Shown here: piece after piece, positions 1 through 64,000 of the stretch
Numbering within the stretch: the stretch's first letter is position 1
Layout: each line of letters begins with the position of its first letter
Origin: Candidatus Iainarchaeum sp.
GTDB taxonomy: Archaea; Iainarchaeota; Iainarchaeia; JAGGVJ01
Reading direction: 5' to 3'
Assembly (NCBI GenBank): GCA_021158055.1
Contig: JAGGVJ010000019.1
Location: 1 to 64,000, forward strand
Length of the DNA stretch: 64,000 nucleotides
Notes under the pieces: model-generated
Told to the model about the DNA's origin: nothing
The model's database searches: none
Seen by the model: the letters and a program-made list of their open reading frames with translations, nothing else
Program-made: the position numbers and the translations under genes

Positions 1-126
1 AAGATATGAAGTTAGTTTCACTGAAAGATATGAAGTTAGTTTCACTGAAAGATATGAAGTTAGTTTCACTGAAAGATATGAAGTTAGTTTCACTGAAAGA
101 TATGAAGTTAGTTTCACTGAAAGATA
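1..126. repeat. Perfect 24-bp tandem repeat (AAGATATGAAGTTAGTTTCACTGA) x5 plus partial, may continue beyond window edge
   Basis: Five identical contiguous units with no spacers, just downstream of the trm5 stop. Confidence 0.97.
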
Positions 127-140
127 CAGGAACGGGTTGT

Positions 141-1217
141 TTAATTTTTCGGCGATAGCTGTGCATCTATCACTATCTGGAAAACATGCGGTGCGTAGGG
201 GCGTACTTTTTGCCTGAAAATGATTGTTGCCTTGAAACCGTTTCTTTGTGCGGCGTCTGTTATGATTTGTTCTGCTTCGCTGAAAAGGTCGTTTTCGTGG
301 GCAAAGTGATAAAAATGGATCATGCCGCCGTTTTTTTTCAGGCACTCGATTGCTTCATCCAGAAACATGTATGCTCCTTTTGGAAGCGGCATCAGGACTC
401 TGTCAAATTTTTTGCTTAAGCCGAGTTCTTTTGGTTTTTTCGCGTCTCCGAGCACAGGCGTTATTTTTGATTCAAAGTTGTTTTTTTTGATGTTTTGTTC
501 CATGTACTTGACTGCTTCTTTGTTTAGTTCCACTGCAACGATTTTGTTGACTTTGGGCTGGTGCCTGCAGATTGCAAGCGCAAACGGTCCGACTCCGGCA
601 AAAAGCACTGCAACGTCTTCGCCTTCTTTGACTTGTTTGCTTATTCGTTTTCTTTCGTTTGAAAGCCTTGGTGAAAAATACATTTTTGAAAGGTCAACGT
701 CCATGACTGAGCCGTGTTCTTTGTAACTGGAAATTGTTGTGTTTTCTCCTGCGATGACTTTTATCGGGCGCACGCGGAACTCGCCTGAAAATATCCCTGT
801 TCGCATTGCAACTGTTTTCACTCCTTTCTGGACCGAGAGCACTGCTTCTGCGATTGTCTTTTTTTTGTCAAGCAGTGTTTTTGGGATGTCAACGACTGCA
901 ATGTCGCCGACAATGTCAAATGAAGTGGTAAGATTTGACAGTTCTTCTTTTGAGAGTTTTGTTGAAAGCGCTTCTTTCAGGCTTTTCGGCTTTCTCTGGA
1001 TTTTTTCTGCTTCAAGTTCTGTTATTTCAAATTCAGCAATTTTTTTCAAAGAATTTGTTTTTCCTTTGTTTTCACACACTTCTTTTTTTACAGGGAAAAA
1101 AACGTGTTTTTCAGTGATTTTTACAGGAAACCCGTGTTCTTTTAAGTTGTTGTCAATTAAGTGCTTTCGGATTTTTTCCGCTTTTTTCTTTTCAACTTTT
1201 ATGTATTTCGCTTTCAT
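141..1217 (-). CDS. trm5: tRNA (guanine37-N1)-methyltransferase, Trm5/Taw22 (Met-10+) family
   Basis: SFDIVGDIAVV, GEFRVR, YFSPRLSNERKRI, LFAGVGPFAL SAM motif, RVLMPLP. Confidence 0.88.
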   Translation of the reverse strand: MKAKYIKVEKKKAEKIRKHLIDNNLKEHGFPVKITEKHVFFPVKKEVCENKGKTNSLKKIAEFEITELEAEKIQRKPKSLKEALSTKLSKEELSNLTTSFDIVGDIAVVDIPKTLLDKKKTIAEAVLSVQKGVKTVAMRTGIFSGEFRVRPIKVIAGENTTISSYKEHGSVMDVDLSKMYFSPRLSNERKRISKQVKEGEDVAVLFAGVGPFALAICRHQPKVNKIVAVELNKEAVKYMEQNIKKNNFESKITPVLGDAKKPKELGLSKKFDRVLMPLPKGAYMFLDEAIECLKKNGGMIHFYHFAHENDLFSEAEQIITDAAQRNGFKATIIFRQKVRPYAPHVFQIVIDAQLSPKN

Positions 1218-1421
1218 TTAACCATCTTTGAATAATTTGCTTTCTTTAACCGTTCTTAAAATAAGTCAGTGTTTATATTTTTTGAATGAGTTTGTTTATT
1301 TAGGGGTTTGAGTAAAACTAATAATCTATTAATGTGTTTGTTTTAAAATTTATTTGCTTTTATTGTCAATTAATGATTTTTAATGATTCATTGGTTTTTT
1401 AAGTATTCAAAGGGTTTTTTA

Positions 1422-2282
1422 ATGGTTGATGTAATAGACGAGTTTTTCATAAAACCGATTTTTCACGGCGGCGGTTACAATCTGGTTAACACGCTTTTTT
1501 TTGCAGCGGTGTTGATTGCAGCTGTTTTTGTGCTGTTCCGGGTCTTTTCAAGGTTTAATGTAAAAATTGACGAAAAATTTTTTTATTACCTGTTGCCGTT
1601 TATCTTCTTTGGCTCTGTCATGCGGTCTCTTGTTGATGTTTCCGAGAAGGCGTTGAGGCATGGGGAGGTTCCAATTATCCCTGTTGATGTTGCATGGGTT
1701 GTGTTGTTGCTTAAGACGCCGGGAATTTACTTTTTTGTGTTTTTGATTGTTGCGTTTTTGCTTGTGCTTCCCAGAATTCTTTCTTTTTTTGGCGTGGCAA
1801 AAAATTTGGGTTACAGGGAATTGTTGTTTTACCCTGGATTGGCTCTTGCAGCGGTCCCGGTTATTCTTGCGCTTTCAGAATTTGTTGCGCCCCTGTATTT
1901 TGCAGCTATTTTCGCAGCGGGTTTTGCTTTGGTTTTTGTCTTGAAAAAACTGGCGGTTTTGTTTAATTCAAAAATTCTTGACAAGAAAAACTCGTGGGTT
2001 CTTGGCGCGCACGTTTTGGACGGGACCGCAACGTTTGTGGGTGTGGGGCTTTTGGGTTGTTATGAACAGCACGTGGTGTCTTCAGCCGTGATCGGCTTGT
2101 TTTCGCCTCTTGCGTTTCCTGTCGCAAAAGTTTTATTGGTTCTTGTCGTGCTGCATTTTTTTGACAAAGACATTGAGTCTGAAGACGAGCGGAATTTCTA
2201 CAAGCTTGTTGTGTTCATACTTGGAGCAGCGCCCGGGTTGAGGGATGTGTTTTCAATCGGGCTTGGCATATGTGGTATTTGA
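1422..2282 (+). CDS. DUF63 family membrane protein
   Basis: GYNLVNT, AHVLDGTATFVG, YEQHVV, LGAAPGLRD motifs; multiple TM segments; start placed at MVDV. Confidence 0.8.
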   Translation: MVDVIDEFFIKPIFHGGGYNLVNTLFFAAVLIAAVFVLFRVFSRFNVKIDEKFFYYLLPFIFFGSVMRSLVDVSEKALRHGEVPIIPVDVAWVVLLLKTPGIYFFVFLIVAFLLVLPRILSFFGVAKNLGYRELLFYPGLALAAVPVILALSEFVAPLYFAAIFAAGFALVFVLKKLAVLFNSKILDKKNSWVLGAHVLDGTATFVGVGLLGCYEQHVVSSAVIGLFSPLAFPVAKVLLVLVVLHFFDKDIESEDERNFYKLVVFILGAAPGLRDVFSIGLGICGI

Positions 2283-2315
2283 ATGGATTGTTTTTAATAA
2301 AAAAAAGGTGATTTT

Positions 2316-3089
2316 TTGCTTAGTTTTGTTGGTTTGGGTGTAAATGACTGGCTTGATGTTTCGTTGAAGGGGCTTAAGGCATTAAAGGAAGCAGACATGA
2401 TTTTTGCTGAGTTTTACACGAGTTGCACTGAACTTGGTTTAAAAGATCTTGAAGTGGAAATCGGCAGGAAAATAAGTTTGCTGAAAAGAGAAGATGTTGA
2501 AATAAATGCAGGCATTGTTCTTGAGGCAGCTGAAAAAAACAATGTTGTGTTTCTGGTCGGCGGGGATGCAATGAGTGCAACCACCCATATTGACCTGCGC
2601 TTGAGGGCGGCTGAGAAAGGAATCAAGACAAGGTTGGTTCACGCGTCGTCTATTTTCACTGCGGCCATCGGTTCCTGTGGCCTGCAGCTTTACAAGTTCG
2701 GGAAAAGCGCCACGGTAGTTTTTCACGAGAAAAATTTTGCTCCAACTTCGTTTTACGATGTTGTTTGTGAAAACTCAAAACTTGGCTTGCATACTTTTCT
2801 TTTTCTGGATTTGCGTGCAGAGGAAAACAAGTATATGACGGCAAACGAGGCCATTTCAGTTTTAAGAAAAATAGAATCAGAGAAAAACAAAGGCGTTTTT
2901 TTGGGTGATTCGCTTGCAGTGGTTTGCGCGCGTGTTGGTTCAGCCACGGAACTTGTCAGGTTTGGGAAAGTAAGCGAGCTTGCAGAAGAAGATTTTGGAA
3001 AACCCCTTCACGTACTAATTGTTCCCGGAAAGCTTCACGATGTTGAAAGGGAGTCTCTTGAAGTCCTCGGCAAAAAAGAGCAGGAATAA
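2316..3089 (+). CDS. dph5: Diphthine synthase
   Basis: FVGLG, AEFYTS, GDAMSATTHIDL, GLQLYKFGKSAT, GLHTFLFLD; AGGTGA SD before TTG start. Confidence 0.95.
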   Translation: MLSFVGLGVNDWLDVSLKGLKALKEADMIFAEFYTSCTELGLKDLEVEIGRKISLLKREDVEINAGIVLEAAEKNNVVFLVGGDAMSATTHIDLRLRAAEKGIKTRLVHASSIFTAAIGSCGLQLYKFGKSATVVFHEKNFAPTSFYDVVCENSKLGLHTFLFLDLRAEENKYMTANEAISVLRKIESEKNKGVFLGDSLAVVCARVGSATELVRFGKVSELAEEDFGKPLHVLIVPGKLHDVERESLEVLGKKEQE

Positions 3090-3111
3090 CTGCTGTGTGG
3101 GGTATGGGTAA

Positions 3112-3171
3112 CTGCTTGTATGACTGTCTGCTTGTATGACTGTCTGCTTGTATGACTGTCTGCTTGTATGA
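3112..3171. repeat. 16-bp tandem repeat (CTGCTTGTATGACTGT) x3.75
   Basis: Directly visible between the convergent dph5 and DUF357 genes. Confidence 0.95.
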
Positions 3172-3172
3172 T

Positions 3173-3475
3173 CTAGTCCTTTAAAGTGAACAGTTGGTGG
3201 TCTTCTCCGACGTCAAACAAACCAAGTCTTGCGCCACAGTCAAGCCACGCATGAGCGTAAGAAGCAGCGCATAGGGCAGTGAGTTTGTCGTTGTTTTTGA
3301 AGAAGTGCTGGGAGTCGTCGCAGTAGCACTTGGCCATTTCCCTGAAGTTTTTTGCTGCATCGTACAGGTGAGAGTTTTTCGGAACAGCTATTTTTGATTT
3401 TTCAAGCGCCTTGGTTGTAAGGGAAAGGTAGTGCCGGTATTTTTTGTCTATTTCAGCAGGTTTTGCTTCTTCCAT
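3173..3475 (-). CDS. DUF357 domain protein
   Basis: MAKCYCDDSQHF...ALCAASYAHAWLDCGARLG pattern. Confidence 0.85.
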   Translation of the reverse strand: MEEAKPAEIDKKYRHYLSLTTKALEKSKIAVPKNSHLYDAAKNFREMAKCYCDDSQHFFKNNDKLTALCAASYAHAWLDCGARLGLFDVGEDHQLFTLKD

Positions 3476-3476
3476 T

Positions 3477-4445
3477 TTATTCCTCTTCTGGTCTCGGTTC
3501 ATCCGAAAGCTGTGTTTCCCCTACTTCAAGCAGTGTTGTTTCTGTTATCCTTCCGTTTTCGTCAAACACCACTTCTACTTTTTCAATGCGGAATTTCCTG
3601 TCTGTTTCCCAGACTGTCCGGTTTCCGACAACGGTCCATTGCACCACACTCATTGAATCTATTTTGTATAAAATCTGAAGTATTTCGCTGATGTCTTCTG
3701 CGAATTTTGCAGCTGAAACCGCCTTTGATTTATTGAAAGCAATTGTTTTTTCAGATATTGTTATGGTTTTTCCTGTTTTTTCACCTGTTTCTGCATCTAT
3801 GTTCATTATGAGGGTAAGCACTGTGGATGTGTTTTCAGTGAGTTCGCGGTACTGATACGCTTTTACTTCAAAGACCGGCTGGCCGAGGTAAAATTTTTCC
3901 GAAACCCTGTTTATGGCGTCGAAGTGAAGGTCTTCCAACACTATTTTTTCAACTTCTTCTGCTGTCAAAAGCACGGGTTCTTCAATTGTTTCCGGCTCTT
4001 CTTCCGGTTCGCCTGCGTCGATTATAATAGATTCGTCAGTTTTTTCATCTTCAAACCTTGTTTGTTCAAGTGCCTGCAATACATGGTTCCTGCATTCCGC
4101 CCTGACTGACTGGTTTTTTATTTCGTTGCAGTACATTGACTTCAACTGCGTCCTTCCCAAGGTGTCAAAGCAGGTGTCTTTCCATTTCAAACCGAATTCA
4201 TTGCATTTTTCAGCTGTAAGCTCGTCTTTTACTGCATCGAAAACTTTTGAGTAACAGGCGTCAACAGATGATGCTATCGCAAGTGTTGAGCAAAGGGTAG
4301 GGTTTTTGTTTTCCACTGCTTTTAAAGTCACTTCCGCGTCGTTCTGAAGCGAAATGCACCCGAAAAATAGCAGTATTGCAAAAAAACCGGCACCGGCAAG
4401 GATTGCTATTTTTTGTTGTTTAGTAAGCGAATTGAAATCTACCAT
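3477..4445 (-). CDS. Membrane-anchored hypothetical protein with Cys-spaced helical repeats
   Basis: N-terminal TM helix, periodic Cys (CST..DACY, KC..DTCF, YC..AECR), acidic linker. Confidence 0.7.
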   Translation of the reverse strand: MVDFNSLTKQQKIAILAGAGFFAILLFFGCISLQNDAEVTLKAVENKNPTLCSTLAIASSVDACYSKVFDAVKDELTAEKCNEFGLKWKDTCFDTLGRTQLKSMYCNEIKNQSVRAECRNHVLQALEQTRFEDEKTDESIIIDAGEPEEEPETIEEPVLLTAEEVEKIVLEDLHFDAINRVSEKFYLGQPVFEVKAYQYRELTENTSTVLTLIMNIDAETGEKTGKTITISEKTIAFNKSKAVSAAKFAEDISEILQILYKIDSMSVVQWTVVGNRTVWETDRKFRIEKVEVVFDENGRITETTLLEVGETQLSDEPRPEEE

Positions 4446-4699
4446 GATAGTATTGTTTGTTTATGTTACTAAAGAACTTTTCTTTATTAACTGTTAATTT
4501 TTGGTAATCGGTAATTGTTGTTTGTTTTGAAGATACTTGATGATGTGCTTTCGCATGGCGGGAAAGGTTTGCATTTTGCCTTTGATTGGTAATTGTTCTT
4601 TTTTGGCGTGTAATCGCAAATGATTAAAATCAGCAGGTATATTAATTGTTTATCAGCAATATATTAGTTGTTTGATTCTTTGGTTATGGTGGTGGTTGT

Positions 4700-5137
4700 T
4701 TGAATTTTATAGAGCTTAAATCTGACAGGAACAAAAAGATAGTCTCGGCAGTCGGGGTTGTTTTGCTTGTGGTTGTGCTGGCTTTTGCAGTTTACTCAAT
4801 GTATTCTTTTTTCAAGTTAAAGCCTCTTAAACTTTCTTTAAGCGATTCGCAGATTGCACCCGGTGAGGAAACAACCCTTATGGTGCATGTTCGAAACACA
4901 GGTCCGAAAGTTTTGGAGGATCTGTTGGTGGAAGTGGAACCGACTGACTTCAGCACAGTTACAGTTGAACCTCCAAACGGAAGACAGATTAGCATTTTGG
5001 GTTCAGGTGAATTCCGCGAAGTCACTTTTTCGATTAAGGTCAGTGAAAGCGCCCTTCCCGGAAGTTACGGTGTAAACGTTGCGTTTGACAACGGAGACAG
5101 GAAAGTAAATGAAAAAATTTACTTTAGGGTCAGTTAG
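4700..5137 (+). CDS. Membrane-anchored single Ig-like (NEW3/CARDB-like) domain protein
   Basis: N-terminal TM; IAPGEETTLMVHVRNTG...LGSGEFREVTFSIKVSESALPGSY. Confidence 0.7.
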   Translation: MNFIELKSDRNKKIVSAVGVVLLVVVLAFAVYSMYSFFKLKPLKLSLSDSQIAPGEETTLMVHVRNTGPKVLEDLLVEVEPTDFSTVTVEPPNGRQISILGSGEFREVTFSIKVSESALPGSYGVNVAFDNGDRKVNEKIYFRVS

Positions 5138-5145
5138 GTGATTTT

Positions 5146-5820
5146 TTGCCAAGGGTTTTTTTGCTTGGCAAAAAACTGGCAGTAGAGATACCTTCAGATA
5201 TTGCAAGGCATCATGGTATTTCAGAGGGGCAGGAATTGACTTTTTCTTCTAAAGACGCGGGTTCTGTAATTGTTTCTGTGGAAAAACGCGGGGCTTTTTC
5301 AAGAAATTCTGTTTTGAACGAACTCCTTGAAATTCCTTTTGAGAAACGCAGTGTAAAAGCAGTTCTTGAAAAATTCTCCAGGGAAAAAAGAAAAATTTTT
5401 GCAGAGCTTGTGAAGGAAGACAAAGTAATCCTTTCTAATAAAACTTACCGCGTGCCTTTGAGTGTTGTTAAATCCGCGGGAGCGCGGGCAATGCATGGCA
5501 ATTTAGGGGATTCTTTCAGGTATCTGGTTATAAAAGAGGAAGCGGAAGCCCGCAAAGTTTCGGACGGATTAAGTGAAGAGATCTTGTCCGGAAAGATAAT
5601 TGGCGTGCGTGGCTTTGACTCGAATTTTTATGTGGTCGGCCTGGATGTTTTTAAAGAAGTTTCTTCAAAAATTTCCGGTGCCATAAACGAGGGTATTGCT
5701 GATTTTGACAGTCTGTCAAAAAAAGTGGGTGACCGGAATCTTTTGAAGGCAGTGATTGAAGTGATGAAAGACAAAGGCATGGTTGTTGAAAAACGGAACG
5801 GTTTGTTTGTGGTTGTTTGA
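5146..5820 (+). CDS. Hypothetical protein with N-terminal AbrB/MazE-like domain and C-terminal wHTH-like end
   Basis: LAVEIPSDIARHHGISEGQELTF resembles the AbrB swapped hairpin; AGGTGA SD. Confidence 0.6.
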   Translation: MPRVFLLGKKLAVEIPSDIARHHGISEGQELTFSSKDAGSVIVSVEKRGAFSRNSVLNELLEIPFEKRSVKAVLEKFSREKRKIFAELVKEDKVILSNKTYRVPLSVVKSAGARAMHGNLGDSFRYLVIKEEAEARKVSDGLSEEILSGKIIGVRGFDSNFYVVGLDVFKEVSSKISGAINEGIADFDSLSKKVGDRNLLKAVIEVMKDKGMVVEKRNGLFVVV

Positions 5821-6242
5821 GGATGAAGAATATGTCGAAAAAGCTGAAGGACAGGGGCATGTCAAAAAATTTGCTTGTGCTGGTTTTAAGTGAAGACAGT
5901 GTTGATAAAGATGCCTTGAAAGACCACTTGAAAAGTTTTGAAAAAGTCTATCTTTTGCACGTGATTGATGTTGATTCAATGGAAAACAAAGCGTTTTTCC
6001 AGGAGTGCGGGAAAGTCAGGGGTGCTGAAAAATTGCTTGAATCAATCAAGTCTTTTATCGCTGAAGCGGGGCTGGATGCAGAGTATTTTGTTGAGTGGGG
6101 GCGTTTGATGGAGAAATTGAAGATGTTTTGCACCATCTACAATATTGATGAAGTAATCACAGGCACAGGGGAGGAAAATATTTTGTCTGAACTGGAATCG
6201 GTCTGTTTGAAGGATTTGAATATTTCTTTCACTCGCCTGTGA
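5817..6242 (+). CDS. Universal stress protein-like
   Basis: VYLLHVID...VEWGRLMEKL...IDEVITG pattern; start uncertain. Confidence 0.55.
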   Translation: MRMKNMSKKLKDRGMSKNLLVLVLSEDSVDKDALKDHLKSFEKVYLLHVIDVDSMENKAFFQECGKVRGAEKLLESIKSFIAEAGLDAEYFVEWGRLMEKLKMFCTIYNIDEVITGTGEENILSELESVCLKDLNISFTRL

Positions 6243-6327
6243 TTTTTGGGTTTTTTTCGCAGAAAAACGGTCATGACAAGCATAAATAGGTGTATTGAGC
6301 ATAATAAGTATAAGATACGGTGATTGT

Positions 6328-6855
6328 TTGAGTTCAAAAAAAATGTTTGAGTGCAAGCTTGTTGAAGAAAAAGTGATTGTTGAAGACAATGATTTCATGT
6401 CCGAGCTTGTTGAAAAAGGATTTGGTGAAAAGAAGGGCAAAAAGTTGTTGCTTTCCCTGGTTGAAGCTGTGCATCTTGCTTCTCAGGAACGCTTGTGTGT
6501 GTTGAAAAGCGGGAAGAAGCTGTCGAAAGAGAAATTTGAGGATGCAGCGTCTGACCTTGACACCCAGCTGCACAAGAAACTGGTCGTGTATTCTGATTTG
6601 AGAAAACGCGGTTTCGTGGTTAAAACAGGTTTCAAGTTCGGCGGGCATTTTCGTGTCTATCCGAGAGGGGCAAAAGCAGGCGAAATGCACACCAAGTACG
6701 TTGTGCATATTTACCCGGAAGAATATGAGTGTTCGTTTACTGAGATTTCCAGGGCAGTCAGGCTTGCCCACAATATACGGACAAGGTATATAATGGCTGT
6801 CATTGACTCTGAAAACGATGTCACTTACTACAAGATTGAACGGGTGAAGCTTTAG
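6328..6855 (+). CDS. endA: tRNA-splicing endonuclease (single-unit type)
   Basis: LSLVEAVHL, VYSDLRKRGFVVKTGFKFGGHFRVY, EMH, RLAHNIR, DVTYY; GGTGA SD before TTG 6328. Confidence 0.93.
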   Translation: MSSKKMFECKLVEEKVIVEDNDFMSELVEKGFGEKKGKKLLLSLVEAVHLASQERLCVLKSGKKLSKEKFEDAASDLDTQLHKKLVVYSDLRKRGFVVKTGFKFGGHFRVYPRGAKAGEMHTKYVVHIYPEEYECSFTEISRAVRLAHNIRTRYIMAVIDSENDVTYYKIERVKL

Positions 6856-6880
6856 CTTTCAACCCTCCCTTCCCCATCGC

Positions 6881-8524
6881 TCAGATTTGTGTTTTTTTCA
6901 GGATGTTTCGCATCTGATCAATTTCTTCTTTCTGGCTTTTCTGCTGCATGTGCATGTAAACCCTTATTCCGATAATGCTTATGGCGAGAATCGCCATAAA
7001 ACCGATTACTGGAGGCACTTCCATTCCGATAAGGTTTCCGGTAATCGGAATTGTTCCAGGGATTTCTTTCTTGTTTGAGAGCAGTATTTTTTCTGTTGCA
7101 AGAGTGGTTTCTTCAATGCCGCCACTGATTTTTGTTTCAAGGTAAAATTTTTCTTTGGTTTCTTTCGGGAGTATGACAACGCTGAACTCTTTTGTTTCCC
7201 CTGGTTCGATTGAAATTTTGTCTTTTGACACAAGCGTTTCCCAGTTTTCAGGCACTCCGCTTATTTCAACTGAAATGTCTTTTGCAGGGTTTGAGGATTT
7301 GTTTGTCACTTCAAACAAGACCAGTATCTGGTTTACTTCGCCGTCTATTGTGTTTTTTTTCACGGTGTAATTCAGGTCAAGTTCGGGAAGCTCTTCCGCA
7401 CCGTTGTCAGTTTCTTCAACGTCGTTGTCTGCAGGGCTTTCAGCTGACTCTTTAATGGTTACGGTTGCGGAAATCGTTTTTGTGACCGTTCCGCCTTTTA
7501 CAGTCAAAGTCACTTGTTTTTCCCCTGTTGCTTCGGTTTCGCCTGCTTTGACAGTTACATCTACAAATTTGTCTTCCCCTGCGTTGAGCGTGAATTGTGA
7601 GTCGTCCACTTGCACGAATTCGTCTTTTGGAAGTATTACAAAGTAAGTGCTTGAATTTTCATTGTTTTTTATGTACAGGCTGGTTTTGTTGCTTGAGCCC
7701 TGTTCCACTGAAAATGTTTGGGGGGTGAATTGCACGAAGTATTCATTGCTTGGTTTCACGGTCATGCAAAGCGTGTCCCTTGCAACTACCACGTTTGATT
7801 TTTCATTTCTTAAGGCCACGGAAACCATGTATGTTCCTGCTTCAATTTTCTTTTCAGGCGTGAGTATCAGTGTTATTGTTTTTTTCTCCCCTGTGTTAAA
7901 TGAGTATAAATCGTCTGAATCCGCGTCAATCCTGACTGAAATCGGTTGGTCGTGGCTTGTGATTATTTCAAAGTCGCCGCCAGCGCCGTTATTGACATAG
8001 GTTAACTGGTATGTGCGTGAGAATCCGGGAAGCGTTGTTCTGCATGATGTGTCTTTGATGGTTGAGATTATTCCTGTTGTGCCGGTTGATTCCGTTTCGT
8101 CTGAATCAGTGTAGTAATCTGTGTCGCTTTCTGTTTTTTCACGGATTTGCGCTGTTCGGGTGTCGCTTTGGCTGCAGTATCCGTTAAATAAAGATGTGAA
8201 TGTGAGTGTTTTTTCACCGGGTCGCATGTCTTCGTCAATGTCTACCCTGACTGTCACTGTTTTTGATGACAGCGCGCTTAAGCTGAAGTTGTTTATTTCA
8301 AAGACTGTTTCAAGACCGTCGCTTGCTTGCGCGTTTAGTGAAACTGTTCCCGGGAAAGAGTAATTGTTTGTGATTTCAAGGGTGTAGTAAAGTGATTCTC
8401 CTTGTTCTGCAATTGAATTTATGGAATATGCCTGCAGGTTTCCGCAGTCAGATGCAAGCGCAGCTGAGATGAGGATTATGATTCCTATCACGATTGATAT
8501 GTGTTTTTTCATTGGTATCACCAA
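6881..8524 (-). CDS. Cell-surface protein with Ig-like/NEW3 (COG1470-like) domains and C-terminal TM anchor
   Basis: Signal peptide, repeated beta-sandwich motifs, ITGNLIG followed by TM and basic tail; start may be slightly downstream. Confidence 0.8.
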   Translation of the reverse strand: MVIPMKKHISIVIGIIILISAALASDCGNLQAYSINSIAEQGESLYYTLEITNNYSFPGTVSLNAQASDGLETVFEINNFSLSALSSKTVTVRVDIDEDMRPGEKTLTFTSLFNGYCSQSDTRTAQIREKTESDTDYYTDSDETESTGTTGIISTIKDTSCRTTLPGFSRTYQLTYVNNGAGGDFEIITSHDQPISVRIDADSDDLYSFNTGEKKTITLILTPEKKIEAGTYMVSVALRNEKSNVVVARDTLCMTVKPSNEYFVQFTPQTFSVEQGSSNKTSLYIKNNENSSTYFVILPKDEFVQVDDSQFTLNAGEDKFVDVTVKAGETEATGEKQVTLTVKGGTVTKTISATVTIKESAESPADNDVEETDNGAEELPELDLNYTVKKNTIDGEVNQILVLFEVTNKSSNPAKDISVEISGVPENWETLVSKDKISIEPGETKEFSVVILPKETKEKFYLETKISGGIEETTLATEKILLSNKKEIPGTIPITGNLIGMEVPPVIGFMAILAISIIGIRVYMHMQQKSQKEEIDQMRNILKKTQI

Positions 8525-8587
8525 ACGCTTTTATTTTTTGGTTTAATCTGGCATAATGCCGATAATGCTAATCACACTTGTGTAATA

Positions 8588-8610
8588 TTATTGCAAAAAG
8601 AGTATATAAA
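8588..8610 (-). promoter_or_regulatory. TATA box followed by TTTTGCAATAA element (promoter of 6881-8524 gene)
   Basis: Minus strand reads TTTATATA-CTCT-TTTTGCAATAA; same architecture at 15733-15755. Confidence 0.6.
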
Positions 8611-8668
8611 CTTTTGCAATTTTATTGCAAACCTGATTTAAGTTGGGATTGTGTGTTTTAGAATGTAA

Positions 8669-8719
8669 CCACTAAAAAGTGGTGTTAAATTGGGTTGCTA
8701 GACACTACTTTTTAGTAGT
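8669..8719. promoter_or_regulatory. Two palindromic YACT-N4-AGTR boxes, candidate TrmB operators
   Basis: CCACTAAAAAGTGG (8669-8682) and ACTACTTTTTAGTAGT (8704-8719) upstream of trmB. Confidence 0.55.
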
Positions 8720-8821
8720 AATCTTTATAAAGGAGATTTAATTTGTTTAGTTTACATAGTTTAAAGTTTTGATGTGTGTCTGTTGAAGTCTTAAACATAT
8801 ATTTGACTGTGTGATGGTATT

Positions 8822-9604
8822 ATGATTGAATTGAATCAGCTTATTTCTACGCTTTCCAGACTGGGGTTGAACCAGTATGAAGCAAAGGCGTATATTTCTC
8901 TTTTTGCAATCGGTTTGCCGACTGCGGGTGAACTGGCAGAGGATGCTAAGATACCCCGTTCGCGTGTTTATGATGTTCTCGCAAGCCTTGAGAATAAAGG
9001 CTTTGTGGTTTCAAGAGCCGGTAGGCCTACGAAGTACAAGGCAACTGATCCTTCGGAGCTGATTGGTGTTGTAAAAAAGCACAGGCAGGAGGATTTTGAG
9101 AAATCAATAGGTGAGCTTGACAGGCTTTCAACTGTGATTGTCAGTCAGTTTAAAGGGGTTTCTTCAAAGGACTCCCACAACACGCAGGCAAGTGACATGG
9201 CTTGGACTATTCAGGGCAATGCGAATATTTACAGCAAAATAAACGCGCTTATACAAAAAGCAGACAAATATGTGAATATTTCTACTTCAGCAAAGGGTCT
9301 GGAAAAGAAAGTTTCGGAAATAAAGGATGAGTTAAAGGAGGCAGTAGGCAGGGGTGCTCAGGTGAAAGTAATCACTGCAACTAACGAGAAAACAGAGGGC
9401 GTTGCAAGCAGGATAAGGGAGTTTGCGGACATTAAAGAGGATGATTCAAACATTCACAAGTATATGCTGTTTGATGACAGTGATGCCTTGGTTTTCCTCA
9501 CTGACTCCGAGCATTCAGGCGAAAACCTGGCCATGTGGGTAAGCAGCCCGCATTTTTGCCGTTCCTACAAGTCGCTTTTTGACAAGCATTTCGATTCTCT
9601 TTAA
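8822..9604 (+). CDS. TrmB family transcriptional regulator
   Basis: LGLNQYEAKAY, IPRSRVYDVLASLENKGFV, GRPTKY; PLD-like C-terminal domain. Confidence 0.92.
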   Translation: MIELNQLISTLSRLGLNQYEAKAYISLFAIGLPTAGELAEDAKIPRSRVYDVLASLENKGFVVSRAGRPTKYKATDPSELIGVVKKHRQEDFEKSIGELDRLSTVIVSQFKGVSSKDSHNTQASDMAWTIQGNANIYSKINALIQKADKYVNISTSAKGLEKKVSEIKDELKEAVGRGAQVKVITATNEKTEGVASRIREFADIKEDDSNIHKYMLFDDSDALVFLTDSEHSGENLAMWVSSPHFCRSYKSLFDKHFDSL

Positions 9605-9634
9605 TGCCTTTGTTGCAGGTGCTTCTTTTCAGCA

Positions 9635-12466
9635 TCAGTTCGGGGTTTCTTCTTTACCTTTGTCTTTTTCATCCTCGGACGTGTCTGTTGCCTGTTCTTC
9701 AGGGTTTTCTTTGGTTTCCCTGATTTGCCTTGCGCTTATTTTTGCTGGTTTTGCTTTTGGCTTTTGCTTCCCGTTGGTGAGGAAAATGGCTATTAAAAAC
9801 GACACGATAAGCACGATTGCAACAATTATTGCGGCGTAAACCGGTGATTCCATAAAGCCGAACAATCCGGTGGGTTGGGTTTCGGTTTCCTGGAACTCAA
9901 CAGTGTCTTTGAAAAAGTATTGTTTTTCATCCAAAGTCGCTGTTATTATCAATTCAAAGCTTGCGTTCAGGTCACTTGGCAGTTCAGTCAGCACGTTTAA
10001 TGTTTTGATTGTGTTTGCGCTGATTGTCAGGGGCATGTTTTTTAAAGATGTATAGATTATTCTGTCTGATCCGATTGTTATGCTTTCAATGGTCTGTTTT
10101 TCGTTTGAAGTGTTTTCTATTTCAAACTCAAGCATTATCGTGTTTTTTCCGTCTGTTTGTTCAAGTTGTCCTGAAACGTTTTTTATCCTGATTGTCGGTT
10201 CCAGCATTGAGTAATCAAAGTATTTTATCAGGACCTGTTCGTCTGAAACCACCATTGCTTTTCCTTCAAACTCCCCTGTTTCGGTTGTTTTCGGTGTTAC
10301 TGTAACAAAAAGTGTTTTTTCTTCGTTTGGATCAAGGACGCTTATTTTTGTGGAGTTGAAATCAAATTCGTCGCTGAATTCTGCCTTCAGGTTATAAAGT
10401 TGTTTCAGGCCGATGTTTTTGACTGCTATTTTAATGGTCTGGGTTGCGTTGACCTCAAACAGTGTTTGGGTTTCGTTTACGTCAAATTCAAGTTTTCCAA
10501 AAAGCGCCCCGTGTTCCCTGACTGCAACAATAGATTTTTTGGTTGTCTCAGAGCAATCAGAACTTGCTGTAATGCAAAGTGCAAATTCTTTTTGCGGCGT
10601 GTCAAGAGGCGGCGCAACATATATCCATATCTCTGCTTTCTGTTTGCTTGGGATTGCCACAGAAGACGCATTCATGTAAGCCCATGCTGGTCCTGACAGT
10701 TCCAGGTCAAAAATGTTGTGTCTCAAGCCCGTGTTTTTGATTTCGACAAGTATTTTTTCACCTTTTCCCCCTTCTTCCACAAAGAGATTTAGCGGTGTTA
10801 TTTTAATTTCTGAGTTGCAGCATTCCGTATTTGTGCGGACGGTCAGGTGAAAATCTTTTTCTGATGTTTCATTTTCTGATTCTGCCTTTATCTGCAGTGA
10901 AAATACCTTGTTTTCATCTTTCATTGGCGGGGAAACCGTAAGAATGATGTCTTCGGAAGCGCCGCTTTCAAGCGCGATGGTTTTTTTGTCAAGAGTTATC
11001 CAGTCATCCCCTGTTATTGTAAGAGAGTAACTGTCTGGGTTTGTGCCGAGGTTTGTGATTTTCCCCTTGACAATATTTTCAAAACCGGGGCAGACAATCG
11101 GATCATAAACTGCGATGTCAAGCCCGTGGCATTCTTCTATTTCAAGTATCACAGCCAATGTCTTTGATACATTTTTTGAAGTTGCCTCGAAAATGAAGAT
11201 GTTTTTTCCGGATTCAAGGTCTGAAGTGTCAATTTCCATGTTTATTTCAGTGGTTTCATCCGGCAGGAGTGTGCTTTTTTCCTGCGAAATTACAGCGTTT
11301 GCATTTGCAATCAGGAATTCATACGTGTCCTCTTTTTTACCTGTGTTTTTGACTTCAAAAGTGTATTGTGCGGTTGTTTTGCGGCAGGTTTTGCCTGCGG
11401 ATTTGATTATCTCAATTTTTGCGTCAAAACATTTTGCGGTGTTGACTAAAAGAGGCATGATGATTGTTTTTCCTTCAAATATCTGTGATTTTGCATAAAG
11501 AATTATATTTGTTTCTCCCGTGAATCCTTTCGGGGGTGATATGTTGAATGGTATTTCTTTTGTTTCACCTGATTTCAGGATCAATTCGTCGCTTTCAAAA
11601 GCTGCCCAGTCAGCGCCGGTTGAGTAAATGTTTATCCTGTCTGAGTGGGTGCCAAGGTTTGTGACGGTCACTGTCTTTGACGCGGTTTCAATGTCGCACA
11701 CGCTTATCCGGTTTGAGCCGTCCGAGGGTTCAAGTGAGATGCTGTGGATGTTTATGAGTGTGAAATCCAGGGTTGCTTTTTTGATTTCTGTTTTTGAAGC
11801 GGCCTCAATGTTTAAACTGTATTCTTTTTCGTCTGCATAGCAGTCGCTTTTCACAATCAGGTCAAGTGTTTTTGTTTCGCCTGGCTCTACTTTGATTCTT
11901 GTTTCAGGCAATGTGATCCACTCATCGGGCACTCCGTGGGCGGATATGTTAAGTATTTCGCTGAATTCTCCGTTATTGATTATTTCAAGGTCGAATTGTT
12001 TTTCTTCGCACAAAGGGATTGTGGCGCTTTCCGGGTTAACGGACAGGCCTGTCCTGTGGCATTGCTCGACTTCAAAGTCCAGGTTCATGTAGTCTTGCGT
12101 TCCTGAATCAGTTGTTGCGTTGAGTGTGTAAGTGTAGTTTCCTGGGGTTGCGTAGCAGTCCGGTGTCAGGTAAAGGTAGATAGAAGATTCTTTTTGAGGT
12201 TGCAAGGTGATGTTTTCCGGTGCAAGTGTTACCCATTGGCTTTTTTCTCCGGAACCGGTAAAGTGAATGGTTTCTTCAAATTCGCCGCTGTTTGAGATGA
12301 TTACTGAATAAACGGTTGTCTCGCATTGGCATGTTTTTCCAAGGCCGACGCTTTGAGAATCCCAGAGGTTTATTTCGTGGCCGGTGCTGGCAAAAACAGT
12401 TCCTGTTAAAAGAACTGCGCTGATTAAGCAGGTTATGGCTGCTATCGATATTTTTTTGAAAAACAT
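9635..12466 (-). CDS. Large cell-surface protein with tandem Ig-like/NEW3 domains
   Basis: Signal peptide, many N.G...D.Y.L...W...L.PGE repeats with paired Cys, PTGLFG + TM + Lys-rich tail. Confidence 0.82.
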   Translation of the reverse strand: MFFKKISIAAITCLISAVLLTGTVFASTGHEINLWDSQSVGLGKTCQCETTVYSVIISNSGEFEETIHFTGSGEKSQWVTLAPENITLQPQKESSIYLYLTPDCYATPGNYTYTLNATTDSGTQDYMNLDFEVEQCHRTGLSVNPESATIPLCEEKQFDLEIINNGEFSEILNISAHGVPDEWITLPETRIKVEPGETKTLDLIVKSDCYADEKEYSLNIEAASKTEIKKATLDFTLINIHSISLEPSDGSNRISVCDIETASKTVTVTNLGTHSDRINIYSTGADWAAFESDELILKSGETKEIPFNISPPKGFTGETNIILYAKSQIFEGKTIIMPLLVNTAKCFDAKIEIIKSAGKTCRKTTAQYTFEVKNTGKKEDTYEFLIANANAVISQEKSTLLPDETTEINMEIDTSDLESGKNIFIFEATSKNVSKTLAVILEIEECHGLDIAVYDPIVCPGFENIVKGKITNLGTNPDSYSLTITGDDWITLDKKTIALESGASEDIILTVSPPMKDENKVFSLQIKAESENETSEKDFHLTVRTNTECCNSEIKITPLNLFVEEGGKGEKILVEIKNTGLRHNIFDLELSGPAWAYMNASSVAIPSKQKAEIWIYVAPPLDTPQKEFALCITASSDCSETTKKSIVAVREHGALFGKLEFDVNETQTLFEVNATQTIKIAVKNIGLKQLYNLKAEFSDEFDFNSTKISVLDPNEEKTLFVTVTPKTTETGEFEGKAMVVSDEQVLIKYFDYSMLEPTIRIKNVSGQLEQTDGKNTIMLEFEIENTSNEKQTIESITIGSDRIIYTSLKNMPLTISANTIKTLNVLTELPSDLNASFELIITATLDEKQYFFKDTVEFQETETQPTGLFGFMESPVYAAIIVAIVLIVSFLIAIFLTNGKQKPKAKPAKISARQIRETKENPEEQATDTSEDEKDKGKEETPN

Positions 12467-12566
12467 TTTTCACACTTTCCCGTAGACAATATTAATCTTT
12501 TTATTTGCATTACTCTTTTTTTGGACAGTTTCTTCACTGTTTTTTGATTTGGCAGAAACTTTGCGC

Positions 12567-15500
12567 TTACCTTGCTCTTTGGCTCCACCGCTGGATTTTT
12601 TTGTTATTTGGATCTGCCGGAACTTCTTCAGGCACTTTTTCTTTTAGCCCGCCGTCGTAAGAAGTCATTTTTCGTACTTTGTTGATCTGCCTTTTTGAAT
12701 GTGAACTCCTGAAAAAGTATATTGCGCTTGCAAGGAGCACGATGAATGCAACTGCAAGGAACGGCAAAAGTCCACCTGTGCTTGCTGCTGTAATAAATCC
12801 GGTTATCAGGTCGGATTCTCCTTCTTTGGTTATCCTCAATTTTTCTTCTTCAGTGAGCACGTTTGAGCCGCGGAACCTGATGCCTCCGTCGTAGTCGTGT
12901 TCAAGTACGTTTTTCGGCGCAAGCATGATTGTGATATTTTTTGTTTCGCTTGGCTGCAATGTTACTTGTTCTGGGCTTGAGGTCACTATGAAGTCCCCTG
13001 CAAGGCCGGTCATTTCTGGTGAGATGTTGTGTGCTGTTTGTGTTGAGTTGTTTGTTATCGCGGCAGTTATTTTTATTGCTTTCAACAATCCTGCCTCGCG
13101 TATTTCTTCTGACTCAGTGGTTATGTCAAGCGCGGTTGCCGGAATGATTGAGTCAGTGGTTTTTACAAACACTTCTTTGATGTCAATGTGGTCTTCTGCA
13201 GTGATTGTCAGGTCAATGAACGCGTCTGTAACGTTGTCTGTTGAGGGTGTCAGTGTTATCTCCATTTCACGTTTTTCACCGTCAAGCAGGGTTTTCACCT
13301 TTTTTTTGTATGTCCAGTTGTCGGGAAGGTTTTGGGCGCGCATTGTGAAGTCCATTATGTGGTCAGAGTTGTTTTTAACAATCGCGCTTATTGTGACCGG
13401 TTGTCCGGGCACTGCAGTTATGCTTTCTGTTGTGCTGAGTATTTTAATTATTTGCTTTGGTTTTGTGTCAGGGGGTGTGACTGGAGGTGTCGGGGGCAAT
13501 ATTGTTGTTCCTGTTATGTCTGTTATTTTTATTTCGTGCGTGGTTGTGTCCTCAGCGCGTTCTTCGACTATCACGCAGATTTCGTCGTCTGCAACGATTT
13601 CATTGTCTACTTCTGCTTCCATTGTGAGGTAATACCTGCCTGCTTCAAGGTCTGTTGACCTGAATCTTACAAGCACTTTTTTGTCGCTGTCTTTTTTCAG
13701 TGTTATGGTGCTGGTCTGCAGGCTTGCGTTGAGTTCATAAACGTCCCCGTAAAGGTGAAGGTATACTTTGTGGGTTGTATTGTCCCTGTTTCTTATGGTC
13801 ACTCTTGTTTCTTCCTGTTCGTTTTGACCCATTACTATGCACCCGCTTAATGCGCGGACGTCAATGTCTGCTTCTTTGCCGTTTTCATCGTCTTCGTCTT
13901 CCTCTATTTTAAGGTCTGCAAGGATGCTTTCAACAAGTTCGCCGTCAACGTATGCTTTCGCCCGCACGTCGTAGTGGCCGTCTTTGTTGGTTTTGGAGGT
14001 GGGTGCATATAGGGTTACTATAATGCTTTCGCTTTCGTCAAGTGAGATAAAGTCTTTGCTGAAGTAAGGTGTTCTGCCGGTTTCGCTTGTGGCGTCGAGT
14101 TCTATGTCGTCTTTGTCACAGCCGGTGTTGGTTATTTTTATGTCAAATTGGCCTGTTTGGCCGGGTTCGACTGTGTCGTCGTTTAAGAACCTCATTGTTA
14201 TTCTTGAGTCTCGGTCGTCGTCTTCGCCGGTTACCTCATATTTAAGGACGATTGCATCGCTGCAGGTGTCTGCCTGTCCTTTTACAGTCAACAGATAGTC
14301 GCCTGTGTCATCGCTTTGCGATGTGGATACCTGCACTGTTGAAACGTATGACTGGCCTTCGTTGAGGTTCACGTGCGAGGGAATGATATTTGCATTTGCT
14401 ATGTTTGCAGTGTAGTCGATTCTTTTTGATGCGTCGCTGTTGTTTTTTGTAAGTATTGTGAATTCGGCAATTTGCCCTGCTTCAACTTTTTGCGTGCCGC
14501 TGGTGTCTGTCAGTGAAATTAAGCAGGTTTCGTATTCGTAGTCGCCATCGCCTTCGCCGACTCTTATTGTGACTGTTTCCCTATCTGTGTCGCTGTCACC
14601 GTCAAGCCATGCTTTTGCCTTGATTTCTATTTCGTAGGTTGTGTTTTCAGGGCTTGATGGGATGCGTCCTGAAAGGGTCACTTCCTCGTCTTCGTAGACA
14701 TCCTCGTCTGAAAATTCCACGTCTCTGAGGTCGTCGTCTTCGTCAACCCAGATTTCTGCATCGTCAAACTCTCCTCTTACTTCAAAGTCAATGTTAAAGC
14801 GATCTCCTGGGTTATAGGTTTTGTCGTCGTCAAGCTGTTTGAAGTAAACGTTTGCGTCGTAATCTCTGTAGTAATCTCTGTCGTAGTCTCCGTAGTAGTC
14901 TCCGTAGTAGTCTCCGTAGTAGTCTCCGTAGTAGTCTCCGTAATAGTCTCCGTAGTAGTCTCCGTAGTAATCTCTGTCGTAATCTCTGTCGTAATCGTAA
15001 TGGTATCCGTCAACAACGTTGATTCTTATAACGTCAATACTCTCGCAGTAATATTCGTCTGACTCAGCGATTATTTCAACATACAATAAATAAGTTTCGT
15101 CGTTTGCGTATCTGTCTATTTCGGCAGTCCATCTGAAGTGGTCGTCATAAGCATGCACTCTGATATCTTCAAATTCCCACGCAGCATCCCATTCTAATTC
15201 GGAATAGAAATGTATGTCATAGTCATAGTAGTAGCCGTCAAAATCGTAGTAAATCGACAGATCTACATAATCTCCGGGTTCGTAATTGCGTTTTAGGTTG
15301 CGTATCCTTTCAATCTCTATGTCGCAACCGTAATCTCTGTTGTAATTTCTGTTGTAATATCTGTTGTAATCTCTGTTGTAATATCTGTTGTAATCTCCGT
15401 AGTAATCTCCGTAGGTTCCGTAATAGTGTGTTTCGTCGCTGTCTGCGTAGTATCCGGTGTGGTATGTTGTTGGGTTGGTTGTGTATTCTCCGGTGTGGTA

Positions 15501-15638
15501 TGTTGGTGTGGTTTCAGTTGTGGCATACTGATCTGTAGCTTGCGCTTGCGGGGTTAAAAACAGGGAAATTGAAAGAATTGCCATTAAGGTAATGGAATAA
15601 AAGATTATTTTTGCAATATTTTTTTTAATTTGCTTCAT
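12567..15638 (-). CDS. Large cell-surface protein with Tyr/Asp-rich tetrapeptide repeats and Ig-like domains
   Basis: Signal peptide (MKQIKK start with GAGGCGG SD), DYYG/DYNR repeats, ITGF + TM anchor. Confidence 0.82.
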   Translation of the reverse strand: MKQIKKNIAKIIFYSITLMAILSISLFLTPQAQATDQYATTETTPTYHTGEYTTNPTTYHTGYYADSDETHYYGTYGDYYGDYNRYYNRDYNRYYNRNYNRDYGCDIEIERIRNLKRNYEPGDYVDLSIYYDFDGYYYDYDIHFYSELEWDAAWEFEDIRVHAYDDHFRWTAEIDRYANDETYLLYVEIIAESDEYYCESIDVIRINVVDGYHYDYDRDYDRDYYGDYYGDYYGDYYGDYYGDYYGDYYGDYDRDYYRDYDANVYFKQLDDDKTYNPGDRFNIDFEVRGEFDDAEIWVDEDDDLRDVEFSDEDVYEDEEVTLSGRIPSSPENTTYEIEIKAKAWLDGDSDTDRETVTIRVGEGDGDYEYETCLISLTDTSGTQKVEAGQIAEFTILTKNNSDASKRIDYTANIANANIIPSHVNLNEGQSYVSTVQVSTSQSDDTGDYLLTVKGQADTCSDAIVLKYEVTGEDDDRDSRITMRFLNDDTVEPGQTGQFDIKITNTGCDKDDIELDATSETGRTPYFSKDFISLDESESIIVTLYAPTSKTNKDGHYDVRAKAYVDGELVESILADLKIEEDEDDENGKEADIDVRALSGCIVMGQNEQEETRVTIRNRDNTTHKVYLHLYGDVYELNASLQTSTITLKKDSDKKVLVRFRSTDLEAGRYYLTMEAEVDNEIVADDEICVIVEERAEDTTTHEIKITDITGTTILPPTPPVTPPDTKPKQIIKILSTTESITAVPGQPVTISAIVKNNSDHIMDFTMRAQNLPDNWTYKKKVKTLLDGEKREMEITLTPSTDNVTDAFIDLTITAEDHIDIKEVFVKTTDSIIPATALDITTESEEIREAGLLKAIKITAAITNNSTQTAHNISPEMTGLAGDFIVTSSPEQVTLQPSETKNITIMLAPKNVLEHDYDGGIRFRGSNVLTEEEKLRITKEGESDLITGFITAASTGGLLPFLAVAFIVLLASAIYFFRSSHSKRQINKVRKMTSYDGGLKEKVPEEVPADPNNKKIQRWSQRAR
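14856..15000. repeat. 12-bp coding tandem repeat (DYYG/DYDR)n
   Basis: GTAGTCTCCGTA-type units. Confidence 0.95.
15330..15424. repeat. 12-bp coding tandem repeat (DYNR/YYNR/DYYG)n
   Basis: GTAATCTCTGTT-type units. Confidence 0.9.
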
Positions 15639-15732
15639 TTTGACCGCCTCACAATGAATATGGTTTTTCATGTACACATTATGATTCTTTTTTGCAATTT
15701 GTTTGCAATTTTCTCATTATAACAATAAAACT

Positions 15733-15775
15733 TTATTGCAAAACTACTATTTAAATGTATTCACTAAAAAGTGGT
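15733..15775 (-). promoter_or_regulatory. Promoter of the Tyr/Asp-rich surface protein gene: CACT-N4-AGTG box, TATA, TTTTGCAATAA
   Basis: TTTAAATA-GTAG-TTTTGCAATAA on the minus strand; CACTAAAAAGTGGT identical to 8670-8683. Confidence 0.6.
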
Positions 15776-16135
15776 ATTATGTCGCATGTACTTGAAAAGC
15801 AGCTGTGTAAGCATATCTATTATATACTTCCATATACTCAATATTATATTGTAAAATATTGTAAGGCATAAATTGTAAAATTGTAATGCTTGGTAATATT
15901 ATTGAAAAGTAAATTTCATAAATTGTTTTAACCATAGATTATTTTAATTCTTTTAGTCTTGATTTTTACTTTAACATATGCAGTGTGGCGTAAATGCATG
16001 GAATAAGCGTGTTTGTTAACAGGTTTCAAATATTGTGTTTATATATTTTTAAACAGCATGTGATTTCAGATATTGTATTATTGTTTCAGGTATTATATTA
16101 TTGTATCATGAAAGTAATCAGGGGGATGTTGTCTT

Positions 16136-16522
16136 TTGAGTGATGCTATGTGTGCTATTGGTTTGACTGAAGAGGTTGTTCTTAAAAGTCAGAAAAAATC
16201 AGTCAAAACCATTGCAAAAGTGGATACCGGCGCTACAAGGTCGTCGATTGACAAGAGTATTCTTGCTGCGCTTGAAGCAGAAAGCGAGCCGAGAAAAAGG
16301 GTGAGGGTAAAAAGTGCTCTCGGTGAAGAAAAACGGCGTCTTGTATATCTTGAGATAGAGGTGTGCGGGAAGAGCATTTTGAACAGGTTTAATATCAGCG
16401 ACAGGTTAAACCACACCCATCACGTGCTTATCGGGCGCGATATTTTGTTTGGGAATTTTGTGGTTGATGTTTCAAAAAAGCATTTGTCTTTTCGACTTGC
16501 TGACTTAAAGGTGAAAAAATGA
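16136..16522 (+). CDS. Retropepsin-like aspartyl protease, RimK-associated (Zn_protease family)
   Basis: AKVDTGATRSSID and VLIGRD motifs; overlaps rimK. Confidence 0.85.
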   Translation: MSDAMCAIGLTEEVVLKSQKKSVKTIAKVDTGATRSSIDKSILAALEAESEPRKRVRVKSALGEEKRRLVYLEIEVCGKSILNRFNISDRLNHTHHVLIGRDILFGNFVVDVSKKHLSFRLADLKVKK

Positions 16523-17382
16523 ATCTTTTGATTGCGGCACCGTCAAAGCCGTCTCCTTCAACAAAGCAGTTGATTGAAGAGGCAGAAAAGGACTTTAAAG
16601 TGGATTTTTTGAATTTCAGCGAGCTTTCAATAGAAGTTTCCACCGGAAACATTGACACAATAGGCCTTGATTTGAATTCCTATGATTTTGTGCTTCCAAG
16701 AATAGACAGGCCAAGATTCCAGCCGGGTTTTCATTTCATGCGGCTGGTTGAGTCTTTCGGGGTAAAATCTGTTTATCCTGCTGAAACTGTTTTGATTGCC
16801 CACAACAAGTTTCTCACATTGGAATGCCTTGCAAAAAAAGGCGTGCCTGTTCCAAGAACTATTTTGACTTTCAATAAGAAATTTACAAAGAATGCGCTTC
16901 AGAAGTTTGAATTTCCCCTTGTGCTTAAGGTGGTTGATGGCTCCGGCGGCCTTGGGGTTTTCTTTTTGGAAAACGAGGTGTCGGCTGATTCAGTTATCAA
17001 TTCCATGGATTCGGCTCACAGGGAGCTTTTGGTAGAAGAGTTTCTTCCAAACGACGGGGAAGACATCAGGCTGTTGGTTGTCGGGGACAAGGTTGTCACG
17101 GCAATGAAACGCACGGCAAACAAGTCAGGGGAGTTCAGGGCAAATCTTACGGCAGGCGGTACTGGAAAAAAGTTTGAAGCACCGGATGAATTAAACCAGA
17201 TTGCTCTGGATTCGGCACGCGCAATAAATGCCAAAATTTGCGGCGTGGACGTGATTGAATCTGAAGGGGAGTTCAAGGTAATTGAGGTCAATTTAAACCC
17301 CGGAATTTATAAGACAGGTCTTGCGACAGATGTAAATATCTCAAAGCACATATGTGAGTATATAAAAGGTGAACTTAAGTGA
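16519..17382 (+). CDS. rimK: RimK family ATP-grasp alpha-L-glutamate ligase
   Basis: NKFLT, PVPRT, GSGGLGV, EDIRLLVVG, FRANLTAGG, GVDVI, EVNLNPG. Confidence 0.88.
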   Translation: MNLLIAAPSKPSPSTKQLIEEAEKDFKVDFLNFSELSIEVSTGNIDTIGLDLNSYDFVLPRIDRPRFQPGFHFMRLVESFGVKSVYPAETVLIAHNKFLTLECLAKKGVPVPRTILTFNKKFTKNALQKFEFPLVLKVVDGSGGLGVFFLENEVSADSVINSMDSAHRELLVEEFLPNDGEDIRLLVVGDKVVTAMKRTANKSGEFRANLTAGGTGKKFEAPDELNQIALDSARAINAKICGVDVIESEGEFKVIEVNLNPGIYKTGLATDVNISKHICEYIKGELK

Positions 17383-18239
17383 ACATTTGCATACTTGGAA
17401 CTGAAAAAAAGACCGATACGGAAGTTGAGCTCATTAACATTGCTCAAAAAGTTTTTGACAGTGTGTTTTACCTTCCGATAGAGGGAGTCAGGATCGTTAA
17501 GTGCGATGGTGATTTTGCAGTCCAGTACCGAAAAGAGGTTCTCGAGCATTTTGATGTTATTTTGCCGTGGCTTCCGAAATCAAAGTATGATCTTGCCAAC
17601 GTTGTCCTTCCGATCATGACTTCAAAAACTTACTGCCCTTTTTCAGTTGAAAACTTTTTTTTGGCTTCAAACCGTTTTCTTTTTCTCAGGCACCTGATAA
17701 CCCAGGGGTATGACAAGCGAAATATCTATTTGGCTGACGCTAAATCTTCTTCGATTGAACACATTGAGTCAATGGGCTTTCCCGTGGTGCTCAGTTCAGT
17801 CGGAAGCGTGAAAAAAAGGATGGTTGCATACAGCACTTCAGAGCTGAAAGGAATGATTGACATGGTAAAAGGTTCTGATAGCCCGGTGCTTGTTGAAGAA
17901 TATCCTGGTGAAAAGGATTCTTATTGTTTTGTTGTGGGAAAAAACATTTATTTAACGGATCTGAAGTACAAATTGAGTGTTCCTTCACCGGAATTAAGCA
18001 GTGAAATTCTGGACATTGCATCTGCTTTGAAGTTTCCGTTCGCAATGTTCAATTTGACCAATAAGGGCCTTGTTGACGACATAAAACTAAAGTTTTATCT
18101 TTCAAATGCCCCTGAAAAAATTTGTTCAAGAATTTTACAGGTATTGCTTGAAACGCTTAAGGACGAGGCAACGCTTTACCACACAAGCAAAGTGGCTTTT
18201 AGTATTACCCAGACAATCAGGCGTTTTTTTAAGAAGTAA
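17379..18239 (+). CDS. Degenerate RimK-like ATP-grasp paralog
   Basis: N-terminal RimK-like pre-ATP-grasp region (FDVILP), GFPVVL, VLVEEY; lacks GxxG loop, RAN and EVN motifs. Confidence 0.55.
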   Translation: MNICILGTEKKTDTEVELINIAQKVFDSVFYLPIEGVRIVKCDGDFAVQYRKEVLEHFDVILPWLPKSKYDLANVVLPIMTSKTYCPFSVENFFLASNRFLFLRHLITQGYDKRNIYLADAKSSSIEHIESMGFPVVLSSVGSVKKRMVAYSTSELKGMIDMVKGSDSPVLVEEYPGEKDSYCFVVGKNIYLTDLKYKLSVPSPELSSEILDIASALKFPFAMFNLTNKGLVDDIKLKFYLSNAPEKICSRILQVLLETLKDEATLYHTSKVAFSITQTIRRFFKK

Positions 18240-18305
18240 AAAAAGTGTCTTGTCAAGTGATTCAGGCGCAGTTCTTGCCTGGCGCGTGGCACATGCAGCT
18301 TATGG

Positions 18306-18986
18306 TTAAGTTTGGGTTTTTATTGAGCGCAGGGTTATTTCAAATTTAAGTGTTTTTCCAATCAGCGCGTGGTTAAAATCCACTCTTGCATTGTCTTTTT
18401 TTATTTCTACGATTATCCCGTGGCCGATGTTTGTTGAAAGCACCACGTTTTTTTCAGGTTTTATGCCCTGGTGGACAAGTGCGGAAACAGGAATTGTCAT
18501 TATTTTTTTCGGATCTTTTTTCCCGTATGCGTCTTCTGGCGGGATGGTTACTGTTTTTGTTTCGTTTAGTTTCATTCCGATGACTGCCTGGTCGAATCCT
18601 TTTATCATTTGGCCGCTTCCGGCTGTGAATGTCATGGGGGTGTATTCCGGTCTTGGGGGCAGGTTTGCTTCGGTTGCTTTTGATTCGATTGATGTGTCAA
18701 ACACTGTCCCGTCTTCAAGCGACGCGATATAATCCACGCTTATTGTGTCCCCGGATTCAACTTGTCGTGTTTTGCCTGCTTTTGCAGTTTTTTTTGTTTT
18801 TGCCGTTAAAGTGCTTATTGTTTCTTTTTCTGAAATGCGTTCAATAAGCGCTGGTTTTGCAATTTTTTTTGCAGTGCTTTTTGGTTTTTTTGAAACCTTT
18901 TTGTTCTCTTTTTGTTTTTTTGAAACTTTTGGAGATTTTTTCCGTGTCGCTTTGCTTTTTGCCACTGTTGCTTTGCTTTTTGCCAT
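18306..18986 (-). CDS. FKBP-type (SlyD-like) PPIase with Lys-rich N-terminal tail
   Basis: VDY..LEDGTVFDTS, GQMIKGFD, IPPEDAYG, DFNHALIGKTL. Confidence 0.9.
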   Translation of the reverse strand: MAKSKATVAKSKATRKKSPKVSKKQKENKKVSKKPKSTAKKIAKPALIERISEKETISTLTAKTKKTAKAGKTRQVESGDTISVDYIASLEDGTVFDTSIESKATEANLPPRPEYTPMTFTAGSGQMIKGFDQAVIGMKLNETKTVTIPPEDAYGKKDPKKIMTIPVSALVHQGIKPEKNVVLSTNIGHGIIVEIKKDNARVDFNHALIGKTLKFEITLRSIKTQT

Positions 18987-19520
18987 GTTAATCCTCTAAA
19001 TCGGCCGTTTTTTCAATGTCTTTCACAGTTATTTCAAACACGAGTGTTTCTCCAAGCAAAGCGTTCAGGTTGATTGTCATGTGTGTGCTGTTAGCGTCTT
19101 CAATTCTCATGAGTCCGTATGGGCTTGGCACAAGTGTTCCTTTCTGGAAGGGAGTGAGTTTGAGCGTGACGTTTGAATCGTTTATTGCAATGATGTCAAT
19201 TAATCCAAACGGGCTTTCAAGCACGTCCCCTTCAGCGATTTCTTTCCCGTAGCCGGTTTCAAGGTCGTCAAGGTCTGCGTAGTCAGTAAGCAAAGTAGTT
19301 TGCAATGCAAGAGGGTCCATTTCCCCGTATGCGTCTTCCGGCGGGATGGTCACTGTTTTTGTTTCGTTTAGTTTCATTCCGATGACTGCCTGGTCGAATC
19401 CTTTTATCATTTGGCCGCTTCCGGCTGTGAATGTCATGGGGGTGTATTCTGGTCTTGGGGGCAGGTTTGCTTCGGTTGCTTTTGATTCGATTGATGTGTC
19501 AAACACTGTCCCGTCTTCAA
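18522..19520. repeat. 197-bp near-identical direct repeat (18522-18718 and 19324-19520) in the two FKBP genes
   Basis: Three mismatches by eye, all synonymous. Confidence 0.9.
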
Positions 19521-19749
19521 ACGAGCCGACATAGTCAACGCTTACACTGTCCCCGGATTCAACTTCGTCGCTTTTTGCGTTTGTATTGTCAGTTATGTTG
19601 TTGTCGGTTGGTTCATTTGAATCATCCGGCGCAATAATAGTATCGTCGGTTGGTTCAAAAGTAATGTTGTTATCTGTCGGCGGGCTTGTGCACCCTGCAA
19701 AGAATGAGATTAAAAGTAATGAGAAAATCAGTAAAGTTGTATTTTTCAT
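18988..19749 (-). CDS. FKBP-type PPIase, predicted lipoprotein
   Basis: Lipobox-like FFAGC, same FKBP core, extended insert domain. Confidence 0.88.
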   Translation of the reverse strand: MKNTTLLIFSLLLISFFAGCTSPPTDNNITFEPTDDTIIAPDDSNEPTDNNITDNTNAKSDEVESGDSVSVDYVGSFEDGTVFDTSIESKATEANLPPRPEYTPMTFTAGSGQMIKGFDQAVIGMKLNETKTVTIPPEDAYGEMDPLALQTTLLTDYADLDDLETGYGKEIAEGDVLESPFGLIDIIAINDSNVTLKLTPFQKGTLVPSPYGLMRIEDANSTHMTINLNALLGETLVFEITVKDIEKTADLED

Positions 19750-19997
19750 GGGTTCACCTTTTCAATAGTTTTTGTTTTTAAGATTATTGTGCTGTTGTTT
19801 TGTTATAATGACGTTATTGCTGGTTATACATTAGTTAACCGGTTGTAAATGAAATTATCACTGTTTGTGTGCATTATTTCACGCTGTTGCTGTTTATGCA
19901 TATGATTTCACGCGGTTTTTGCATGCTTGTTGTGAATTTTTGTGTTATCTGAAGTGGGGGTTTGCTGTCCCCCGCACCAGATTGATTGGTAAAGCGT

Positions 19998-20135
19998 TTA
20001 ACCGCCGATTCTAAACACGCTTGTTCCGCAGTTTGGACAAGTGCCTTTTGTTGCTTTTCTTCCGTTTTTCATTGTGACTTGTGTCGGGTTTTGTATTTCG
20101 GTTTTTTTCTTGCATTTTACACAATATGCTTCCAT
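19998..20135 (-). CDS. Small zinc-ribbon protein, DUF5679-like (45 aa; below ORF-track cutoff)
   Basis: Manual translation MEAYCVKCKKKTEIQNPTQVTMKNGRKATKGTCPNCGTSVFRIGG; GAGGTGG SD. Confidence 0.88.
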   Translation of the reverse strand: MEAYCVKCKKKTEIQNPTQVTMKNGRKATKGTCPNCGTSVFRIGG

Positions 20136-20266
20136 TTAGTCCACCTCGTGATTTTTAATAATCATTTTTACTTTTAAAAGTTTAATGGTTAATTGATGCC
20201 AAAAGTAAAGAAGATTACTTACTAGTGAAAGAACAACATTTTATTTATATGTTAGTGTTGAAGCGG

Positions 20267-21157
20267 TCAGCCGGCAAGTATCAGATAACTTCCGAGAAGC
20301 ATCACTATACACGCAACTGCCTTGTGAAAAATGTTTTTTTCATGAAATATCTCCCCGCCAATTATTGTCGTGAAGAGCACGCTGAGTCGTTTTATGGGGA
20401 TGACAAGGCTTACAAAAACAATTGCCACTGCCATTGCCTGCATTAGCCTGTATCCTGTTACAAGTATTGCGGTTAAAAGAAACAGTTTCCATTGGCTTGA
20501 AAAAGCCGTTTTTATTTCTTTAAGGCTGTTCCTGTGCTTGGCAAGAGTCATGGCTGCAAAATTGAATGAAATAAATGCCTGAACAATGAATATGTATGCG
20601 AACGGACTGACTGCAAGGCCGTCCACGTTGAGCACCTGCCTGTCCATGAGTGAAGAAAACCCGTAGAGAATCGCGCTTATCAGTATTAACGGCGAGTACT
20701 TGGATTTTACGAGTTCCTGGATCGGTGCTATGAAACTTGAGTGGTATTTTGCCCATTCCAGCAGGTAAGCCCCTGTTGCGATAAGAACTATCCCGCTTAT
20801 TTGTGTTGATGTAATTCTTTCCCCCAGAAATGTAAAGGCAAACAATGATAAGACCATCGGGTTGATGTTTGTCATTGGTGACACGATGGATATTTCAAGG
20901 TGCCTCATTGCTTTTGTTATGAAAAGGAATGCAAAGCTTCCGAATACTGAAGCGCTGAACATGAATACCCATGCTTGCATCGGTATTGATGAAAGATCAA
21001 CGAAAAGCAGGAGCGGGATTGAAACGAAAACATTTGTAATTGCAAGGCTGAGTGAAAATTGCAGGGCATGTGCGTTTTTGAGTATTTTTTTCTCTATGAT
21101 TATTGCTGCAGAACCCAGTACAGCCGACGCGAAAGCATACAGAAACCAGATTTCCAT
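20267..21157 (-). CDS. EamA/DMT family transporter
   Basis: About 10 TM segments, two EamA halves (FLGERIT, IFHEK). Confidence 0.85.
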   Translation of the reverse strand: MEIWFLYAFASAVLGSAAIIIEKKILKNAHALQFSLSLAITNVFVSIPLLLFVDLSSIPMQAWVFMFSASVFGSFAFLFITKAMRHLEISIVSPMTNINPMVLSLFAFTFLGERITSTQISGIVLIATGAYLLEWAKYHSSFIAPIQELVKSKYSPLILISAILYGFSSLMDRQVLNVDGLAVSPFAYIFIVQAFISFNFAAMTLAKHRNSLKEIKTAFSSQWKLFLLTAILVTGYRLMQAMAVAIVFVSLVIPIKRLSVLFTTIIGGEIFHEKNIFHKAVACIVMLLGSYLILAG

Positions 21158-21272
21158 CCATGCACCTTTTTAAATGAGTCAATAAGTTAATGATTCAAAA
21201 ATTATCTTACTTTTTTCAGGGAAGGTATCTTTGACTGAAAAAGTCAAAAAAAATAAAAAAAAGAACGAGCGG

Positions 21273-22067
21273 TCACTCGTTCTTTTTCTTGGTGTTTCCA
21301 AAGTTTTTGAATGCTTCAAGCACTTCAACCGGCGTCAGGAAGATAATGGTGTTGCTTTGGTCGCTTGAAATGTCGTTGATGGTCTGAAGCGTCCTGAGGT
21401 GCAGGGCTCCTGTCGAAGAGCTGAGTTTTTTCGCGGCATCTGCAAGGTTTGTCGAGGCAATGAGTTCTCCCTCGGCCTTTATGATTGTTGACCTTTTTTC
21501 CCTTTCCGCTTCTGCCTGTTTTGCCATCACTCTTTTCATTTCAGTGGGGAGCTCTATGTGCTTCATTTCAACGCTTTCTACTTTTATTCCCCATGGGTCG
21601 GTCGCTTTGTCAACGATTTCCTTTATTTTTCTGGAAATTGCGTCTCTTTTCGTAAGCAACTCGTCCATTTCAACTTCCCCGACAACGTCTCTCATTGTGG
21701 TCTGTGCAAGCTGTGACACAGCATAAGCGAAGTGTTCGACTTTTATGATCGCTGCCGCAGAGTCAATCACGCGAAAGTAAAGCACGGCGTTGACGTTGAG
21801 TGAAATGTTGTCTTTTGTCATTGCGTCCTGGTCAGGGACATCAATAACTTTTACCCTCATGTCCACGCGGTTCCACGTTTCAAGAAAGGGGACAACAATT
21901 CTCAGGCCGGGTTCAAGTATCCCCTGGTATTTTCCAAGCCGGAATTTGACTCCACGCTCGTATTCATTCACTATTTTTATTCCGCTTACGACAAACAAAC
22001 CCAGTATTACCATCAATGGAAAGAATAGCCCTTCCAAAAACAATGCCGGGTATAACAAATTAATCAT
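21273..22067 (-). CDS. SPFH/band 7 (stomatin/slipin) family protein
   Basis: EYERGVKFRLG, TKDNI, AQTTMRDVVG, QAEAEREKR, ALHLRTLQT. Confidence 0.93.
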   Translation of the reverse strand: MINLLYPALFLEGLFFPLMVILGLFVVSGIKIVNEYERGVKFRLGKYQGILEPGLRIVVPFLETWNRVDMRVKVIDVPDQDAMTKDNISLNVNAVLYFRVIDSAAAIIKVEHFAYAVSQLAQTTMRDVVGEVEMDELLTKRDAISRKIKEIVDKATDPWGIKVESVEMKHIELPTEMKRVMAKQAEAEREKRSTIIKAEGELIASTNLADAAKKLSSSTGALHLRTLQTINDISSDQSNTIIFLTPVEVLEAFKNFGNTKKKNE

Positions 22068-22227
22068 CTGACATTCCTCCTTGATTTTTATGTTTTTCAG
22101 TTTGTGTTTCTGATTTGGTTTCTATTGAGATTATTGTAACCAACAAAGTGGGTAGGTAATAAAATATGTTTTGGTGCGGATAGTTAATAAAATACATTTT
22201 GGTTGCGTGTGTTCTGCCCACCGGCAG

Positions 22228-22959
22228 TCATCCGGATTTTTTTCCAACAAGCCTTGCTTTTGTTATTTCAAGGGTTCCTTGTTGGCCTGTCCATTTTGTT
22301 TTGCTTTCAAGTATTTCAATTTTTTTTGAAAAAAAAGGGCAGTCAAGAACAAGGGTTTCGAATTCGCCGCCTTCGCCTGCAACGTGGATTTTTGTTTTTT
22401 CATTGAGTTTCAAAAGGTCGTTTACGCATTTTTCATCTATTTTTCTTCCCAGCCATGGTTTGTCAAGGCCTTCAGCTGCCACGCCGACTATGCGCACGTC
22501 CCATTCTTTTTTTGTGAATTCCAGCATGTAATCCGCTGGATTTTCCCCCCACAACGGTGAAATGCATTCTATGTTGAGTTCTTTGCATATGTTTTCAAGG
22601 CGGGAGTGTTGATATTTTGATGCAAGTGCACCGGTTACCAGGCAGTCGATGTCAAGGTATTGAAGAATTTCTTTTATGTCAGAGAGCTCTTCTTCTTTTT
22701 TTCCTTCTGTTTGTTTGATGATGTGTGTTATTCCCATGCTTTGAGCCGCGAGTTCTGTCAGCTCAATGTTCGGGTAGTGAAACATGTACGACTCCGGGTT
22801 TTCAGAGTAAAACGAAACAAGATATGCTATTTCTATGTTGTTTTTTGTGGCGGTGTAGGCGGCAAAAACAGAGTCTTTTCCCCCGGAAAACATTACTGCG
22901 GCTCTTTTTTTCCTGTTTTCTCCCTTGTTTTTGTTTTTTGCAGTGTCAGTGTTGTTCAT
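22228..22959 (-). CDS. dph6: Diphthine--ammonia ligase (PP-loop ATPase)
   Basis: FSGGKDS, SYMFH, GALASKYQ, PLW, GEGGEFETLVLD. Confidence 0.88.
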   Translation of the reverse strand: MNNTDTAKNKNKGENRKKRAAVMFSGGKDSVFAAYTATKNNIEIAYLVSFYSENPESYMFHYPNIELTELAAQSMGITHIIKQTEGKKEEELSDIKEILQYLDIDCLVTGALASKYQHSRLENICKELNIECISPLWGENPADYMLEFTKKEWDVRIVGVAAEGLDKPWLGRKIDEKCVNDLLKLNEKTKIHVAGEGGEFETLVLDCPFFSKKIEILESKTKWTGQQGTLEITKARLVGKKSG

Positions 22960-22989
22960 GTGCTTGTCATCTCTTGCGGCCTGTTTTGT

Positions 22990-23544
22990 TCAGCTGTCGT
23001 CAAAATAAATGTTTTTGTTTATGAACGGGATCAATGCGACCACCAGGCCGTACGTGTATGATTTTTTCCGTGTCATTACGTTTTTAGTGAAAAACCCTAT
23101 TGCGCCGGTTTTTTGTTTGCTGTTTTTTTCTTTGATCAGGCAATCGATAACGTCTCCGAGTTCGTTTCCTTCAAGAATTTTACTGATTGTCTTTTTTGGC
23201 AGTTCAAAGAGAGGGGATGTTCCAAAGCCTGTTTTTCCGTTTTCGTCCATGATGCAGATTCCACCGAAAGCAAACCATTTTGAGTAATAATTTGTTATTC
23301 CCCCTTCTATTCCCACAAAATAGGTTGCGCCCATGTTTTGTTCCCGGTTGATTTTCCTGAGTTCAGTTGCCCTGTTTTCTGCGCCTTCAAAGATTTCCCG
23401 GTCTATGGGTTGAGCGGAAACCATTGAGTCCACTTCAATTTCCAGAACCTCAAAGTCGTTGAAGTAATTTGAAAAAGCGTCTTTTACGGCGTTTGCTTTC
23501 ACAGGGTTTTTGGACCCGATTAAGATTTTCATGTTATTTTTCAT
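22990..23544 (-). CDS. yjjX: Inosine/xanthosine triphosphatase
   Basis: GSKNPVK, VSAQP, GAENRA, VGIEGG, GAIGFFT, TRK. Confidence 0.9.
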   Translation of the reverse strand: MKNNMKILIGSKNPVKANAVKDAFSNYFNDFEVLEIEVDSMVSAQPIDREIFEGAENRATELRKINREQNMGATYFVGIEGGITNYYSKWFAFGGICIMDENGKTGFGTSPLFELPKKTISKILEGNELGDVIDCLIKEKNSKQKTGAIGFFTKNVMTRKKSYTYGLVVALIPFINKNIYFDDS

Positions 23545-23821
23545 GTTATGTATTATTGGTTATTTTGTGTTATATATTGTTGGTTGGTTTGCCTGTTGTT
23601 GTTTGATTTTTTGTCCTGAATCTGTAAAGCCGCATATCCAGCAGAAATGAAATATTTATATACCTGCATATCCATCAATAATGTACAATTTTGTAGTGCG
23701 TATGCAGTGATTGCGTGTGCAAAACAGGTTGTATGGGTGCGGTTTCAAATTTTTTGTTTTTTAACTGTTTTTTTGAAACGCATGTATTTTACTTTTTGTT
23801 TTAAACAAAGGGGGAATGTAA

Positions 23822-25468
23822 ATGAATCAGCAAGGACAACCAATCATATTTTTACCTGAAGGGGCGCAAAGGCTTCTTGGGCGCGATGCACAGCGAAACA
23901 ACATTCAGGTTGCAAAAGCTGTTGCAGGGGCAGTGAGGACAACTCTTGGCCCGAAAGGAATGGACAAGATGCTTGTCGACGAGCTCGGAGACATCATAAT
24001 AACAAATGATGGCGCAACAATTCTTGACGAGATGAATGTCGAGCACCCGGCGGCAAAAATGCTTGTCGAAGTTGCAAAAACACAGGACGACGAAGTCGGT
24101 GACGGCACAACTTCAGCAGTTGTTTTGGCAGGGGAGCTTCTCAAGCAGTCAGAAGATCTGCTTGACATGGGCGTTCACTCAAGCGTGATTGTAAAGGGGT
24201 ACAGGCTTGCTGCAGAAAAAGCGCTTTCAACGCTTTCGACTCTTTCCGAGGATGTCACTATTTCTGACGAGGACGTCCTCAACAAGATTTCAGTTACTGC
24301 AATGACCGGAAAAGGACCTGAAAAAGCAAGATTTGAACTTTCCCAGCTCGTGGTCACTGCAATAAAGCAGGTTGCTGAAAAAGAAGACGGTGAATATGTC
24401 ATTGATACGGATCACATAAAGCTTGAAAAAAAGGTTGGTGGGGACATTCTTGACACTGAGCTTATCCAGGGGATTGTTGTTGACAAGGAAAGAGTTCACA
24501 CAAACATGCCGAAAAAAGTGGAATCTGCAAAAATCGCTCTTGTTGACAGTGCTCTTGAAGTCAAGGAAACAGAAACCGACGCCGAGATAAGAATCACTTC
24601 TCCTGACCAGCTTGAAGCGTACCTTGAACAGGAAGAAAAAATGCTCCGCACAATGGTTGAAAATATCAAGGAAAGCGGCGCAAACGTTGTGTTTTGCCAG
24701 AAGGGAATTGATGACATGGCGCAGCATTTCCTTGCAAAAGAAGGTATTTTTGCAGCAAGGAGAGTCAAAAAGTCAGACATGGAAAAACTTTCAAAGGCAA
24801 CCGGTGCTTTGATTGTCTCCAACTTGAAGGATATTTCTTCAACTGACCTTGGAGACGCAGACGTTGTCGAGGAAAGAAAAATCGCAGGCGAGGCAATGAC
24901 TTTTGTTGAGGGTTGTTCTGACCCAAAAGCAGTTACGATTCTTGTTCGCGGAGGAACCGAGCACGTTGTCGCAGAAGTCGAAAGGGCTCTTAATGACGCG
25001 GTCGGTGTTGTTGCGGCTTCCATTGAAGACGGCAAGATAGTTTCAGGCGGCGGTTCAACTGAAATTGAACTTGCTCTTTCGCTCAGGGACTACTCGAAAA
25101 GCATAGGCGGACGGGAACAGCTGGCAATCGAGGCATTTGCAAACGCGCTTGATATTATTCCAAAGACACTGGCTGAAAGCGCGGGAATGGATTCGATTGA
25201 CACCCTTGTTGATTTGAGGTCAAAGCACGAGGGTTCTCCTGACGGAAAATACTTTGGGGTTGAAGTTCTCAAGTCACAGACTGCGAACATGTTTGACCTT
25301 GATGTCATTGAGCCGCTCCGCGTGAAAAAGCAGGCAATTTCAAGTGCCGCCGAATCTGCCCAAATGATTTTGAGAATCGATGACGTAATCAGCGGTTCAG
25401 GAAAAGGCAAGGGAATGCCCCCTGAAGCGATGGGTGGAATGGGCGGCATGCCGCCCGGCATGATGTAA
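23822..25468 (+). CDS. ths: Thermosome (group II chaperonin) subunit
   Basis: [36 protein letters not shown] tail. Confidence 0.97.
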
Positions 25469-25510
25469 TCTAGTACAATCATGATGTAACCCGGTACGAT
25501 ATCTGAAAAA

Positions 25511-25547
25511 GGCGCGGGATTTTCTTCCGCGCCGTCTTATTTTTTTT
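25511..25547 (+). terminator. GC hairpin followed by T tract after thermosome
   Basis: GGCGCGG...CCGCGCC then TATTTTTTTT. Confidence 0.6.
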
Positions 25548-25631
25548 GAGTTTAGTGTTTTAGTTTTTTATTTCTTTTTTGAATTTGGAAGAATTTTTTT
25601 AAAGAAGTTGTTGGTTTTTTTATAGGTGAGT

Positions 25632-25778
25632 GTGCTTATTTGGATTCTTTTAATGACTGTGCCTAGCGGCTTGATTTCACTTGTTGGTGTGGTTTACTTT
25701 TTGGTCAACGAAAAAATTCTTGACAAGCTTATTTTTTTCATGGTTTCTTTTGCAGCCAAACGGTCTTTTGATTTGTGA
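25632..25778 (+). pseudogene. Truncated ZIP family metal transporter (N-terminus only)
   Basis: LIWILLMTVPSGLISLVGV...EKILDKLIFFMVSFAA then loss of similarity and stop; AGGTGA SD. Confidence 0.65.
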
Positions 25779-25963
25779 TGTGGTTTTTTAATTTGCTATG
25801 CCATATTAATTTGTTATATTTGTTATTCTTTTAATATTACTTTTGTTTAATTATTACAGGTAATGTTTGTGCGTTAAACTGTTATTTTGCAGGCAGAAGC
25901 ATTGCATGGTGAGGTATATTGCATTTTTGAGTTTGTTATTCTCTTGAAAATTTTTTAAGGTGG

Positions 25964-27418
25964 GTGTGTATGAAAAAAAGGTTTGTTTTTGTGTTGAGCG
26001 CTGTTTTTGTGTTGATGTTTTTGTCTTTTGCTTTAAGTGAAAGTGTGCGGGAGTGGAGTGCTTCCGAAGAAGAGTATCGCTTTAGAAGTGAAGGCAAGAC
26101 TTTTGAAGCGGAGTTTCTTTTTGAAGACATTTCAGACCACATTCAGATAGATGCGCTGGTAACTGATGTTTACCTTGAAAGAATCACGGAAACAGAAGGG
26201 GCGTTGATTGAATTCAACCAGACGATATGTTACGCGCCTATAGGTGAAAAGTACAGTGATTGCCTTGGACTTGACATTGAAACGGATGTGCTTCGGGGAA
26301 CTATCCACGAGGAGTTTTACCCGCTGCAGTCAAAGTCTTATTCTTACAACAAGGGAATCACGGGTGAACGAGGGACGTTTTTTGTGGATGCTTCAGAGGG
26401 TTTGAAAGTGAAAGTTATTCTTACTTCTTTGACAGACGATGATTTCAAGTTGATTGAGCAAAACGAGATTTACCCTGACAATAACGATGACCCTGAAGAC
26501 GATGTGCTTTATACTATCATACTTTGGGTTCGCGGGGAAACAATTCACGAGCCTGAAACAGATTTGTATTTTCAGGAGTATGATTTTGACGGAAATGTGT
26601 CAACAGAGTTTACGGTTCCGATCAGGGTGGTAAATGATGACCCTGAAGATGACATAAAAGACGTTGAAATTTCTTTTGACAAAACCGGTTGCGTGATTCT
26701 GGACACGGACGACCTTTTCATATTTGACAAGGTAAGCGCGAACAACTACAGGAAAGTTGATGTGCAGATGCGCTGTGACGAGCCCGGAACGTATTTTTTG
26801 AACAACCTTAAAATGTCTTTTTTGAGTTCTGAGGACAATTTGTTTGAAAAACAGGCAGGCAAGGACAAAAACGTAACCATTGTCATTCCTGAGCCCCCGA
26901 AGCCGGTGATTTTAACAAAAATAACAAAGGTTTCAGTGGAAAACGAGTATCCGATCAGGCTTGACTTCAGTTTTAAAAACGAAGGCGATGCGGCTGCGAA
27001 ATCAATAGCGGTTGTTGAAAACTCTGACCTGATTGATTTTGAGGAAATAAGTGTTACCACGCATTCAGTTAGCCCGGGCGAAACCGTGACTTTTTCAGTG
27101 AAAGTGGTTCCTTTGAAAGACAAGGTTGAATTGGTTGATTCAATATCAGTTGAATTCGAGGACTTGTCCGGAAACAAGTACAGTTTAGGTTTGCCTCCTC
27201 TCATAGTCAACTATGAAAAAATTGAGGAAATCAAGGCAGGGCAGATAGAAAATCCCGAGGAAGAGCAGCAGTACATTCCGCCTCTTCAGACGTTCCTGGT
27301 AAAAAACGAGTCAAACATACCTTTGTTTTTGATTGCTGTGCTTTTGGCTTTTGTTGTTTACGCCGCATACGAAAAGAAGAAAAAGCAAAATCCAACAGGC
27401 CTTAATGTTTTCAGGTGA
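25964..27418 (+). CDS. Surface protein with Ig-like (CARDB/BatD-like) domains and C-terminal TM
   Basis: Signal peptide, FKNEGDAAAKSI...VSPGETVTF, C-terminal TM + KKKK. Confidence 0.7.
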   Translation: MCMKKRFVFVLSAVFVLMFLSFALSESVREWSASEEEYRFRSEGKTFEAEFLFEDISDHIQIDALVTDVYLERITETEGALIEFNQTICYAPIGEKYSDCLGLDIETDVLRGTIHEEFYPLQSKSYSYNKGITGERGTFFVDASEGLKVKVILTSLTDDDFKLIEQNEIYPDNNDDPEDDVLYTIILWVRGETIHEPETDLYFQEYDFDGNVSTEFTVPIRVVNDDPEDDIKDVEISFDKTGCVILDTDDLFIFDKVSANNYRKVDVQMRCDEPGTYFLNNLKMSFLSSEDNLFEKQAGKDKNVTIVIPEPPKPVILTKITKVSVENEYPIRLDFSFKNEGDAAAKSIAVVENSDLIDFEEISVTTHSVSPGETVTFSVKVVPLKDKVELVDSISVEFEDLSGNKYSLGLPPLIVNYEKIEEIKAGQIENPEEEQQYIPPLQTFLVKNESNIPLFLIAVLLAFVVYAAYEKKKKQNPTGLNVFR

Positions 27419-27533
27419 GTTGCGATAGTGCACTGATAAGGGTCGAGTCACTGGCTTAGCGGATGATGCACAAGGTCAGTGGCGCAGTAGACAGCGCGAC
27501 AGGTTAATGTTGAAGCAGCAGTGCAATAAGTTG

Positions 27534-27701
27534 TTATTGCAGCGGGATCGTGTGGAGAATCAGCACTACGCCAATGAGAATTCCGGCCGCGACAATAACA
27601 ATTTCAGGGCTTATCTGAGGCCCTGCGGCATCTCCGTCAAAAAATCTCATTATCCCGATTGAAGTGTTCGGCTGCTGGACGCTTGTTTTTTTTATTTTCA
27701 T
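27534..27701 (-). CDS. secG: Preprotein translocase subunit Sec61beta
   Basis: GIMRFFD...PQISPEIVI + single TM. Confidence 0.85.
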   Translation of the reverse strand: MKIKKTSVQQPNTSIGIMRFFDGDAAGPQISPEIVIVAAGILIGVVLILHTIPLQ

Positions 27702-27825
27702 TTTATTGCACCTTAAAATTTTTTGCAATTGTTAGTGTTGTTTATTTTTTTATTTATTTGATAACTCGTTAATTTTTCATTTGTTACCATTATTAATATA
27801 AATCAATGGATTAATATTATTTACT

Positions 27826-28755
27826 ATGAAATTGTCTGGCGCGATAAACAAGAATTTTTCAAGAATACTTATTCTTGGTTTATTGATCTTTGTCCTTGTG
27901 CTGATTCTTGTAAGCACTCACATCGTGTCGTGCAGGGCAATTCCCGGATTTTGCGGGGTTTATGAGTCTTTTTTTGGAAAGCCTGATGTTCTGATTGTCT
28001 ACGGCGACGATGGGATGGGTGACGAAAGGGTTTTGTATGATACTTTTGTCAAGAGGCTGAATGTGTTTCCCGAATCAATGCATGTGAAGATAATCAGTCC
28101 GGGTTATCTTGAAAAATACGAGCTTGTTATCGTGACCCATGCAAAGACCATGAGTGTCCAGCAGATAAAGTCACTGATGGATTATGCTCTGAAGGGAGGG
28201 CGGCTTGTTTGGATAGGGGATGCAGGAACGGGTTTTCCGCAGGGTGAATCTCCGGTTTATCTCGATGACATCGAGCAGTGCGTGCAGGAACCCTCAAAAC
28301 CATTGGACTGCCCTGAACACGAACTGCTTAACCCGTGGGTCAGAAAAGATTCAAACAGGGTTTACAGGCTTGATTATCTTTTGAATTCCGAGGTAATCGG
28401 TTATTTCTCGCAGGATCCGAATTATTTTTCAGGCAAGATGCAGATACCGGACAGGTCAGACCCGCTTGTAAAAGGCATTTCTTCAGACCTTTCGCTTAAA
28501 ACAAACTTTCTGGTAGTCAAACTGACTGACGTCGGCCAGTTTGAGGCAGGGCGCAAAATAGTCGCCACAGTTACAACGAACGCTTCTTTTGAAAAAGACG
28601 GTTTAAAGTACTCTGACCCTTTCCCTGTGATTATTTCAAGCGGGGTCGGGGGCGGAAAAAGAGTTGTCTATTATGCCTTTTCACCTGAAGAACTTGTAAA
28701 ATCGCAGAAATGGTACTCGTTTATAGAAAGCATTTACTATGCAATGGTTTACTAG
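27826..28755 (+). CDS. Membrane-anchored hypothetical protein with GATase-like (flavodoxin-type) domain
   Basis: TM; LEKYELVIV...DYALKGGRLVWIGDAG; GKRVVYY. Confidence 0.6.
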   Translation: MKLSGAINKNFSRILILGLLIFVLVLILVSTHIVSCRAIPGFCGVYESFFGKPDVLIVYGDDGMGDERVLYDTFVKRLNVFPESMHVKIISPGYLEKYELVIVTHAKTMSVQQIKSLMDYALKGGRLVWIGDAGTGFPQGESPVYLDDIEQCVQEPSKPLDCPEHELLNPWVRKDSNRVYRLDYLLNSEVIGYFSQDPNYFSGKMQIPDRSDPLVKGISSDLSLKTNFLVVKLTDVGQFEAGRKIVATVTTNASFEKDGLKYSDPFPVIISSGVGGGKRVVYYAFSPEELVKSQKWYSFIESIYYAMVY

Positions 28756-28935
28756 TAGCAGTTGCACCGTATTTTTGGCACTAACAGGACTTTTTTTAGG
28801 AAAGTATTTAAATATACCGTCGCTATTCTATATTCTATAATCAGTATTTATGCAATAATTTTATATTTTGTATTGACCTTATTAGAAAGTTGATTTTATT
28901 ATAAATGGGGATAAATAAAAAAACGGTGTGTAAAA

Positions 28936-29769
28936 ATGGATCAAAATGAACGTCAGGATAACGGAAGAAGTGGACTTTCATACCACATGGAAGGTTTTAT
29001 ACCATTGCTGATTGTATTGGTTTTGGTTGTGTTGATTTTGTCAAGCCAGGGAATGATAAACCTTGGCGGCATTCCTGTTTTGGGTGCTTTTTTCCCGTCA
29101 GCCGGCGGGATGAATGTTCTTGTTCTGGGCGAGTCAAACGCTAGCATGATGGATATACTTAATTCCAGTGACGCAAAAGCAATGGGGATACAGGTAACTC
29201 CTTTTTCAGACCCTAACTCACTTTTCCCGAATTATCTTGACGGTTTCGATGTTGTAATGCTGCACCAGACAGGCGCAGACAAAACGGTTGACAGGAAGTC
29301 AAGGGAAGAAATTGCAAGAAGGGTGAAAAACGGGGGAAAGTTGATTGTGATACAAAACGCCGGAACAAAGGTTACAGACGATGCATCTGTGCTTGGATGG
29401 GGACTTGGCTACGGTGAAGTAATTCCTGTCGAGTGCGTCAACGTCCTGAACCCGGGTGAAGCATCCTGCGACACACCGATCAGTATTTCAGGTGTTTTTC
29501 AGCCTGCAAAACCAAACCACAAGGTGCTTGAAGGGATTGTTAAGTATCCTGCACAAGGCACAAGGCACTTCAACATTTATGGCGTGAGGCCAAAAGGAGA
29601 GGTTTTGGCGTATATTTCCGAGACATCAACAGGAACACCTTACCCGGCAGTTGTTGTTGGAAGCGTAGGGTTTGGCGGCGCGACAGTTTACTTTAACTTT
29701 GACCCGTCAACTGACCAGAGAATGCCCCAGCTTTTGCTGAACTCAATTTCCTACCTGACAGGGTACTAG
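28936..29769 (+). CDS. Membrane-anchored hypothetical protein, paralog of the upstream GATase-like protein
   Basis: TM; YLDGFDVVML...VKNGGKLIVIQNAG; GATVYFNFDP. Confidence 0.6.
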   Translation: MDQNERQDNGRSGLSYHMEGFIPLLIVLVLVVLILSSQGMINLGGIPVLGAFFPSAGGMNVLVLGESNASMMDILNSSDAKAMGIQVTPFSDPNSLFPNYLDGFDVVMLHQTGADKTVDRKSREEIARRVKNGGKLIVIQNAGTKVTDDASVLGWGLGYGEVIPVECVNVLNPGEASCDTPISISGVFQPAKPNHKVLEGIVKYPAQGTRHFNIYGVRPKGEVLAYISETSTGTPYPAVVVGSVGFGGATVYFNFDPSTDQRMPQLLLNSISYLTGY

Positions 29770-29810
29770 GTGCCCTGGCCGGTTTTAGGAAAAATGTTTT
29801 GATCCACCAG

Positions 29811-29837
29811 GCCTGCAGGGAATTTTCCCATGCAGGC
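29811..29837 (+). terminator. Hairpin downstream of the 28936-29769 gene
   Basis: GCCTGCA-GGG...CCC-A-TGCAGGC. Confidence 0.5.
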
Positions 29838-29969
29838 ACACCGTTTTTGTCCCGTTTAACTTTTTTTCAAGCGTGGTTTATATATTTCATTTGGTTAATT
29901 GTTATTTTAAGTGTTTTTGCCGACAAACTTAAACGCTTGTTTTGAAATATATTTAGCGGGGCAGGCAGT

Positions 29970-30467
29970 GTGAAAGCAGTAATTTGTGAAGAGTGTGCAA
30001 GAAGCGGAAATTTCTGCGACAAGTGCATGGAAAAGATTGAAAAAAATGAGGTTTCAGACATTGATATTAGTGTTACCCGTGCACTTTACAAGGCATCGGA
30101 AAGGTTTTTTTTAAAAGATGTCGAGTTTGTCAAGGCATTTGAATTCCCTGATTTTGTAGTGGTGATGGTTGGCGGAAACGTGGGTTCGCTTATTGGGAAA
30201 AGCGGCAGGGTTGTTCATTTGCTTTCCTTGGAGTTTGGCAAGACTGTCCGGGTAATAGAAAAAACCGGTGACTTCAAAAAGATGGTTCAGGACATTTCAG
30301 GCCGCGCGAGGGTTGTTTCTGTTAATGTGCTGTTTAGTGCCGGTGAAGAACTCATTGAAGTCGTGGTTCCTGAAAAAGACAAAAAAAAGCTTTTTGCAGA
30401 CCACGTTCTTCTTGAACAGATGATTGAAGAAATAAGCGGGAAAAAAGTGAGGTTTGTATTTGTTTAA
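29970..30467 (+). CDS. NusA-like KH-domain protein with N-terminal Cys motif
   Basis: CEEC...CDKC; LIGKSGRVV GxxG KH motif; precedes aspS. Confidence 0.8.
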   Translation: MKAVICEECARSGNFCDKCMEKIEKNEVSDIDISVTRALYKASERFFLKDVEFVKAFEFPDFVVVMVGGNVGSLIGKSGRVVHLLSLEFGKTVRVIEKTGDFKKMVQDISGRARVVSVNVLFSAGEELIEVVVPEKDKKKLFADHVLLEQMIEEISGKKVRFVFV

Positions 30468-30582
30468 ATACTGAAAAGTTATTTATGTTGTGCCTGGTAT
30501 TTATATTGTTTAACAGGTCTTTTTGTTGATTTAATTTATTTTTGGCGTTGTGATTGATTTTTTATAATATTTTGAAGGTGAT

Positions 30583-31896
30583 TTGATGTTTATCAGACAG
30601 GATTATGCAGTGGAAGTGACATCCGAAAGGGATGGTCAGGAAGTTGTCGTTGCAGGGTGGGCTCATGAAATCCGTGACCTTGGCGGGATAAAGTTCATTC
30701 TTGTCCGGGACAAGACAGGTATTGTTCAGCTTGCACTGCCAAAGAAAAAAGTTTCTGAAAGCATCTGGAACGTGCAGATATCAAAGGAAGACGTTTTGCA
30801 GGTGAAAGGCGTTGTCAAAAACTCGCCGAATGCCCCGAACGGAGTCGAAGTGATTCCGTCAGAAATCAATGTTTTAAGCAAGGCCGTTTCCCCTCTTCCT
30901 CTTGAAGTCACCGGAAAGGTGGAGTCAGAGTTTGACACGCGTATAAAATCCAGGTTCATGGACCTTAGAAAACCGGACATAGCCGCAATATTCAAGGTCA
31001 GGGATGCTGTTTTGACCGGTGTGCGTGACTTTTTTGAGTCGGAAAAATTCATTGAAATCAACTCGCCGAGAATCATCGGTGCCGGCTCTGAAGGAGGGTC
31101 TGAACTTTTTCCCCTTCCTTATTACGGAAAGGAAGCGTTTCTTGCGCAGTCCCCGCAGCTTTACAAGCAGATAATAATGGCGTCGGGTTTTGACAGGATT
31201 TATGAAATCGGCCCTGTTTTCAGGGCGGAAAAGTTTGACACTACAAGGCACATAAGTGAAATAATCATGGTTGACTCGGAAATGTCTTTTATTGAAGATG
31301 AGTCAGCTGTCATGGATGTTTTAGGCAAGATGCTTGTGTCGGTTCTCCGACACGTGAAGAAGGTCTGCTCAGAAGAACTTGAGCTTCTTGGAATTGAGCT
31401 GGGAATACCCAACTTGCCTCTGCGCCAGGTAACTTATGATGAAGTAATCGCGCTTTTGCAGGAGAACGATGAAAAAATAAGCTGGGGGGAGGACTTGAGT
31501 GATCCCCAGGAAAGAAAGCTTGGCGAGCTCATGGCAAAAGAGGGCTTTGAAGCGTATTTCATAACCAGGTATCCGAGTGACATAAAAGCTTTTTATATCA
31601 TGGAAGATGATTCAAATCCAAAGTATTCAAAGGCCTTTGACCTTGATTACATGGGAATTGAACTTGCTTCCGGGGGCCAGCGTGAACACCGCGTTGACAG
31701 GCTTGTTGAGCGCATAAAGAAAAAAGGCATGAGTCCTGAACAGCTTGGTTTTTACATTGAAGCATTCAAATACGGGATGCCTCCGCACGGCGGGTTCGGA
31801 CTTGGGCTTGACCGCATGGTGCAGCTGATTTTGAGGCTTCCAAACGTAAAAGAGTCTGTTCTTTTCCCAAGGGATATCAAGCGCCTTATCCCTTAA
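30583..31896 (+). CDS. aspS: Aspartate--tRNA ligase, probably non-discriminating (Asp/Asn)
   Basis: GWAHEIRDLGG, LAQSPQLYKQ, FRAE, YGMPPHGGFGLGLDR; His (WAH) and Pro (NAPNG) at positions associated with ND-AspRS. Confidence 0.95.
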   Translation: MMFIRQDYAVEVTSERDGQEVVVAGWAHEIRDLGGIKFILVRDKTGIVQLALPKKKVSESIWNVQISKEDVLQVKGVVKNSPNAPNGVEVIPSEINVLSKAVSPLPLEVTGKVESEFDTRIKSRFMDLRKPDIAAIFKVRDAVLTGVRDFFESEKFIEINSPRIIGAGSEGGSELFPLPYYGKEAFLAQSPQLYKQIIMASGFDRIYEIGPVFRAEKFDTTRHISEIIMVDSEMSFIEDESAVMDVLGKMLVSVLRHVKKVCSEELELLGIELGIPNLPLRQVTYDEVIALLQENDEKISWGEDLSDPQERKLGELMAKEGFEAYFITRYPSDIKAFYIMEDDSNPKYSKAFDLDYMGIELASGGQREHRVDRLVERIKKKGMSPEQLGFYIEAFKYGMPPHGGFGLGLDRMVQLILRLPNVKESVLFPRDIKRLIP

Positions 31897-31931
31897 ACGG
31901 CAAGGCATTTTTTGTTTTTTGCAGAAACATT

Positions 31932-32498
31932 TTAAAGCTTGAATTCCATGTCCACTGCGTTGTGGCTGAAGTAAGCCGTAAAGCTCACCAGAAAAATCAT
32001 TGTGCTAAGCAGCACCATGACTGATTCGTCTGGAGTTGTGCCTGAGTATTCAGCTATTTTTTCAAATGAAAAGTAATAGATTGTAACCGCAACCAGGCTG
32101 TAAATAATTGCCGCGCGTATTGTGTGGGTGAAGCCCCTATGCCTTGGCTTGAACAGCGTGATTGCGACAAAGGTTATCACAAACCCTGCCACAGCAGCAA
32201 CAGCCGCAGTTGCCAGGTCGTCGGTGTGCATTAAGGCTGCTGAAAACAAGGCGATTGCAATCAATACGCACAAAAAGTTTCTTGTCTGCTTGTAGATGTT
32301 TGATCTCCTGTGGTCAATGTCCGGAAGAATGCTTCCGAGAACGGAAAATACAAGGGCAAAAAGTCCTGTTGCGGTGATGAGGGTTGACTCAAAGATGTTT
32401 TCTGTAAGTCCGAGGTCTGACGCAAACATGAAAAGAACCAGTGCAAACATGAAGAAGATCATTATTCCTATGAGTGCATGAACTTTTCCGGACGCCAT
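31932..32498 (-). CDS. Membrane-bound metal-dependent hydrolase (YdjM-like)
   Basis: H at N-terminus, GSILPDIDH, HRGFTH, YFSHNAVD. Confidence 0.85.
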   Translation of the reverse strand: MASGKVHALIGIMIFFMFALVLFMFASDLGLTENIFESTLITATGLFALVFSVLGSILPDIDHRRSNIYKQTRNFLCVLIAIALFSAALMHTDDLATAAVAAVAGFVITFVAITLFKPRHRGFTHTIRAAIIYSLVAVTIYYFSFEKIAEYSGTTPDESVMVLLSTMIFLVSFTAYFSHNAVDMEFKL

Positions 32499-32537
32499 TT
32501 AAAAACAACCCTGTTGTTACTTTGTTTGTTTTTGTTT

Positions 32538-32981
32538 TTAATTGTTTTCGAGTTTTTTGAGGCACTCAAGGAGTGCCGGGTGAACGGATGTCGTGAAGTG
32601 GTCAGTCACTTTTGTTGGTTTCACCCACTTTGTCTCTTTGAATTTCTCCCCGGCTTTTTCAGTCCCGCTTGTTGGTTCGCACAAGAAGTAAATTGAAAGA
32701 AACTCCCGTTTTTCAGGGTATGTTTTTGCAAAAACGACATTGTTTATTTGTATCTCAAGGCCTGTTTTCTTTTTTACTTCGCGCTTTAAGTAAAACTCAA
32801 GTCCTTTTTCATATCCTGGTCTTCCGCCCGGAAATGTCCAGGAAAGCTCTTTTATGAACGGGTCGTTTTCGCGTTTTCCAATGAGTATTTTTTTGGTTTT
32901 TTTGTCAAATATTATTGCAAGCACGTTTACAAGAAATGCTCCCCTGTCAAACTGCGCGAAATCAACGTTTGTTTTGTCCAT
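32538..32981 (-). CDS. NUDIX hydrolase
   Basis: WTFPGG...LKREVKKKTGL (degenerate Nudix box). Confidence 0.8.
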   Translation of the reverse strand: MDKTNVDFAQFDRGAFLVNVLAIIFDKKTKKILIGKRENDPFIKELSWTFPGGRPGYEKGLEFYLKREVKKKTGLEIQINNVVFAKTYPEKREFLSIYFLCEPTSGTEKAGEKFKETKWVKPTKVTDHFTTSVHPALLECLKKLENN

Positions 32982-33198
32982 GGATTAATTGTGATTTAAG
33001 CCACATAAATTCTTTTTCAAAAATCAGGGGAAAAATTCCCAAAGATTAACCGGGTTTTATTCCTTTTTTTGGCCAAATAATACCGGAAGTGTGGGGGGTG
33101 GTATTTTTGGATTTCAACCGGGTTTAATATTTGATTTCAGAAGAATTTAGACAGCTAAAGCTGATAATAAGTGGAATTAAAAGAATTTAATTTTTTAA

Positions 33199-33247
33199 GC
33201 GAAGAAGTGCAGAATCGGGGGGCGATTCTGCGGGGGGATTTCTTCGC
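33199..33247 (-). terminator. Nested hairpin downstream of the orphan wHTH gene
   Basis: GCGAAGAA/TTCTTCGC outer arms and GCAGAATCG/CGATTCTGC inner arms. Confidence 0.55.
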
Positions 33248-33264
33248 CTTGGTCATTTGACCGG

Positions 33265-33777
33265 TCACCGAACGCCTTTTTGGGGGGATGGAATAAAATA
33301 GAATACTTTTTTTCCAAACCGTTCTTTGGTGAGTAGGAATTGGGCGGAAAGCTTGTTCAGTCGTGCGCAGGCGGCGTTTGTTCCTTTATAGCCAAGCGCC
33401 ATCTGAACTTCCTTTGCTTCTACACGCCCTTTTTTCCTTGCTATGGCAAGGATTGCCTTGTCCTGTTCGGGCAAAAGTTCAACAAGCAATGTGTTGTCCC
33501 TTGCTTCTTCTGCTTTTTTTGAGTATTCACTCGTGTTGGTTTTTGAATTCTGCGTCACGGTGTTGATTTGTGCTTCGAGTTCGTGTATCCTTTCTTCAAG
33601 CAACATCAACTGATCTATTTTTGCATTGAGTTCTTTCAAGATCAGGTTTGTTGACGCTCGTTCCTCTGCCAATCTAAAGAGAAGCGACCCGATATAGACA
33701 GGGTTTTCAAATTTTTCCATATCAGACCTAACATCACTTGTAAGGTCCTCATATTTTTTTTCGTGATGATTTTTCAT
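33265..33777 (-). CDS. Hypothetical coiled-coil + C-terminal winged-helix protein
   Basis: Heptad region, then LPEQDKAIL...AKEVQMALGY...ACARLNKL...KERFGKKVFY. Confidence 0.7.
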   Translation of the reverse strand: MKNHHEKKYEDLTSDVRSDMEKFENPVYIGSLLFRLAEERASTNLILKELNAKIDQLMLLEERIHELEAQINTVTQNSKTNTSEYSKKAEEARDNTLLVELLPEQDKAILAIARKKGRVEAKEVQMALGYKGTNAACARLNKLSAQFLLTKERFGKKVFYFIPSPQKGVR

Positions 33778-33955
33778 TCATTCACCGAAACGTTTATGAA
33801 TGGCATTTCACTTTGTTGTATTCAGTTTTGTGCATTCACGACCTAAAATTGTAAGGCATTTGACTGCAACTGACCATCATGATTAACACGGGTTGAGCCC
33901 GTGATTGTGTCATGACCGTTCACAAACATATCATGATAGTATCATGACATATAAA
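33761..33955. promoter_or_regulatory. Helically phased TCATGA-like hexamer array next to the TATA box of the wHTH gene
   Basis: TCATGA at 33877, 33910, 33931, 33942; variants at 33761, 33794, 33836, 33899, 33920. Confidence 0.5.
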
Positions 33956-34028
33956 AAGGTTTCTGTCTTTTAAATTCTGATTTTTTTTGTGGCTTATTTG
34001 CTGAAAGGTTGAAAAACCGGCGGGTAAG

Positions 34029-34488
34029 CTAGATTTTTTTCAGGGATGTTTCACTGATAACATTAAAACCCATTTTTTCGTAAAACTGTCTGGCGTTTTT
34101 GTTTGCTTTATAGTAGTTTACTGAAATTGATCTGCGGTTTTTTTCTTTGAACTGTTTTGTAAGTTCTGTCATTAATTTTTTGCCAACGCCTTTTTTATGG
34201 TATTCTTTTTTTATGTAGATGTCAAAATTGCCTTTTTTCTGGTTGACTCCTTTTTGACTTTCGCCTACTGCAAAACCCACTAAGTTTTCATTTGTTTTTG
34301 CAACCAGCACAGTGATGTTGTCTGAGTGCAGATACCGGGTAATTTCTGCGGTGGTTTTCTTTTTTTTCATAATCTGCCAAAATATCCCTGATTTTTTTGC
34401 CATGCAGGGAAATTTCAAACTCTCTTAAATCATCATACATTTTTTTAATGGATTTTACATCAGACCTTTTTGCTTTTCGTATTTTCAT
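34029..34488 (-). pseudogene. GNAT acetyltransferase split by a frameshift at an A8 run
   Basis: N-part MKIRKAK... (34288-34488) and C-part with KKGVGKKL and ARQFYEKMGF in another frame; deleting one A at 34360-34367 fuses them. Confidence 0.8.
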
Positions 34489-34554
34489 AAGGGCCAGCTT
34501 TTAAATATCTTTATAACTGCAACATTTTTATAAGTTGTCTTCCATTCACCTGTT

Positions 34555-34839
34555 ATGGAACAAAAATCACTTACTGTAGTTTTGGTTTTCCTGGCGGTAT
34601 TGATTGTCGGTTCGGCTGCGTGTTATCTCGGATATCTTGATGCCGGCACACCAAAAGAAAGTCCGGCTTCGGGTGGGGCTTCGGAAGAAGAATGCGGCCG
34701 GTATTCTGAACTTGAATGCCCGTCAGCTTGTGCTGTGTGCCCGCCGTGCAAGGCATGCAGTTCTATATCCTGCCATTCAGTTGACTTCTGCGAAGAGATC
34801 GGATTTTCAAAGGACTGGTATCAAAGCCTTGCCGATTAG
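34555..34839 (+). CDS. Small Cys-rich membrane-anchored protein
   Basis: TM then C..CPSACAVCPPCKACSSISCH..FC. Confidence 0.7.
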   Translation: MEQKSLTVVLVFLAVLIVGSAACYLGYLDAGTPKESPASGGASEEECGRYSELECPSACAVCPPCKACSSISCHSVDFCEEIGFSKDWYQSLAD

Positions 34840-34987
34840 CTAATTTTAGAACAGTGGCGGGTCTAAGAAAAATTTTATGATTCCGGGGTGTTTGTTTATT
34901 GCGCGGAAAAATAAGGCAAAGTGATTCGCGTCAGGGCAAGACAATAGTTTGGGGACGTTTTTTAAAGCCGGCTTCTTTAATTAAAGC

Positions 34988-35713
34988 ATGGGAAATGAGT
35001 TGTTGTACACGGATCTTGCAAACTATTACAATTTGATCTATTCGCACAAGGACTACAAAAAAGAAGCAGTCAAGGTAAAAAAGTTGATTTTAAAGTACAA
35101 AAAGTCAGGCGGGTCTGACTTGCTTGAAGTCGGGTGCGGTGCAGGAAAACACCTGGATTTTTTTAAGGACAGTTTTTGTTGCACTGGAATTGACTTGAAC
35201 AAGGGGATTCTTTCCGTTGCAAAGAAAAATGTAGAGGGAGTTGTCTTTAAACAAGGCAACATGATTGATTTTGATCTGAAGAAAAACTTTGATGCAATCA
35301 CCTGCCTGTTTAGTGGGATTGGTTACGTGAAAACGTATTCAAACCTGAAAAAAACAATTAAAAACTTCTCAAGGCACTTGAAACCGGGTGGAGTGATGAT
35401 AATTGAGCCGTGGTTTTCCAGGTCGGCGTTTAAGCAGGGTTCGGTTCACCTGACTGTTTGTGACAGGGAAGAAAACATAAAAATAGCCAGGTTAAGTGTT
35501 TCAAAGGTAAAGGGAAACATTTCAGTTGTTGACATGCATTATCTTGTTGGCGAAAAAGGAAAGGGAGTAAGGCATTTCGTGGACCGGCACGAACTTGGAT
35601 TGTTTGAGGTTGACAAGATTTTGGATTGCATGGAAAAAGCAGGGTTGAAGGCAAAGTTCCTGAAAAACGGTTTAACGAAAGACAGGGGTCTTTTCATTGG
35701 AGTAAAAAAGTGA
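34988..35713 (+). CDS. Class I SAM-dependent methyltransferase (TylM1/DesVI-like)
   Basis: LLEVGCGAGKH, FDAITCLFS, HLKPGGVMIIEPW. Confidence 0.85.
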   Translation: MGNELLYTDLANYYNLIYSHKDYKKEAVKVKKLILKYKKSGGSDLLEVGCGAGKHLDFFKDSFCCTGIDLNKGILSVAKKNVEGVVFKQGNMIDFDLKKNFDAITCLFSGIGYVKTYSNLKKTIKNFSRHLKPGGVMIIEPWFSRSAFKQGSVHLTVCDREENIKIARLSVSKVKGNISVVDMHYLVGEKGKGVRHFVDRHELGLFEVDKILDCMEKAGLKAKFLKNGLTKDRGLFIGVKK

Positions 35714-35789
35714 GATGTTTAAAGGTTTCTGTTGAGTCATGATTGTTCTTTTTGAATAGTTATTTAACCTATTTTCACTTATACGTATC

Positions 35790-36944
35790 ATGGCAAATTA
35801 TTCGCATTCGCGGCTTTCCACGTTTGAGCAGTGCAGGTACAGGTACAAGCTTCAGTACATTGACAGGGTAAAAGTGGATGTCCCGACGACAGTCGAGGCT
35901 TTTTTGGGCGATCTGGTTCACAGGGCGCTTGAAAAGCTTTACGTTGACCTTGGCTTTCAAAAGATGAATTCGGAAAAAGAGATTCTTTCTTTTTACGACA
36001 ATCTTTGGGATCGGGAGTGGACAGACAGTATCCTCATAGTGAAAAATGAGTACAGGGCTGAAAACTACAAAAAGATGGGCCAAAACTATATTTCTGATTA
36101 CTACACTCACTATCACCCGTTTGACCAGATGACTGTTATCGGCATTGAAACCCAGGACATGCTCACTCTCCCTGACGGGAACAAGTACCATGTGAGGATT
36201 GACCGGCTCGGGTGCAGGGGGAGCACTTATTTTGTCTGCGACTACAAAACCAACTCGCGCATGAAAAACAAGGCAGAATTAGATGAGGACAGGCAGCTTG
36301 CGATGTACTCTCTCTGGGTTAAAAACATGTTTCCTGATGCAAAAAAAGTGGTTCTCTTGTGGCACATGCTTGCCTTTGACAAGGAAGCAGTTTCTGAAAG
36401 GACGGAAGAGCAGCTTGAAAAACTCCAGCAGGACACAATGAAGATCATAAGCGAACTTGAATCATGCACGGAATTTCCAACCAGCGTAAGCGGGCTTTGC
36501 AAATACTGCTCTTACAAAAAAATTTGCCCTTCTTTCAGCCACAAGGTTGAGCTTGAAGAGAAAATGCTCAAAAAATTCAAGGAAGACGACGGCGTAAAAC
36601 TAGTCGACGAATACTCAAAGCTTTTGGCTGAAAAAAACATGATTGAAAACAAGGCAGGAGAAGTCAAAGCAGATCTTGTTGAATTTGCAAGGCAAAAAGA
36701 GATTGATATGGTTTACGGGAGCAACGAAAAAGCTTCAGTCAAAGAATACAAAAAAATTGTGTACCCGCAGGACAAGGAAAAGATCACAAGAGTGCTGAAG
36801 GAAAAAGGTTTGTATGACGAAAACTCAATGGTTTGCTATTCAAAGCTGAATTCAAAAATACTCAAAAACGATATTGACAAGCAGATAATCGGCATGGTTG
36901 AAGAAGAAAAGGACTACAGGGTTTCACTCTCGAAAAAACCGTGA
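35790..36944 (+). CDS. PD-(D/E)XK nuclease (RecB/Cas4-like with Fe-S staple) with C-terminal coiled coil
   Basis: YSHSRLSTFEQC, IDRL, DYKT, QLAMY, CKYCSYKKIC. Confidence 0.85.
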   Translation: MANYSHSRLSTFEQCRYRYKLQYIDRVKVDVPTTVEAFLGDLVHRALEKLYVDLGFQKMNSEKEILSFYDNLWDREWTDSILIVKNEYRAENYKKMGQNYISDYYTHYHPFDQMTVIGIETQDMLTLPDGNKYHVRIDRLGCRGSTYFVCDYKTNSRMKNKAELDEDRQLAMYSLWVKNMFPDAKKVVLLWHMLAFDKEAVSERTEEQLEKLQQDTMKIISELESCTEFPTSVSGLCKYCSYKKICPSFSHKVELEEKMLKKFKEDDGVKLVDEYSKLLAEKNMIENKAGEVKADLVEFARQKEIDMVYGSNEKASVKEYKKIVYPQDKEKITRVLKEKGLYDENSMVCYSKLNSKILKNDIDKQIIGMVEEEKDYRVSLSKKP

Positions 36945-36962
36945 TTTTTCTGCTTTTAACAG

Positions 36963-37268
36963 TTATATTTTTGATATATAAAATTCCAAAACTTTTTTTG
37001 CAGCTTCAAGTTCTTCTTTTCCTTGCGCGGTTATGGTGTAGTAGACAAATTTTCCTTTTTTTTGCGGTTTTACGTAACCGCTTCTTTTCAGCAGGTAAAG
37101 GACTTTGTATGCGGTTACGTTTCCGTACACAAACCCAAACCTTTCAGTTATCAGTGACCTGAGCTCGCTTCCTGATTTTTTTCCTTTGTGTTGAAGCAGG
37201 CTTAATATGAAGAGCCACAGGTTTTCCTTTTCAATCTTTTTTTTCAGCCTTTCAGACGGTTTTTGCAT
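36963..37268 (-). CDS. PadR family transcriptional regulator
   Basis: LWLFILSLL, TAYKVLYLLKRSGYV, YYTITAQGKEEL. Confidence 0.85.
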   Translation of the reverse strand: MQKPSERLKKKIEKENLWLFILSLLQHKGKKSGSELRSLITERFGFVYGNVTAYKVLYLLKRSGYVKPQKKGKFVYYTITAQGKEELEAAKKVLEFYISKI

Positions 37269-37316
37269 ACAATCACGTAAGGTATGTATATCCGATAACT
37301 ATAAATAAAGATAGGT

Positions 37317-37354
37317 TGTTTTACAATATAGTAAATTTACTATACTGTAAAACA
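37317..37354. promoter_or_regulatory. 38-bp near-perfect palindrome between divergent padR and ino1
   Basis: TGTTTTACAATATAGTAAA|TTTACTATACTGTAAAACA, one mismatch. Confidence 0.7.
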
Positions 37355-37374
37355 TAATTTTGCTGGTGATTTTT

Positions 37375-38478
37375 TTGGAAAAGATAAGAATAGCAATTGC
37401 AGGAATTGGAAACTGTGCGAGTTCTTTGATTCAGGGAATTTATTATTACAAAGACAAGAATGAAAAAGATGCAATTGGCCTCATGCACTGGGATATTGGA
37501 GGTTTCACGCCTTGTGATATTGAGGTTGTTGCTGCTTTTGACATTGACAAAAGAAAAGTGGGAAAGGAAGTTAACGAGGCGGTGTTTGAGTTTCCAAACA
37601 ACACAACGGTTTTCTGCAAAGACCTGCCCAGGACAGGGGTCATGGTCAAAATGGGAAAACTGCTGGATGGTTTTTCAAGCCACATGCAGGACTTTGATGA
37701 AAAGTACAGGTTTGTTTTGTCAGGTGAAAAAGAATCCACAAAAGAAGAAGTTGTGCGCGGGTTAAAGGACTCAAAAGCAGAGGTTTTTTTGAATTATCTT
37801 CCAGTGGGCTCTGAAGAGGCTGTAAAGTTTTACGCCGAGTGTGCCCTTGAAGCGGGGGTTGGTTTCATAAATAATATGCCTGTTTTCATTGCAAGCAAGG
37901 GTGATTGGGCGCAGAGATTCAAGGAAAAAGGAATTCCGATTATCGGCGATGACATCAAGGCGCAGCTTGGGGCCACGATTACTCACAGGACTTTGACTGA
38001 CCTTTTCAGGAAAAGAGGTGTGAAGCTTGAGCGCACTTACCAGTTAAACACCGGCGGGAACACTGATTTTTTGAACATGCTTAACAGGTCAAGGCTTGAA
38101 TCAAAAAAAGAGTCAAAGACAGAGGCAGTGCAGGCTGTTATTGGCGAGAGGCTTGACCCTGAAAATATTCACATCGGCCCAAGCGATTACGTGCCATGGC
38201 AAAAAGACAACAAGCTTTGTTTTATCCGTATGGAAGGGAAACTTTTTGGAGATGTGCCGATGAATATTGAATTAAGGCTTTCTGTTGAGGACTCGCCGAA
38301 TTCAGCAGGCGTTGTAATAGATGCAATAAGGTGCTGCAAGCTTGCGCTTTTAAGAGAGGCTGGTGGTGTTTTGGAGTCTCCTTCGTCGTATTTCATGAAA
38401 CACCCGCCAAAGCAGTTTTCTGACGATGAAGCCTGCAAAAGGACAAACGAGTTTATTGAAGGAAAAAGGGAAATCTGA
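37375..38478 (+). CDS. ino1: myo-inositol-1-phosphate synthase
   Basis: GIGNCASSL, NYLPVGS, GDDIKAQLGAT, QLNTGGNTDF, SKKESKT, VEDSPNSAG. Confidence 0.95.
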   Translation: MEKIRIAIAGIGNCASSLIQGIYYYKDKNEKDAIGLMHWDIGGFTPCDIEVVAAFDIDKRKVGKEVNEAVFEFPNNTTVFCKDLPRTGVMVKMGKLLDGFSSHMQDFDEKYRFVLSGEKESTKEEVVRGLKDSKAEVFLNYLPVGSEEAVKFYAECALEAGVGFINNMPVFIASKGDWAQRFKEKGIPIIGDDIKAQLGATITHRTLTDLFRKRGVKLERTYQLNTGGNTDFLNMLNRSRLESKKESKTEAVQAVIGERLDPENIHIGPSDYVPWQKDNKLCFIRMEGKLFGDVPMNIELRLSVEDSPNSAGVVIDAIRCCKLALLREAGGVLESPSSYFMKHPPKQFSDDEACKRTNEFIEGKREI

Positions 38479-38729
38479 CGAAAAACAGATTTTGCATAGG
38501 CAAAGTTTTATATGTGAAAGTTGGCATAGGTGCTTATGGGTTTTCGTTTTATTGTGTTGACTTTGCCATTGGTTTTAGTTGCATTTAGGTTGAGATAAAC
38601 TGGAGATGCACGGTGTGTTATAGCTGGTTTCTGGAAAAAATAGCTGTGGCTGTTGTTATTGTTTTATTTGCAGGTTATCAGAATGATTAATTTGTGGGTT
38701 TGCGGTATTTGCGGGTTTGCGGTATTGTG

Positions 38730-39313
38730 ATGGATTTTCAGGAATTGGCCGAGGTATTAAGTGTTTTGGAAGAGATGAAAGTTCCGTATTATATTCACGC
38801 GGGTATCGCTTTATCGCTTCACGGCATGGACGGTGAGTTGGATGACTGTGATATATGGATTTTTCATCATGACATAAGGCAGTTTTACAAAACATTTAAA
38901 GATTATTTCCCGGGAAAAGTGCGGTTAAGAAGTCCTGTTGCGTATTCCCGGGGAATTTATAACAATTATTGCGTGTTGTTTTCAGGCGACATGAAAATAG
39001 ATATTTGTGCGGAGATGGTGGCTGATTGTGACATTGGCATGTTTGAATTCCCGCTTGATGAATCTGCTTTTAAGGATGCTGATTTTTTTGACTGCGGGTC
39101 GTTGAACCTGCCTGTCGCTTCAATAGAAAATCTTTTTCTTTACTATCTTGTGTTGAGGCGGACAAAGTATCATGACGAAAAAAAAGATGAGTTTCACGTG
39201 AAAGAAATGTTGGGCAGTGGAAAGTTTGATGAAAAAAATTCATGAACATAGTTGAAGCTCATTGTTTGGCTGATAATGTGCTGGCTCTTTACAGGGACCG
39301 GATTCAGAAATGA
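38730..39313 (+). CDS. Nucleotidyltransferase-like protein, possibly frameshifted near the C-terminus
   Basis: YYIHAGIALSLHG..ELDDCDIW (DxD), KIDI, LPVASIE; ORF stops at 39245, but adding one A to the A7 run at 39232-39238 extends it to 39313. Confidence 0.55.
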
Positions 39314-39419
39314 TAAAAATTAGCTGTATTTTTAAATGGAGTGAAATATATTATTGATGTATAACGTGGTTTTTTATATTTTTCAAGGCAAAAGCAGTTG
39401 ATTGTGATATTGTGATATT

Positions 39420-40652
39420 ATGATAGAAACCCAGATATTGATTTTGATTGTGCTGATTTTATTCTCGGCGTTTTTTTCCGGGGTGGAAACGGCTTTGATT
39501 TCCCTTAACCGTGTTAAAGTCAAGTCACTTTTGAAACAAAAAAAGAGGGGTTCAGAAGCATTGTATCGTTTGAAAGAGAATCACCACAAGCTGTTGATCA
39601 CCATACTTATAGGGAATAACATTGTGAACATAGGGGCTGCTTCTTTTGCAACTGTAATATTCATTGATTTGTTTGGCTCAAGCGGTGTTGGTATTGCAAC
39701 GGGAGTAATGACTTTTTTGATCCTGGTGTTTGGAGAGATTACTCCAAAGACATTTGCAGCGCAAAACGCCGAGAGAATTTCTTTGTTTGTGGCAAGGCCG
39801 ATTGAATTGTTGTCTTTTGTCTTGAGCCCGTTTGTAGCTGTTTTTGAGGTCATATCAAAATTCGCGGTAAAATTAACAGGTTTAAAGCATGAAAATGAAG
39901 TTTCGGAAGAAGAGTTGAAGACAATTGTCACAATGGGGAGGGACGAGGGCATTCTCAGCAGGGAGTCTGCTGAAATAATGCATAACGTGCTTGAGTTTGA
40001 AGGAACTAACGTGGTTGAGATAATGACTCCGAAAGTTGACGTGGAAATGATTGACGGTAACTTGAAGCTTAAAAAAGTGATTGATTTTCTTATAAAAACC
40101 CCTTATTCAAAATACCCTGTTTACTCGAAAACCCCTGATAAAATAATTGGTATATTGGATGTGGATGATGTTCTTAAGTATGTGAAAGATGCCAATCTGG
40201 ATGTGCGGGTAAAAGAACTTGTAAATCCGGTGTATTTTGTTCCGGAGTCAAAGGAAATAGATGATTTGCTTACTGAATTTGAGGGAAAAAAGATTCCAAT
40301 GGCTGTTGTTGTTAGTGAGTACGGTTTTGTTTCGGGCCTTGTTACTGTTGAAGATATTTTGGAGGAGATTGTGGGGGACATTTTCGACAAGAGCAGGCGA
40401 AACAGCGTTTACATCAGGAAAATAAATGACAAATTAGCCAAGGTTGATGCAAAAGTTTCAATTGAAGAAATAAACAAAGTGCTTAATCTGGGCCTTAAAG
40501 AAGGCCACTTTGACACTATTGCAGGTTTTATCGAACACAAGCTTCAGAAAATCCCGAAGAAAGGAGAGAAAATTATTTTAAAGAAGTTTACGATTGAAGT
40601 GGATGAGGTTACTGACCAGGGAATAGCAATAGTCAACATCATTAAAACCTGA
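39420..40652 (+). CDS. CNNM/hemolysin family protein (DUF21 + CBS pair + CorC/HlyC)
   Basis: SAFFSGVETA, ILIGNNIVN, FGEITPK, IMTP, VTVEDILEEIVGDI. Confidence 0.93.
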   Translation: MIETQILILIVLILFSAFFSGVETALISLNRVKVKSLLKQKKRGSEALYRLKENHHKLLITILIGNNIVNIGAASFATVIFIDLFGSSGVGIATGVMTFLILVFGEITPKTFAAQNAERISLFVARPIELLSFVLSPFVAVFEVISKFAVKLTGLKHENEVSEEELKTIVTMGRDEGILSRESAEIMHNVLEFEGTNVVEIMTPKVDVEMIDGNLKLKKVIDFLIKTPYSKYPVYSKTPDKIIGILDVDDVLKYVKDANLDVRVKELVNPVYFVPESKEIDDLLTEFEGKKIPMAVVVSEYGFVSGLVTVEDILEEIVGDIFDKSRRNSVYIRKINDKLAKVDAKVSIEEINKVLNLGLKEGHFDTIAGFIEHKLQKIPKKGEKIILKKFTIEVDEVTDQGIAIVNIIKT

Positions 40653-40925
40653 TTTTCTGCATGGTTTCAGTTTTATTTTCAGTTATTAAAACAGGTTTGT
40701 CCGCCTGTAAAAATGCATTGTGTTTAAGCACGTTGTATTTAAATGCATTGTATTTATATACTTTGGCTGTCTATTTAGATAGTTTGTTGTATTGTTTCAA
40801 TACTGCAAAAAGGCACTAGTCTGTTTTTAAGAACGATATCTTAGATAGTTATTGTTTTGGACGTGGTGTTAGTTAATAACATAAGAACTTTGGTTTTTTG
40901 TGTTGTTTTAAGGAGTTGAAAGTAT

Positions 40926-41111
40926 ATGAGTGAAGAATCAAACGAAGGTGGCTTCAAAAGGGATTTTGGACCACGCGAAATGCACAAAGCGATTTGTTCT
41001 GAATGTGGAAACGAATGCGAAGTCCCGTTCAAGCCAGTTGATGGCAGACCTGTTTATTGCAGAGACTGCTACCAGAAAAGAAGGAATAACTTCAAAAGAG
41101 ACAGGTATTAA
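40926..41111 (+). CDS. CxxC-x17-CxxC zinc-ribbon protein
   Basis: REMHKAICSECGNECEVPFKPVDGRPVYCRDCY. Confidence 0.92.
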   Translation: MSEESNEGGFKRDFGPREMHKAICSECGNECEVPFKPVDGRPVYCRDCYQKRRNNFKRDRY

Positions 41112-41130
41112 TTCTTTTTACTTGCAAAAA

Positions 41131-41218
41131 GCGGCTGTGTTTGCAGCCGCACAGTTTTTTATTTTTTATTTTTTATTTTTTTCTTTTTATTTCTTATTTT
41201 TTAAATTTTCTATTTTTT
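41131..41218 (+). terminator. GC hairpin followed by a long T-rich tract
   Basis: GCGGCTG...CAGCCGC followed by about 60 nt of T-rich sequence. Confidence 0.6.
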
Positions 41219-41299
41219 AAGGTCCTCTTAACTTGTTGTTGATGAGTTAACGATTAAAATCTTTATTTCATTTGCCTTTTTTATGCTGGTAGGTTCATA

Positions 41300-41630
41300 A
41301 AACTTTAGGCAAAACTGGTCTCCGATATCAGAGATTAGAAAGAGCATAAGTTGATTGTGACGCCAAGGGTTAATATTATCAAACGCAGGTGGTTGTCTTT
41401 TTTTGGATGATCATTCCCGATTTCTTGTTGGAACGGATTTGTTCAGGAAGTTATCACTGACCACGGTTCATAATATTATTCTGTTCGCAAAGCCACTTTT
41501 TTGTTTGTTCAATGACCTGAACAAATTCAAAGAATACTGCAACTTCAATGAACTACACGGGGGAATATGTTATAAAAACCCCGGAGGACTATCTTACAGC
41601 AAGTGAGGCCTGAGTGGTGGGAATTACATT
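41300..41630 (+). mobile_element. Decayed, internally deleted IS481/IS3-like (rve integrase core) remnant; boundaries approximate
   Basis: LDDHSRFLVG (first catalytic Asp region) joined to FKEYCNFNELHGGICYKNP (cf. YN..RPH..L...TP). Confidence 0.6.
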
Positions 41631-41681
41631 CCCTATTCATTAATATATAATGCTAAATATTCATTTATAGGGGTAAAATAT

Positions 41682-43058
41682 ATGAATGCAAAAAGAGGAT
41701 TAAAAACAAAATATAGTGTAATTGTAATTGGCGGCGGTCCGGCGGGCGTTATCAGTGCAGTGACTGCAAGAAAGTATTATCCCGGCAAGAGAATTTTGTT
41801 GATAAAAAGCGTTGGCTCGGGAGTGATCCCTTGCGGGATTCCATATATGTTTACTTCATTGAAGAAACCAGAGGATAATGCTCTTGGAAATGCCCCGCTT
41901 AAGAAAAATAATGTTGATGTGGAAGTTGATGAAGTTATCAGCATAAATGCCGGCGATAAAAAGATTCAAACAAAGTCCGGCGAAGCATTTGAATATGAAA
42001 AGCTTATCCTTGCTACAGGTTCAGAGCCGGTTATGCCTGTTATAGAAGGAAATGACAAAAAAGGTATATATTATATCCTCAAAGAAATGGATTACTTGAA
42101 AAATTTAAAGCAAGACATTCTTAAAGCCAAAAATATTGTCATTATCGGAGGCGGATTTATAGGTGTTGAATTTGCGGATGAGCTTTCCGGGCTTAAAGGC
42201 GCGAATGTTTCTCTTGTAGAGATGATGCCTGAAATTCTGGTGAATTCATTTGATGAAGAGTTTTCAAAGTTAGCAAGAGAAAAACTGACCGAGAAAGGAG
42301 TCAATATAATTACCGGGAAAAAGGTTGTTCGATTTACCGGGAGCGAAAGAATAAAATCAGTTAAGCTTTCTGACAACAGCGAACTTGCTGCTGAAATAGT
42401 TATTTTGGGTGTAGGTGCAATCCCTAATTCTTCAATAGCCAAAAAAGAGGGTTTGGAGATAGGGAATGGCGGCGGGATATTGGTGGATGAATATTTGAGA
42501 ACATCACAACCGGATATATTTGCAGTAGGGGATTGCGCTGAGAAAAAAGATTTTTTTACAAGGAAAAGGATTAATATTATGCTTGCCTCCACTGCGACAG
42601 CAGAAGCAAGAATTGCAGGGGCAAATTTGTATAAAATAAATCTTCTGAGAGAAAATAAAGGAACCCTTGCTCTTTGTTCAACACAGGTGGGCGATTTGAG
42701 TTTGGGTTCAGCTGGCCTGACAGAAAAAACTGCTTTGGAAGAAGGGTTTGAAATCGTTGTCGGCAATGCAGAATGCCCGGATAGGCATCCCGATGCAATG
42801 CCTGGTGCAAAAAAACTTAAAGTCAAGTTGATTTTTTCCAAGCAATCAGGGATTCTCCTTGGCGGCCAGGTTGCTGGTGGAAGTTCCGCAGGCGGGGTAG
42901 TGAATATAATTGGTCTTGCGCTTCAAAAAACAACTTCAATGACAGAGCTGGAAACTTTGCAGGTAGCGACCCACCCGAAACTTACACCTTCCCCGACAGT
43001 TTACCCGCTTATTACGGCAGCGCAGGACGCCTTAAGCAAATGCGGATTAGGAAAATGA
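41682..43058 (+). CDS. FAD-dependent pyridine nucleotide-disulfide oxidoreductase (NADH oxidase/CoA-disulfide reductase-like)
   Basis: GGGPAG, PCGIPY single Cys, LATGS, GGGFIGVE, FAVGDC. Confidence 0.9.
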   Translation: MNAKRGLKTKYSVIVIGGGPAGVISAVTARKYYPGKRILLIKSVGSGVIPCGIPYMFTSLKKPEDNALGNAPLKKNNVDVEVDEVISINAGDKKIQTKSGEAFEYEKLILATGSEPVMPVIEGNDKKGIYYILKEMDYLKNLKQDILKAKNIVIIGGGFIGVEFADELSGLKGANVSLVEMMPEILVNSFDEEFSKLAREKLTEKGVNIITGKKVVRFTGSERIKSVKLSDNSELAAEIVILGVGAIPNSSIAKKEGLEIGNGGGILVDEYLRTSQPDIFAVGDCAEKKDFFTRKRINIMLASTATAEARIAGANLYKINLLRENKGTLALCSTQVGDLSLGSAGLTEKTALEEGFEIVVGNAECPDRHPDAMPGAKKLKVKLIFSKQSGILLGGQVAGGSSAGGVVNIIGLALQKTTSMTELETLQVATHPKLTPSPTVYPLITAAQDALSKCGLGK

Positions 43059-43171
43059 TATGGAAACAACTGATGATTGAGATAAAAAAATAATGCCTTA
43101 GGTAGTGGTTTATTGTATTTTATGTCTAAACTGATTTTCTATTTTTGCGGTTTTGTTTATTTTAGGCAGTT

Positions 43172-44311
43172 TTAATTGTTTTTGCGTCGCATTTGCTCCA
43201 TGTTTTTTGTTTTGTCTTTTTTGACTCGTTCTTCAAGTTTTGATAACGAGTCGCACAATGCAATTATTAAATCCCGGTCTTCTGCAGTGCTTTTGTAAAA
43301 CCCTGATTTTGTGTCAAGATGTGTTTTGACAATGTATATGCGGTCGTTGTGGATGTTGTGTTGTCTTTTTACGTGAATGCTGAAATCAATGATTTTTGTA
43401 AGGATCTCCAGTTTTTCTTCCCGGTTTTCTGCAGTTGATATCACTTTATTGATGATAAAAGGGTCTTCGTTTTTTATTCCCGAGATCTTGACTCTTATTT
43501 CGTTTCGTGTGGATTTTCTTACAAGGTAGCGAAGAATGTCTTTTGTGGTCACTATTCCGACAAGGTTTTCCTTGTCAAGTACGACGCTGCTTGATACAGT
43601 TTTTTCTATGAATTTTTTTGCAACGTCTTGGACAGTGTCTTGCGGTGAGCAGTGACTGACAAGTTTGCTCATGAAATCACTGACAGGCAGGGAACCGAAG
43701 TCTTCCTGTTCACCTTTTACTTCTCCGATTGTCATTTTTTCGGTTTTGAATTCCTTGTTTTTGATTATGTCAAACGCGGAAACCAGCCCTTCAACTGTTT
43801 CGTTGTTTTTTAAAACAGGAAGGTGGTGGATTGATTCTTTTTTCATTATACTGATTGCTTTTTTTATTGCGTCTGTCTGGTTCACTGTAAGCACGGGGCT
43901 GACCATTAATTCAGCAACGCTTGAATTGTCTCTTATTTCTGACACGGTTTTTACAAGGTCATATTCGGAGATTATGCTTACAAGTTCGTTTTCCCTGACC
44001 ACGGGCAGACCGCGTGTATCTGAAGAAATCAACAGGGCTGCAGCGTCAATGATTCCTTTGTCAGGTGAAATTGTCGGCGAGTGCTTGACAAACCCGGTAA
44101 TTTTAGTGGTGGAAGTGTCTCTTATGCTTGAATACAAAAGGTCTTTGTGGGAAATCGTGCCTTTTATTTTGTTGTCTTCAGTCACTATCAACTGGTGGAT
44201 ATTGTTTTTTTTCATTTCAGAAAGTGCATCTGACACGGTTTTGTCGTTTTCGATAGTTATGGGGCTTTTCCCTGACATTGATTCTCCGACTTTTAAATCA
44301 TTGAAATTCAT
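43172..44311 (-). CDS. Four-CBS-domain protein with C-terminal HPF/RaiA-like domain (candidate archaeal hibernation factor)
   Basis: Four CBS repeats, then VKISGI...FSIHVK...YIVKTHL...STAEDRDLIIALCDSLSKLEERVKK. Confidence 0.75.
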   Translation of the reverse strand: MNFNDLKVGESMSGKSPITIENDKTVSDALSEMKKNNIHQLIVTEDNKIKGTISHKDLLYSSIRDTSTTKITGFVKHSPTISPDKGIIDAAALLISSDTRGLPVVRENELVSIISEYDLVKTVSEIRDNSSVAELMVSPVLTVNQTDAIKKAISIMKKESIHHLPVLKNNETVEGLVSAFDIIKNKEFKTEKMTIGEVKGEQEDFGSLPVSDFMSKLVSHCSPQDTVQDVAKKFIEKTVSSSVVLDKENLVGIVTTKDILRYLVRKSTRNEIRVKISGIKNEDPFIINKVISTAENREEKLEILTKIIDFSIHVKRQHNIHNDRIYIVKTHLDTKSGFYKSTAEDRDLIIALCDSLSKLEERVKKDKTKNMEQMRRKNN

Positions 44312-44579
44312 TTTCAGTTCACCTCAATAGTGCAAAATTATTATGTCCTTTGACAGCGTGTTGATTTCAAGAGTTTTTTGTTTGTTTAATAATTTTTATT
44401 TGTTTATTAATAAAGTGTCAACTCTTTAATTAACTTTGTCAAATAAGCAATGGGTTTGTCACGGGCTAAGTGATGTAAACAAGTAACTTATTTAATGCTG
44501 AAAGAGTTTATTTTATTGTTTTTACCTTCCCCGGTTAAAGAAGAAATATGCATGTATCTTTTGTGTTTCAGGTGAAATT

Positions 44580-47270
44580 ATGGTCAATGATTATGAAATA
44601 AAAGAAAAGCTTGAATTGCTTGAGTCCCCTGGCCAGGATGGCTTTTTTATAGGCATGAAAAAAAGCGCGGTTTCTCAAGGTGCCACGCAAACTTCTCTTT
44701 TTGTCGGAAAAACAACGGAAAGTTCGCAGGACATGGAAAAAATCAGTCTTGATTCGTCTTCCCCGCACGTTGTTTTTATCTGCGGTATGAGGGGTTCTGG
44801 AAAGTCTTATTCTCTGGGAGTGATTGCCGAAGAACTTGCGCTAAAGAACAAGAACATAGGGATAATTTTAATTGACCCCATAGGGGTTTTCTGGAGCATG
44901 AAATACCCGAACAGCGAGGAAAAAGAGATAAAGCGGCTTGCTTCCTGGGAGCTGATGCCGAAAGGTGTTGACGGGGTAAAGGTGTTTGTTCCGCTCGGGG
45001 CTTCAAAAAAAGTTCCGAAAGAAACAATCGACAGGACTTTTTCGGTTTCCCCCGCAGAGCTCACGGTTGACGAATGGTGCCTTACTTTTGGCATGGACCG
45101 GTTTTCTCCGGGCGGTTTGTTGATTGAAAAAGTGCTTGAGCGGGTAAGGGAAGGCTACAAAACAAAGACAGGCACGGCTCCTGCAAAAGGAAATTCTTAC
45201 GGCATTGAAGATATGCTTTCGTGCATTGATGAAAGCGATGACATTACAAGCGCAAGAAGGGGTTATAAGCAGGAAACCAGGCGTTCGGTTATGTCAAGGC
45301 TTGAAGCGGCCAAGTCATGGGGGATTTTTTCAAGTTCCGGAACCCCTCTTAGCGAGCTTTCAAGGGAAGGCCAAATCTCGGTTGTTGACACGAGTTTTCT
45401 TGAAGAAAACGTGGCTGCTCTTCTCATAGGGATACTTGCAAAAAAAATTCTTGCTTCAAGGAAGCTTGCTGCAAGGTCAAGTGCCATGAGCCGGCTTAGC
45501 TCACTGGAAGTGAACGAGTTAATGGAGTCAGATATTCCCCCGACATGGCTTTTTTTGGACGAAGCCCATACTTTGATTCCGAGCGGCACAGGGAAAACTG
45601 CCGCGACAGATGCATTGATTGAGTATGTCAAGCAGGGCAGGCGCCCGGGCTGTTCTCTTGTGTTTGCTACCCAGCAGCCGTCGGCAATTGACATGCATGT
45701 GCTTTCCCAGGTGGACATAATGATGGTTCACAAGTTGATTTTTGACGATGACATAAAGGCAGTTTACAAGAGGATGCCGTGCGTTATGCCTAAAGAAATC
45801 ACAAAACAAAACATCATAAAGTCGCTTCCGGTTGGCATTTCGATAATCGGTGACAGGAGAGAGGAGACTTCACGTGCGTTTTTGCTTGAGATTCGCCCCA
45901 GGCTTAGCCAGCACGAGGGCCGGGACATGCAGACAGGTGAATCAACGCAGGTTCTTGGGACAGAGGGGGTCAAAGACCTTGTTGAGACCATGCTTTTGAA
46001 AAAGCTTGAACAGTCACGGATAAGCGAGGCAAAGCTGAAAGAGTTGATTTCCACTTTGAACAAGCGTTACAATGTGTCTTTGACTGAAAAAAAGATCATA
46101 AAAAGCCTTGTTGATTCAAAACAAGCTGTTTTTGAAGGCGGTTTCCTGATGCTTCCCGGAAAACAGCGTTTTGCATTGTCGTCTTCCGCGAAGAAAGGGG
46201 CTGTTGATGAAAATCCTTCCGGTGTTGAAAGTGAAGCTGAAGTGGACACAAAGCTAAAATTGATTTCAAAAAAAATCAGGAAAAAAGGTTTAAGCGGAGA
46301 GCCGGATGAAAAAAATGATGGGGGTTTGGATTCAGGAAAAAATGTTGATTCTGTAAAAACAATACTGGAAAAAGAAAACAAAAAACCGGCTTCTTTAGAA
46401 AAGAGTCTTTCTTCAGCGCTTGAAACCGTGAATTCTGCTTCAGGCAATGAATTTGATGTGGTTTCTGAAAACACTGAAATGGTATCGTTTGTAATAGGCA
46501 TCTCAAAGGAAAAGGTGCGCAGGATAATTGAAAAGGTGCGCAGGAAAAAAACTTTTGGGGTTTTTGGCGATGAAGAAGAGATCGAGGAAATCGACCAGGT
46601 GTTTTTGCCTGTCTGGAAAATCCAGTTCAATCATTTCAGGGAACCGAAAAAGTTCAGGAAACTTGAGTGTTTTGTTGACGCCTTAAACGGAGAGTTCTTG
46701 TTTTACGGGGGCCCTCAAAAAGGGTTTTTTCATTCAAGCGGTTTTGCCGTGATGGCTTCCCTTAATTATAACAAGCAAAGGGTGCTTTGGCTTTTAAGCG
46801 AGAACTTAAACGGTTTATCATTCAGTCAGGGGAAAGTTGATTTGGCTGCATTGTCAGAAAAAATAGACATGAAGGAAGAGTCGTTGAAATCCGTATTGAA
46901 CCAGCTCATTGAAAACGGGCTTGTGGAAAAAAACGAGGAAAAAGACGCTTATTTCCTTTCGCATGAAATATCTGTTCCGAAAGACCCTGATTCAAAAATT
47001 GTTTCAAGCCCGCAAGACATTATTTTTATGGAGACGGAGCCGGAGGGTTCTTTTGTGAAGCATCCGGAAACAAGGTCAAAGGACATCGCGCTGCACTTGA
47101 GGCAGATCTGGCCGAATGTTTCCGTGAAAAAAGTCGAGACGGTTTTCAGGCCCATGTGGAGGGTCACCCTTGACCTTCTCGGAAGGAAACGCGAGGTTTA
47201 CGTGGACGCGGTCACAGGCAAAACTTACCTTGAGAAAAAGAACGTGGGGCTCAGGAAAAGAATTGAGTGA
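44580..47270 (+). CDS. HerA/DUF87-like ATPase with long C-terminal extension
   Basis: GMRGSGKS Walker A, LIDPIG, LFLDEAH Walker B, QGRRPG, ATQQPS. Confidence 0.85.
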   Translation: MVNDYEIKEKLELLESPGQDGFFIGMKKSAVSQGATQTSLFVGKTTESSQDMEKISLDSSSPHVVFICGMRGSGKSYSLGVIAEELALKNKNIGIILIDPIGVFWSMKYPNSEEKEIKRLASWELMPKGVDGVKVFVPLGASKKVPKETIDRTFSVSPAELTVDEWCLTFGMDRFSPGGLLIEKVLERVREGYKTKTGTAPAKGNSYGIEDMLSCIDESDDITSARRGYKQETRRSVMSRLEAAKSWGIFSSSGTPLSELSREGQISVVDTSFLEENVAALLIGILAKKILASRKLAARSSAMSRLSSLEVNELMESDIPPTWLFLDEAHTLIPSGTGKTAATDALIEYVKQGRRPGCSLVFATQQPSAIDMHVLSQVDIMMVHKLIFDDDIKAVYKRMPCVMPKEITKQNIIKSLPVGISIIGDRREETSRAFLLEIRPRLSQHEGRDMQTGESTQVLGTEGVKDLVETMLLKKLEQSRISEAKLKELISTLNKRYNVSLTEKKIIKSLVDSKQAVFEGGFLMLPGKQRFALSSSAKKGAVDENPSGVESEAEVDTKLKLISKKIRKKGLSGEPDEKNDGGLDSGKNVDSVKTILEKENKKPASLEKSLSSALETVNSASGNEFDVVSENTEMVSFVIGISKEKVRRIIEKVRRKKTFGVFGDEEEIEEIDQVFLPVWKIQFNHFREPKKFRKLECFVDALNGEFLFYGGPQKGFFHSSGFAVMASLNYNKQRVLWLLSENLNGLSFSQGKVDLAALSEKIDMKEESLKSVLNQLIENGLVEKNEEKDAYFLSHEISVPKDPDSKIVSSPQDIIFMETEPEGSFVKHPETRSKDIALHLRQIWPNVSVKKVETVFRPMWRVTLDLLGRKREVYVDAVTGKTYLEKKNVGLRKRIE

Positions 47271-47319
47271 TTTTTCCTGTGTTGTTTCGAAGACCGGCTT
47301 GCAGTTTTAAGTAAATGAC

Positions 47320-47359
47320 GGTTGAATGGATTATTTGATGGTTGAATGGATTATTTGAT
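47320..47359. repeat. 20-bp tandem duplication spanning the helicase start codon
   Basis: GGTTGAATGGATTATTTGAT x2. Confidence 0.95.
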
Positions 47360-49547
47360 TGTTTTAAATGCGTTGAAAGAGATTCCTTTTGGTGTCGGAA
47401 AAAATCTTTTGATAGATTTTTTGACTGGGAACAAAACCAATGCTTCAGTTGTGAAAAACAGGCTGCACCTGAAAAAAACTTTCGGTTCCATGAGTTATGG
47501 CAAAGACGAGTTGAATGCAGTCATAGACAGCCTTATCCTGAACGGCATGATTCGGGTTGTTTCTCTTCCGGGCAACAGGTTTTGGAGAGTGCTTGAGTTG
47601 AGTTCAAGGGGAAGAAAAGAAATCCTTGAGCCGACAATGCATAAGAGGAAACTTTCCTTTAATTTTAAGGAGACAAAAACAGAAATCACTGAAAATGACA
47701 GAAAATTGTTTGAAAAATTCAGGGGATTTCTTTCCGGCTTCAACGACGAACAAAAAAAATCCATAACATGCGGTAAAAAGCAGGTTTTGTGCATTGCGGG
47801 GCCCGGTTCCGGCAAAACCACGGTTCTTACAAAAAGAATCGAGTTTTTTGTAAAGCACTGTTGCGTGGACCCGAAACGCATTCTTGCAATCACTTTCACA
47901 AGGAAAGCAAGACAGGAGATGGAATCAAGGATTAAAGAACTGTCCGGGGATAAGGGTCTTGATTTGGCGCGTGTTGAAACGTTCAATTCTTTTTGCGAGA
48001 AGATCTTAAGGCACCACAACAATATTGTCTACAGCAGGCCTGTCAAGGTGCTCAATTACAGGGACAGGATATCCCTTGTCAACAGGGCTCTTTCAGGCAA
48101 CGGGCTGAACATGCATCAGGCCGTAAGCAATTATTTCAGCCCCGCGCAGAGAAGGGGGAAAACACAGGACCAGTTGGCAAACATATTTGTGAATGACTGT
48201 TTTTTCATAAGGGATTTTTTCAAATTCAAAAACAAGCCGATTACCGGGTCTTTTTTTGACGTGCTGAACGCAGATCACAAGAAAACCGTGAAGATAGTTT
48301 TGACTGTCTGTCATTTTATTGAGAAAGCAATGCAAAAACAGGGCCTTCGGGATTTTGCAGACCAGCTTGTTGACACGATAGGCCTTTTTGAAAAGCACAG
48401 GGAATTGATCCCAAGCTTTGACCATGTGCTGATTGACGAGTACCACGATGTAAATTCAACCCAGATAAAACTTGTTGATTTGTTGTCCCCCAAAAACCTG
48501 TTTTGCGTGGGGGACCCGAGGCAGTCGATTTACGGGTGGCGCGGTTCAGACATCAAGTACATATTGAATTTTGAGGAAAAGTACCCTGACTGCGAAATAA
48601 TCACCCTTAAAAAGAACTATAGGTCAACAAAACACATTGTGGATTTTATAAACACGTCAATCAAGGGCATGGGTTTGCCTGATTTGGAATCCGTGCTCAC
48701 GGGAAAAAAGGACATTTTTCTTTTGAAATGCGGTTCTGCGGAGTCAGAGTTTGATTTTGTGGCGAAAAGAATAATTGCCTCACGTGTTCCAAGAGAGGAA
48801 ATATTTGTGCTTGCAAGGACAAATAAGCAACTGAACGAATTGTCCCAGGCAATGAATGTATATGGAGTAAGTCACATTGTCAGAAGCGACGAATTAAGAA
48901 AAACCACTTATTTAAGAGAAGGGAACGTGACGCTTGCAACAATTCATGCGATAAAAGGGCTTGAAGCGGAAATGGTTTTTGTCATGGGCTGCAACGGCGC
49001 AAATTTTCCCTGCAAGGGAAGTGAGCACCCGGTAATTGAAATTTTGAACCTGAACGATTATGACAAGGAAGAAGAGGAAAAGCGTCTTTTTTACGTTGCA
49101 TTGAGCAGGGCGAAAAAGTCCATTTGTCTGACGTATTCAGGTAAAAAGCCGACGAATTTTATCACAAAAGACATGCTTGAATTGATTGGGAAAGATTCAG
49201 TTGAAAAAAATTTGGTTTCGCGCGCTAAAAAGCAAAGCGGCAAAGCAGGCAATGCGATTGCGTCGAAAGTTGTGAGAGCCGGCGGCGGAGCAGTTTCAGG
49301 TTTATATGGAAAAAAAGGCGGTGAAACAGGCCATGTTGCAAGCTTGATGAAAAGGCTTAAGGATTGGAGGCTTGCGTTAAGCAAAGAACAGGGGGTCCCT
49401 GCATTTATGGTGATGCATGACCGCACTTTGTTAAACATTGTGCAAATGAACCCGGCAACACTTGTTGACCTGAAAAACGTGCATGGTCTTGGCCCTGCAA
49501 AAATAGAAAAATACGGCCAGAAGATTTTAGATATTGTTAACGGTTGA
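47346..49547 (+). CDS. UvrD/REP-type SF1 helicase with N-terminal RQC-like and C-terminal HRDC domains
   Basis: GVGKNLLIDFLTG..FGSM (RQC-like), AGPGSGKT, DEYHD, VGDPRQSIYGWRG, NYRS, TIHAIKGLE, YVALSRA, LKDWR..VPAFMVMHD (HRDC). Confidence 0.88.
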   Translation: MDYLIVLNALKEIPFGVGKNLLIDFLTGNKTNASVVKNRLHLKKTFGSMSYGKDELNAVIDSLILNGMIRVVSLPGNRFWRVLELSSRGRKEILEPTMHKRKLSFNFKETKTEITENDRKLFEKFRGFLSGFNDEQKKSITCGKKQVLCIAGPGSGKTTVLTKRIEFFVKHCCVDPKRILAITFTRKARQEMESRIKELSGDKGLDLARVETFNSFCEKILRHHNNIVYSRPVKVLNYRDRISLVNRALSGNGLNMHQAVSNYFSPAQRRGKTQDQLANIFVNDCFFIRDFFKFKNKPITGSFFDVLNADHKKTVKIVLTVCHFIEKAMQKQGLRDFADQLVDTIGLFEKHRELIPSFDHVLIDEYHDVNSTQIKLVDLLSPKNLFCVGDPRQSIYGWRGSDIKYILNFEEKYPDCEIITLKKNYRSTKHIVDFINTSIKGMGLPDLESVLTGKKDIFLLKCGSAESEFDFVAKRIIASRVPREEIFVLARTNKQLNELSQAMNVYGVSHIVRSDELRKTTYLREGNVTLATIHAIKGLEAEMVFVMGCNGANFPCKGSEHPVIEILNLNDYDKEEEEKRLFYVALSRAKKSICLTYSGKKPTNFITKDMLELIGKDSVEKNLVSRAKKQSGKAGNAIASKVVRAGGGAVSGLYGKKGGETGHVASLMKRLKDWRLALSKEQGVPAFMVMHDRTLLNIVQMNPATLVDLKNVHGLGPAKIEKYGQKILDIVNG

Positions 49548-49633
49548 GGGAGAGAACTTTTGGAAAAGATAAATCAAATTTTTTCAAGGCGTCTCTAATC
49601 TGTAATTGTAATCTTTGATTTCTTTAATTTAGT

Positions 49634-50152
49634 TCACCATTTTTCAAAGTGAATGATTTCCTCAATTTCAGTCAGTTTTTTTGAGGTTGGTTTTGAAGCT
49701 GGGTAGCCGACAGGAATCATGCACAATGCATTAATGTGTTCCGGGATGCTTAATGTGTTTTTTACTTTTTGTTCAATTTCCGGTTCGTTGTAATCTTTTA
49801 TGTAAACCCAGCATGTCCCGAGCCCGAGCGAGTTTGCGGCAAGCAATATATTTTCAGCTGCAACTGAAGTTGTTGCAATGTTTGAGGGTGAGAGATTGAG
49901 TTTGTTTGAATCAAAACAAACAACGATTACAACAGGAGCATCTTTGATAAAACTGCACCAACGGTGTGCTTCGGATAGTTTTTCTTTTGTTTCTTTGTTT
50001 CTTATTATGATAAATTCCCATGGTTGTGTATTGCAGGATGAAGGGGCGTGTATCGCACAGTCGATCAGTTCTGTGATCAATTTGTCAGGAACGTCCTTTT
50101 CCAAATAGGTGCGTATTGACCGTCTTGATTTTAAGCACTTTATTGTGTCCAT
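49634..50152 (-). CDS. Nitroreductase family protein
   Basis: SRRSIR, APSSCNTQPWEF, ENILLAA..LGLGTCW. Confidence 0.92.
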   Translation of the reverse strand: MDTIKCLKSRRSIRTYLEKDVPDKLITELIDCAIHAPSSCNTQPWEFIIIRNKETKEKLSEAHRWCSFIKDAPVVIVVCFDSNKLNLSPSNIATTSVAAENILLAANSLGLGTCWVYIKDYNEPEIEQKVKNTLSIPEHINALCMIPVGYPASKPTSKKLTEIEEIIHFEKW

Positions 50153-50167
50153 GTAATCAATTGTTAA

Positions 50168-50308
50168 TTATTGTTTTCCGATTCTTGACATGCATCTGCT
50201 GCACAACCGCGTTTTAGGGTCAAAGCATTTTAGGCAAACTTGTGTGCCGCATGCCTGGCATACATTCAGTTCTGCTACTGCACCGCATATTCCGCAAATC
50301 CCTTCCAT
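50168..50308 (-). CDS. Small 8-Cys zinc-finger protein (46 aa; below ORF-track cutoff)
   Basis: Manual translation MEGICGICGAVAELNVCQACGTQVCLKCFDPKTRLCSRCMSRIGKQ; GGAGTGA SD. Confidence 0.8.
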   Translation of the reverse strand: MEGICGICGAVAELNVCQACGTQVCLKCFDPKTRLCSRCMSRIGKQ

Positions 50309-50462
50309 AAAAAATCACTCCCAATGTTATTAATTAAAGTTCGTGTTTAAAAAACAATTGTTTAATAAATTCACTTAGATTAGTAATAGGTAATAGTTTA
50401 CTGATAGATGGCAATGTATTTATGTGTATAAATTGTGGTTTATCTGACAAGAGAGTGGTTGT

Positions 50463-51530
50463 TTGAAGACATCATTTCGGTTATTTACGCTTTTTGGAAT
50501 AGAGGTCCAGTTGCACTTCACTTTTTTGTTTTTATTGTTTCTCATGGCTCTTTTGGGGCTGACTCCTCTTATTTTTTTTATTGTGTTGTTTGCGTCAGTT
50601 ATTGCCCACGAGTTTTCCCATTCTATTGTTGCAAAATACAGGGGCCTTGAAGTAAGCAGGATCATTTTGACTCCCATCGGGGGAATCGCATTCACGGAAG
50701 ACATTACAACAGATGCGAAAACCGAGCTGATGGTCTCTTTTGCAGGACCTGGCTTCAATTTTCTTGTTGTGGCAGTGGTTTGGATGTGGGGGGTTTTTTC
50801 CGGAAACACGCAGTTGTTGATTTCAAGCCTTACGGCCGGGGAAATACCTGAAAGCATTTTCGGGATGATTTTCTACTCAAACTTTGTGCTTGGGGTGTTT
50901 AACTTCTTCATGCCTGCTCTTCCTCTTGACGGCGGGCGTTTTTGGCGCTCGCTTTTGGCATTGAAGATAGGTTATCTGCGTGCAACAAGAGTTTTGATAA
51001 ACGTAAGCATGATGGTTGCTTTTCTCATGTTTTTGGCAGGGGTCTTGTTGCCGAGCTTTTGGCTGATGTTAATTGCTGTGTTTATTTACTTTTTTGCTTC
51101 AATTGAATACCAGACAATTCTTTTGCAGAATTGCCTCAGCAGTTCAACTGTCAAAGATGTCATGCAGGAGCATTTTTTGGAGTTTGATGAAGATGTGTTG
51201 TTTGAGAGGGCAGTCAATGAACTTCACGAAAAACGCATGTATTTTGCAGTGATAAAAAAAGGCAGTGAGTTTTTTGTTTTTGATGTGAATAATTTTGAAG
51301 TTCTAGACGATACCGTTGAGCTGTGGCAGGCAAAAATAATTGACTTTTCAGTTCCGGTTGAGCCGTTGTCGCCTGATGAAAGCGCGATGGATGTTTTCAA
51401 GAAAATGGCGAAACAAGGATTGAATGTTGTTCCTGTCCAGTCAAGAGGAAAAGTTTTGGGGATTGTAACGCGCGAAAGTCTCAGCCTTGAGCTCAAGTTC
51501 AAAAGGATTTTGAACGCGGAAAACGAGTGA
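50463..51530 (+). CDS. Site-2 protease (M50) with C-terminal CBS domains
   Basis: HEFSH, AGP, NFFMPALPLDGGR. Confidence 0.92.
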   Translation: MKTSFRLFTLFGIEVQLHFTFLFLLFLMALLGLTPLIFFIVLFASVIAHEFSHSIVAKYRGLEVSRIILTPIGGIAFTEDITTDAKTELMVSFAGPGFNFLVVAVVWMWGVFSGNTQLLISSLTAGEIPESIFGMIFYSNFVLGVFNFFMPALPLDGGRFWRSLLALKIGYLRATRVLINVSMMVAFLMFLAGVLLPSFWLMLIAVFIYFFASIEYQTILLQNCLSSSTVKDVMQEHFLEFDEDVLFERAVNELHEKRMYFAVIKKGSEFFVFDVNNFEVLDDTVELWQAKIIDFSVPVEPLSPDESAMDVFKKMAKQGLNVVPVQSRGKVLGIVTRESLSLELKFKRILNAENE

Positions 51531-51606
51531 TCTAATCCTGCTGTTGCAGGAGCCCCACTGAACCCATGTCTTGTGTGATTCCCGCGATGCAGTCAAATGC
51601 ATGCTT

Positions 51607-51988
51607 TTACTGGTATTCAGTGTATTTTTTGCACGAACCCCTTGATTTTTCAACAGGGTATTTCTGGTTGTTTTCAATCATTTTTTTGTCAAATTCAGTT
51701 ACAAGGTCAATGTTGTATTTTTGAGCCATCCTCAAGATGCAGTAAAGGATGTCTGCGAGTTCCTTGCAGATCTCGTTTCTTGCAGATCTCGTTTCTTGTT
51801 TTCGGGGAGTCAAACAGTTCTTCGCATTCTTTTTCTGTTTTGTATCGAAAGTGTTCCAAAAGTTCTGCGCATTCAATGATTGTTGTTATTGCAAGCTCTT
51901 TTCCGCTGTGAAACTGGTCCCAGTCCCGTTCTTCACAAAATTCCCTGACTCTTTCCTTCAGTTCTTGCACGTTTGTTTTTGAGTCCAT
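51607..51988 (-). pseudogene. MazG-like NTP pyrophosphohydrolase (dCTPP1-like) frameshifted by a 16-bp duplication
   Basis: RDWDQFHSGKEL..ECAELLEHF in one frame and ELADIL..KYPVEKSRG in another; CTTGCAGATCTCGTTT x2 at 51763-51794. Confidence 0.88.
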
Positions 51989-52152
51989 CAAAGACACCTT
52001 TTTCAATGGTTTTTGATTTTTTTAAGAGGCGGTTTGATTGCTTTGCCTTCAGGTTGGCAACCGGCATTTTTACTACTTTGTCATTTGAAGTTTTAGTACT
52101 TTTTGATTGCTTTTGATTGGCGGGTCTCATTTGAACTTTCAGCTTCGGCACC

Positions 52153-52248
52153 GGCACTGTTGCGAATGCAAAGGGAGCACCGTTGCAAATATACGGGGGC
52201 ACCGTTGCAAATATACGGGGGCACCGTTGCGAATATAAAGGATTGCAC
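52153..52248. repeat. About 22-bp imperfect tandem repeat (GGCACCGTTGCAAATATACGGG) x~4
   Basis: Directly visible upstream of the TIM-barrel gene. Confidence 0.88.
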
Positions 52249-52269
52249 CCTTATATGTTGTGTGAAAAT

Positions 52270-53103
52270 ATGTTTCGGATGGGCGTGAACAATGCAGTAA
52301 AGTTTGAAAATCCGGTTGAAGAGTTCCTGGATTTTATAAAGACAGATTTTAGCGCAGCTGAACTTGTTTGCGATTCCCCTGGAAATCTTCCTTCTGATTT
52401 TGATTCCGAAAGAATAAAGATTATTCGCGACTTAAGCGAGTCCCGTGATATCAGGATTTCTTTGCATGCCATTTATCTGGACATAAATCCTGTGAGCGTG
52501 GTTCCCCAGGTGCGCGAGTTTGCTGTTGATGAGTTGAAAAAATCAATTGAGCTTGCATCAGACTTGGGTGCGGGTGTTGTTACAATGCACGCCGGGTATT
52601 GTTTTCACTGGTGGAGAATTGACCCGGCCAAAAAGCGCATCTTTGACGAGCACGCAGCAGATGTTTTTTGCATGTTAGGGGATTTTGCGCAGGACTGCGG
52701 TGTTGTGATCGGGATTGAAAACGGTTCCTGGTTTCTTGGAACCCCGAAAAAAAACCAGTTGGGTGATGGCTTGACCCCCATGCATTTTTGCATAGATGCC
52801 AGGGAGCATTTTGACTTTATAAAAAAAATAGACCATTCTTGTGTCGGCGTCACCTTTGATATCACAAAAAGTTTTTGCTCCGGAAACGATGTCATAAAAC
52901 ATTTTAAACTGCTGTCAAAAAACATTGTAAACGTGCATTTGGCAGACCTTTCAGCCATGGAATTTGACAAAAAAGCATTGTTTGCATATCTTGCAAAAAA
53001 CTATTCCGGAAACATTATCTCCGAAATATGCAATTATGATATTGCCCTTTCAAACAAGCTGCAGGTTGAATCCTTTATTGCCACCGGCGCTGATTTTACT
53101 TAA
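52270..53103 (+). CDS. Sugar phosphate isomerase/epimerase-like TIM barrel (AP endonuclease 2 family)
   Basis: ISLHA, VTMHAG, IGIENG, VTFDITK, NVHLAD. Confidence 0.75.
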   Translation: MFRMGVNNAVKFENPVEEFLDFIKTDFSAAELVCDSPGNLPSDFDSERIKIIRDLSESRDIRISLHAIYLDINPVSVVPQVREFAVDELKKSIELASDLGAGVVTMHAGYCFHWWRIDPAKKRIFDEHAADVFCMLGDFAQDCGVVIGIENGSWFLGTPKKNQLGDGLTPMHFCIDAREHFDFIKKIDHSCVGVTFDITKSFCSGNDVIKHFKLLSKNIVNVHLADLSAMEFDKKALFAYLAKNYSGNIISEICNYDIALSNKLQVESFIATGADFT

Positions 53104-54179
53104 TGAAGCAGGAAAATAACTATCAAGGGCAGGATGAAAAACGCAAAGATAACAAATGACACCGGGTATATTCTGGATCTGAACGACAAGTGAGCAAGGG
53201 ATTTAGACAGGCCGATTGGTATTTTTCTGATCGGATAAATCATAACAGAGCCAAAGGTGTTGAGCAGCACGTGGGCAAGTGCAAGTGTAACCCCTGCCGG
53301 TGACCCTGTTACCATGGCTGCCATCAATGCCGTGAACGTGGTGCCGATGTTTGCGCCGAGAATATACGGGAATATGCTTTCGATAGTCAGGATTCCGACT
53401 CCCGCCAGTGGGACTATTAAAGACACGCAAACTGAACTGCTTTGGATTAAGGCAGTCAAAAACAAGCCGGTGAAAAAACTTCTCATAGGAGTCCTGAACA
53501 CGTGCTTGTTCAGCAGGTGATTGAACTCGGATTTAGCCAGTGGCTTTATTAGTTTTATAAAACATTTCAGTGAAAAAAACAGCATGGCCAGTGACAAAAC
53601 AAAAATGATCACCGGGTTGTTTGACAGAAGATTCTGGATGAAGTGGGTTGTGGGGTCAGTAAAGTAATTCAGCGGGCTTGAAAAAGAAATGTTCATATTT
53701 GAGCCCAGCAAAAATTGTGTCAGCAACAACGCGCTTTTTTCCAGGACATGGAAGTATATTTCCAATGGAAGCAGGACTATTACAATCATGATATTAAACA
53801 GATCGTGAACGGTCGCCACTTCAAATGCTTTCTTGAATTCTTCTTTTCGCGTGATGTGCCCTAAAGAGACGATTATGCCAGTGATGCCTGTTCCTATGTT
53901 GGCACCCATCAGTATTGGTATTGCTCCGGTGATTGTCAGGGCCCCGCTGGCAGTCAACCCGACCAGTATGGAACTGGTAACTGAAGAACTCTGGATAATG
54001 GACGTTGCAAGGATCCCTATAAAAAGCCCTGCAATGGGGTTTGTTGTGAATGAAATCAGCTGCTGCGCAAAATCGGTTCCAAGCAGTTTAAAAGAACCGG
54101 TCATTAGTTTAATGCTTAACAGGAAAAGAAACAGGACTGCTGCCAATAAAATAAGTCTGAAGATTATTTTTTTTTTCAT
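53100..54179 (-). CDS. Na+/phosphate cotransporter (NptA/SLC34-like)
   Basis: Two QSSS motifs, MGANIGT and LGANIGT. Confidence 0.92.
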   Translation of the reverse strand: MKKKIIFRLILLAAVLFLFLLSIKLMTGSFKLLGTDFAQQLISFTTNPIAGLFIGILATSIIQSSSVTSSILVGLTASGALTITGAIPILMGANIGTGITGIIVSLGHITRKEEFKKAFEVATVHDLFNIMIVIVLLPLEIYFHVLEKSALLLTQFLLGSNMNISFSSPLNYFTDPTTHFIQNLLSNNPVIIFVLSLAMLFFSLKCFIKLIKPLAKSEFNHLLNKHVFRTPMRSFFTGLFLTALIQSSSVCVSLIVPLAGVGILTIESIFPYILGANIGTTFTALMAAMVTGSPAGVTLALAHVLLNTFGSVMIYPIRKIPIGLSKSLAHLSFRSRIYPVSFVIFAFFILPLIVIFLLH

Positions 54180-54414
54180 TGAATATGCAAATAGTTATAT
54201 GCTGTTTAAAAAGTTATCCTGCGTAAAACATGCAGCGACAAAAAGTTTATAGATGCCAAAAAGTTCATGCAGGAAGTTTTGTGAAAGTTTTGCAAGGTTA
54301 TAAGGACAGGAAAAGTGCATGGAAAACAAAGAGTTTGAGGAAACTTTTTTTAATCTGTAAAGACGAATTTACTTTGTCGCAAACCTTGTTTTGCCGCGCT
54401 TAAAGAATTGTTTT

Positions 54415-54518
54415 GCGGGGATCGCATAGCCTGGTAGTGCGCTGGTCTCGAAATCGCCCGAAAGGGCCCAAGGCAGCCAGTGTCCCTGGACACGGGGGTT
54501 CGAATCCCTCTCCCCGCG
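54415..54518 (+). tRNA. tRNA-Ser(CGA) with a 22-nt intron at canonical 37/38 (54453-54474)
   Basis: Acceptor GCGGGGA/TCCCCGC, G73, anticodon stem CTGGT/GCCAG, long variable arm TGTCC-CT-GGACA, T loop TTCGAAT; CCA not encoded. Confidence 0.9.
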
Positions 54519-54775
54519 TTTATGCGCAATGAGAATAAGATTTATTAAGCAAATCCAAGGGTTTTAGACAAAAGCATGGTGGGGAATCAGGAATTTGCAG
54601 TTGTTAGTTATTTTGCAAGGAAACTCCTAATTTGCTCTCAAAGCTATTCTGCTTTTGAATTGTGGCCTGGACCAGTTAATCTCACCTCTAAGGTTTTGAA
54701 TGCTTTTTTTGAGTTTGTCTTATTGTAGAACTTTTAATAATAAAATTTAAATATGTAGTCCCCTATTAATTATAT

Positions 54776-55717
54776 ATGTTTATAGAAGTACGTAAGGTAG
54801 GCAAGAACAAAAAGTATTACGTTGCGCATTCTTTTCGTCATGAGGGAAAGGTTAGGAAAATCCGCAGGTATCTTGGACAAAACCTGACAAAAGACCGGAT
54901 TGAAAAACTGAGACCGGTTGCAGAACAGCAGGTTCTTAACAGGGCCGACGTTTACAAGTCAATTTGTGATCCCTTTTTAACTGTTTTATCAAACGAAGAA
55001 CAGGAGATACTTAAGAACTTGGAGAAAAAAGCAGACTTCAAGTTTTTCCATTTGTCTGAGGAAGAATGGTGTAAATTCTCTGAAATATTCACTTACAATA
55101 CTAATGCAATAGAAGGCTCTGAGATAACGCAGAGTGAAGTTAAGCAAATAGTTGAAAAAGACAAATGGCCGACTGATAAAACAAAAGAGGACATATCTGA
55201 AATTTACGGCGTGATGGAAGCAGTCGATTACATAAGAAAAACAAAGGACGCTTTGGCGATTGGATTAATTAAAGAGCTGCATAAAATTGTTTTCAAAAAT
55301 TCAAAGTCTTTTGCAGGACAGCTGCGAAGAAAAGGAGTTGAAGTGGTTGTCAGAGATAGCCATGGCAACGTTGTACACCAGGGAGCCCCTGCTGAAAAAG
55401 TACTTAGTTTGTTAAAAGAGCTTATTTGTTGGTATAATAAGTACAAAAAGAAATATTCTCCACTGGTCTTAGCAGCGGTTGTCCATAACCAGTTTGAGAA
55501 TATCCACCCGTTTGCAGACGGCAATGGCAGAGTTGGAAGATTGTTGCTTAACAGTATTCTAATCAAGCACGGTTTGCCCCCTGTAAATATTGACTTCGAG
55601 AAACGGCGGGAATACTACTCTGCTTTGCAGGAGTATGAAAATAATCATAATTTAAGGCCAACAATAGAATTATTGCTGTCAGAGTACAAAATATTAAGAA
55701 GGTTGCTGAAGAGATAG
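54776..55717 (+). CDS. Fic family protein (AMPylase-type motif)
   Basis: TNAIEGS regulatory helix; HPFADGNGRVGR catalytic motif. Confidence 0.93.
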   Translation: MFIEVRKVGKNKKYYVAHSFRHEGKVRKIRRYLGQNLTKDRIEKLRPVAEQQVLNRADVYKSICDPFLTVLSNEEQEILKNLEKKADFKFFHLSEEEWCKFSEIFTYNTNAIEGSEITQSEVKQIVEKDKWPTDKTKEDISEIYGVMEAVDYIRKTKDALAIGLIKELHKIVFKNSKSFAGQLRRKGVEVVVRDSHGNVVHQGAPAEKVLSLLKELICWYNKYKKKYSPLVLAAVVHNQFENIHPFADGNGRVGRLLLNSILIKHGLPPVNIDFEKRREYYSALQEYENNHNLRPTIELLLSEYKILRRLLKR

Positions 55718-55747
55718 GTGACCACAAACCATGCAAGTGTGGTCACC
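55717..55747 (+). terminator. 10-bp stem hairpin at the end of fic
   Basis: GGTGACCACA...TGTGGTCACC. Confidence 0.5.
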
Positions 55748-55914
55748 CGAAAATGCCTGTTAAGCAGGATCATGGATAACGGGTTATATGCCGTTTCAAA
55801 TATCCTGCACAGCATTGAAATTGATACTTTTATATTTCTTTGAGTTAAATATATTATTACGCTGAACTGTTTTTTGCAGGTTTGGCAAAATCGGATGCAA
55901 TGAGGTTAAATGGT

Positions 55915-57273
55915 ATGACAGGCAGTAAAATCAATTATTACAGCACCAACCGCAACTCAGAGCCTGTTGATTTCAAGGAGGCGTTGATGCGCGGCCAGGC
56001 AGAAGACAAGGGCTTGTATTTGCCTGACAGGATACCGAAGATATCTTCTGAAATGATTGATTCAATGAAGGACATGTCTTACCCTGACATTGCGTTTACT
56101 GTTACCAGAGAGTTCCTGAAAGATGACATTGATGAAGCTGATTTGAAAAGCATAACCAGGTCGGCTTACAATTTTGACATTCCTTTGGAGAAAGTTTTTG
56201 GCAGCAATTACCTGTTGAGGATGGACAGGGGCCCTACGGCTTCTTTCAAGGATTTTGCGGCGAGGATGCTTGCACGGCTCATGCAGCATTATTCAAAAGA
56301 CAAGGAAAGCGAGCTTGTGGTATTGACAGCCACTTCCGGGGACACGGGAAGTGCTGTTGCCAATGCGTTTTTTGGCATGGATAATATCCGGGTTGTGGTC
56401 TTGTTCCCGAGAGACGAGGTAAGCGACCGGCAGAGGAAACAGATGACTACTCTTGGAAAAAACATTTCTGCCATTGCAGTTGACGGAAAGTTTGACGACT
56501 GCCAGGCAATGGTAAAAAAAGCTTTTTGTGACAAGGATCTGGAATCTATTGACATGACTTCTGCGAATTCCATTAATTTCGGACGCCTGGTTCCGCAGTC
56601 TGTCTATTACTTTTATTGTTATTCAAGGGTTGTGAAAAGCAACAATGAAAAAATGGTGTTTTCTGTCCCGTCAGGAAATTTCGGAAACCTTACAGGAGGA
56701 ATTCTGGCAAAAAAAATGGGCCTTCCGGTACACAAGTTTGTGGTTTCGGTCAATGAAAACGACGAGTTTCCAAAGTTTTTGGAGACGGGAAATTATTCCC
56801 CCATATTGCCTTCAAAAGCGTGTTTGTCAAGCGCCATGAATGTGGGTCACCCGAGCAATTTTGCAAGAATAATTGATTTTTACGGCGGCCAGATTGACGA
56901 GAAAGGAAGCATGGTAAAAGCGCCGGACATGAATTTAATGAAGCATGACCTGTATCCTGTAACTGTTTCAGACAACGAAACAGTGATGACGATTAACAAT
57001 GTTTACAACAATTACGGCGTTGTTCTTGAGCCTCACGGCGCGGTTTCGTGGGCCGGTTTGGAGCACTTTTTGTCAGAAACCAGTATGCCTGTTACTGCTG
57101 TTTCTTTTGAAACCGCTCACCCTGCAAAGTTCAACAGCAAGCTCAATGAAATTCTCGGCATTGAAGTTGATTTGCCTGAAAGCATGCGCGGTCTGGAAAA
57201 CAAAAACGAGTCTTTTGAAAGCATTCCTGCAGACTATGGGACGTTTAAGAAATTTTTGAAAACTTCTTTTTGA
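55915..57273 (+). CDS. thrC: Threonine synthase (long form)
   Basis: GPTASFKDF (PLP Lys), ATSGDTG, FDDCQ, SANSINFGRL, VPSGNFGN, TAHPAKF; start uncertain. Confidence 0.95.
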   Translation: MTGSKINYYSTNRNSEPVDFKEALMRGQAEDKGLYLPDRIPKISSEMIDSMKDMSYPDIAFTVTREFLKDDIDEADLKSITRSAYNFDIPLEKVFGSNYLLRMDRGPTASFKDFAARMLARLMQHYSKDKESELVVLTATSGDTGSAVANAFFGMDNIRVVVLFPRDEVSDRQRKQMTTLGKNISAIAVDGKFDDCQAMVKKAFCDKDLESIDMTSANSINFGRLVPQSVYYFYCYSRVVKSNNEKMVFSVPSGNFGNLTGGILAKKMGLPVHKFVVSVNENDEFPKFLETGNYSPILPSKACLSSAMNVGHPSNFARIIDFYGGQIDEKGSMVKAPDMNLMKHDLYPVTVSDNETVMTINNVYNNYGVVLEPHGAVSWAGLEHFLSETSMPVTAVSFETAHPAKFNSKLNEILGIEVDLPESMRGLENKNESFESIPADYGTFKKFLKTSF

Positions 57274-57305
57274 AAAAGTTCATGCATTGAGTTTGTGAAC
57301 CGGTT

Positions 57306-57608
57306 TCATTTGAACTTGTGCAGATAGCGCGGCAGGTCTATTATTCTGTTGTTTTTGATCCGGAGTCCTTCTTTTTTGAGAAGAGTAGTTTTTTTTCTTT
57401 GCCTTGCTGAGTAGCCCCCTATTTTACCTGTTTTTTTCACCACGCGATGGCATGGAATTGTTATTGGCTGATTGTTTTTGTTGAGTGCGTTTCCTATTGC
57501 GCGGCAGGCCATTGGGTTGCCCAGGGCTTTTGCAAGTTCCTGATATGTTGTGATTTTTCCTTTTGGTATTTGTCTTGTAAGCTCCAGTACTTTTTCTGAA
57601 AATCTCAT
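57306..57608 (-). CDS. ogt: Methylated-DNA--protein-cysteine methyltransferase (MGMT)
   Basis: IPKGKITTY, RAIGNAL, IPCHRVV, LLKKEG. Confidence 0.88.
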   Translation of the reverse strand: MRFSEKVLELTRQIPKGKITTYQELAKALGNPMACRAIGNALNKNNQPITIPCHRVVKKTGKIGGYSARQRKKTTLLKKEGLRIKNNRIIDLPRYLHKFK

Positions 57609-57674
57609 GTGTTAACCTGATTGTTTTTATGAAATGCATTGTGTATAAATATAAGCTTATCGAATCATATAATT

Positions 57675-58319
57675 ATGAAAGAAGTGTTTTTTGCTTCCGG
57701 AAACAAAGCCAAGGTGAACCAGTTCCAGTTTGTGGCTGATTCAACGGATCTGCAGGATGAAGTGTGTGTTGTTTCTGTTTATGAACGGTTTCCGCAAATA
57801 AAAAAGTACAGCGAGGATTTCAAGACCCAAAGGGAAATTGCAGAAAACGGCGCAAGATTTATTTTTAATCAGGTGCAAAAGCCGGTTGTCACAGAAGATT
57901 CAGTGATTGAGATTCACGCTTTTGGAAACAAACCGGGCATAAGGTCAAATGCTTATCTAAAGGAAAAAGGCCTTGAGGGTCTTCTTGAAGACATGAAGAC
58001 AAAAACAGACAGGAAAGCTGAAATTGTTTCAGTTGTTGCGTTTTTTGACGGTGTGGACATGCTTGTTTTTGAAAACAGGGTTTCAGGTTCAATTGCGCAA
58101 AAGCTTTCTTTTTGTCAAGGGGAACCTGACTGGATAGGGCCGTTGTTTAACAAGTTTGGCGGCGGGTATAACGCGGTTTTTTTGCCTGATGCCGTGAATG
58201 AAACCGGCTCAAATGCAGGTGAAAAGGTAACTCTTGCTGATTTGACAGCAGGGGACGGGCTAAAATTTGGTTACAGGGAACTGAATTTCAGGAGATTGCT
58301 GAAAAAACTTTTTGGTTGA
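57675..58319 (+). CDS. Divergent Ham1/ITPase family NTP pyrophosphatase
   Basis: ASGNKAK, TEDS, FGNKPG, DRKA; atypical GGGYNAVF and GYR. Confidence 0.75.
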   Translation: MKEVFFASGNKAKVNQFQFVADSTDLQDEVCVVSVYERFPQIKKYSEDFKTQREIAENGARFIFNQVQKPVVTEDSVIEIHAFGNKPGIRSNAYLKEKGLEGLLEDMKTKTDRKAEIVSVVAFFDGVDMLVFENRVSGSIAQKLSFCQGEPDWIGPLFNKFGGGYNAVFLPDAVNETGSNAGEKVTLADLTAGDGLKFGYRELNFRRLLKKLFG

Positions 58320-58366
58320 TCAGAACATAGAGCATGTAAAACACATGTAAAACGGGGTTAATTGTT

Positions 58367-58999
58367 ATGCTGGGTAAAAAATACAGGGATTTGGCGCAGG
58401 AAAAAGTACTTTTTCCGATAGGCAGGATTATCGCAAAAACAGGTGTTTCTCCAAACCAGATCACTCTCGCGTCTGTTCCGCTGGCGCTTGCAAGTGCGTG
58501 GTTTATCATAAACGGGAATTTGGTGCCTGCTCTTTTTTTCATGGTGCTTTCAATATTTTTTGACAATCTGGACGGCGCGGTTGCAAAATCAACAAACCAA
58601 ACGACTTTGTTTGGAAATTACCTTGATGCGATGATGGACAGGTATGTTGAACTGATTCTCATAAGCGCGTTTGCTTTCACAGGGCTTTGGTTTGAATCCA
58701 TTCTTGCACTGGGCGGGAGTTTGCTTCCAAGCTATGCAAAAGCAAGGGTTGGCTTGATAATCCCTTCAGACAACAGTGACTGGCCTGCAATAGGGGACCG
58801 CGCAGACCGGCTTTTGATTCTTATAACAGGCACTGCAGCTGCAGTGATCTATCCGGTTGTTTTTGGGTATTCAATGCTTGGCATCACCCTCTTGGCTATC
58901 GCGTTTGTTTCGCACGTTTCAACGCTTCAGCGTATGGCTTATGCCGCCGCGTTGATAAGTAAGCATGAAGAAACGCTTCAGCAAAAAAGTAAAAAATAA
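58367..58999 (+). CDS. CDP-alcohol phosphatidyltransferase (AIP synthase-like)
   Basis: SPNQIT, DNLDGAVAK...FGNYLDAMMDR, SYAKAR. Confidence 0.88.
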   Translation: MLGKKYRDLAQEKVLFPIGRIIAKTGVSPNQITLASVPLALASAWFIINGNLVPALFFMVLSIFFDNLDGAVAKSTNQTTLFGNYLDAMMDRYVELILISAFAFTGLWFESILALGGSLLPSYAKARVGLIIPSDNSDWPAIGDRADRLLILITGTAAAVIYPVVFGYSMLGITLLAIAFVSHVSTLQRMAYAAALISKHEETLQQKSKK

Positions 59000-59093
59000 G
59001 TGGCTGAATAATTCAAGTTTGTTTTTGCAAAAAACGTTTACTTTTTGAATTTGTTTTTGTGCGTTTTGCACCTGGGATTTTGAAAAATAGTCA

Positions 59094-59993
59094 CTATTTT
59101 AGTGAGTGATGTCTTTCAAGAATGTTGCCTGCAAGCTTAAAGTTTCCGAAAGGCATTATGTGCGCGCCTGCAAAGCCCAGCTTTTTTGCCTTTTCCAGCA
59201 TTTCATTGGAAAATTTCAGGTTGCTTTGTGTGTCTTCTATTTCTGAAATGACTTCTTCGGGAATTGTTATTCCAGGCACATGTTCATTAAGGAACTTTGC
59301 TGTTTTTGCAGAGGTGAGCAAAAGGATTCCGGGAAGGATTTTGGTGTTGATGTCTTTTGTTGCTTTAAAGAATTCTTCAAGCAAAGTTAAGTCAAAAAAA
59401 GGCTGGGTCTGAATAAATTGCGCTCCAAAAAGTGCTTTTTGCCTGATTCTTTTTATTTCAGGGTTTTTTGCTGTTGCAAAAGATCCTCCGCCTATGAATG
59501 CATCAAACTTGTTTTCAAGGGGGTTTCCGGCAAAGTCAGCTGAATTTTCAATCATGGTGTTTACTTTTGAGATCAGTTCAATTGAGTTCATTTCAAAAAC
59601 TGCTTTGGCTTTGGGGTTGTCCCCGAGTTTCGGGGGGTCGCCTGTTAAAAGCAAAAAGTTGTCTATTCCTTTTGCTTTTGCGCCAAGCAAGTCGGATTGT
59701 ATTGCAATTGAGTTCCTGTCCCGGCATGTTATCTGCATAATCGGTTCAAACCCAAGCGAAACAAGTTCAATTGACGGCACAAGCGAGTTCATTATGACGT
59801 TTCCCATGGGACAGTCCACTACATTCACTGCGTCTGCAAGCACGCAGGCTTTCAGAGCACTGTTTGTGAACTGGAAGGAGGGGGACTTCATAGGGTCTAT
59901 TTCAATTGTGAGTGCAAACTGATTGTTTTCAAGTTTTTCCCGGAAAGTCTGGATTTCCTTAAGATCGTGGTTTTGAAAGTTGTTTTTTTTCAT
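59094..59993 (-). CDS. metF: Methylenetetrahydrofolate reductase
   Basis: IEIDP, ADAVNVVD, QITCRDRN, LLTGDPP, GAQFIQTQPFFD, EHVPGI, GAHIM. Confidence 0.9.
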   Translation of the reverse strand: MKKNNFQNHDLKEIQTFREKLENNQFALTIEIDPMKSPSFQFTNSALKACVLADAVNVVDCPMGNVIMNSLVPSIELVSLGFEPIMQITCRDRNSIAIQSDLLGAKAKGIDNFLLLTGDPPKLGDNPKAKAVFEMNSIELISKVNTMIENSADFAGNPLENKFDAFIGGGSFATAKNPEIKRIRQKALFGAQFIQTQPFFDLTLLEEFFKATKDINTKILPGILLLTSAKTAKFLNEHVPGITIPEEVISEIEDTQSNLKFSNEMLEKAKKLGFAGAHIMPFGNFKLAGNILERHHSLK

Positions 59994-60049
59994 GTTATCC
60001 TTGGTTTGCTTTTGTTTTACGTTAAAGATTGTTTTCGTTTTTACTGAAA

Positions 60050-60457
60050 TTATTTTTGGCTTTTTGAAATTTCAATGGGTTTGTCCTGAGTATATTGCAG
60101 ACCGAATTTTAAAGACATTTCTGCCTTGTGCAATTCTTTTCCAAGGTATGCGTAGTGTTCGGGAAGAGACGCTTTTTCGTTTTCGATTATTGCCTGGTAT
60201 ACTGCAGTGGCGGTTTTTCCTACTATTGTGCTTGTCAGTTTTCCTGTAAGCATGGCACCGCCGTCAAGCACATTTTCGTAGTGTTCTGCTATAATTTGCT
60301 TTTTTTCCAGGTCATTGTGGATTACAAAAAACCCGTTCGGATCGTATTCAATTGATTTGCGTTCTTTTGCCTTGATTAATCTTACGTTATTGTCGTCGTT
60401 TTTGTTTTCTTCTGTTATTTTGAATTGTCTTTTGAGGAATTCTATTTGTTCACTCAA
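60050..60457 (-). CDS. DUF4346 domain protein
   Basis: DPNGFFVI, GKTATAVY, EHYAYLGKELHKAE..L.FG..YTQD; overlaps the thyA-like stop by 8 bp. Confidence 0.85.
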   Translation of the reverse strand: MSEQIEFLKRQFKITEENKNDDNNVRLIKAKERKSIEYDPNGFFVIHNDLEKKQIIAEHYENVLDGGAMLTGKLTSTIVGKTATAVYQAIIENEKASLPEHYAYLGKELHKAEMSLKFGLQYTQDKPIEISKSQK

Positions 60458-61136
60458 TATTCAACACCTCTTTTACGTTTTCCCAGTTGTGGTCATAGAT
60501 GTGGGCTGAACCGGAAACACAAGTGATGCTGCCGGTTTCAAAACCGCTTCCGTCTGCGACTTTTTTCATAAGGTTGGCAAGGCCGTACATATTTGCGGGC
60601 CAGGCTCCAAAACAGTCGTGAGAGCGAAAGTAAAGGTGAAGATGCAGCTTGCTGTCTCTTACCTGGAAATGAGTGAATATGAGGCAAGGCGCTTCATCGG
60701 ATTCGGTGTCAATTGGAGGAATCCAAGTGTGGCATATTGCTCTTCTTGTGTTTGATGAAGCTTTCAGTTTTTTTATCACCCAGTCAATCTGGTTTAATTC
60801 ATTGTTCCATTTGTGCAGGCGGTTCCCGTAAGTGTATTTGAATTCTCCCGGGTCGCTTGAAAGAATCGTCTGGTTTGTGTACTGTTCAAGCCGTTCTTTT
60901 GACCAGGGAAACCCTTTTGGTGTCATTGGCTCTTCAAGCGGGTTTTCTATGTATGCCAAAAGCTGGAGTATTTCTTTTGTGTCGTTGTCGTACTCGCTGT
61001 GAAGAATGTGCCCCCGTTTCCATATTGCCTTGATTACTTTTGGCCAGGTTTCCCCGATTGTTTTTCCTTTGACAAAAGTTCCGATTTTTGTCGGCTTTCC
61101 TGGTTCATTGCTTTCAAAAGTCAAGTGTGTCCCCAT
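60450..61136 (-). CDS. thyA: Short archaeal-type thymidylate synthase-like protein
   Basis: YTYGNRL, NQI, TRRA, PC (catalytic Cys), FRSHD, WPAN, SAHIY. Confidence 0.85.
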   Translation of the reverse strand: MGTHLTFESNEPGKPTKIGTFVKGKTIGETWPKVIKAIWKRGHILHSEYDNDTKEILQLLAYIENPLEEPMTPKGFPWSKERLEQYTNQTILSSDPGEFKYTYGNRLHKWNNELNQIDWVIKKLKASSNTRRAICHTWIPPIDTESDEAPCLIFTHFQVRDSKLHLHLYFRSHDCFGAWPANMYGLANLMKKVADGSGFETGSITCVSGSAHIYDHNWENVKEVLNIE

Positions 61137-61202
61137 CTATTCTTGTTTTTTTGTTCATTTATAGTTTGCGTAGGTTTCGTGAAGTTTGTGTTTTTTGTTT
61201 TT

Positions 61203-62099
61203 TTATTTATAGATATTTAACCCGAAATCGTTTTCCGCTTCTTTTTGCATCTCGTGCACGAATGCTGCTGCGGGAAACACGTTTTCTGCGAGTTCGATTG
61301 GTCCGAAAAGCAAAAAGTTTGAACCAAAAGCCATCTGCATTGAATTTGCAGCTACATTGCATTCGTTTTTGAATTTTTTGTGGTTTGAGTCTGAAAGCCA
61401 TTCCCACGACGATATCGCATTGTGTATTCCGTTTCCGGATGGAAGCCCGAACTTTGCTTTAACTGAAGAAACGGCGCGGACAGATGCCGCGGCACCATGG
61501 CCCAGCGGAGTGGTTGCCGTGTCAATCAAAAAATTCTGCACCCCTGCTTCTTTTGCAATATCAACAAGGCTTTTTTTAAGGAGATTGTCTTCGCAGAGCA
61601 GGTTTAGCTTCCCGGCAAGCGATGAATCCTTTGGATTGTATAAGAGGATTATCGCCGATTCAACGTCTGTGTTTTTGAGTTCGGTTATTTCTTTTTCAGT
61701 TACTGAAAAATTTATGGAGTTATAAATCATTTGGTCGCTTACGCCTGTTTCTGTTGCGTACTCGGCGCCGTAAAGGCGTGTTTCCGATTCTGTTGAGTCA
61801 ATTATAATTGGGCCTTCAAAGAGATTGCATGCAAAATCAATGCGTTCTTCCATTGACTGCGGGCTGTCTGCAAATATTTGTATTGCGCCGGGTATTCCTG
61901 TTGAATCTGATGCTTCAAGCTGTTTGTTTATGAGGTCTTCAGCGCGTTTTGAGTCAAATGAACCTGATTCGCCGGTGAGTATGTTGTGTTTTGAATAAAA
62001 AATTGTTCCGCAAAGCATGGTTGGTGTTTGCCCTGGCTGGCCACCGATTTTTGTTCCGGCAATGTCAAAAATTTTTTGTGGTTTTGAAAAAACAAACAT
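61203..62099 (-). CDS. mtrH: Methyl-tetrahydropterin:corrinoid methyltransferase, MtrH/MtxH family
   Basis: MFVFSKPQKIFDIAGTKIGGQPG..TMLCGTIFY, IIDST, IYNSIN, KFGLPSGNGIHNAISSWEWL, LLFGPIE. Confidence 0.92.
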   Translation of the reverse strand: MFVFSKPQKIFDIAGTKIGGQPGQTPTMLCGTIFYSKHNILTGESGSFDSKRAEDLINKQLEASDSTGIPGAIQIFADSPQSMEERIDFACNLFEGPIIIDSTESETRLYGAEYATETGVSDQMIYNSINFSVTEKEITELKNTDVESAIILLYNPKDSSLAGKLNLLCEDNLLKKSLVDIAKEAGVQNFLIDTATTPLGHGAAASVRAVSSVKAKFGLPSGNGIHNAISSWEWLSDSNHKKFKNECNVAANSMQMAFGSNFLLFGPIELAENVFPAAAFVHEMQKEAENDFGLNIYK

Positions 62100-62116
62100 T
62101 TACTTCACCGTTTTTA

Positions 62117-62731
62117 CTATGCTGTCTGGTTTGCCTCACTGGATTTTTCACCTATCACGCCTGTTTCGGGATCGAAAACTATTTTGTTTTCCGCGTCAAT
62201 AACTGCGATATTTTCGCCGAGATTTAGGTTTATTTTTTTTTCTTTTTCTTTTTTTGTCACAAAAAACGGTTCTCCAAAATACCCCTGGTTTTCAAGTGCG
62301 CATCGTTTGATTTCTTTTATGATTGTGTCTTTGTTTTGTGTTCCCGTTAAATCAATGACCTGGACCTGTTCCCTGAAACGGTTCACTGCTTCCTGCGGAA
62401 GGTTTTCAAGAAACGGGATGGCTCCCTTTGAATTTATGATGCGTTTGTTTTCGTCCAACCCAAACCTGCTAAGTGAAACAATTGATTGTCCTGTAAAGTG
62501 TCCTGTGACTTCTTCCCCGCACACAATTAAAAATCTTATGTTCGGGTTTGCAATCAGGTTGGTTACGACGCGCTCTATTCCAAGGTTTTCTGTGAGAGCG
62601 CGCCCGTACAAGGCAACTTCGTTCAAGTCAAGTTTTATGTCTGAAAAAAGAGTGAGTACTGAAATGCTTGCGTTTGGATTTACAACAGTATAGCTCCCCT
62701 GCAGCACAGGCCATTTTTGTTTTTCCATCAC
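62117..62731 (-). CDS. mtrA: MtrA/MtxA-family corrinoid protein, soluble (no C-terminal TM anchor)
   Basis: WPVLQGSY, TENLGIERVVTNLIANPNIRFLIVCGEEVTGHFTGQS (Co-ligand His), GAIPFLENL, RFREQV. Confidence 0.92.
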   Translation of the reverse strand: MMEKQKWPVLQGSYTVVNPNASISVLTLFSDIKLDLNEVALYGRALTENLGIERVVTNLIANPNIRFLIVCGEEVTGHFTGQSIVSLSRFGLDENKRIINSKGAIPFLENLPQEAVNRFREQVQVIDLTGTQNKDTIIKEIKRCALENQGYFGEPFFVTKKEKEKKINLNLGENIAVIDAENKIVFDPETGVIGEKSSEANQTA

Positions 62732-63141
62732 TATGAATATGGCAACGGATTCTTTTATAGATTTACTTTGCTTTGTTTGTTTGGTTTTATACCTGGTTTT
62801 TGTTTAGCTTTAATGCAAATTTTGTTCTCAAAAGGCTCCTTCAAGAAGCCCTTATTTTTTACAGGGATGCACTATTATTTGATGAAAATATAGTGGTTTA
62901 GAGGATTTATTTTTTTGAAAAAAACAAAAATGTATGTTTTTTCGACAATAAGTTTAAAAATAAGTTCTGTAAGTAAAATTAATTACAGTTTATGAGTTAT
63001 TTTGGCATGCATCAGAAAACCTTGTTTTTAGTTATTCTGATGCATAAGGGTTTTTTGTTACCGTGTGGTTATTATTTGCGGCGTGTATTTATTATTTGCA
63101 GTACTTTATTATTTGGTTTTGAAAATTTAAAATGTGATTAT

Positions 63142-63468
63142 ATGAAAACTCATGAAATCATCTTGGACATAAAAAAGGCAGAAGAAGAATCAGATAAAGT
63201 TTTGGCTGAAACAAGGGAAAAGAAAGAAAAGCTAATTTCGAAGACAAAAATTGAAGCAGAGGAAATAATTTCTTCTTCTGAAAAAACTTTTGAGAACAAA
63301 AAGTCGACAAATTTGAAGGCAGTGTCTAAAAAGATTGAAGCAATGAAAAAGGAGATCATTTCTGATGCCGGGTCTGAGATTAAGTCCATGGAAAAATCAG
63401 CATTAAAGAACATGGATAAAGCAGTTGATTTTTTGATTGTTCAGTTTAAAAAAAATGTGGGATTGTAA
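63142..63468 (+). CDS. A/V-type ATP synthase peripheral stalk subunit H (G)
   Basis: Charged coiled coil EIILDIKKAEEES...MDKAVDFLI; directly upstream of subunit I. Confidence 0.75.
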   Translation: MKTHEIILDIKKAEEESDKVLAETREKKEKLISKTKIEAEEIISSSEKTFENKKSTNLKAVSKKIEAMKKEIISDAGSEIKSMEKSALKNMDKAVDFLIVQFKKNVGL

Positions 63469-63588
63469 AAATAACAATCTCTAAACTGTAAGATAATTAA
63501 CTTTGTAGTAATTATTGTTTGTTATGCTTGCGGGTAATTAGTATTTGTTAGATTCATAAATCAGTATTTGTCAGGTAAGTTGGATTGA

Positions 63589-64000
63589 ATGATTAAACCA
63601 AAAAAGATGAAACGCGTTACGATAGTGGGGTCAAGGAGACTTCTGAAACCGATTGTGGAAAACCTTTACAATCAAAAAGTGCTTCATATAAATGATTATT
63701 CAAAAATCATGTCAGATGAATATCTGGACATCGGTCACTCTCTTAAAAATGCCGATATCTATTCCGAGTCTCTTGTGAAAATAAAATCTGTGTGCAGTTA
63801 CCTGAACATTTCTTTTGATAAGGGATTGCAGGGTGTTGATTCAAAGCTTTTGAGCAGGGACCTGTCAAAAGAAAACTTACGCGATTTGCGCTCAAAAATC
63901 AATAATATAGAAAAAGAAGTTGTTGAAAAAGTAAATAAAAGAAAATCCCTTGAAGAGGAGCTTTCGGGATTGAGTTCAGTCAGGAAAGAACTTGAACCGT
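63589..64000 (+). CDS. atpI: A/V-type ATP synthase subunit I, 5' part (runs off the window)
   Basis: Manual translation MIKPKKMKRVTIVGSRRLLKPIVENLYNQKVLHINDY. Confidence 0.8.
   Translation, partial: MIKPKKMKRVTIVGSRRLLKPIVENLYNQKVLHINDYSKIMSDEYLDIGHSLKNADIYSESLVKIKSVCSYLNISFDKGLQGVDSKLLSRDLSKENLRDLRSKINNIEKEVVEKVNKRKSLEEELSGLSSVRKELEP

What the first reader, a model, noticed from the sequence alone, without database searches (positions are those of the whole stretch)
59094..62731. mtrA-mtrH-thyA-DUF4346-metF operon: candidate cobamide-relay (DHFR-independent) thymidylate synthesis system
Seen: five co-oriented genes with gaps of 17, 66, -8 and 56 bp, encoding a soluble MtrA corrinoid protein (GHxxGQ His kept), MtrH, a short ThyA-like protein, DUF4346 and MetF. 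The window has no mtrBCDEFG, mcr, metE/metH, DHFR or thyX. Established: MetF makes CH3-THF from CH2-THF; MtrH moves a methyl from a methyl-pterin to the MtrA corrinoid; ThyA activates dUMP C5 through a Cys adduct. Inference: these form a chain CH2-THF -> CH3-THF -> CH3-Co(MtrA) -> dUMP C5. That would make dTMP by direct methyl transfer, leave the folate reduced and need no DHFR, a third chemistry beside classical ThyA and ThyX. Alternative: the chain runs in reverse, harvesting methyl groups to supply CH2-THF to ThyA. Either way, methanogenesis-type Mtr parts appear repurposed for nucleotide synthesis in what looks like a non-methanogen. I do not know a characterised example, but cannot check the literature here.
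Basis: partly seen in the sequence, partly recalled or inferred. Interest (0 to 1): 0.93.

Follow-up and report, generated by a model that had tools for sequence, protein, structure and literature searches.

The report
Thymidylate synthase inside a cobamide methyl-transfer operon
A tiny archaeal genome places its only thymidylate synthase where related operons keep a cobamide-dependent methionine synthase, which suggests, without proving, that DNA's thymine methyl group may arrive here through vitamin B12 rather than directly from a folate.

Summary
Five co-oriented minus-strand genes (soluble MtrA with all cobalamin motifs, MtrH, short archaeal ThyA, DUF4346, MetF-like MTHFR) lie at 59094-62731 with gaps of 17, 66, -8 and 56 bp. 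The genome is 1.15 Mb, 95% complete and DPANN-like. Searches found no Mcr, MtrE, DHFR, RibD_C, ThyX, FolD, MetE, homocysteine-methyltransferase domain, MtaA-type or MttB-type enzyme. SHMT is present.

New evidence:
- DUF4346 is fused to MtrA-like domains and to ThyA in many proteins, including MtrA-like-ThyA-DUF4346 triple fusions.
- MtrA domains that keep the cobalt-ligand His are fused or adjacent to ThyA in three lineages.
- In 23 of 27 DUF4346-bearing Thermoplasmata genomes the operon is (MetF)-MtrA-MtrH-coreMetE-DUF4346. That is the window's gene order, with ThyA in core-MetE's slot.

Evidence against:
- ThyA keeps every canonical catalytic residue.
- The large fused clade has lost the cobalamin motifs and lives in genomes without MtrH or MetF.
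- None of 80 related ThyA loci has MtrH or MetF nearby.
- The closest ThyA relatives are coupled to SHMT.

A canonical ThyA with an accessory module is nearly as likely. No paper in the library links ThyA to MtrA or mentions DUF4346.

The parts
62117..62731 (-). Soluble MtrA homologue (204 aa), a corrinoid-binding protein with no membrane anchor
   Evidence: PF04208 2.1e-51. NF002126 subfamily over cut-off, TIGR01111 below cut-off. PDB 5laa MtrA E 3e-43. TEN, GHFTGQ (cobalt-ligand His) and GAIPFLEN motifs present (motif meaning from PMC4915002). Only MtrA in the genome.
61203..62099 (-). MtrH, a methyl-pterin:corrinoid methyltransferase (298 aa)
   Evidence: PF02007 4.4e-97. TIGR01114 322 bits, over the 271-bit cut-off; weaker match to MtgA. 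Only copy in the genome. Starts 17 bp after mtrA ends.
60450..61136 (-). Short archaeal ThyA (228 aa), the only thymidylate synthase found in the genome
   Evidence: TIGR03283 215 bits, over the 175-bit cut-off. The Pfam match ends at profile position 223 of 266, so the C-terminal segment of long ThyA is absent. Catalytic Cys, RR, RSxD, N and H.Y motifs align with solved ThyAs. AF2 model pLDDT 90.8. No ThyX and no second ThyA.
60050..60457 (-). Stand-alone DUF4346 protein (135 aa), overlapping the end of thyA by 8 bp
   Evidence: PF14251 3.2e-24. Matches the C-terminal part of MtrA-fusion model NF002128 and of DHPS-like model TIGR00284. AF2 model pLDDT 89.4, three strands plus two helices, no PDB match at E<=0.001. 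Relatives are fused to MtrA and to ThyA.
59094..59993 (-). MetF-like methylene-pterin reductase (299 aa)
   Evidence: PF02219 5e-25. Best NCBIfam match is the MTHFR half (304-603 of 611) of NF006396, below its cut-off. Only MTHFR in the genome. 56 bp downstream of the DUF4346 gene.

Best explanation
The five genes form one soluble, three-component cobamide methyl-transfer system in which ThyA is the methyl-accepting enzyme. The proposed path is as follows. SHMT, encoded elsewhere in the genome, makes methylene-pterin. MetF reduces it to methyl-pterin. MtrH moves the methyl to Co(I) of the MtrA-bound cobamide. ThyA, working with its translationally coupled DUF4346 partner, activates dUMP through its catalytic Cys, and C5 takes the methyl from CH3-Co(III). 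This gives dTMP and Co(I) and leaves the pterin fully reduced, so no dihydropterin reductase is needed. Shown here: family membership and motifs of all five proteins, the operon structure, the gene-order parallel with core-MetE operons, the fusions, and the genome-wide absences. Established elsewhere: the MetF and MtrH reactions, the MtrA His-on cobamide, and core-MetE's use of methylcobalamin in vitro. Inferred: that ThyA accepts a methyl from a corrinoid, that DUF4346 mediates the encounter, and the direction of flow.
For: (1) Cassette parallel. In a sample of 121 genomes of the class holding L037 (a record titled Thermoplasmata), 27 have a stand-alone DUF4346 gene. In 23 of those 27 the gene ends an operon MtrA-MtrH-coreMetE-DUF4346, and MetF is adjacent in 10 (Pfam for one example). 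The window has MtrA-MtrH-ThyA-DUF4346-MetF: the same order, with the same overlap of DUF4346 with the preceding gene and ThyA in core-MetE's slot. Core-MetE transfers methyl from methylcobalamin in vitro and its physiological donor is thought to be an unidentified corrinoid protein (PMC7005905 passages). (2) Rosetta-stone links with MtrA domains that keep His: L142 is an MtrA-ThyA fusion of 428 aa (Pfam, motifs); P0127 is MtrA-DUF4346-ThyA; L030 has MtrA-DUF4346 next to ThyA and dCTP deaminase. In the ThyA tree these three fall in the same half as the window's ThyA (45 rows, SH-aLRT 100). (3) Metabolic closure. The genome has MetF, MtrH and MtrA but no MetE, no homocysteine methyltransferase domain (82) and no MtaA/URO-D-type enzyme (83), so ThyA is the only candidate acceptor in sight. 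It also has no DHFR_1 (9), RibD_C (119), ThyX (10) or FolD (71). (4) Within the 41-genome class sample, both long canonical ThyAs (G001, G032) sit beside DHFR and SHMT. G000 has the Mtr/MetF genes there instead. (5) A B12-binding radical-SAM protein elsewhere in the genome suggests the organism obtains cobamide. (6) Short ThyA lacks the C-terminal segment of long ThyA. Its best structural match by TM-score is a ThyA-fold phage dCMP hydroxylase solved with FAD (9iqu and 9iqc titles), so this fold can work with a non-folate cofactor.
Against: ThyA passes the equivalog model for ordinary archaeal thymidylate synthase. It keeps the Cys, Arg, Tyr, Glu and Asn residues and the Asp that corresponds to the pterin-contacting Asp of solved ThyAs (the residue roles are recalled, not tested). 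The closest ThyA relatives found (L134 and L136, 45-48% identity) overlap an SHMT gene and show no Mtr genes on their short contigs. None of the 80 metagenome ThyA loci has MtrH or MetF in the fetched flanks, and 38 of 80 are stand-alone; many of these contigs are short. None of 9 other genomes with ThyA/DUF4346 has MtrH (G002, G028, G035, G039; the genomes of L030, L052, L041, L018, L054). This includes L030, whose MtrA keeps His. In 34 of 35 fused proteins the MtrA-like domain lacks TEN, His and GAIPFxEN yet is retained together with DUF4346, so the module has some role that needs neither cobamide ligation nor MtrH. Cell extracts of Methanosarcina made dTMP from formaldehyde plus the native pterin (as described in PMC9931769 passages), which fits either route. 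Methylation of a carbon enolate by methyl-cobamide has no characterised precedent that I know of (recalled). Lack of folA is common in archaea, so an unrecognised reductase is possible.
Confidence: 0.4

Rival explanations
1. ThyA works canonically. It takes methylene-pterin from SHMT directly and releases dihydropterin, which an unrecognised reductase recycles. DUF4346 is an accessory domain of short ThyA, for example helping to bind the pterin in place of the missing C-terminal segment. MtrA, MtrH and MetF are a separate methyl-transfer module that shares the pterin pool and whose acceptor is unknown or lost. The gene order arose by recombination at the shared DUF4346 gene.
For: All canonical ThyA residues are kept and the equivalog model is passed. 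ThyA-DUF4346 pairs or fusions exist without any MtrH in the genome. The closest ThyA relatives are coupled to SHMT. 36 of 45 rows in the window's half of the ThyA tree stand alone. SHMT is present in G000. Pfam names the domain 'PterinBD', and it follows a Pterin_bind barrel in the DHPS-like proteins.
Against: It leaves MetF, MtrH and an intact cobamide-binding MtrA without any acceptor in a 1.15 Mb genome. It leaves the dihydropterin unreduced. It does not explain fusions of His-bearing MtrA to ThyA. In the Thermoplasmata operons MtrH already supplies pterin binding, so a pterin-binding role for DUF4346 is redundant there.
Confidence: 0.33
2. The MtrA-like domain and DUF4346 together serve ThyA in a way that is not methyl relay and is common to the His-bearing and His-less forms. 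Examples would be a scaffold or oligomerisation module, a regulator, or a carrier or reductase for another cofactor. The cobamide of the His-bearing forms would be incidental or regulatory.
For: The His-less domain and DUF4346 are conserved together in 33 of 80 metagenome ThyA loci and in 3 class relatives. Their recurrent neighbours are thymidylate kinase (11 of 45 loci), dCMP deaminase (5) and dCTP deaminase (4), so they act in dTMP synthesis. DUF4346 has several invariant polar residues (D, H, H, Y, E, Y, Q), which suits ligand binding. A RibD_C (DHFR-fold) gene occurs in 3 of 4 genomes of this kind and lies about 0.9 kb from the DUF4346 gene in G039.
Against: It does not explain why this window also carries MtrH and MetF in the order of the core-MetE operon. 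The fused clade is a separate, long-branched half of the ThyA tree and may have changed function.
Confidence: 0.12
3. The chain runs in reverse. A methylated substrate loads MtrA, MtrH makes methyl-pterin, MetF oxidises it to methylene-pterin, and canonical ThyA uses that.
For: MtrH and MetF reactions are reversible in principle (established knowledge). MtrAH in non-methanogens has been proposed to funnel methyl groups into pterin pools (PMC9635834 passage).
Against: No substrate:corrinoid methyltransferase was found: MttB family absent and nothing of that kind in the operon. MtaB, MtmB and MtbB were not searched. SHMT already supplies methylene-pterin. The missing dihydropterin reductase remains unexplained.
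Confidence: 0.06

Closest known systems
(MetF)-MtrA-MtrH-coreMetE-DUF4346 operon of Thermoplasmata, seen here. Core-MetE is the methylcobalamin:homocysteine methyltransferase described in PMC7005905.
   Same: Same genes in the same order, with DUF4346 overlapping the end of the acceptor gene. Soluble MtrA with the cobalamin motifs, MtrH, and MetF at one end.
   Different: The acceptor slot holds short ThyA instead of core-MetE, and MetF lies downstream rather than upstream. The operon itself is, as far as my searches show, not described as a unit, and its function is inferred.
Membrane MtrA-H methyl-H4MPT:coenzyme M methyltransferase of methanogens
   Same: MtrA (His-on cobamide) and MtrH (methyl-pterin to Co) are homologous. 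MtrH passes the equivalog cut-off.
   Different: No MtrE and no Mcr. MtrA lacks the membrane anchor, and there is no sodium pumping or coenzyme M acceptor. MtrAH pairs in non-methanogens are known but of unclear role (PMC9635834 and PMC11291895 passages).
Classical ThyA/DHFR/SHMT cycle and flavin-dependent ThyX
   Same: ThyA fold and catalytic residues, the only thymidylate synthase in the genome, and SHMT present. If the relay is real, the net stoichiometry would resemble ThyX: the pterin stays reduced and the reductant comes from outside.
   Different: No DHFR or RibD_C and no ThyX. ThyA lacks the C-terminal segment and is embedded among corrinoid-transfer genes.
Cobalamin-dependent methionine synthase MetH (modular pterin-binding, B12-binding and acceptor-binding parts)
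   Same: The same logic, with methyl-pterin passing to Co and then to a nucleophile, here split into separate proteins.
   Different: Non-homologous B12 domain (MtrA fold). The acceptor would be a carbon nucleophile (dUMP C5). No homocysteine domain in the genome. A cap or reactivation role for DUF4346 is only a guess.
Phage HY126 AfhB, a ThyA-fold dCMP hydroxylase solved with FAD (PDB 9iqu, 9iqc; only the entry titles were seen)
   Same: A short ThyA fold of about 220-235 residues and the best TM-score to the window's ThyA model (0.75/0.78). It shows the fold working with a non-folate cofactor.
   Different: About 21% identity, a different substrate and chemistry, and no corrinoid.

Membership tests
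MtrA (PF04208), cobamide-binding protein | Profile match over the curated cut-off | tested here: met
   174 bits against a cut-off of 25. NF002126 subfamily 178 against 161. The full-length equivalog TIGR01111 is not reached (172 against 249).
MtrA (PF04208), cobamide-binding protein | Cobalt-ligand His84 in GHxxGQ, Glu54 in TEN, and the meander consensus GAIPF(Y/F)xEN (PMC4915002) | tested here: met
   TENLGIE, GHFTGQ and GAIPFLEN are all present. Actual cobamide binding cannot be tested with these tools.
Membrane Mtr complex (MtrA-H) | Membrane subunits such as MtrE, and a C-terminal anchor helix on MtrA | tested here: not met
   No MtrE in the genome. MtrA is 204 aa with a hydrophilic tail. 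MtrB, C, D, F and G were not searched one by one.
MtrH (TIGR01114) | Equivalog cut-off | tested here: met
   322.3 bits against 271.4. Pterin specificity (H4MPT or folate) was not tested.
Archaeal short thymidylate synthase (TIGR03283 / PF00303) | Equivalog cut-off and catalytic residues (nucleophilic Cys, two Arg pairs, Asn, His/Tyr, Asp) | tested here: met
   214.6 bits against 174.55. PCL, TRRA, FRSHD, PAN and SAHIY align with solved ThyAs and are conserved in 13 relatives.
Archaeal short thymidylate synthase (TIGR03283 / PF00303) | Methylene-pterin as both C1 donor and reductant, with dihydropterin as product | not testable with these tools
   No biochemical data. Papers say that archaeal ThyA biochemistry is scarcely characterised (PMC9012536 and PMC9931769 passages).
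DUF4346 (PF14251) | Profile match and conserved DPxGFF ... HxxYLGxEL ... YxQD motifs | tested here: met
   85.9 bits against 29.6. Motifs seen in alignments A2 and A3.
MTHFR / MetF (PF02219) | Profile match over cut-off | tested here: met
   88.8 bits against 24. No NCBIfam equivalog is reached. FAD site, electron donor and a MetV partner were not tested.
Three-component corrinoid methyltransferase system (loader, corrinoid protein, acceptor enzyme) | A loader methyltransferase and a corrinoid protein encoded together | tested here: met
   mtrH starts 17 bp after mtrA ends.
Three-component corrinoid methyltransferase system (loader, corrinoid protein, acceptor enzyme) | A recognised methyl-corrinoid acceptor enzyme (MetE/core-MetE, MetH Hcy domain, MtaA/URO-D type, MtrE) | tested here: not met
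   None found in the genome. ThyA occupies that slot but is not a recognised acceptor.
(MetF)-MtrA-MtrH-coreMetE-DUF4346 operon | Gene order MtrA, MtrH, acceptor, DUF4346, with MetF flanking | tested here: met
   Window order compared with 23 of 27 operons.
(MetF)-MtrA-MtrH-coreMetE-DUF4346 operon | Core-MetE as the acceptor | tested here: not met
   ThyA is in its place, and there is no Meth_synt_2 in the genome.

The most novel reading that the evidence does not exclude
Short archaeal ThyA is, in this operon and in the lineages where it is fused or adjacent to a His-bearing MtrA, a methyl-cobamide:dUMP methyltransferase. That would be a third chemistry of thymidylate synthesis beside ThyA and ThyX. 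More broadly, soluble MtrA homologues with DUF4346 would be the long-sought physiological methyl donors for 'core' enzymes that lack their pterin-binding parts, namely core-MetE for methionine and short ThyA for dTMP.
Probability: 0.35. Interest if true: 0.93.

Novelty: new variant of a known kind. Interest (0 to 1): 0.8.

Why it matters
Only two ways of making dTMP are known. A cobamide relay would be a third. It would explain how some DHFR-less archaea close their pterin cycle. It would also give a function to cytoplasmic MtrA homologues, to the MtrAH pairs of non-methanogens and to DUF4346, and it would identify the missing methyl donor of core-MetE by analogy.

Even if ThyA proves canonical, two things remain. 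The widespread MtrA-like-ThyA-DUF4346 fusion proteins and the conserved MtrA-MtrH-coreMetE-DUF4346 operon are, by my searches, undescribed. Both are directly testable with purified proteins.

Tried and rejected
- The search for related loci with the single DUF4346 protein found no relative. With alignments A2 and A3 it returned an error because no stretch was conserved enough. I then searched genome contigs with a degenerate DNA pattern for the conserved DUF4346 motif.
- The search for homologous proteins reached only 2 relatives of DUF4346 and 4 of ThyA. The third search was not used.
- The sigma-70 promoter and terminator scan gave counts no higher than shuffles and does not suit archaea.
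- Complex prediction on ThyA + DUF4346 + MtrA as partner gave 'no answer' (score 0.00). I do not count this either way.
- The ESM Atlas gave no hit at or above 0.9 for DUF4346.
- The DUF4346 tree (277 rows, 108 columns) did not place the window's copy with support.
- hhalign of the DHPS-like proteins against MtrA-DUF4346 proteins aligned only the DUF4346 part, so DUF6513 is not detectably MtrA-like.
- Foldseek found no solved structure like the DUF4346 model at E<=0.001 (best 0.19).
- No RNA holder is listed for the stretch, so expression and co-transcription could not be examined.
- The cyanobacterial DUF4346 neighbourhood (RibD_C, FemAB-like, a radical-SAM enzyme, VKOR) gave no clear lead.
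- The PduO-type adenosyltransferase is absent from G000. I judged this uninformative for a methyl-corrinoid protein.
- I recall that Krone et al. 1994 reported a methanogen ThyA that did not use methylene-pterins. I could not read that paper, and PMC177745 (Nyce and White) is not held, so this recollection carries no weight here.
- Supplementary files were not opened. The MtrA/MtrH trees and synteny tables in the supplements of PMC9635834 and PMC11291895 might already show some of these neighbourhoods.
A second call to it returned an error about a missing field, and I did not try again.

Full report
**1. What is there**

Five minus-strand ORFs lie at 62731..62117, 62099..61203, 61136..60450, 60457..60050 and 59993..59094, spaced by 17, 66, -8 and 56 bp. 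Their family matches are:
- MtrA: PF04208, 2.1e-51.
- MtrH: PF02007, 4.4e-97; TIGR01114 at 322 bits, over the 271-bit cut-off.
- Short archaeal ThyA: PF00303, 3e-24; TIGR03283 at 215 bits, over the 175-bit cut-off. The Pfam match stops at profile position 223 of 266.
- DUF4346: PF14251, 3.2e-24.
- MTHFR-family protein: PF02219, 5e-25. It is most like the MTHFR half of NF006396.

MtrA aligns with the solved MtrA structures (5laa, E 3e-43). It keeps the three signatures that the structure paper ties to cobalamin binding: TEN with Glu54, the cobalt-ligand His84 in GHxxGQ, and GAIPF(Y/F)xEN (PMC4915002 passages). It has no hydrophobic C-terminal helix (sequence).

Contigs from two runs of one study cover the five genes without a break. 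These runs may be the source data, so they are not independent.

**2. The genome**

The window is part of a 1.15 Mb, 45-contig genome estimated 94.9% complete. Its nearest held relatives are only 'same class' genomes of 0.4-1.3 Mb. The closest database proteins are labelled Candidatus Diapherotrites, so it is a DPANN-type archaeon. The runs that hold the DNA are labelled hydrothermal vent metagenome.

| Family searched in the genome | Result |
|---|---|
| Mcr alpha | not found |
| MtrE | not found |
| DHFR_1 | not found |
| RibD_C | not found |
| ThyX | not found |
| FolD | not found |
| MetE / core-MetE | not found |
| MetH-type homocysteine domain | not found |
| URO-D / MtaA type | not found |
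| MttB | not found |
| SHMT | one copy |
| B12-binding radical-SAM protein | one copy |
| MtrA, MtrH, MTHFR, ThyA, DUF4346 | one copy each |

All absences are 'not found in a 95%-complete assembly'.

**3. DUF4346 ties MtrA and ThyA together**

A full HMMER search of 1.84 billion representatives with the DUF4346 protein gave 510 hits at E<=0.001.

Of the best 150 hits, 68 are 180-600 aa long, and I scanned those 68 with Pfam. All 68 carry PF14251. 50 also carry MtrA, 8 ThyA, 6 Pterin_bind plus DUF6513, and 3 a ferredoxin domain.

A phmmer pass with the window's own five proteins over all 151 stored proteins gave these architectures:

| Architecture | Proteins |
|---|---|
| DUF4346 alone | 94 |
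| MtrA-DUF4346 | 44 |
| MtrA-ThyA-DUF4346 | 6 |
| MtrA-DUF4346-ThyA | 1 |
| ThyA-DUF4346 | 3 |
| DUF4346-DUF4346 | 1 |
| no match | 2 |

A motif scan of one genome per species returned 80 loci:
- Most are DHPS-like proteins of about 480-530 aa with a C-terminal DUF4346, from methanogens, Bathyarchaeia, Sulfolobales and methylotrophic bacteria. Stand-alone cyanobacterial copies also appear.
- 5 of 80 link DUF4346 to ThyA (L018, L030, L041, L052, L054).
- 6 of 80 are MtrA-DUF4346 fusions.
- 2 of 80 follow a core-MetE gene (L037, L051).

The DUF4346 model is confident (pLDDT 89.4) and consists of three strands and two helices. It resembles no solved structure.

**4. The key parallel with core-MetE operons**

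L037, from a record titled Thermoplasmata, reads MetF, MtrA, MtrH, a 175-aa ORF, core-MetE (PF01717, 304 aa), then DUF4346, which overlaps the end of core-MetE.

I sampled 121 genomes of that class, and 27 have a stand-alone DUF4346. I fetched the neighbourhoods of all 27 and found:
- 23 have MtrA-MtrH-coreMetE-DUF4346, 10 of them with MetF adjacent.
- 1 has core-MetE-DUF4346 only.
- 3 have DUF4346 only, two of them at a contig end.

The two class members whose genomes I searched for ThyA have none.

The window has the same order, MtrA-MtrH-X-DUF4346 with MetF flanking, where X is ThyA. Core-MetE is the enzyme shown to methylate homocysteine from methylcobalamin rather than from methyl-pterins. 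Its authors proposed an unidentified corrinoid protein as the true donor (PMC7005905 passages). These operons therefore look like a split, MetH-like methionine synthase, and in the window ThyA sits where the methyl acceptor belongs.

**5. Two kinds of MtrA-ThyA association**

A metagenome scan with a ThyA alignment kept the 80 closest loci, at 32-48% identity. They sort as follows:

| Type | Loci | Notes |
|---|---|---|
| MtrA-like-ThyA-DUF4346 | 33 | |
| ThyA-DUF4346 | 7 | |
| MtrA-ThyA | 2 | |
| Stand-alone ThyA | 38 | L137 has a separate overlapping DUF4346; L134 and L136 have an overlapping SHMT |

None of the 80 has MtrH or MetF in the fetched flanks, though many contigs are short.

In 34 of the 35 fused proteins that have a detectable N-domain, the TEN, His and GAIPFxEN motifs are gone, with a two-residue deletion where the His loop would be. 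Only L142 keeps them. The same holds for the fusions in the class relatives G002, G028 and G035.

The ThyA tree (98 rows, 212 columns, quick IQ-TREE) splits with SH-aLRT 100 into two halves:
- A fused half of 53 rows, all His-less.
- A half of 45 rows that holds the window's ThyA, the stand-alone ThyAs, the two pairs with a separate DUF4346, and all three His-bearing cases: L142/L144, L030/P0127 and the window.

So MtrA domains that still look like cobamide binders are linked to this half of the ThyA family at least three times. The degenerate form defines a separate lineage.

**6. What the fused lineage says**

Its recurrent neighbours are thymidylate kinase (11 of 45 loci), dCMP deaminase (5) and dCTP deaminase (4), so it is a real dTMP enzyme.

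Across the 41-genome class sample the pattern is:

| Genomes | Thymidylate synthase | SHMT | Other |
|---|---|---|---|
| 22 | ThyX | all 22 have it | |
| G001, G032 | long ThyA | adjacent | DHFR adjacent |
| G002, G028 (one contig), G035, G039 | fused type | none | no FolD, MTHFR, MtrH or DHFR_1 over cut-off |
| 12 | none found | none | |

Three of the four fused-type genomes have a RibD_C (DHFR-fold) gene. In G039 it lies about 0.9 kb from the DUF4346 ORF.

This lineage shows that the MtrA-like plus DUF4346 module has some role that needs neither His ligation nor MtrH. That weighs against a universal cobamide relay. It also leaves the C1 source of these enzymes unexplained under any model.

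**7. Weighing the explanations for the window**

For the relay:
- The cassette parallel (section 4).
- The His-bearing fusions and adjacency (section 5).
- An intact MetF-MtrH-MtrA chain with no other acceptor in a streamlined genome.
- No DHFR-type reductase, in a class where canonical ThyA comes with DHFR.
- A truncated, presumably more open ThyA.
- A structural precedent for a short ThyA fold using a non-folate cofactor: the titles of PDB 9iqu and 9iqc, which give the best TM-scores to the ThyA model of pLDDT 90.8.

Against the relay:
- Every canonical ThyA residue is kept, including the Asp aligned with the pterin-contacting Asp.
- ThyA is an ordinary member of its equivalog family.
- The closest relatives are coupled to SHMT.
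- MtrH and MetF are found with ThyA nowhere else in what I searched.
- L030's genome has a His-bearing MtrA-DUF4346 next to ThyA but no MtrH (completeness unknown).
- The chemistry is unprecedented.

My estimates are 0.40 for the forward relay, 0.33 for a canonical ThyA with DUF4346 as accessory and an orphan Mtr/MetF module, 0.12 for a non-relay role of the MtrA-like/DUF4346 module, and 0.06 for the reverse direction.

**8. Literature**

The library holds no paper containing 'DUF4346' or 'PterinBD'. It holds none combining MtrA, MtrH, thymidylate synthase and archaea, and none relevant combining thymidylate synthase with corrinoid, MtrA or cobalamin.

What the papers do say, from passages I read:
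- MtrAH pairs in non-methanogens are known, and their role is called unclear (PMC9635834 and PMC11291895).
- Cytoplasmic MtrA homologues are reported without a function (PMC4915002).
- Archaeal ThyA biochemistry is called scarce (PMC9012536 and PMC9931769).

For all of these I saw passages only, not whole texts or supplements. Subscription journals are not covered.

**9. Verdict**

The full five-gene relay is so far unique to this genome and its chemistry is unproven. The finding is a new variant of known systems, with a substantial chance of being a new route to dTMP.

Noticed in passing
L214-L240 (class of G046), L037:2604-7116, L051:7027-7999: A conserved operon (MetF)-MtrA-MtrH-coreMetE-DUF4346 occurs in 23 of 27 DUF4346-bearing genomes out of 121 sampled. 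It is a strong candidate for the unidentified corrinoid donor system of core-MetE methionine synthase.
   Followed up: partly
L138, L150, L159 and 30 further metagenome loci; L008:8806-10212, L009:9776-11200, L011:2682-3989: A large clade of 435-500 aa proteins has the architecture MtrA-like (cobalamin motifs lost)-ThyA-DUF4346. These are the only thymidylate synthases in small genomes where no SHMT, FolD, MTHFR or MtrH was found. Their C1 donor is unexplained.
   Followed up: partly
L142:2182-3462: A fusion of a His-bearing MtrA domain to ThyA (426-428 aa) with no DUF4346 found on the 5.7 kb contig. It is flanked by a CooC/CbiA-like ATPase, an F420 gamma-glutamyl ligase and a CitG-like gene.
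   Followed up: partly
L030:1106-4527: MtrA-DUF4346 (cobalamin motifs kept), then a 273-aa ThyA, an MscS gene on the other strand, and a dCTP deaminase. No MtrH was found in that 0.8 Mb genome.
   Followed up: partly
L024, L028, L059, L075, L085: Bacterial MtrA-DUF4346 fusions, some with about 100 extra N-terminal residues, lie next to heavy-metal P-type ATPases (L028, L085) or anaerobic ribonucleotide reductase NrdD (L059). Three related proteins carry a ferredoxin domain.
   Followed up: no
L010:8490-9029 (G039) and G028:C1:665715-666197, G035:C13:554-1105: Stand-alone RibD_C (DHFR-fold) genes occur in three of the four genomes with the fused thymidylate synthase. The one in G039 lies about 0.9 kb from the DUF4346 ORF.
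   Followed up: partly
L134:454-1781, L136:726-1869: The closest relatives of the window's ThyA (45-48% identity) overlap a downstream SHMT gene on short metagenome contigs.
   Followed up: no
L198:5485-8499: A 1004-aa open frame near a fused thymidylate synthase matches thymidylate kinase and ThyX in one reading frame. It may be a read-through of adjacent genes.
   Followed up: no
G000:C14 (L241:1029-3728, minus strand): An 899-aa B12-binding radical-SAM protein. It is the only other cobamide-type domain found in the window's genome.
   Followed up: partly
window 57639-58319 (+) and 58367-58999 (+): A Ham1-family (non-canonical NTP pyrophosphatase) gene and a CDP-alcohol phosphatidyltransferase gene lie on the opposite strand just beyond the metF end of the operon. 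The 158-aa ORF at 62992-63468 upstream has no Pfam match.
   Followed up: no
L015, L043, L049, L058, L065, L066, L078, L087, L091: Prochlorococcus carries a stand-alone 128-132 aa DUF4346 in a conserved neighbourhood (RibD_C protein, FemAB-like protein, DUF4346, then a radical-SAM/TRAM enzyme on the other strand). The function is unclear.
   Followed up: partly
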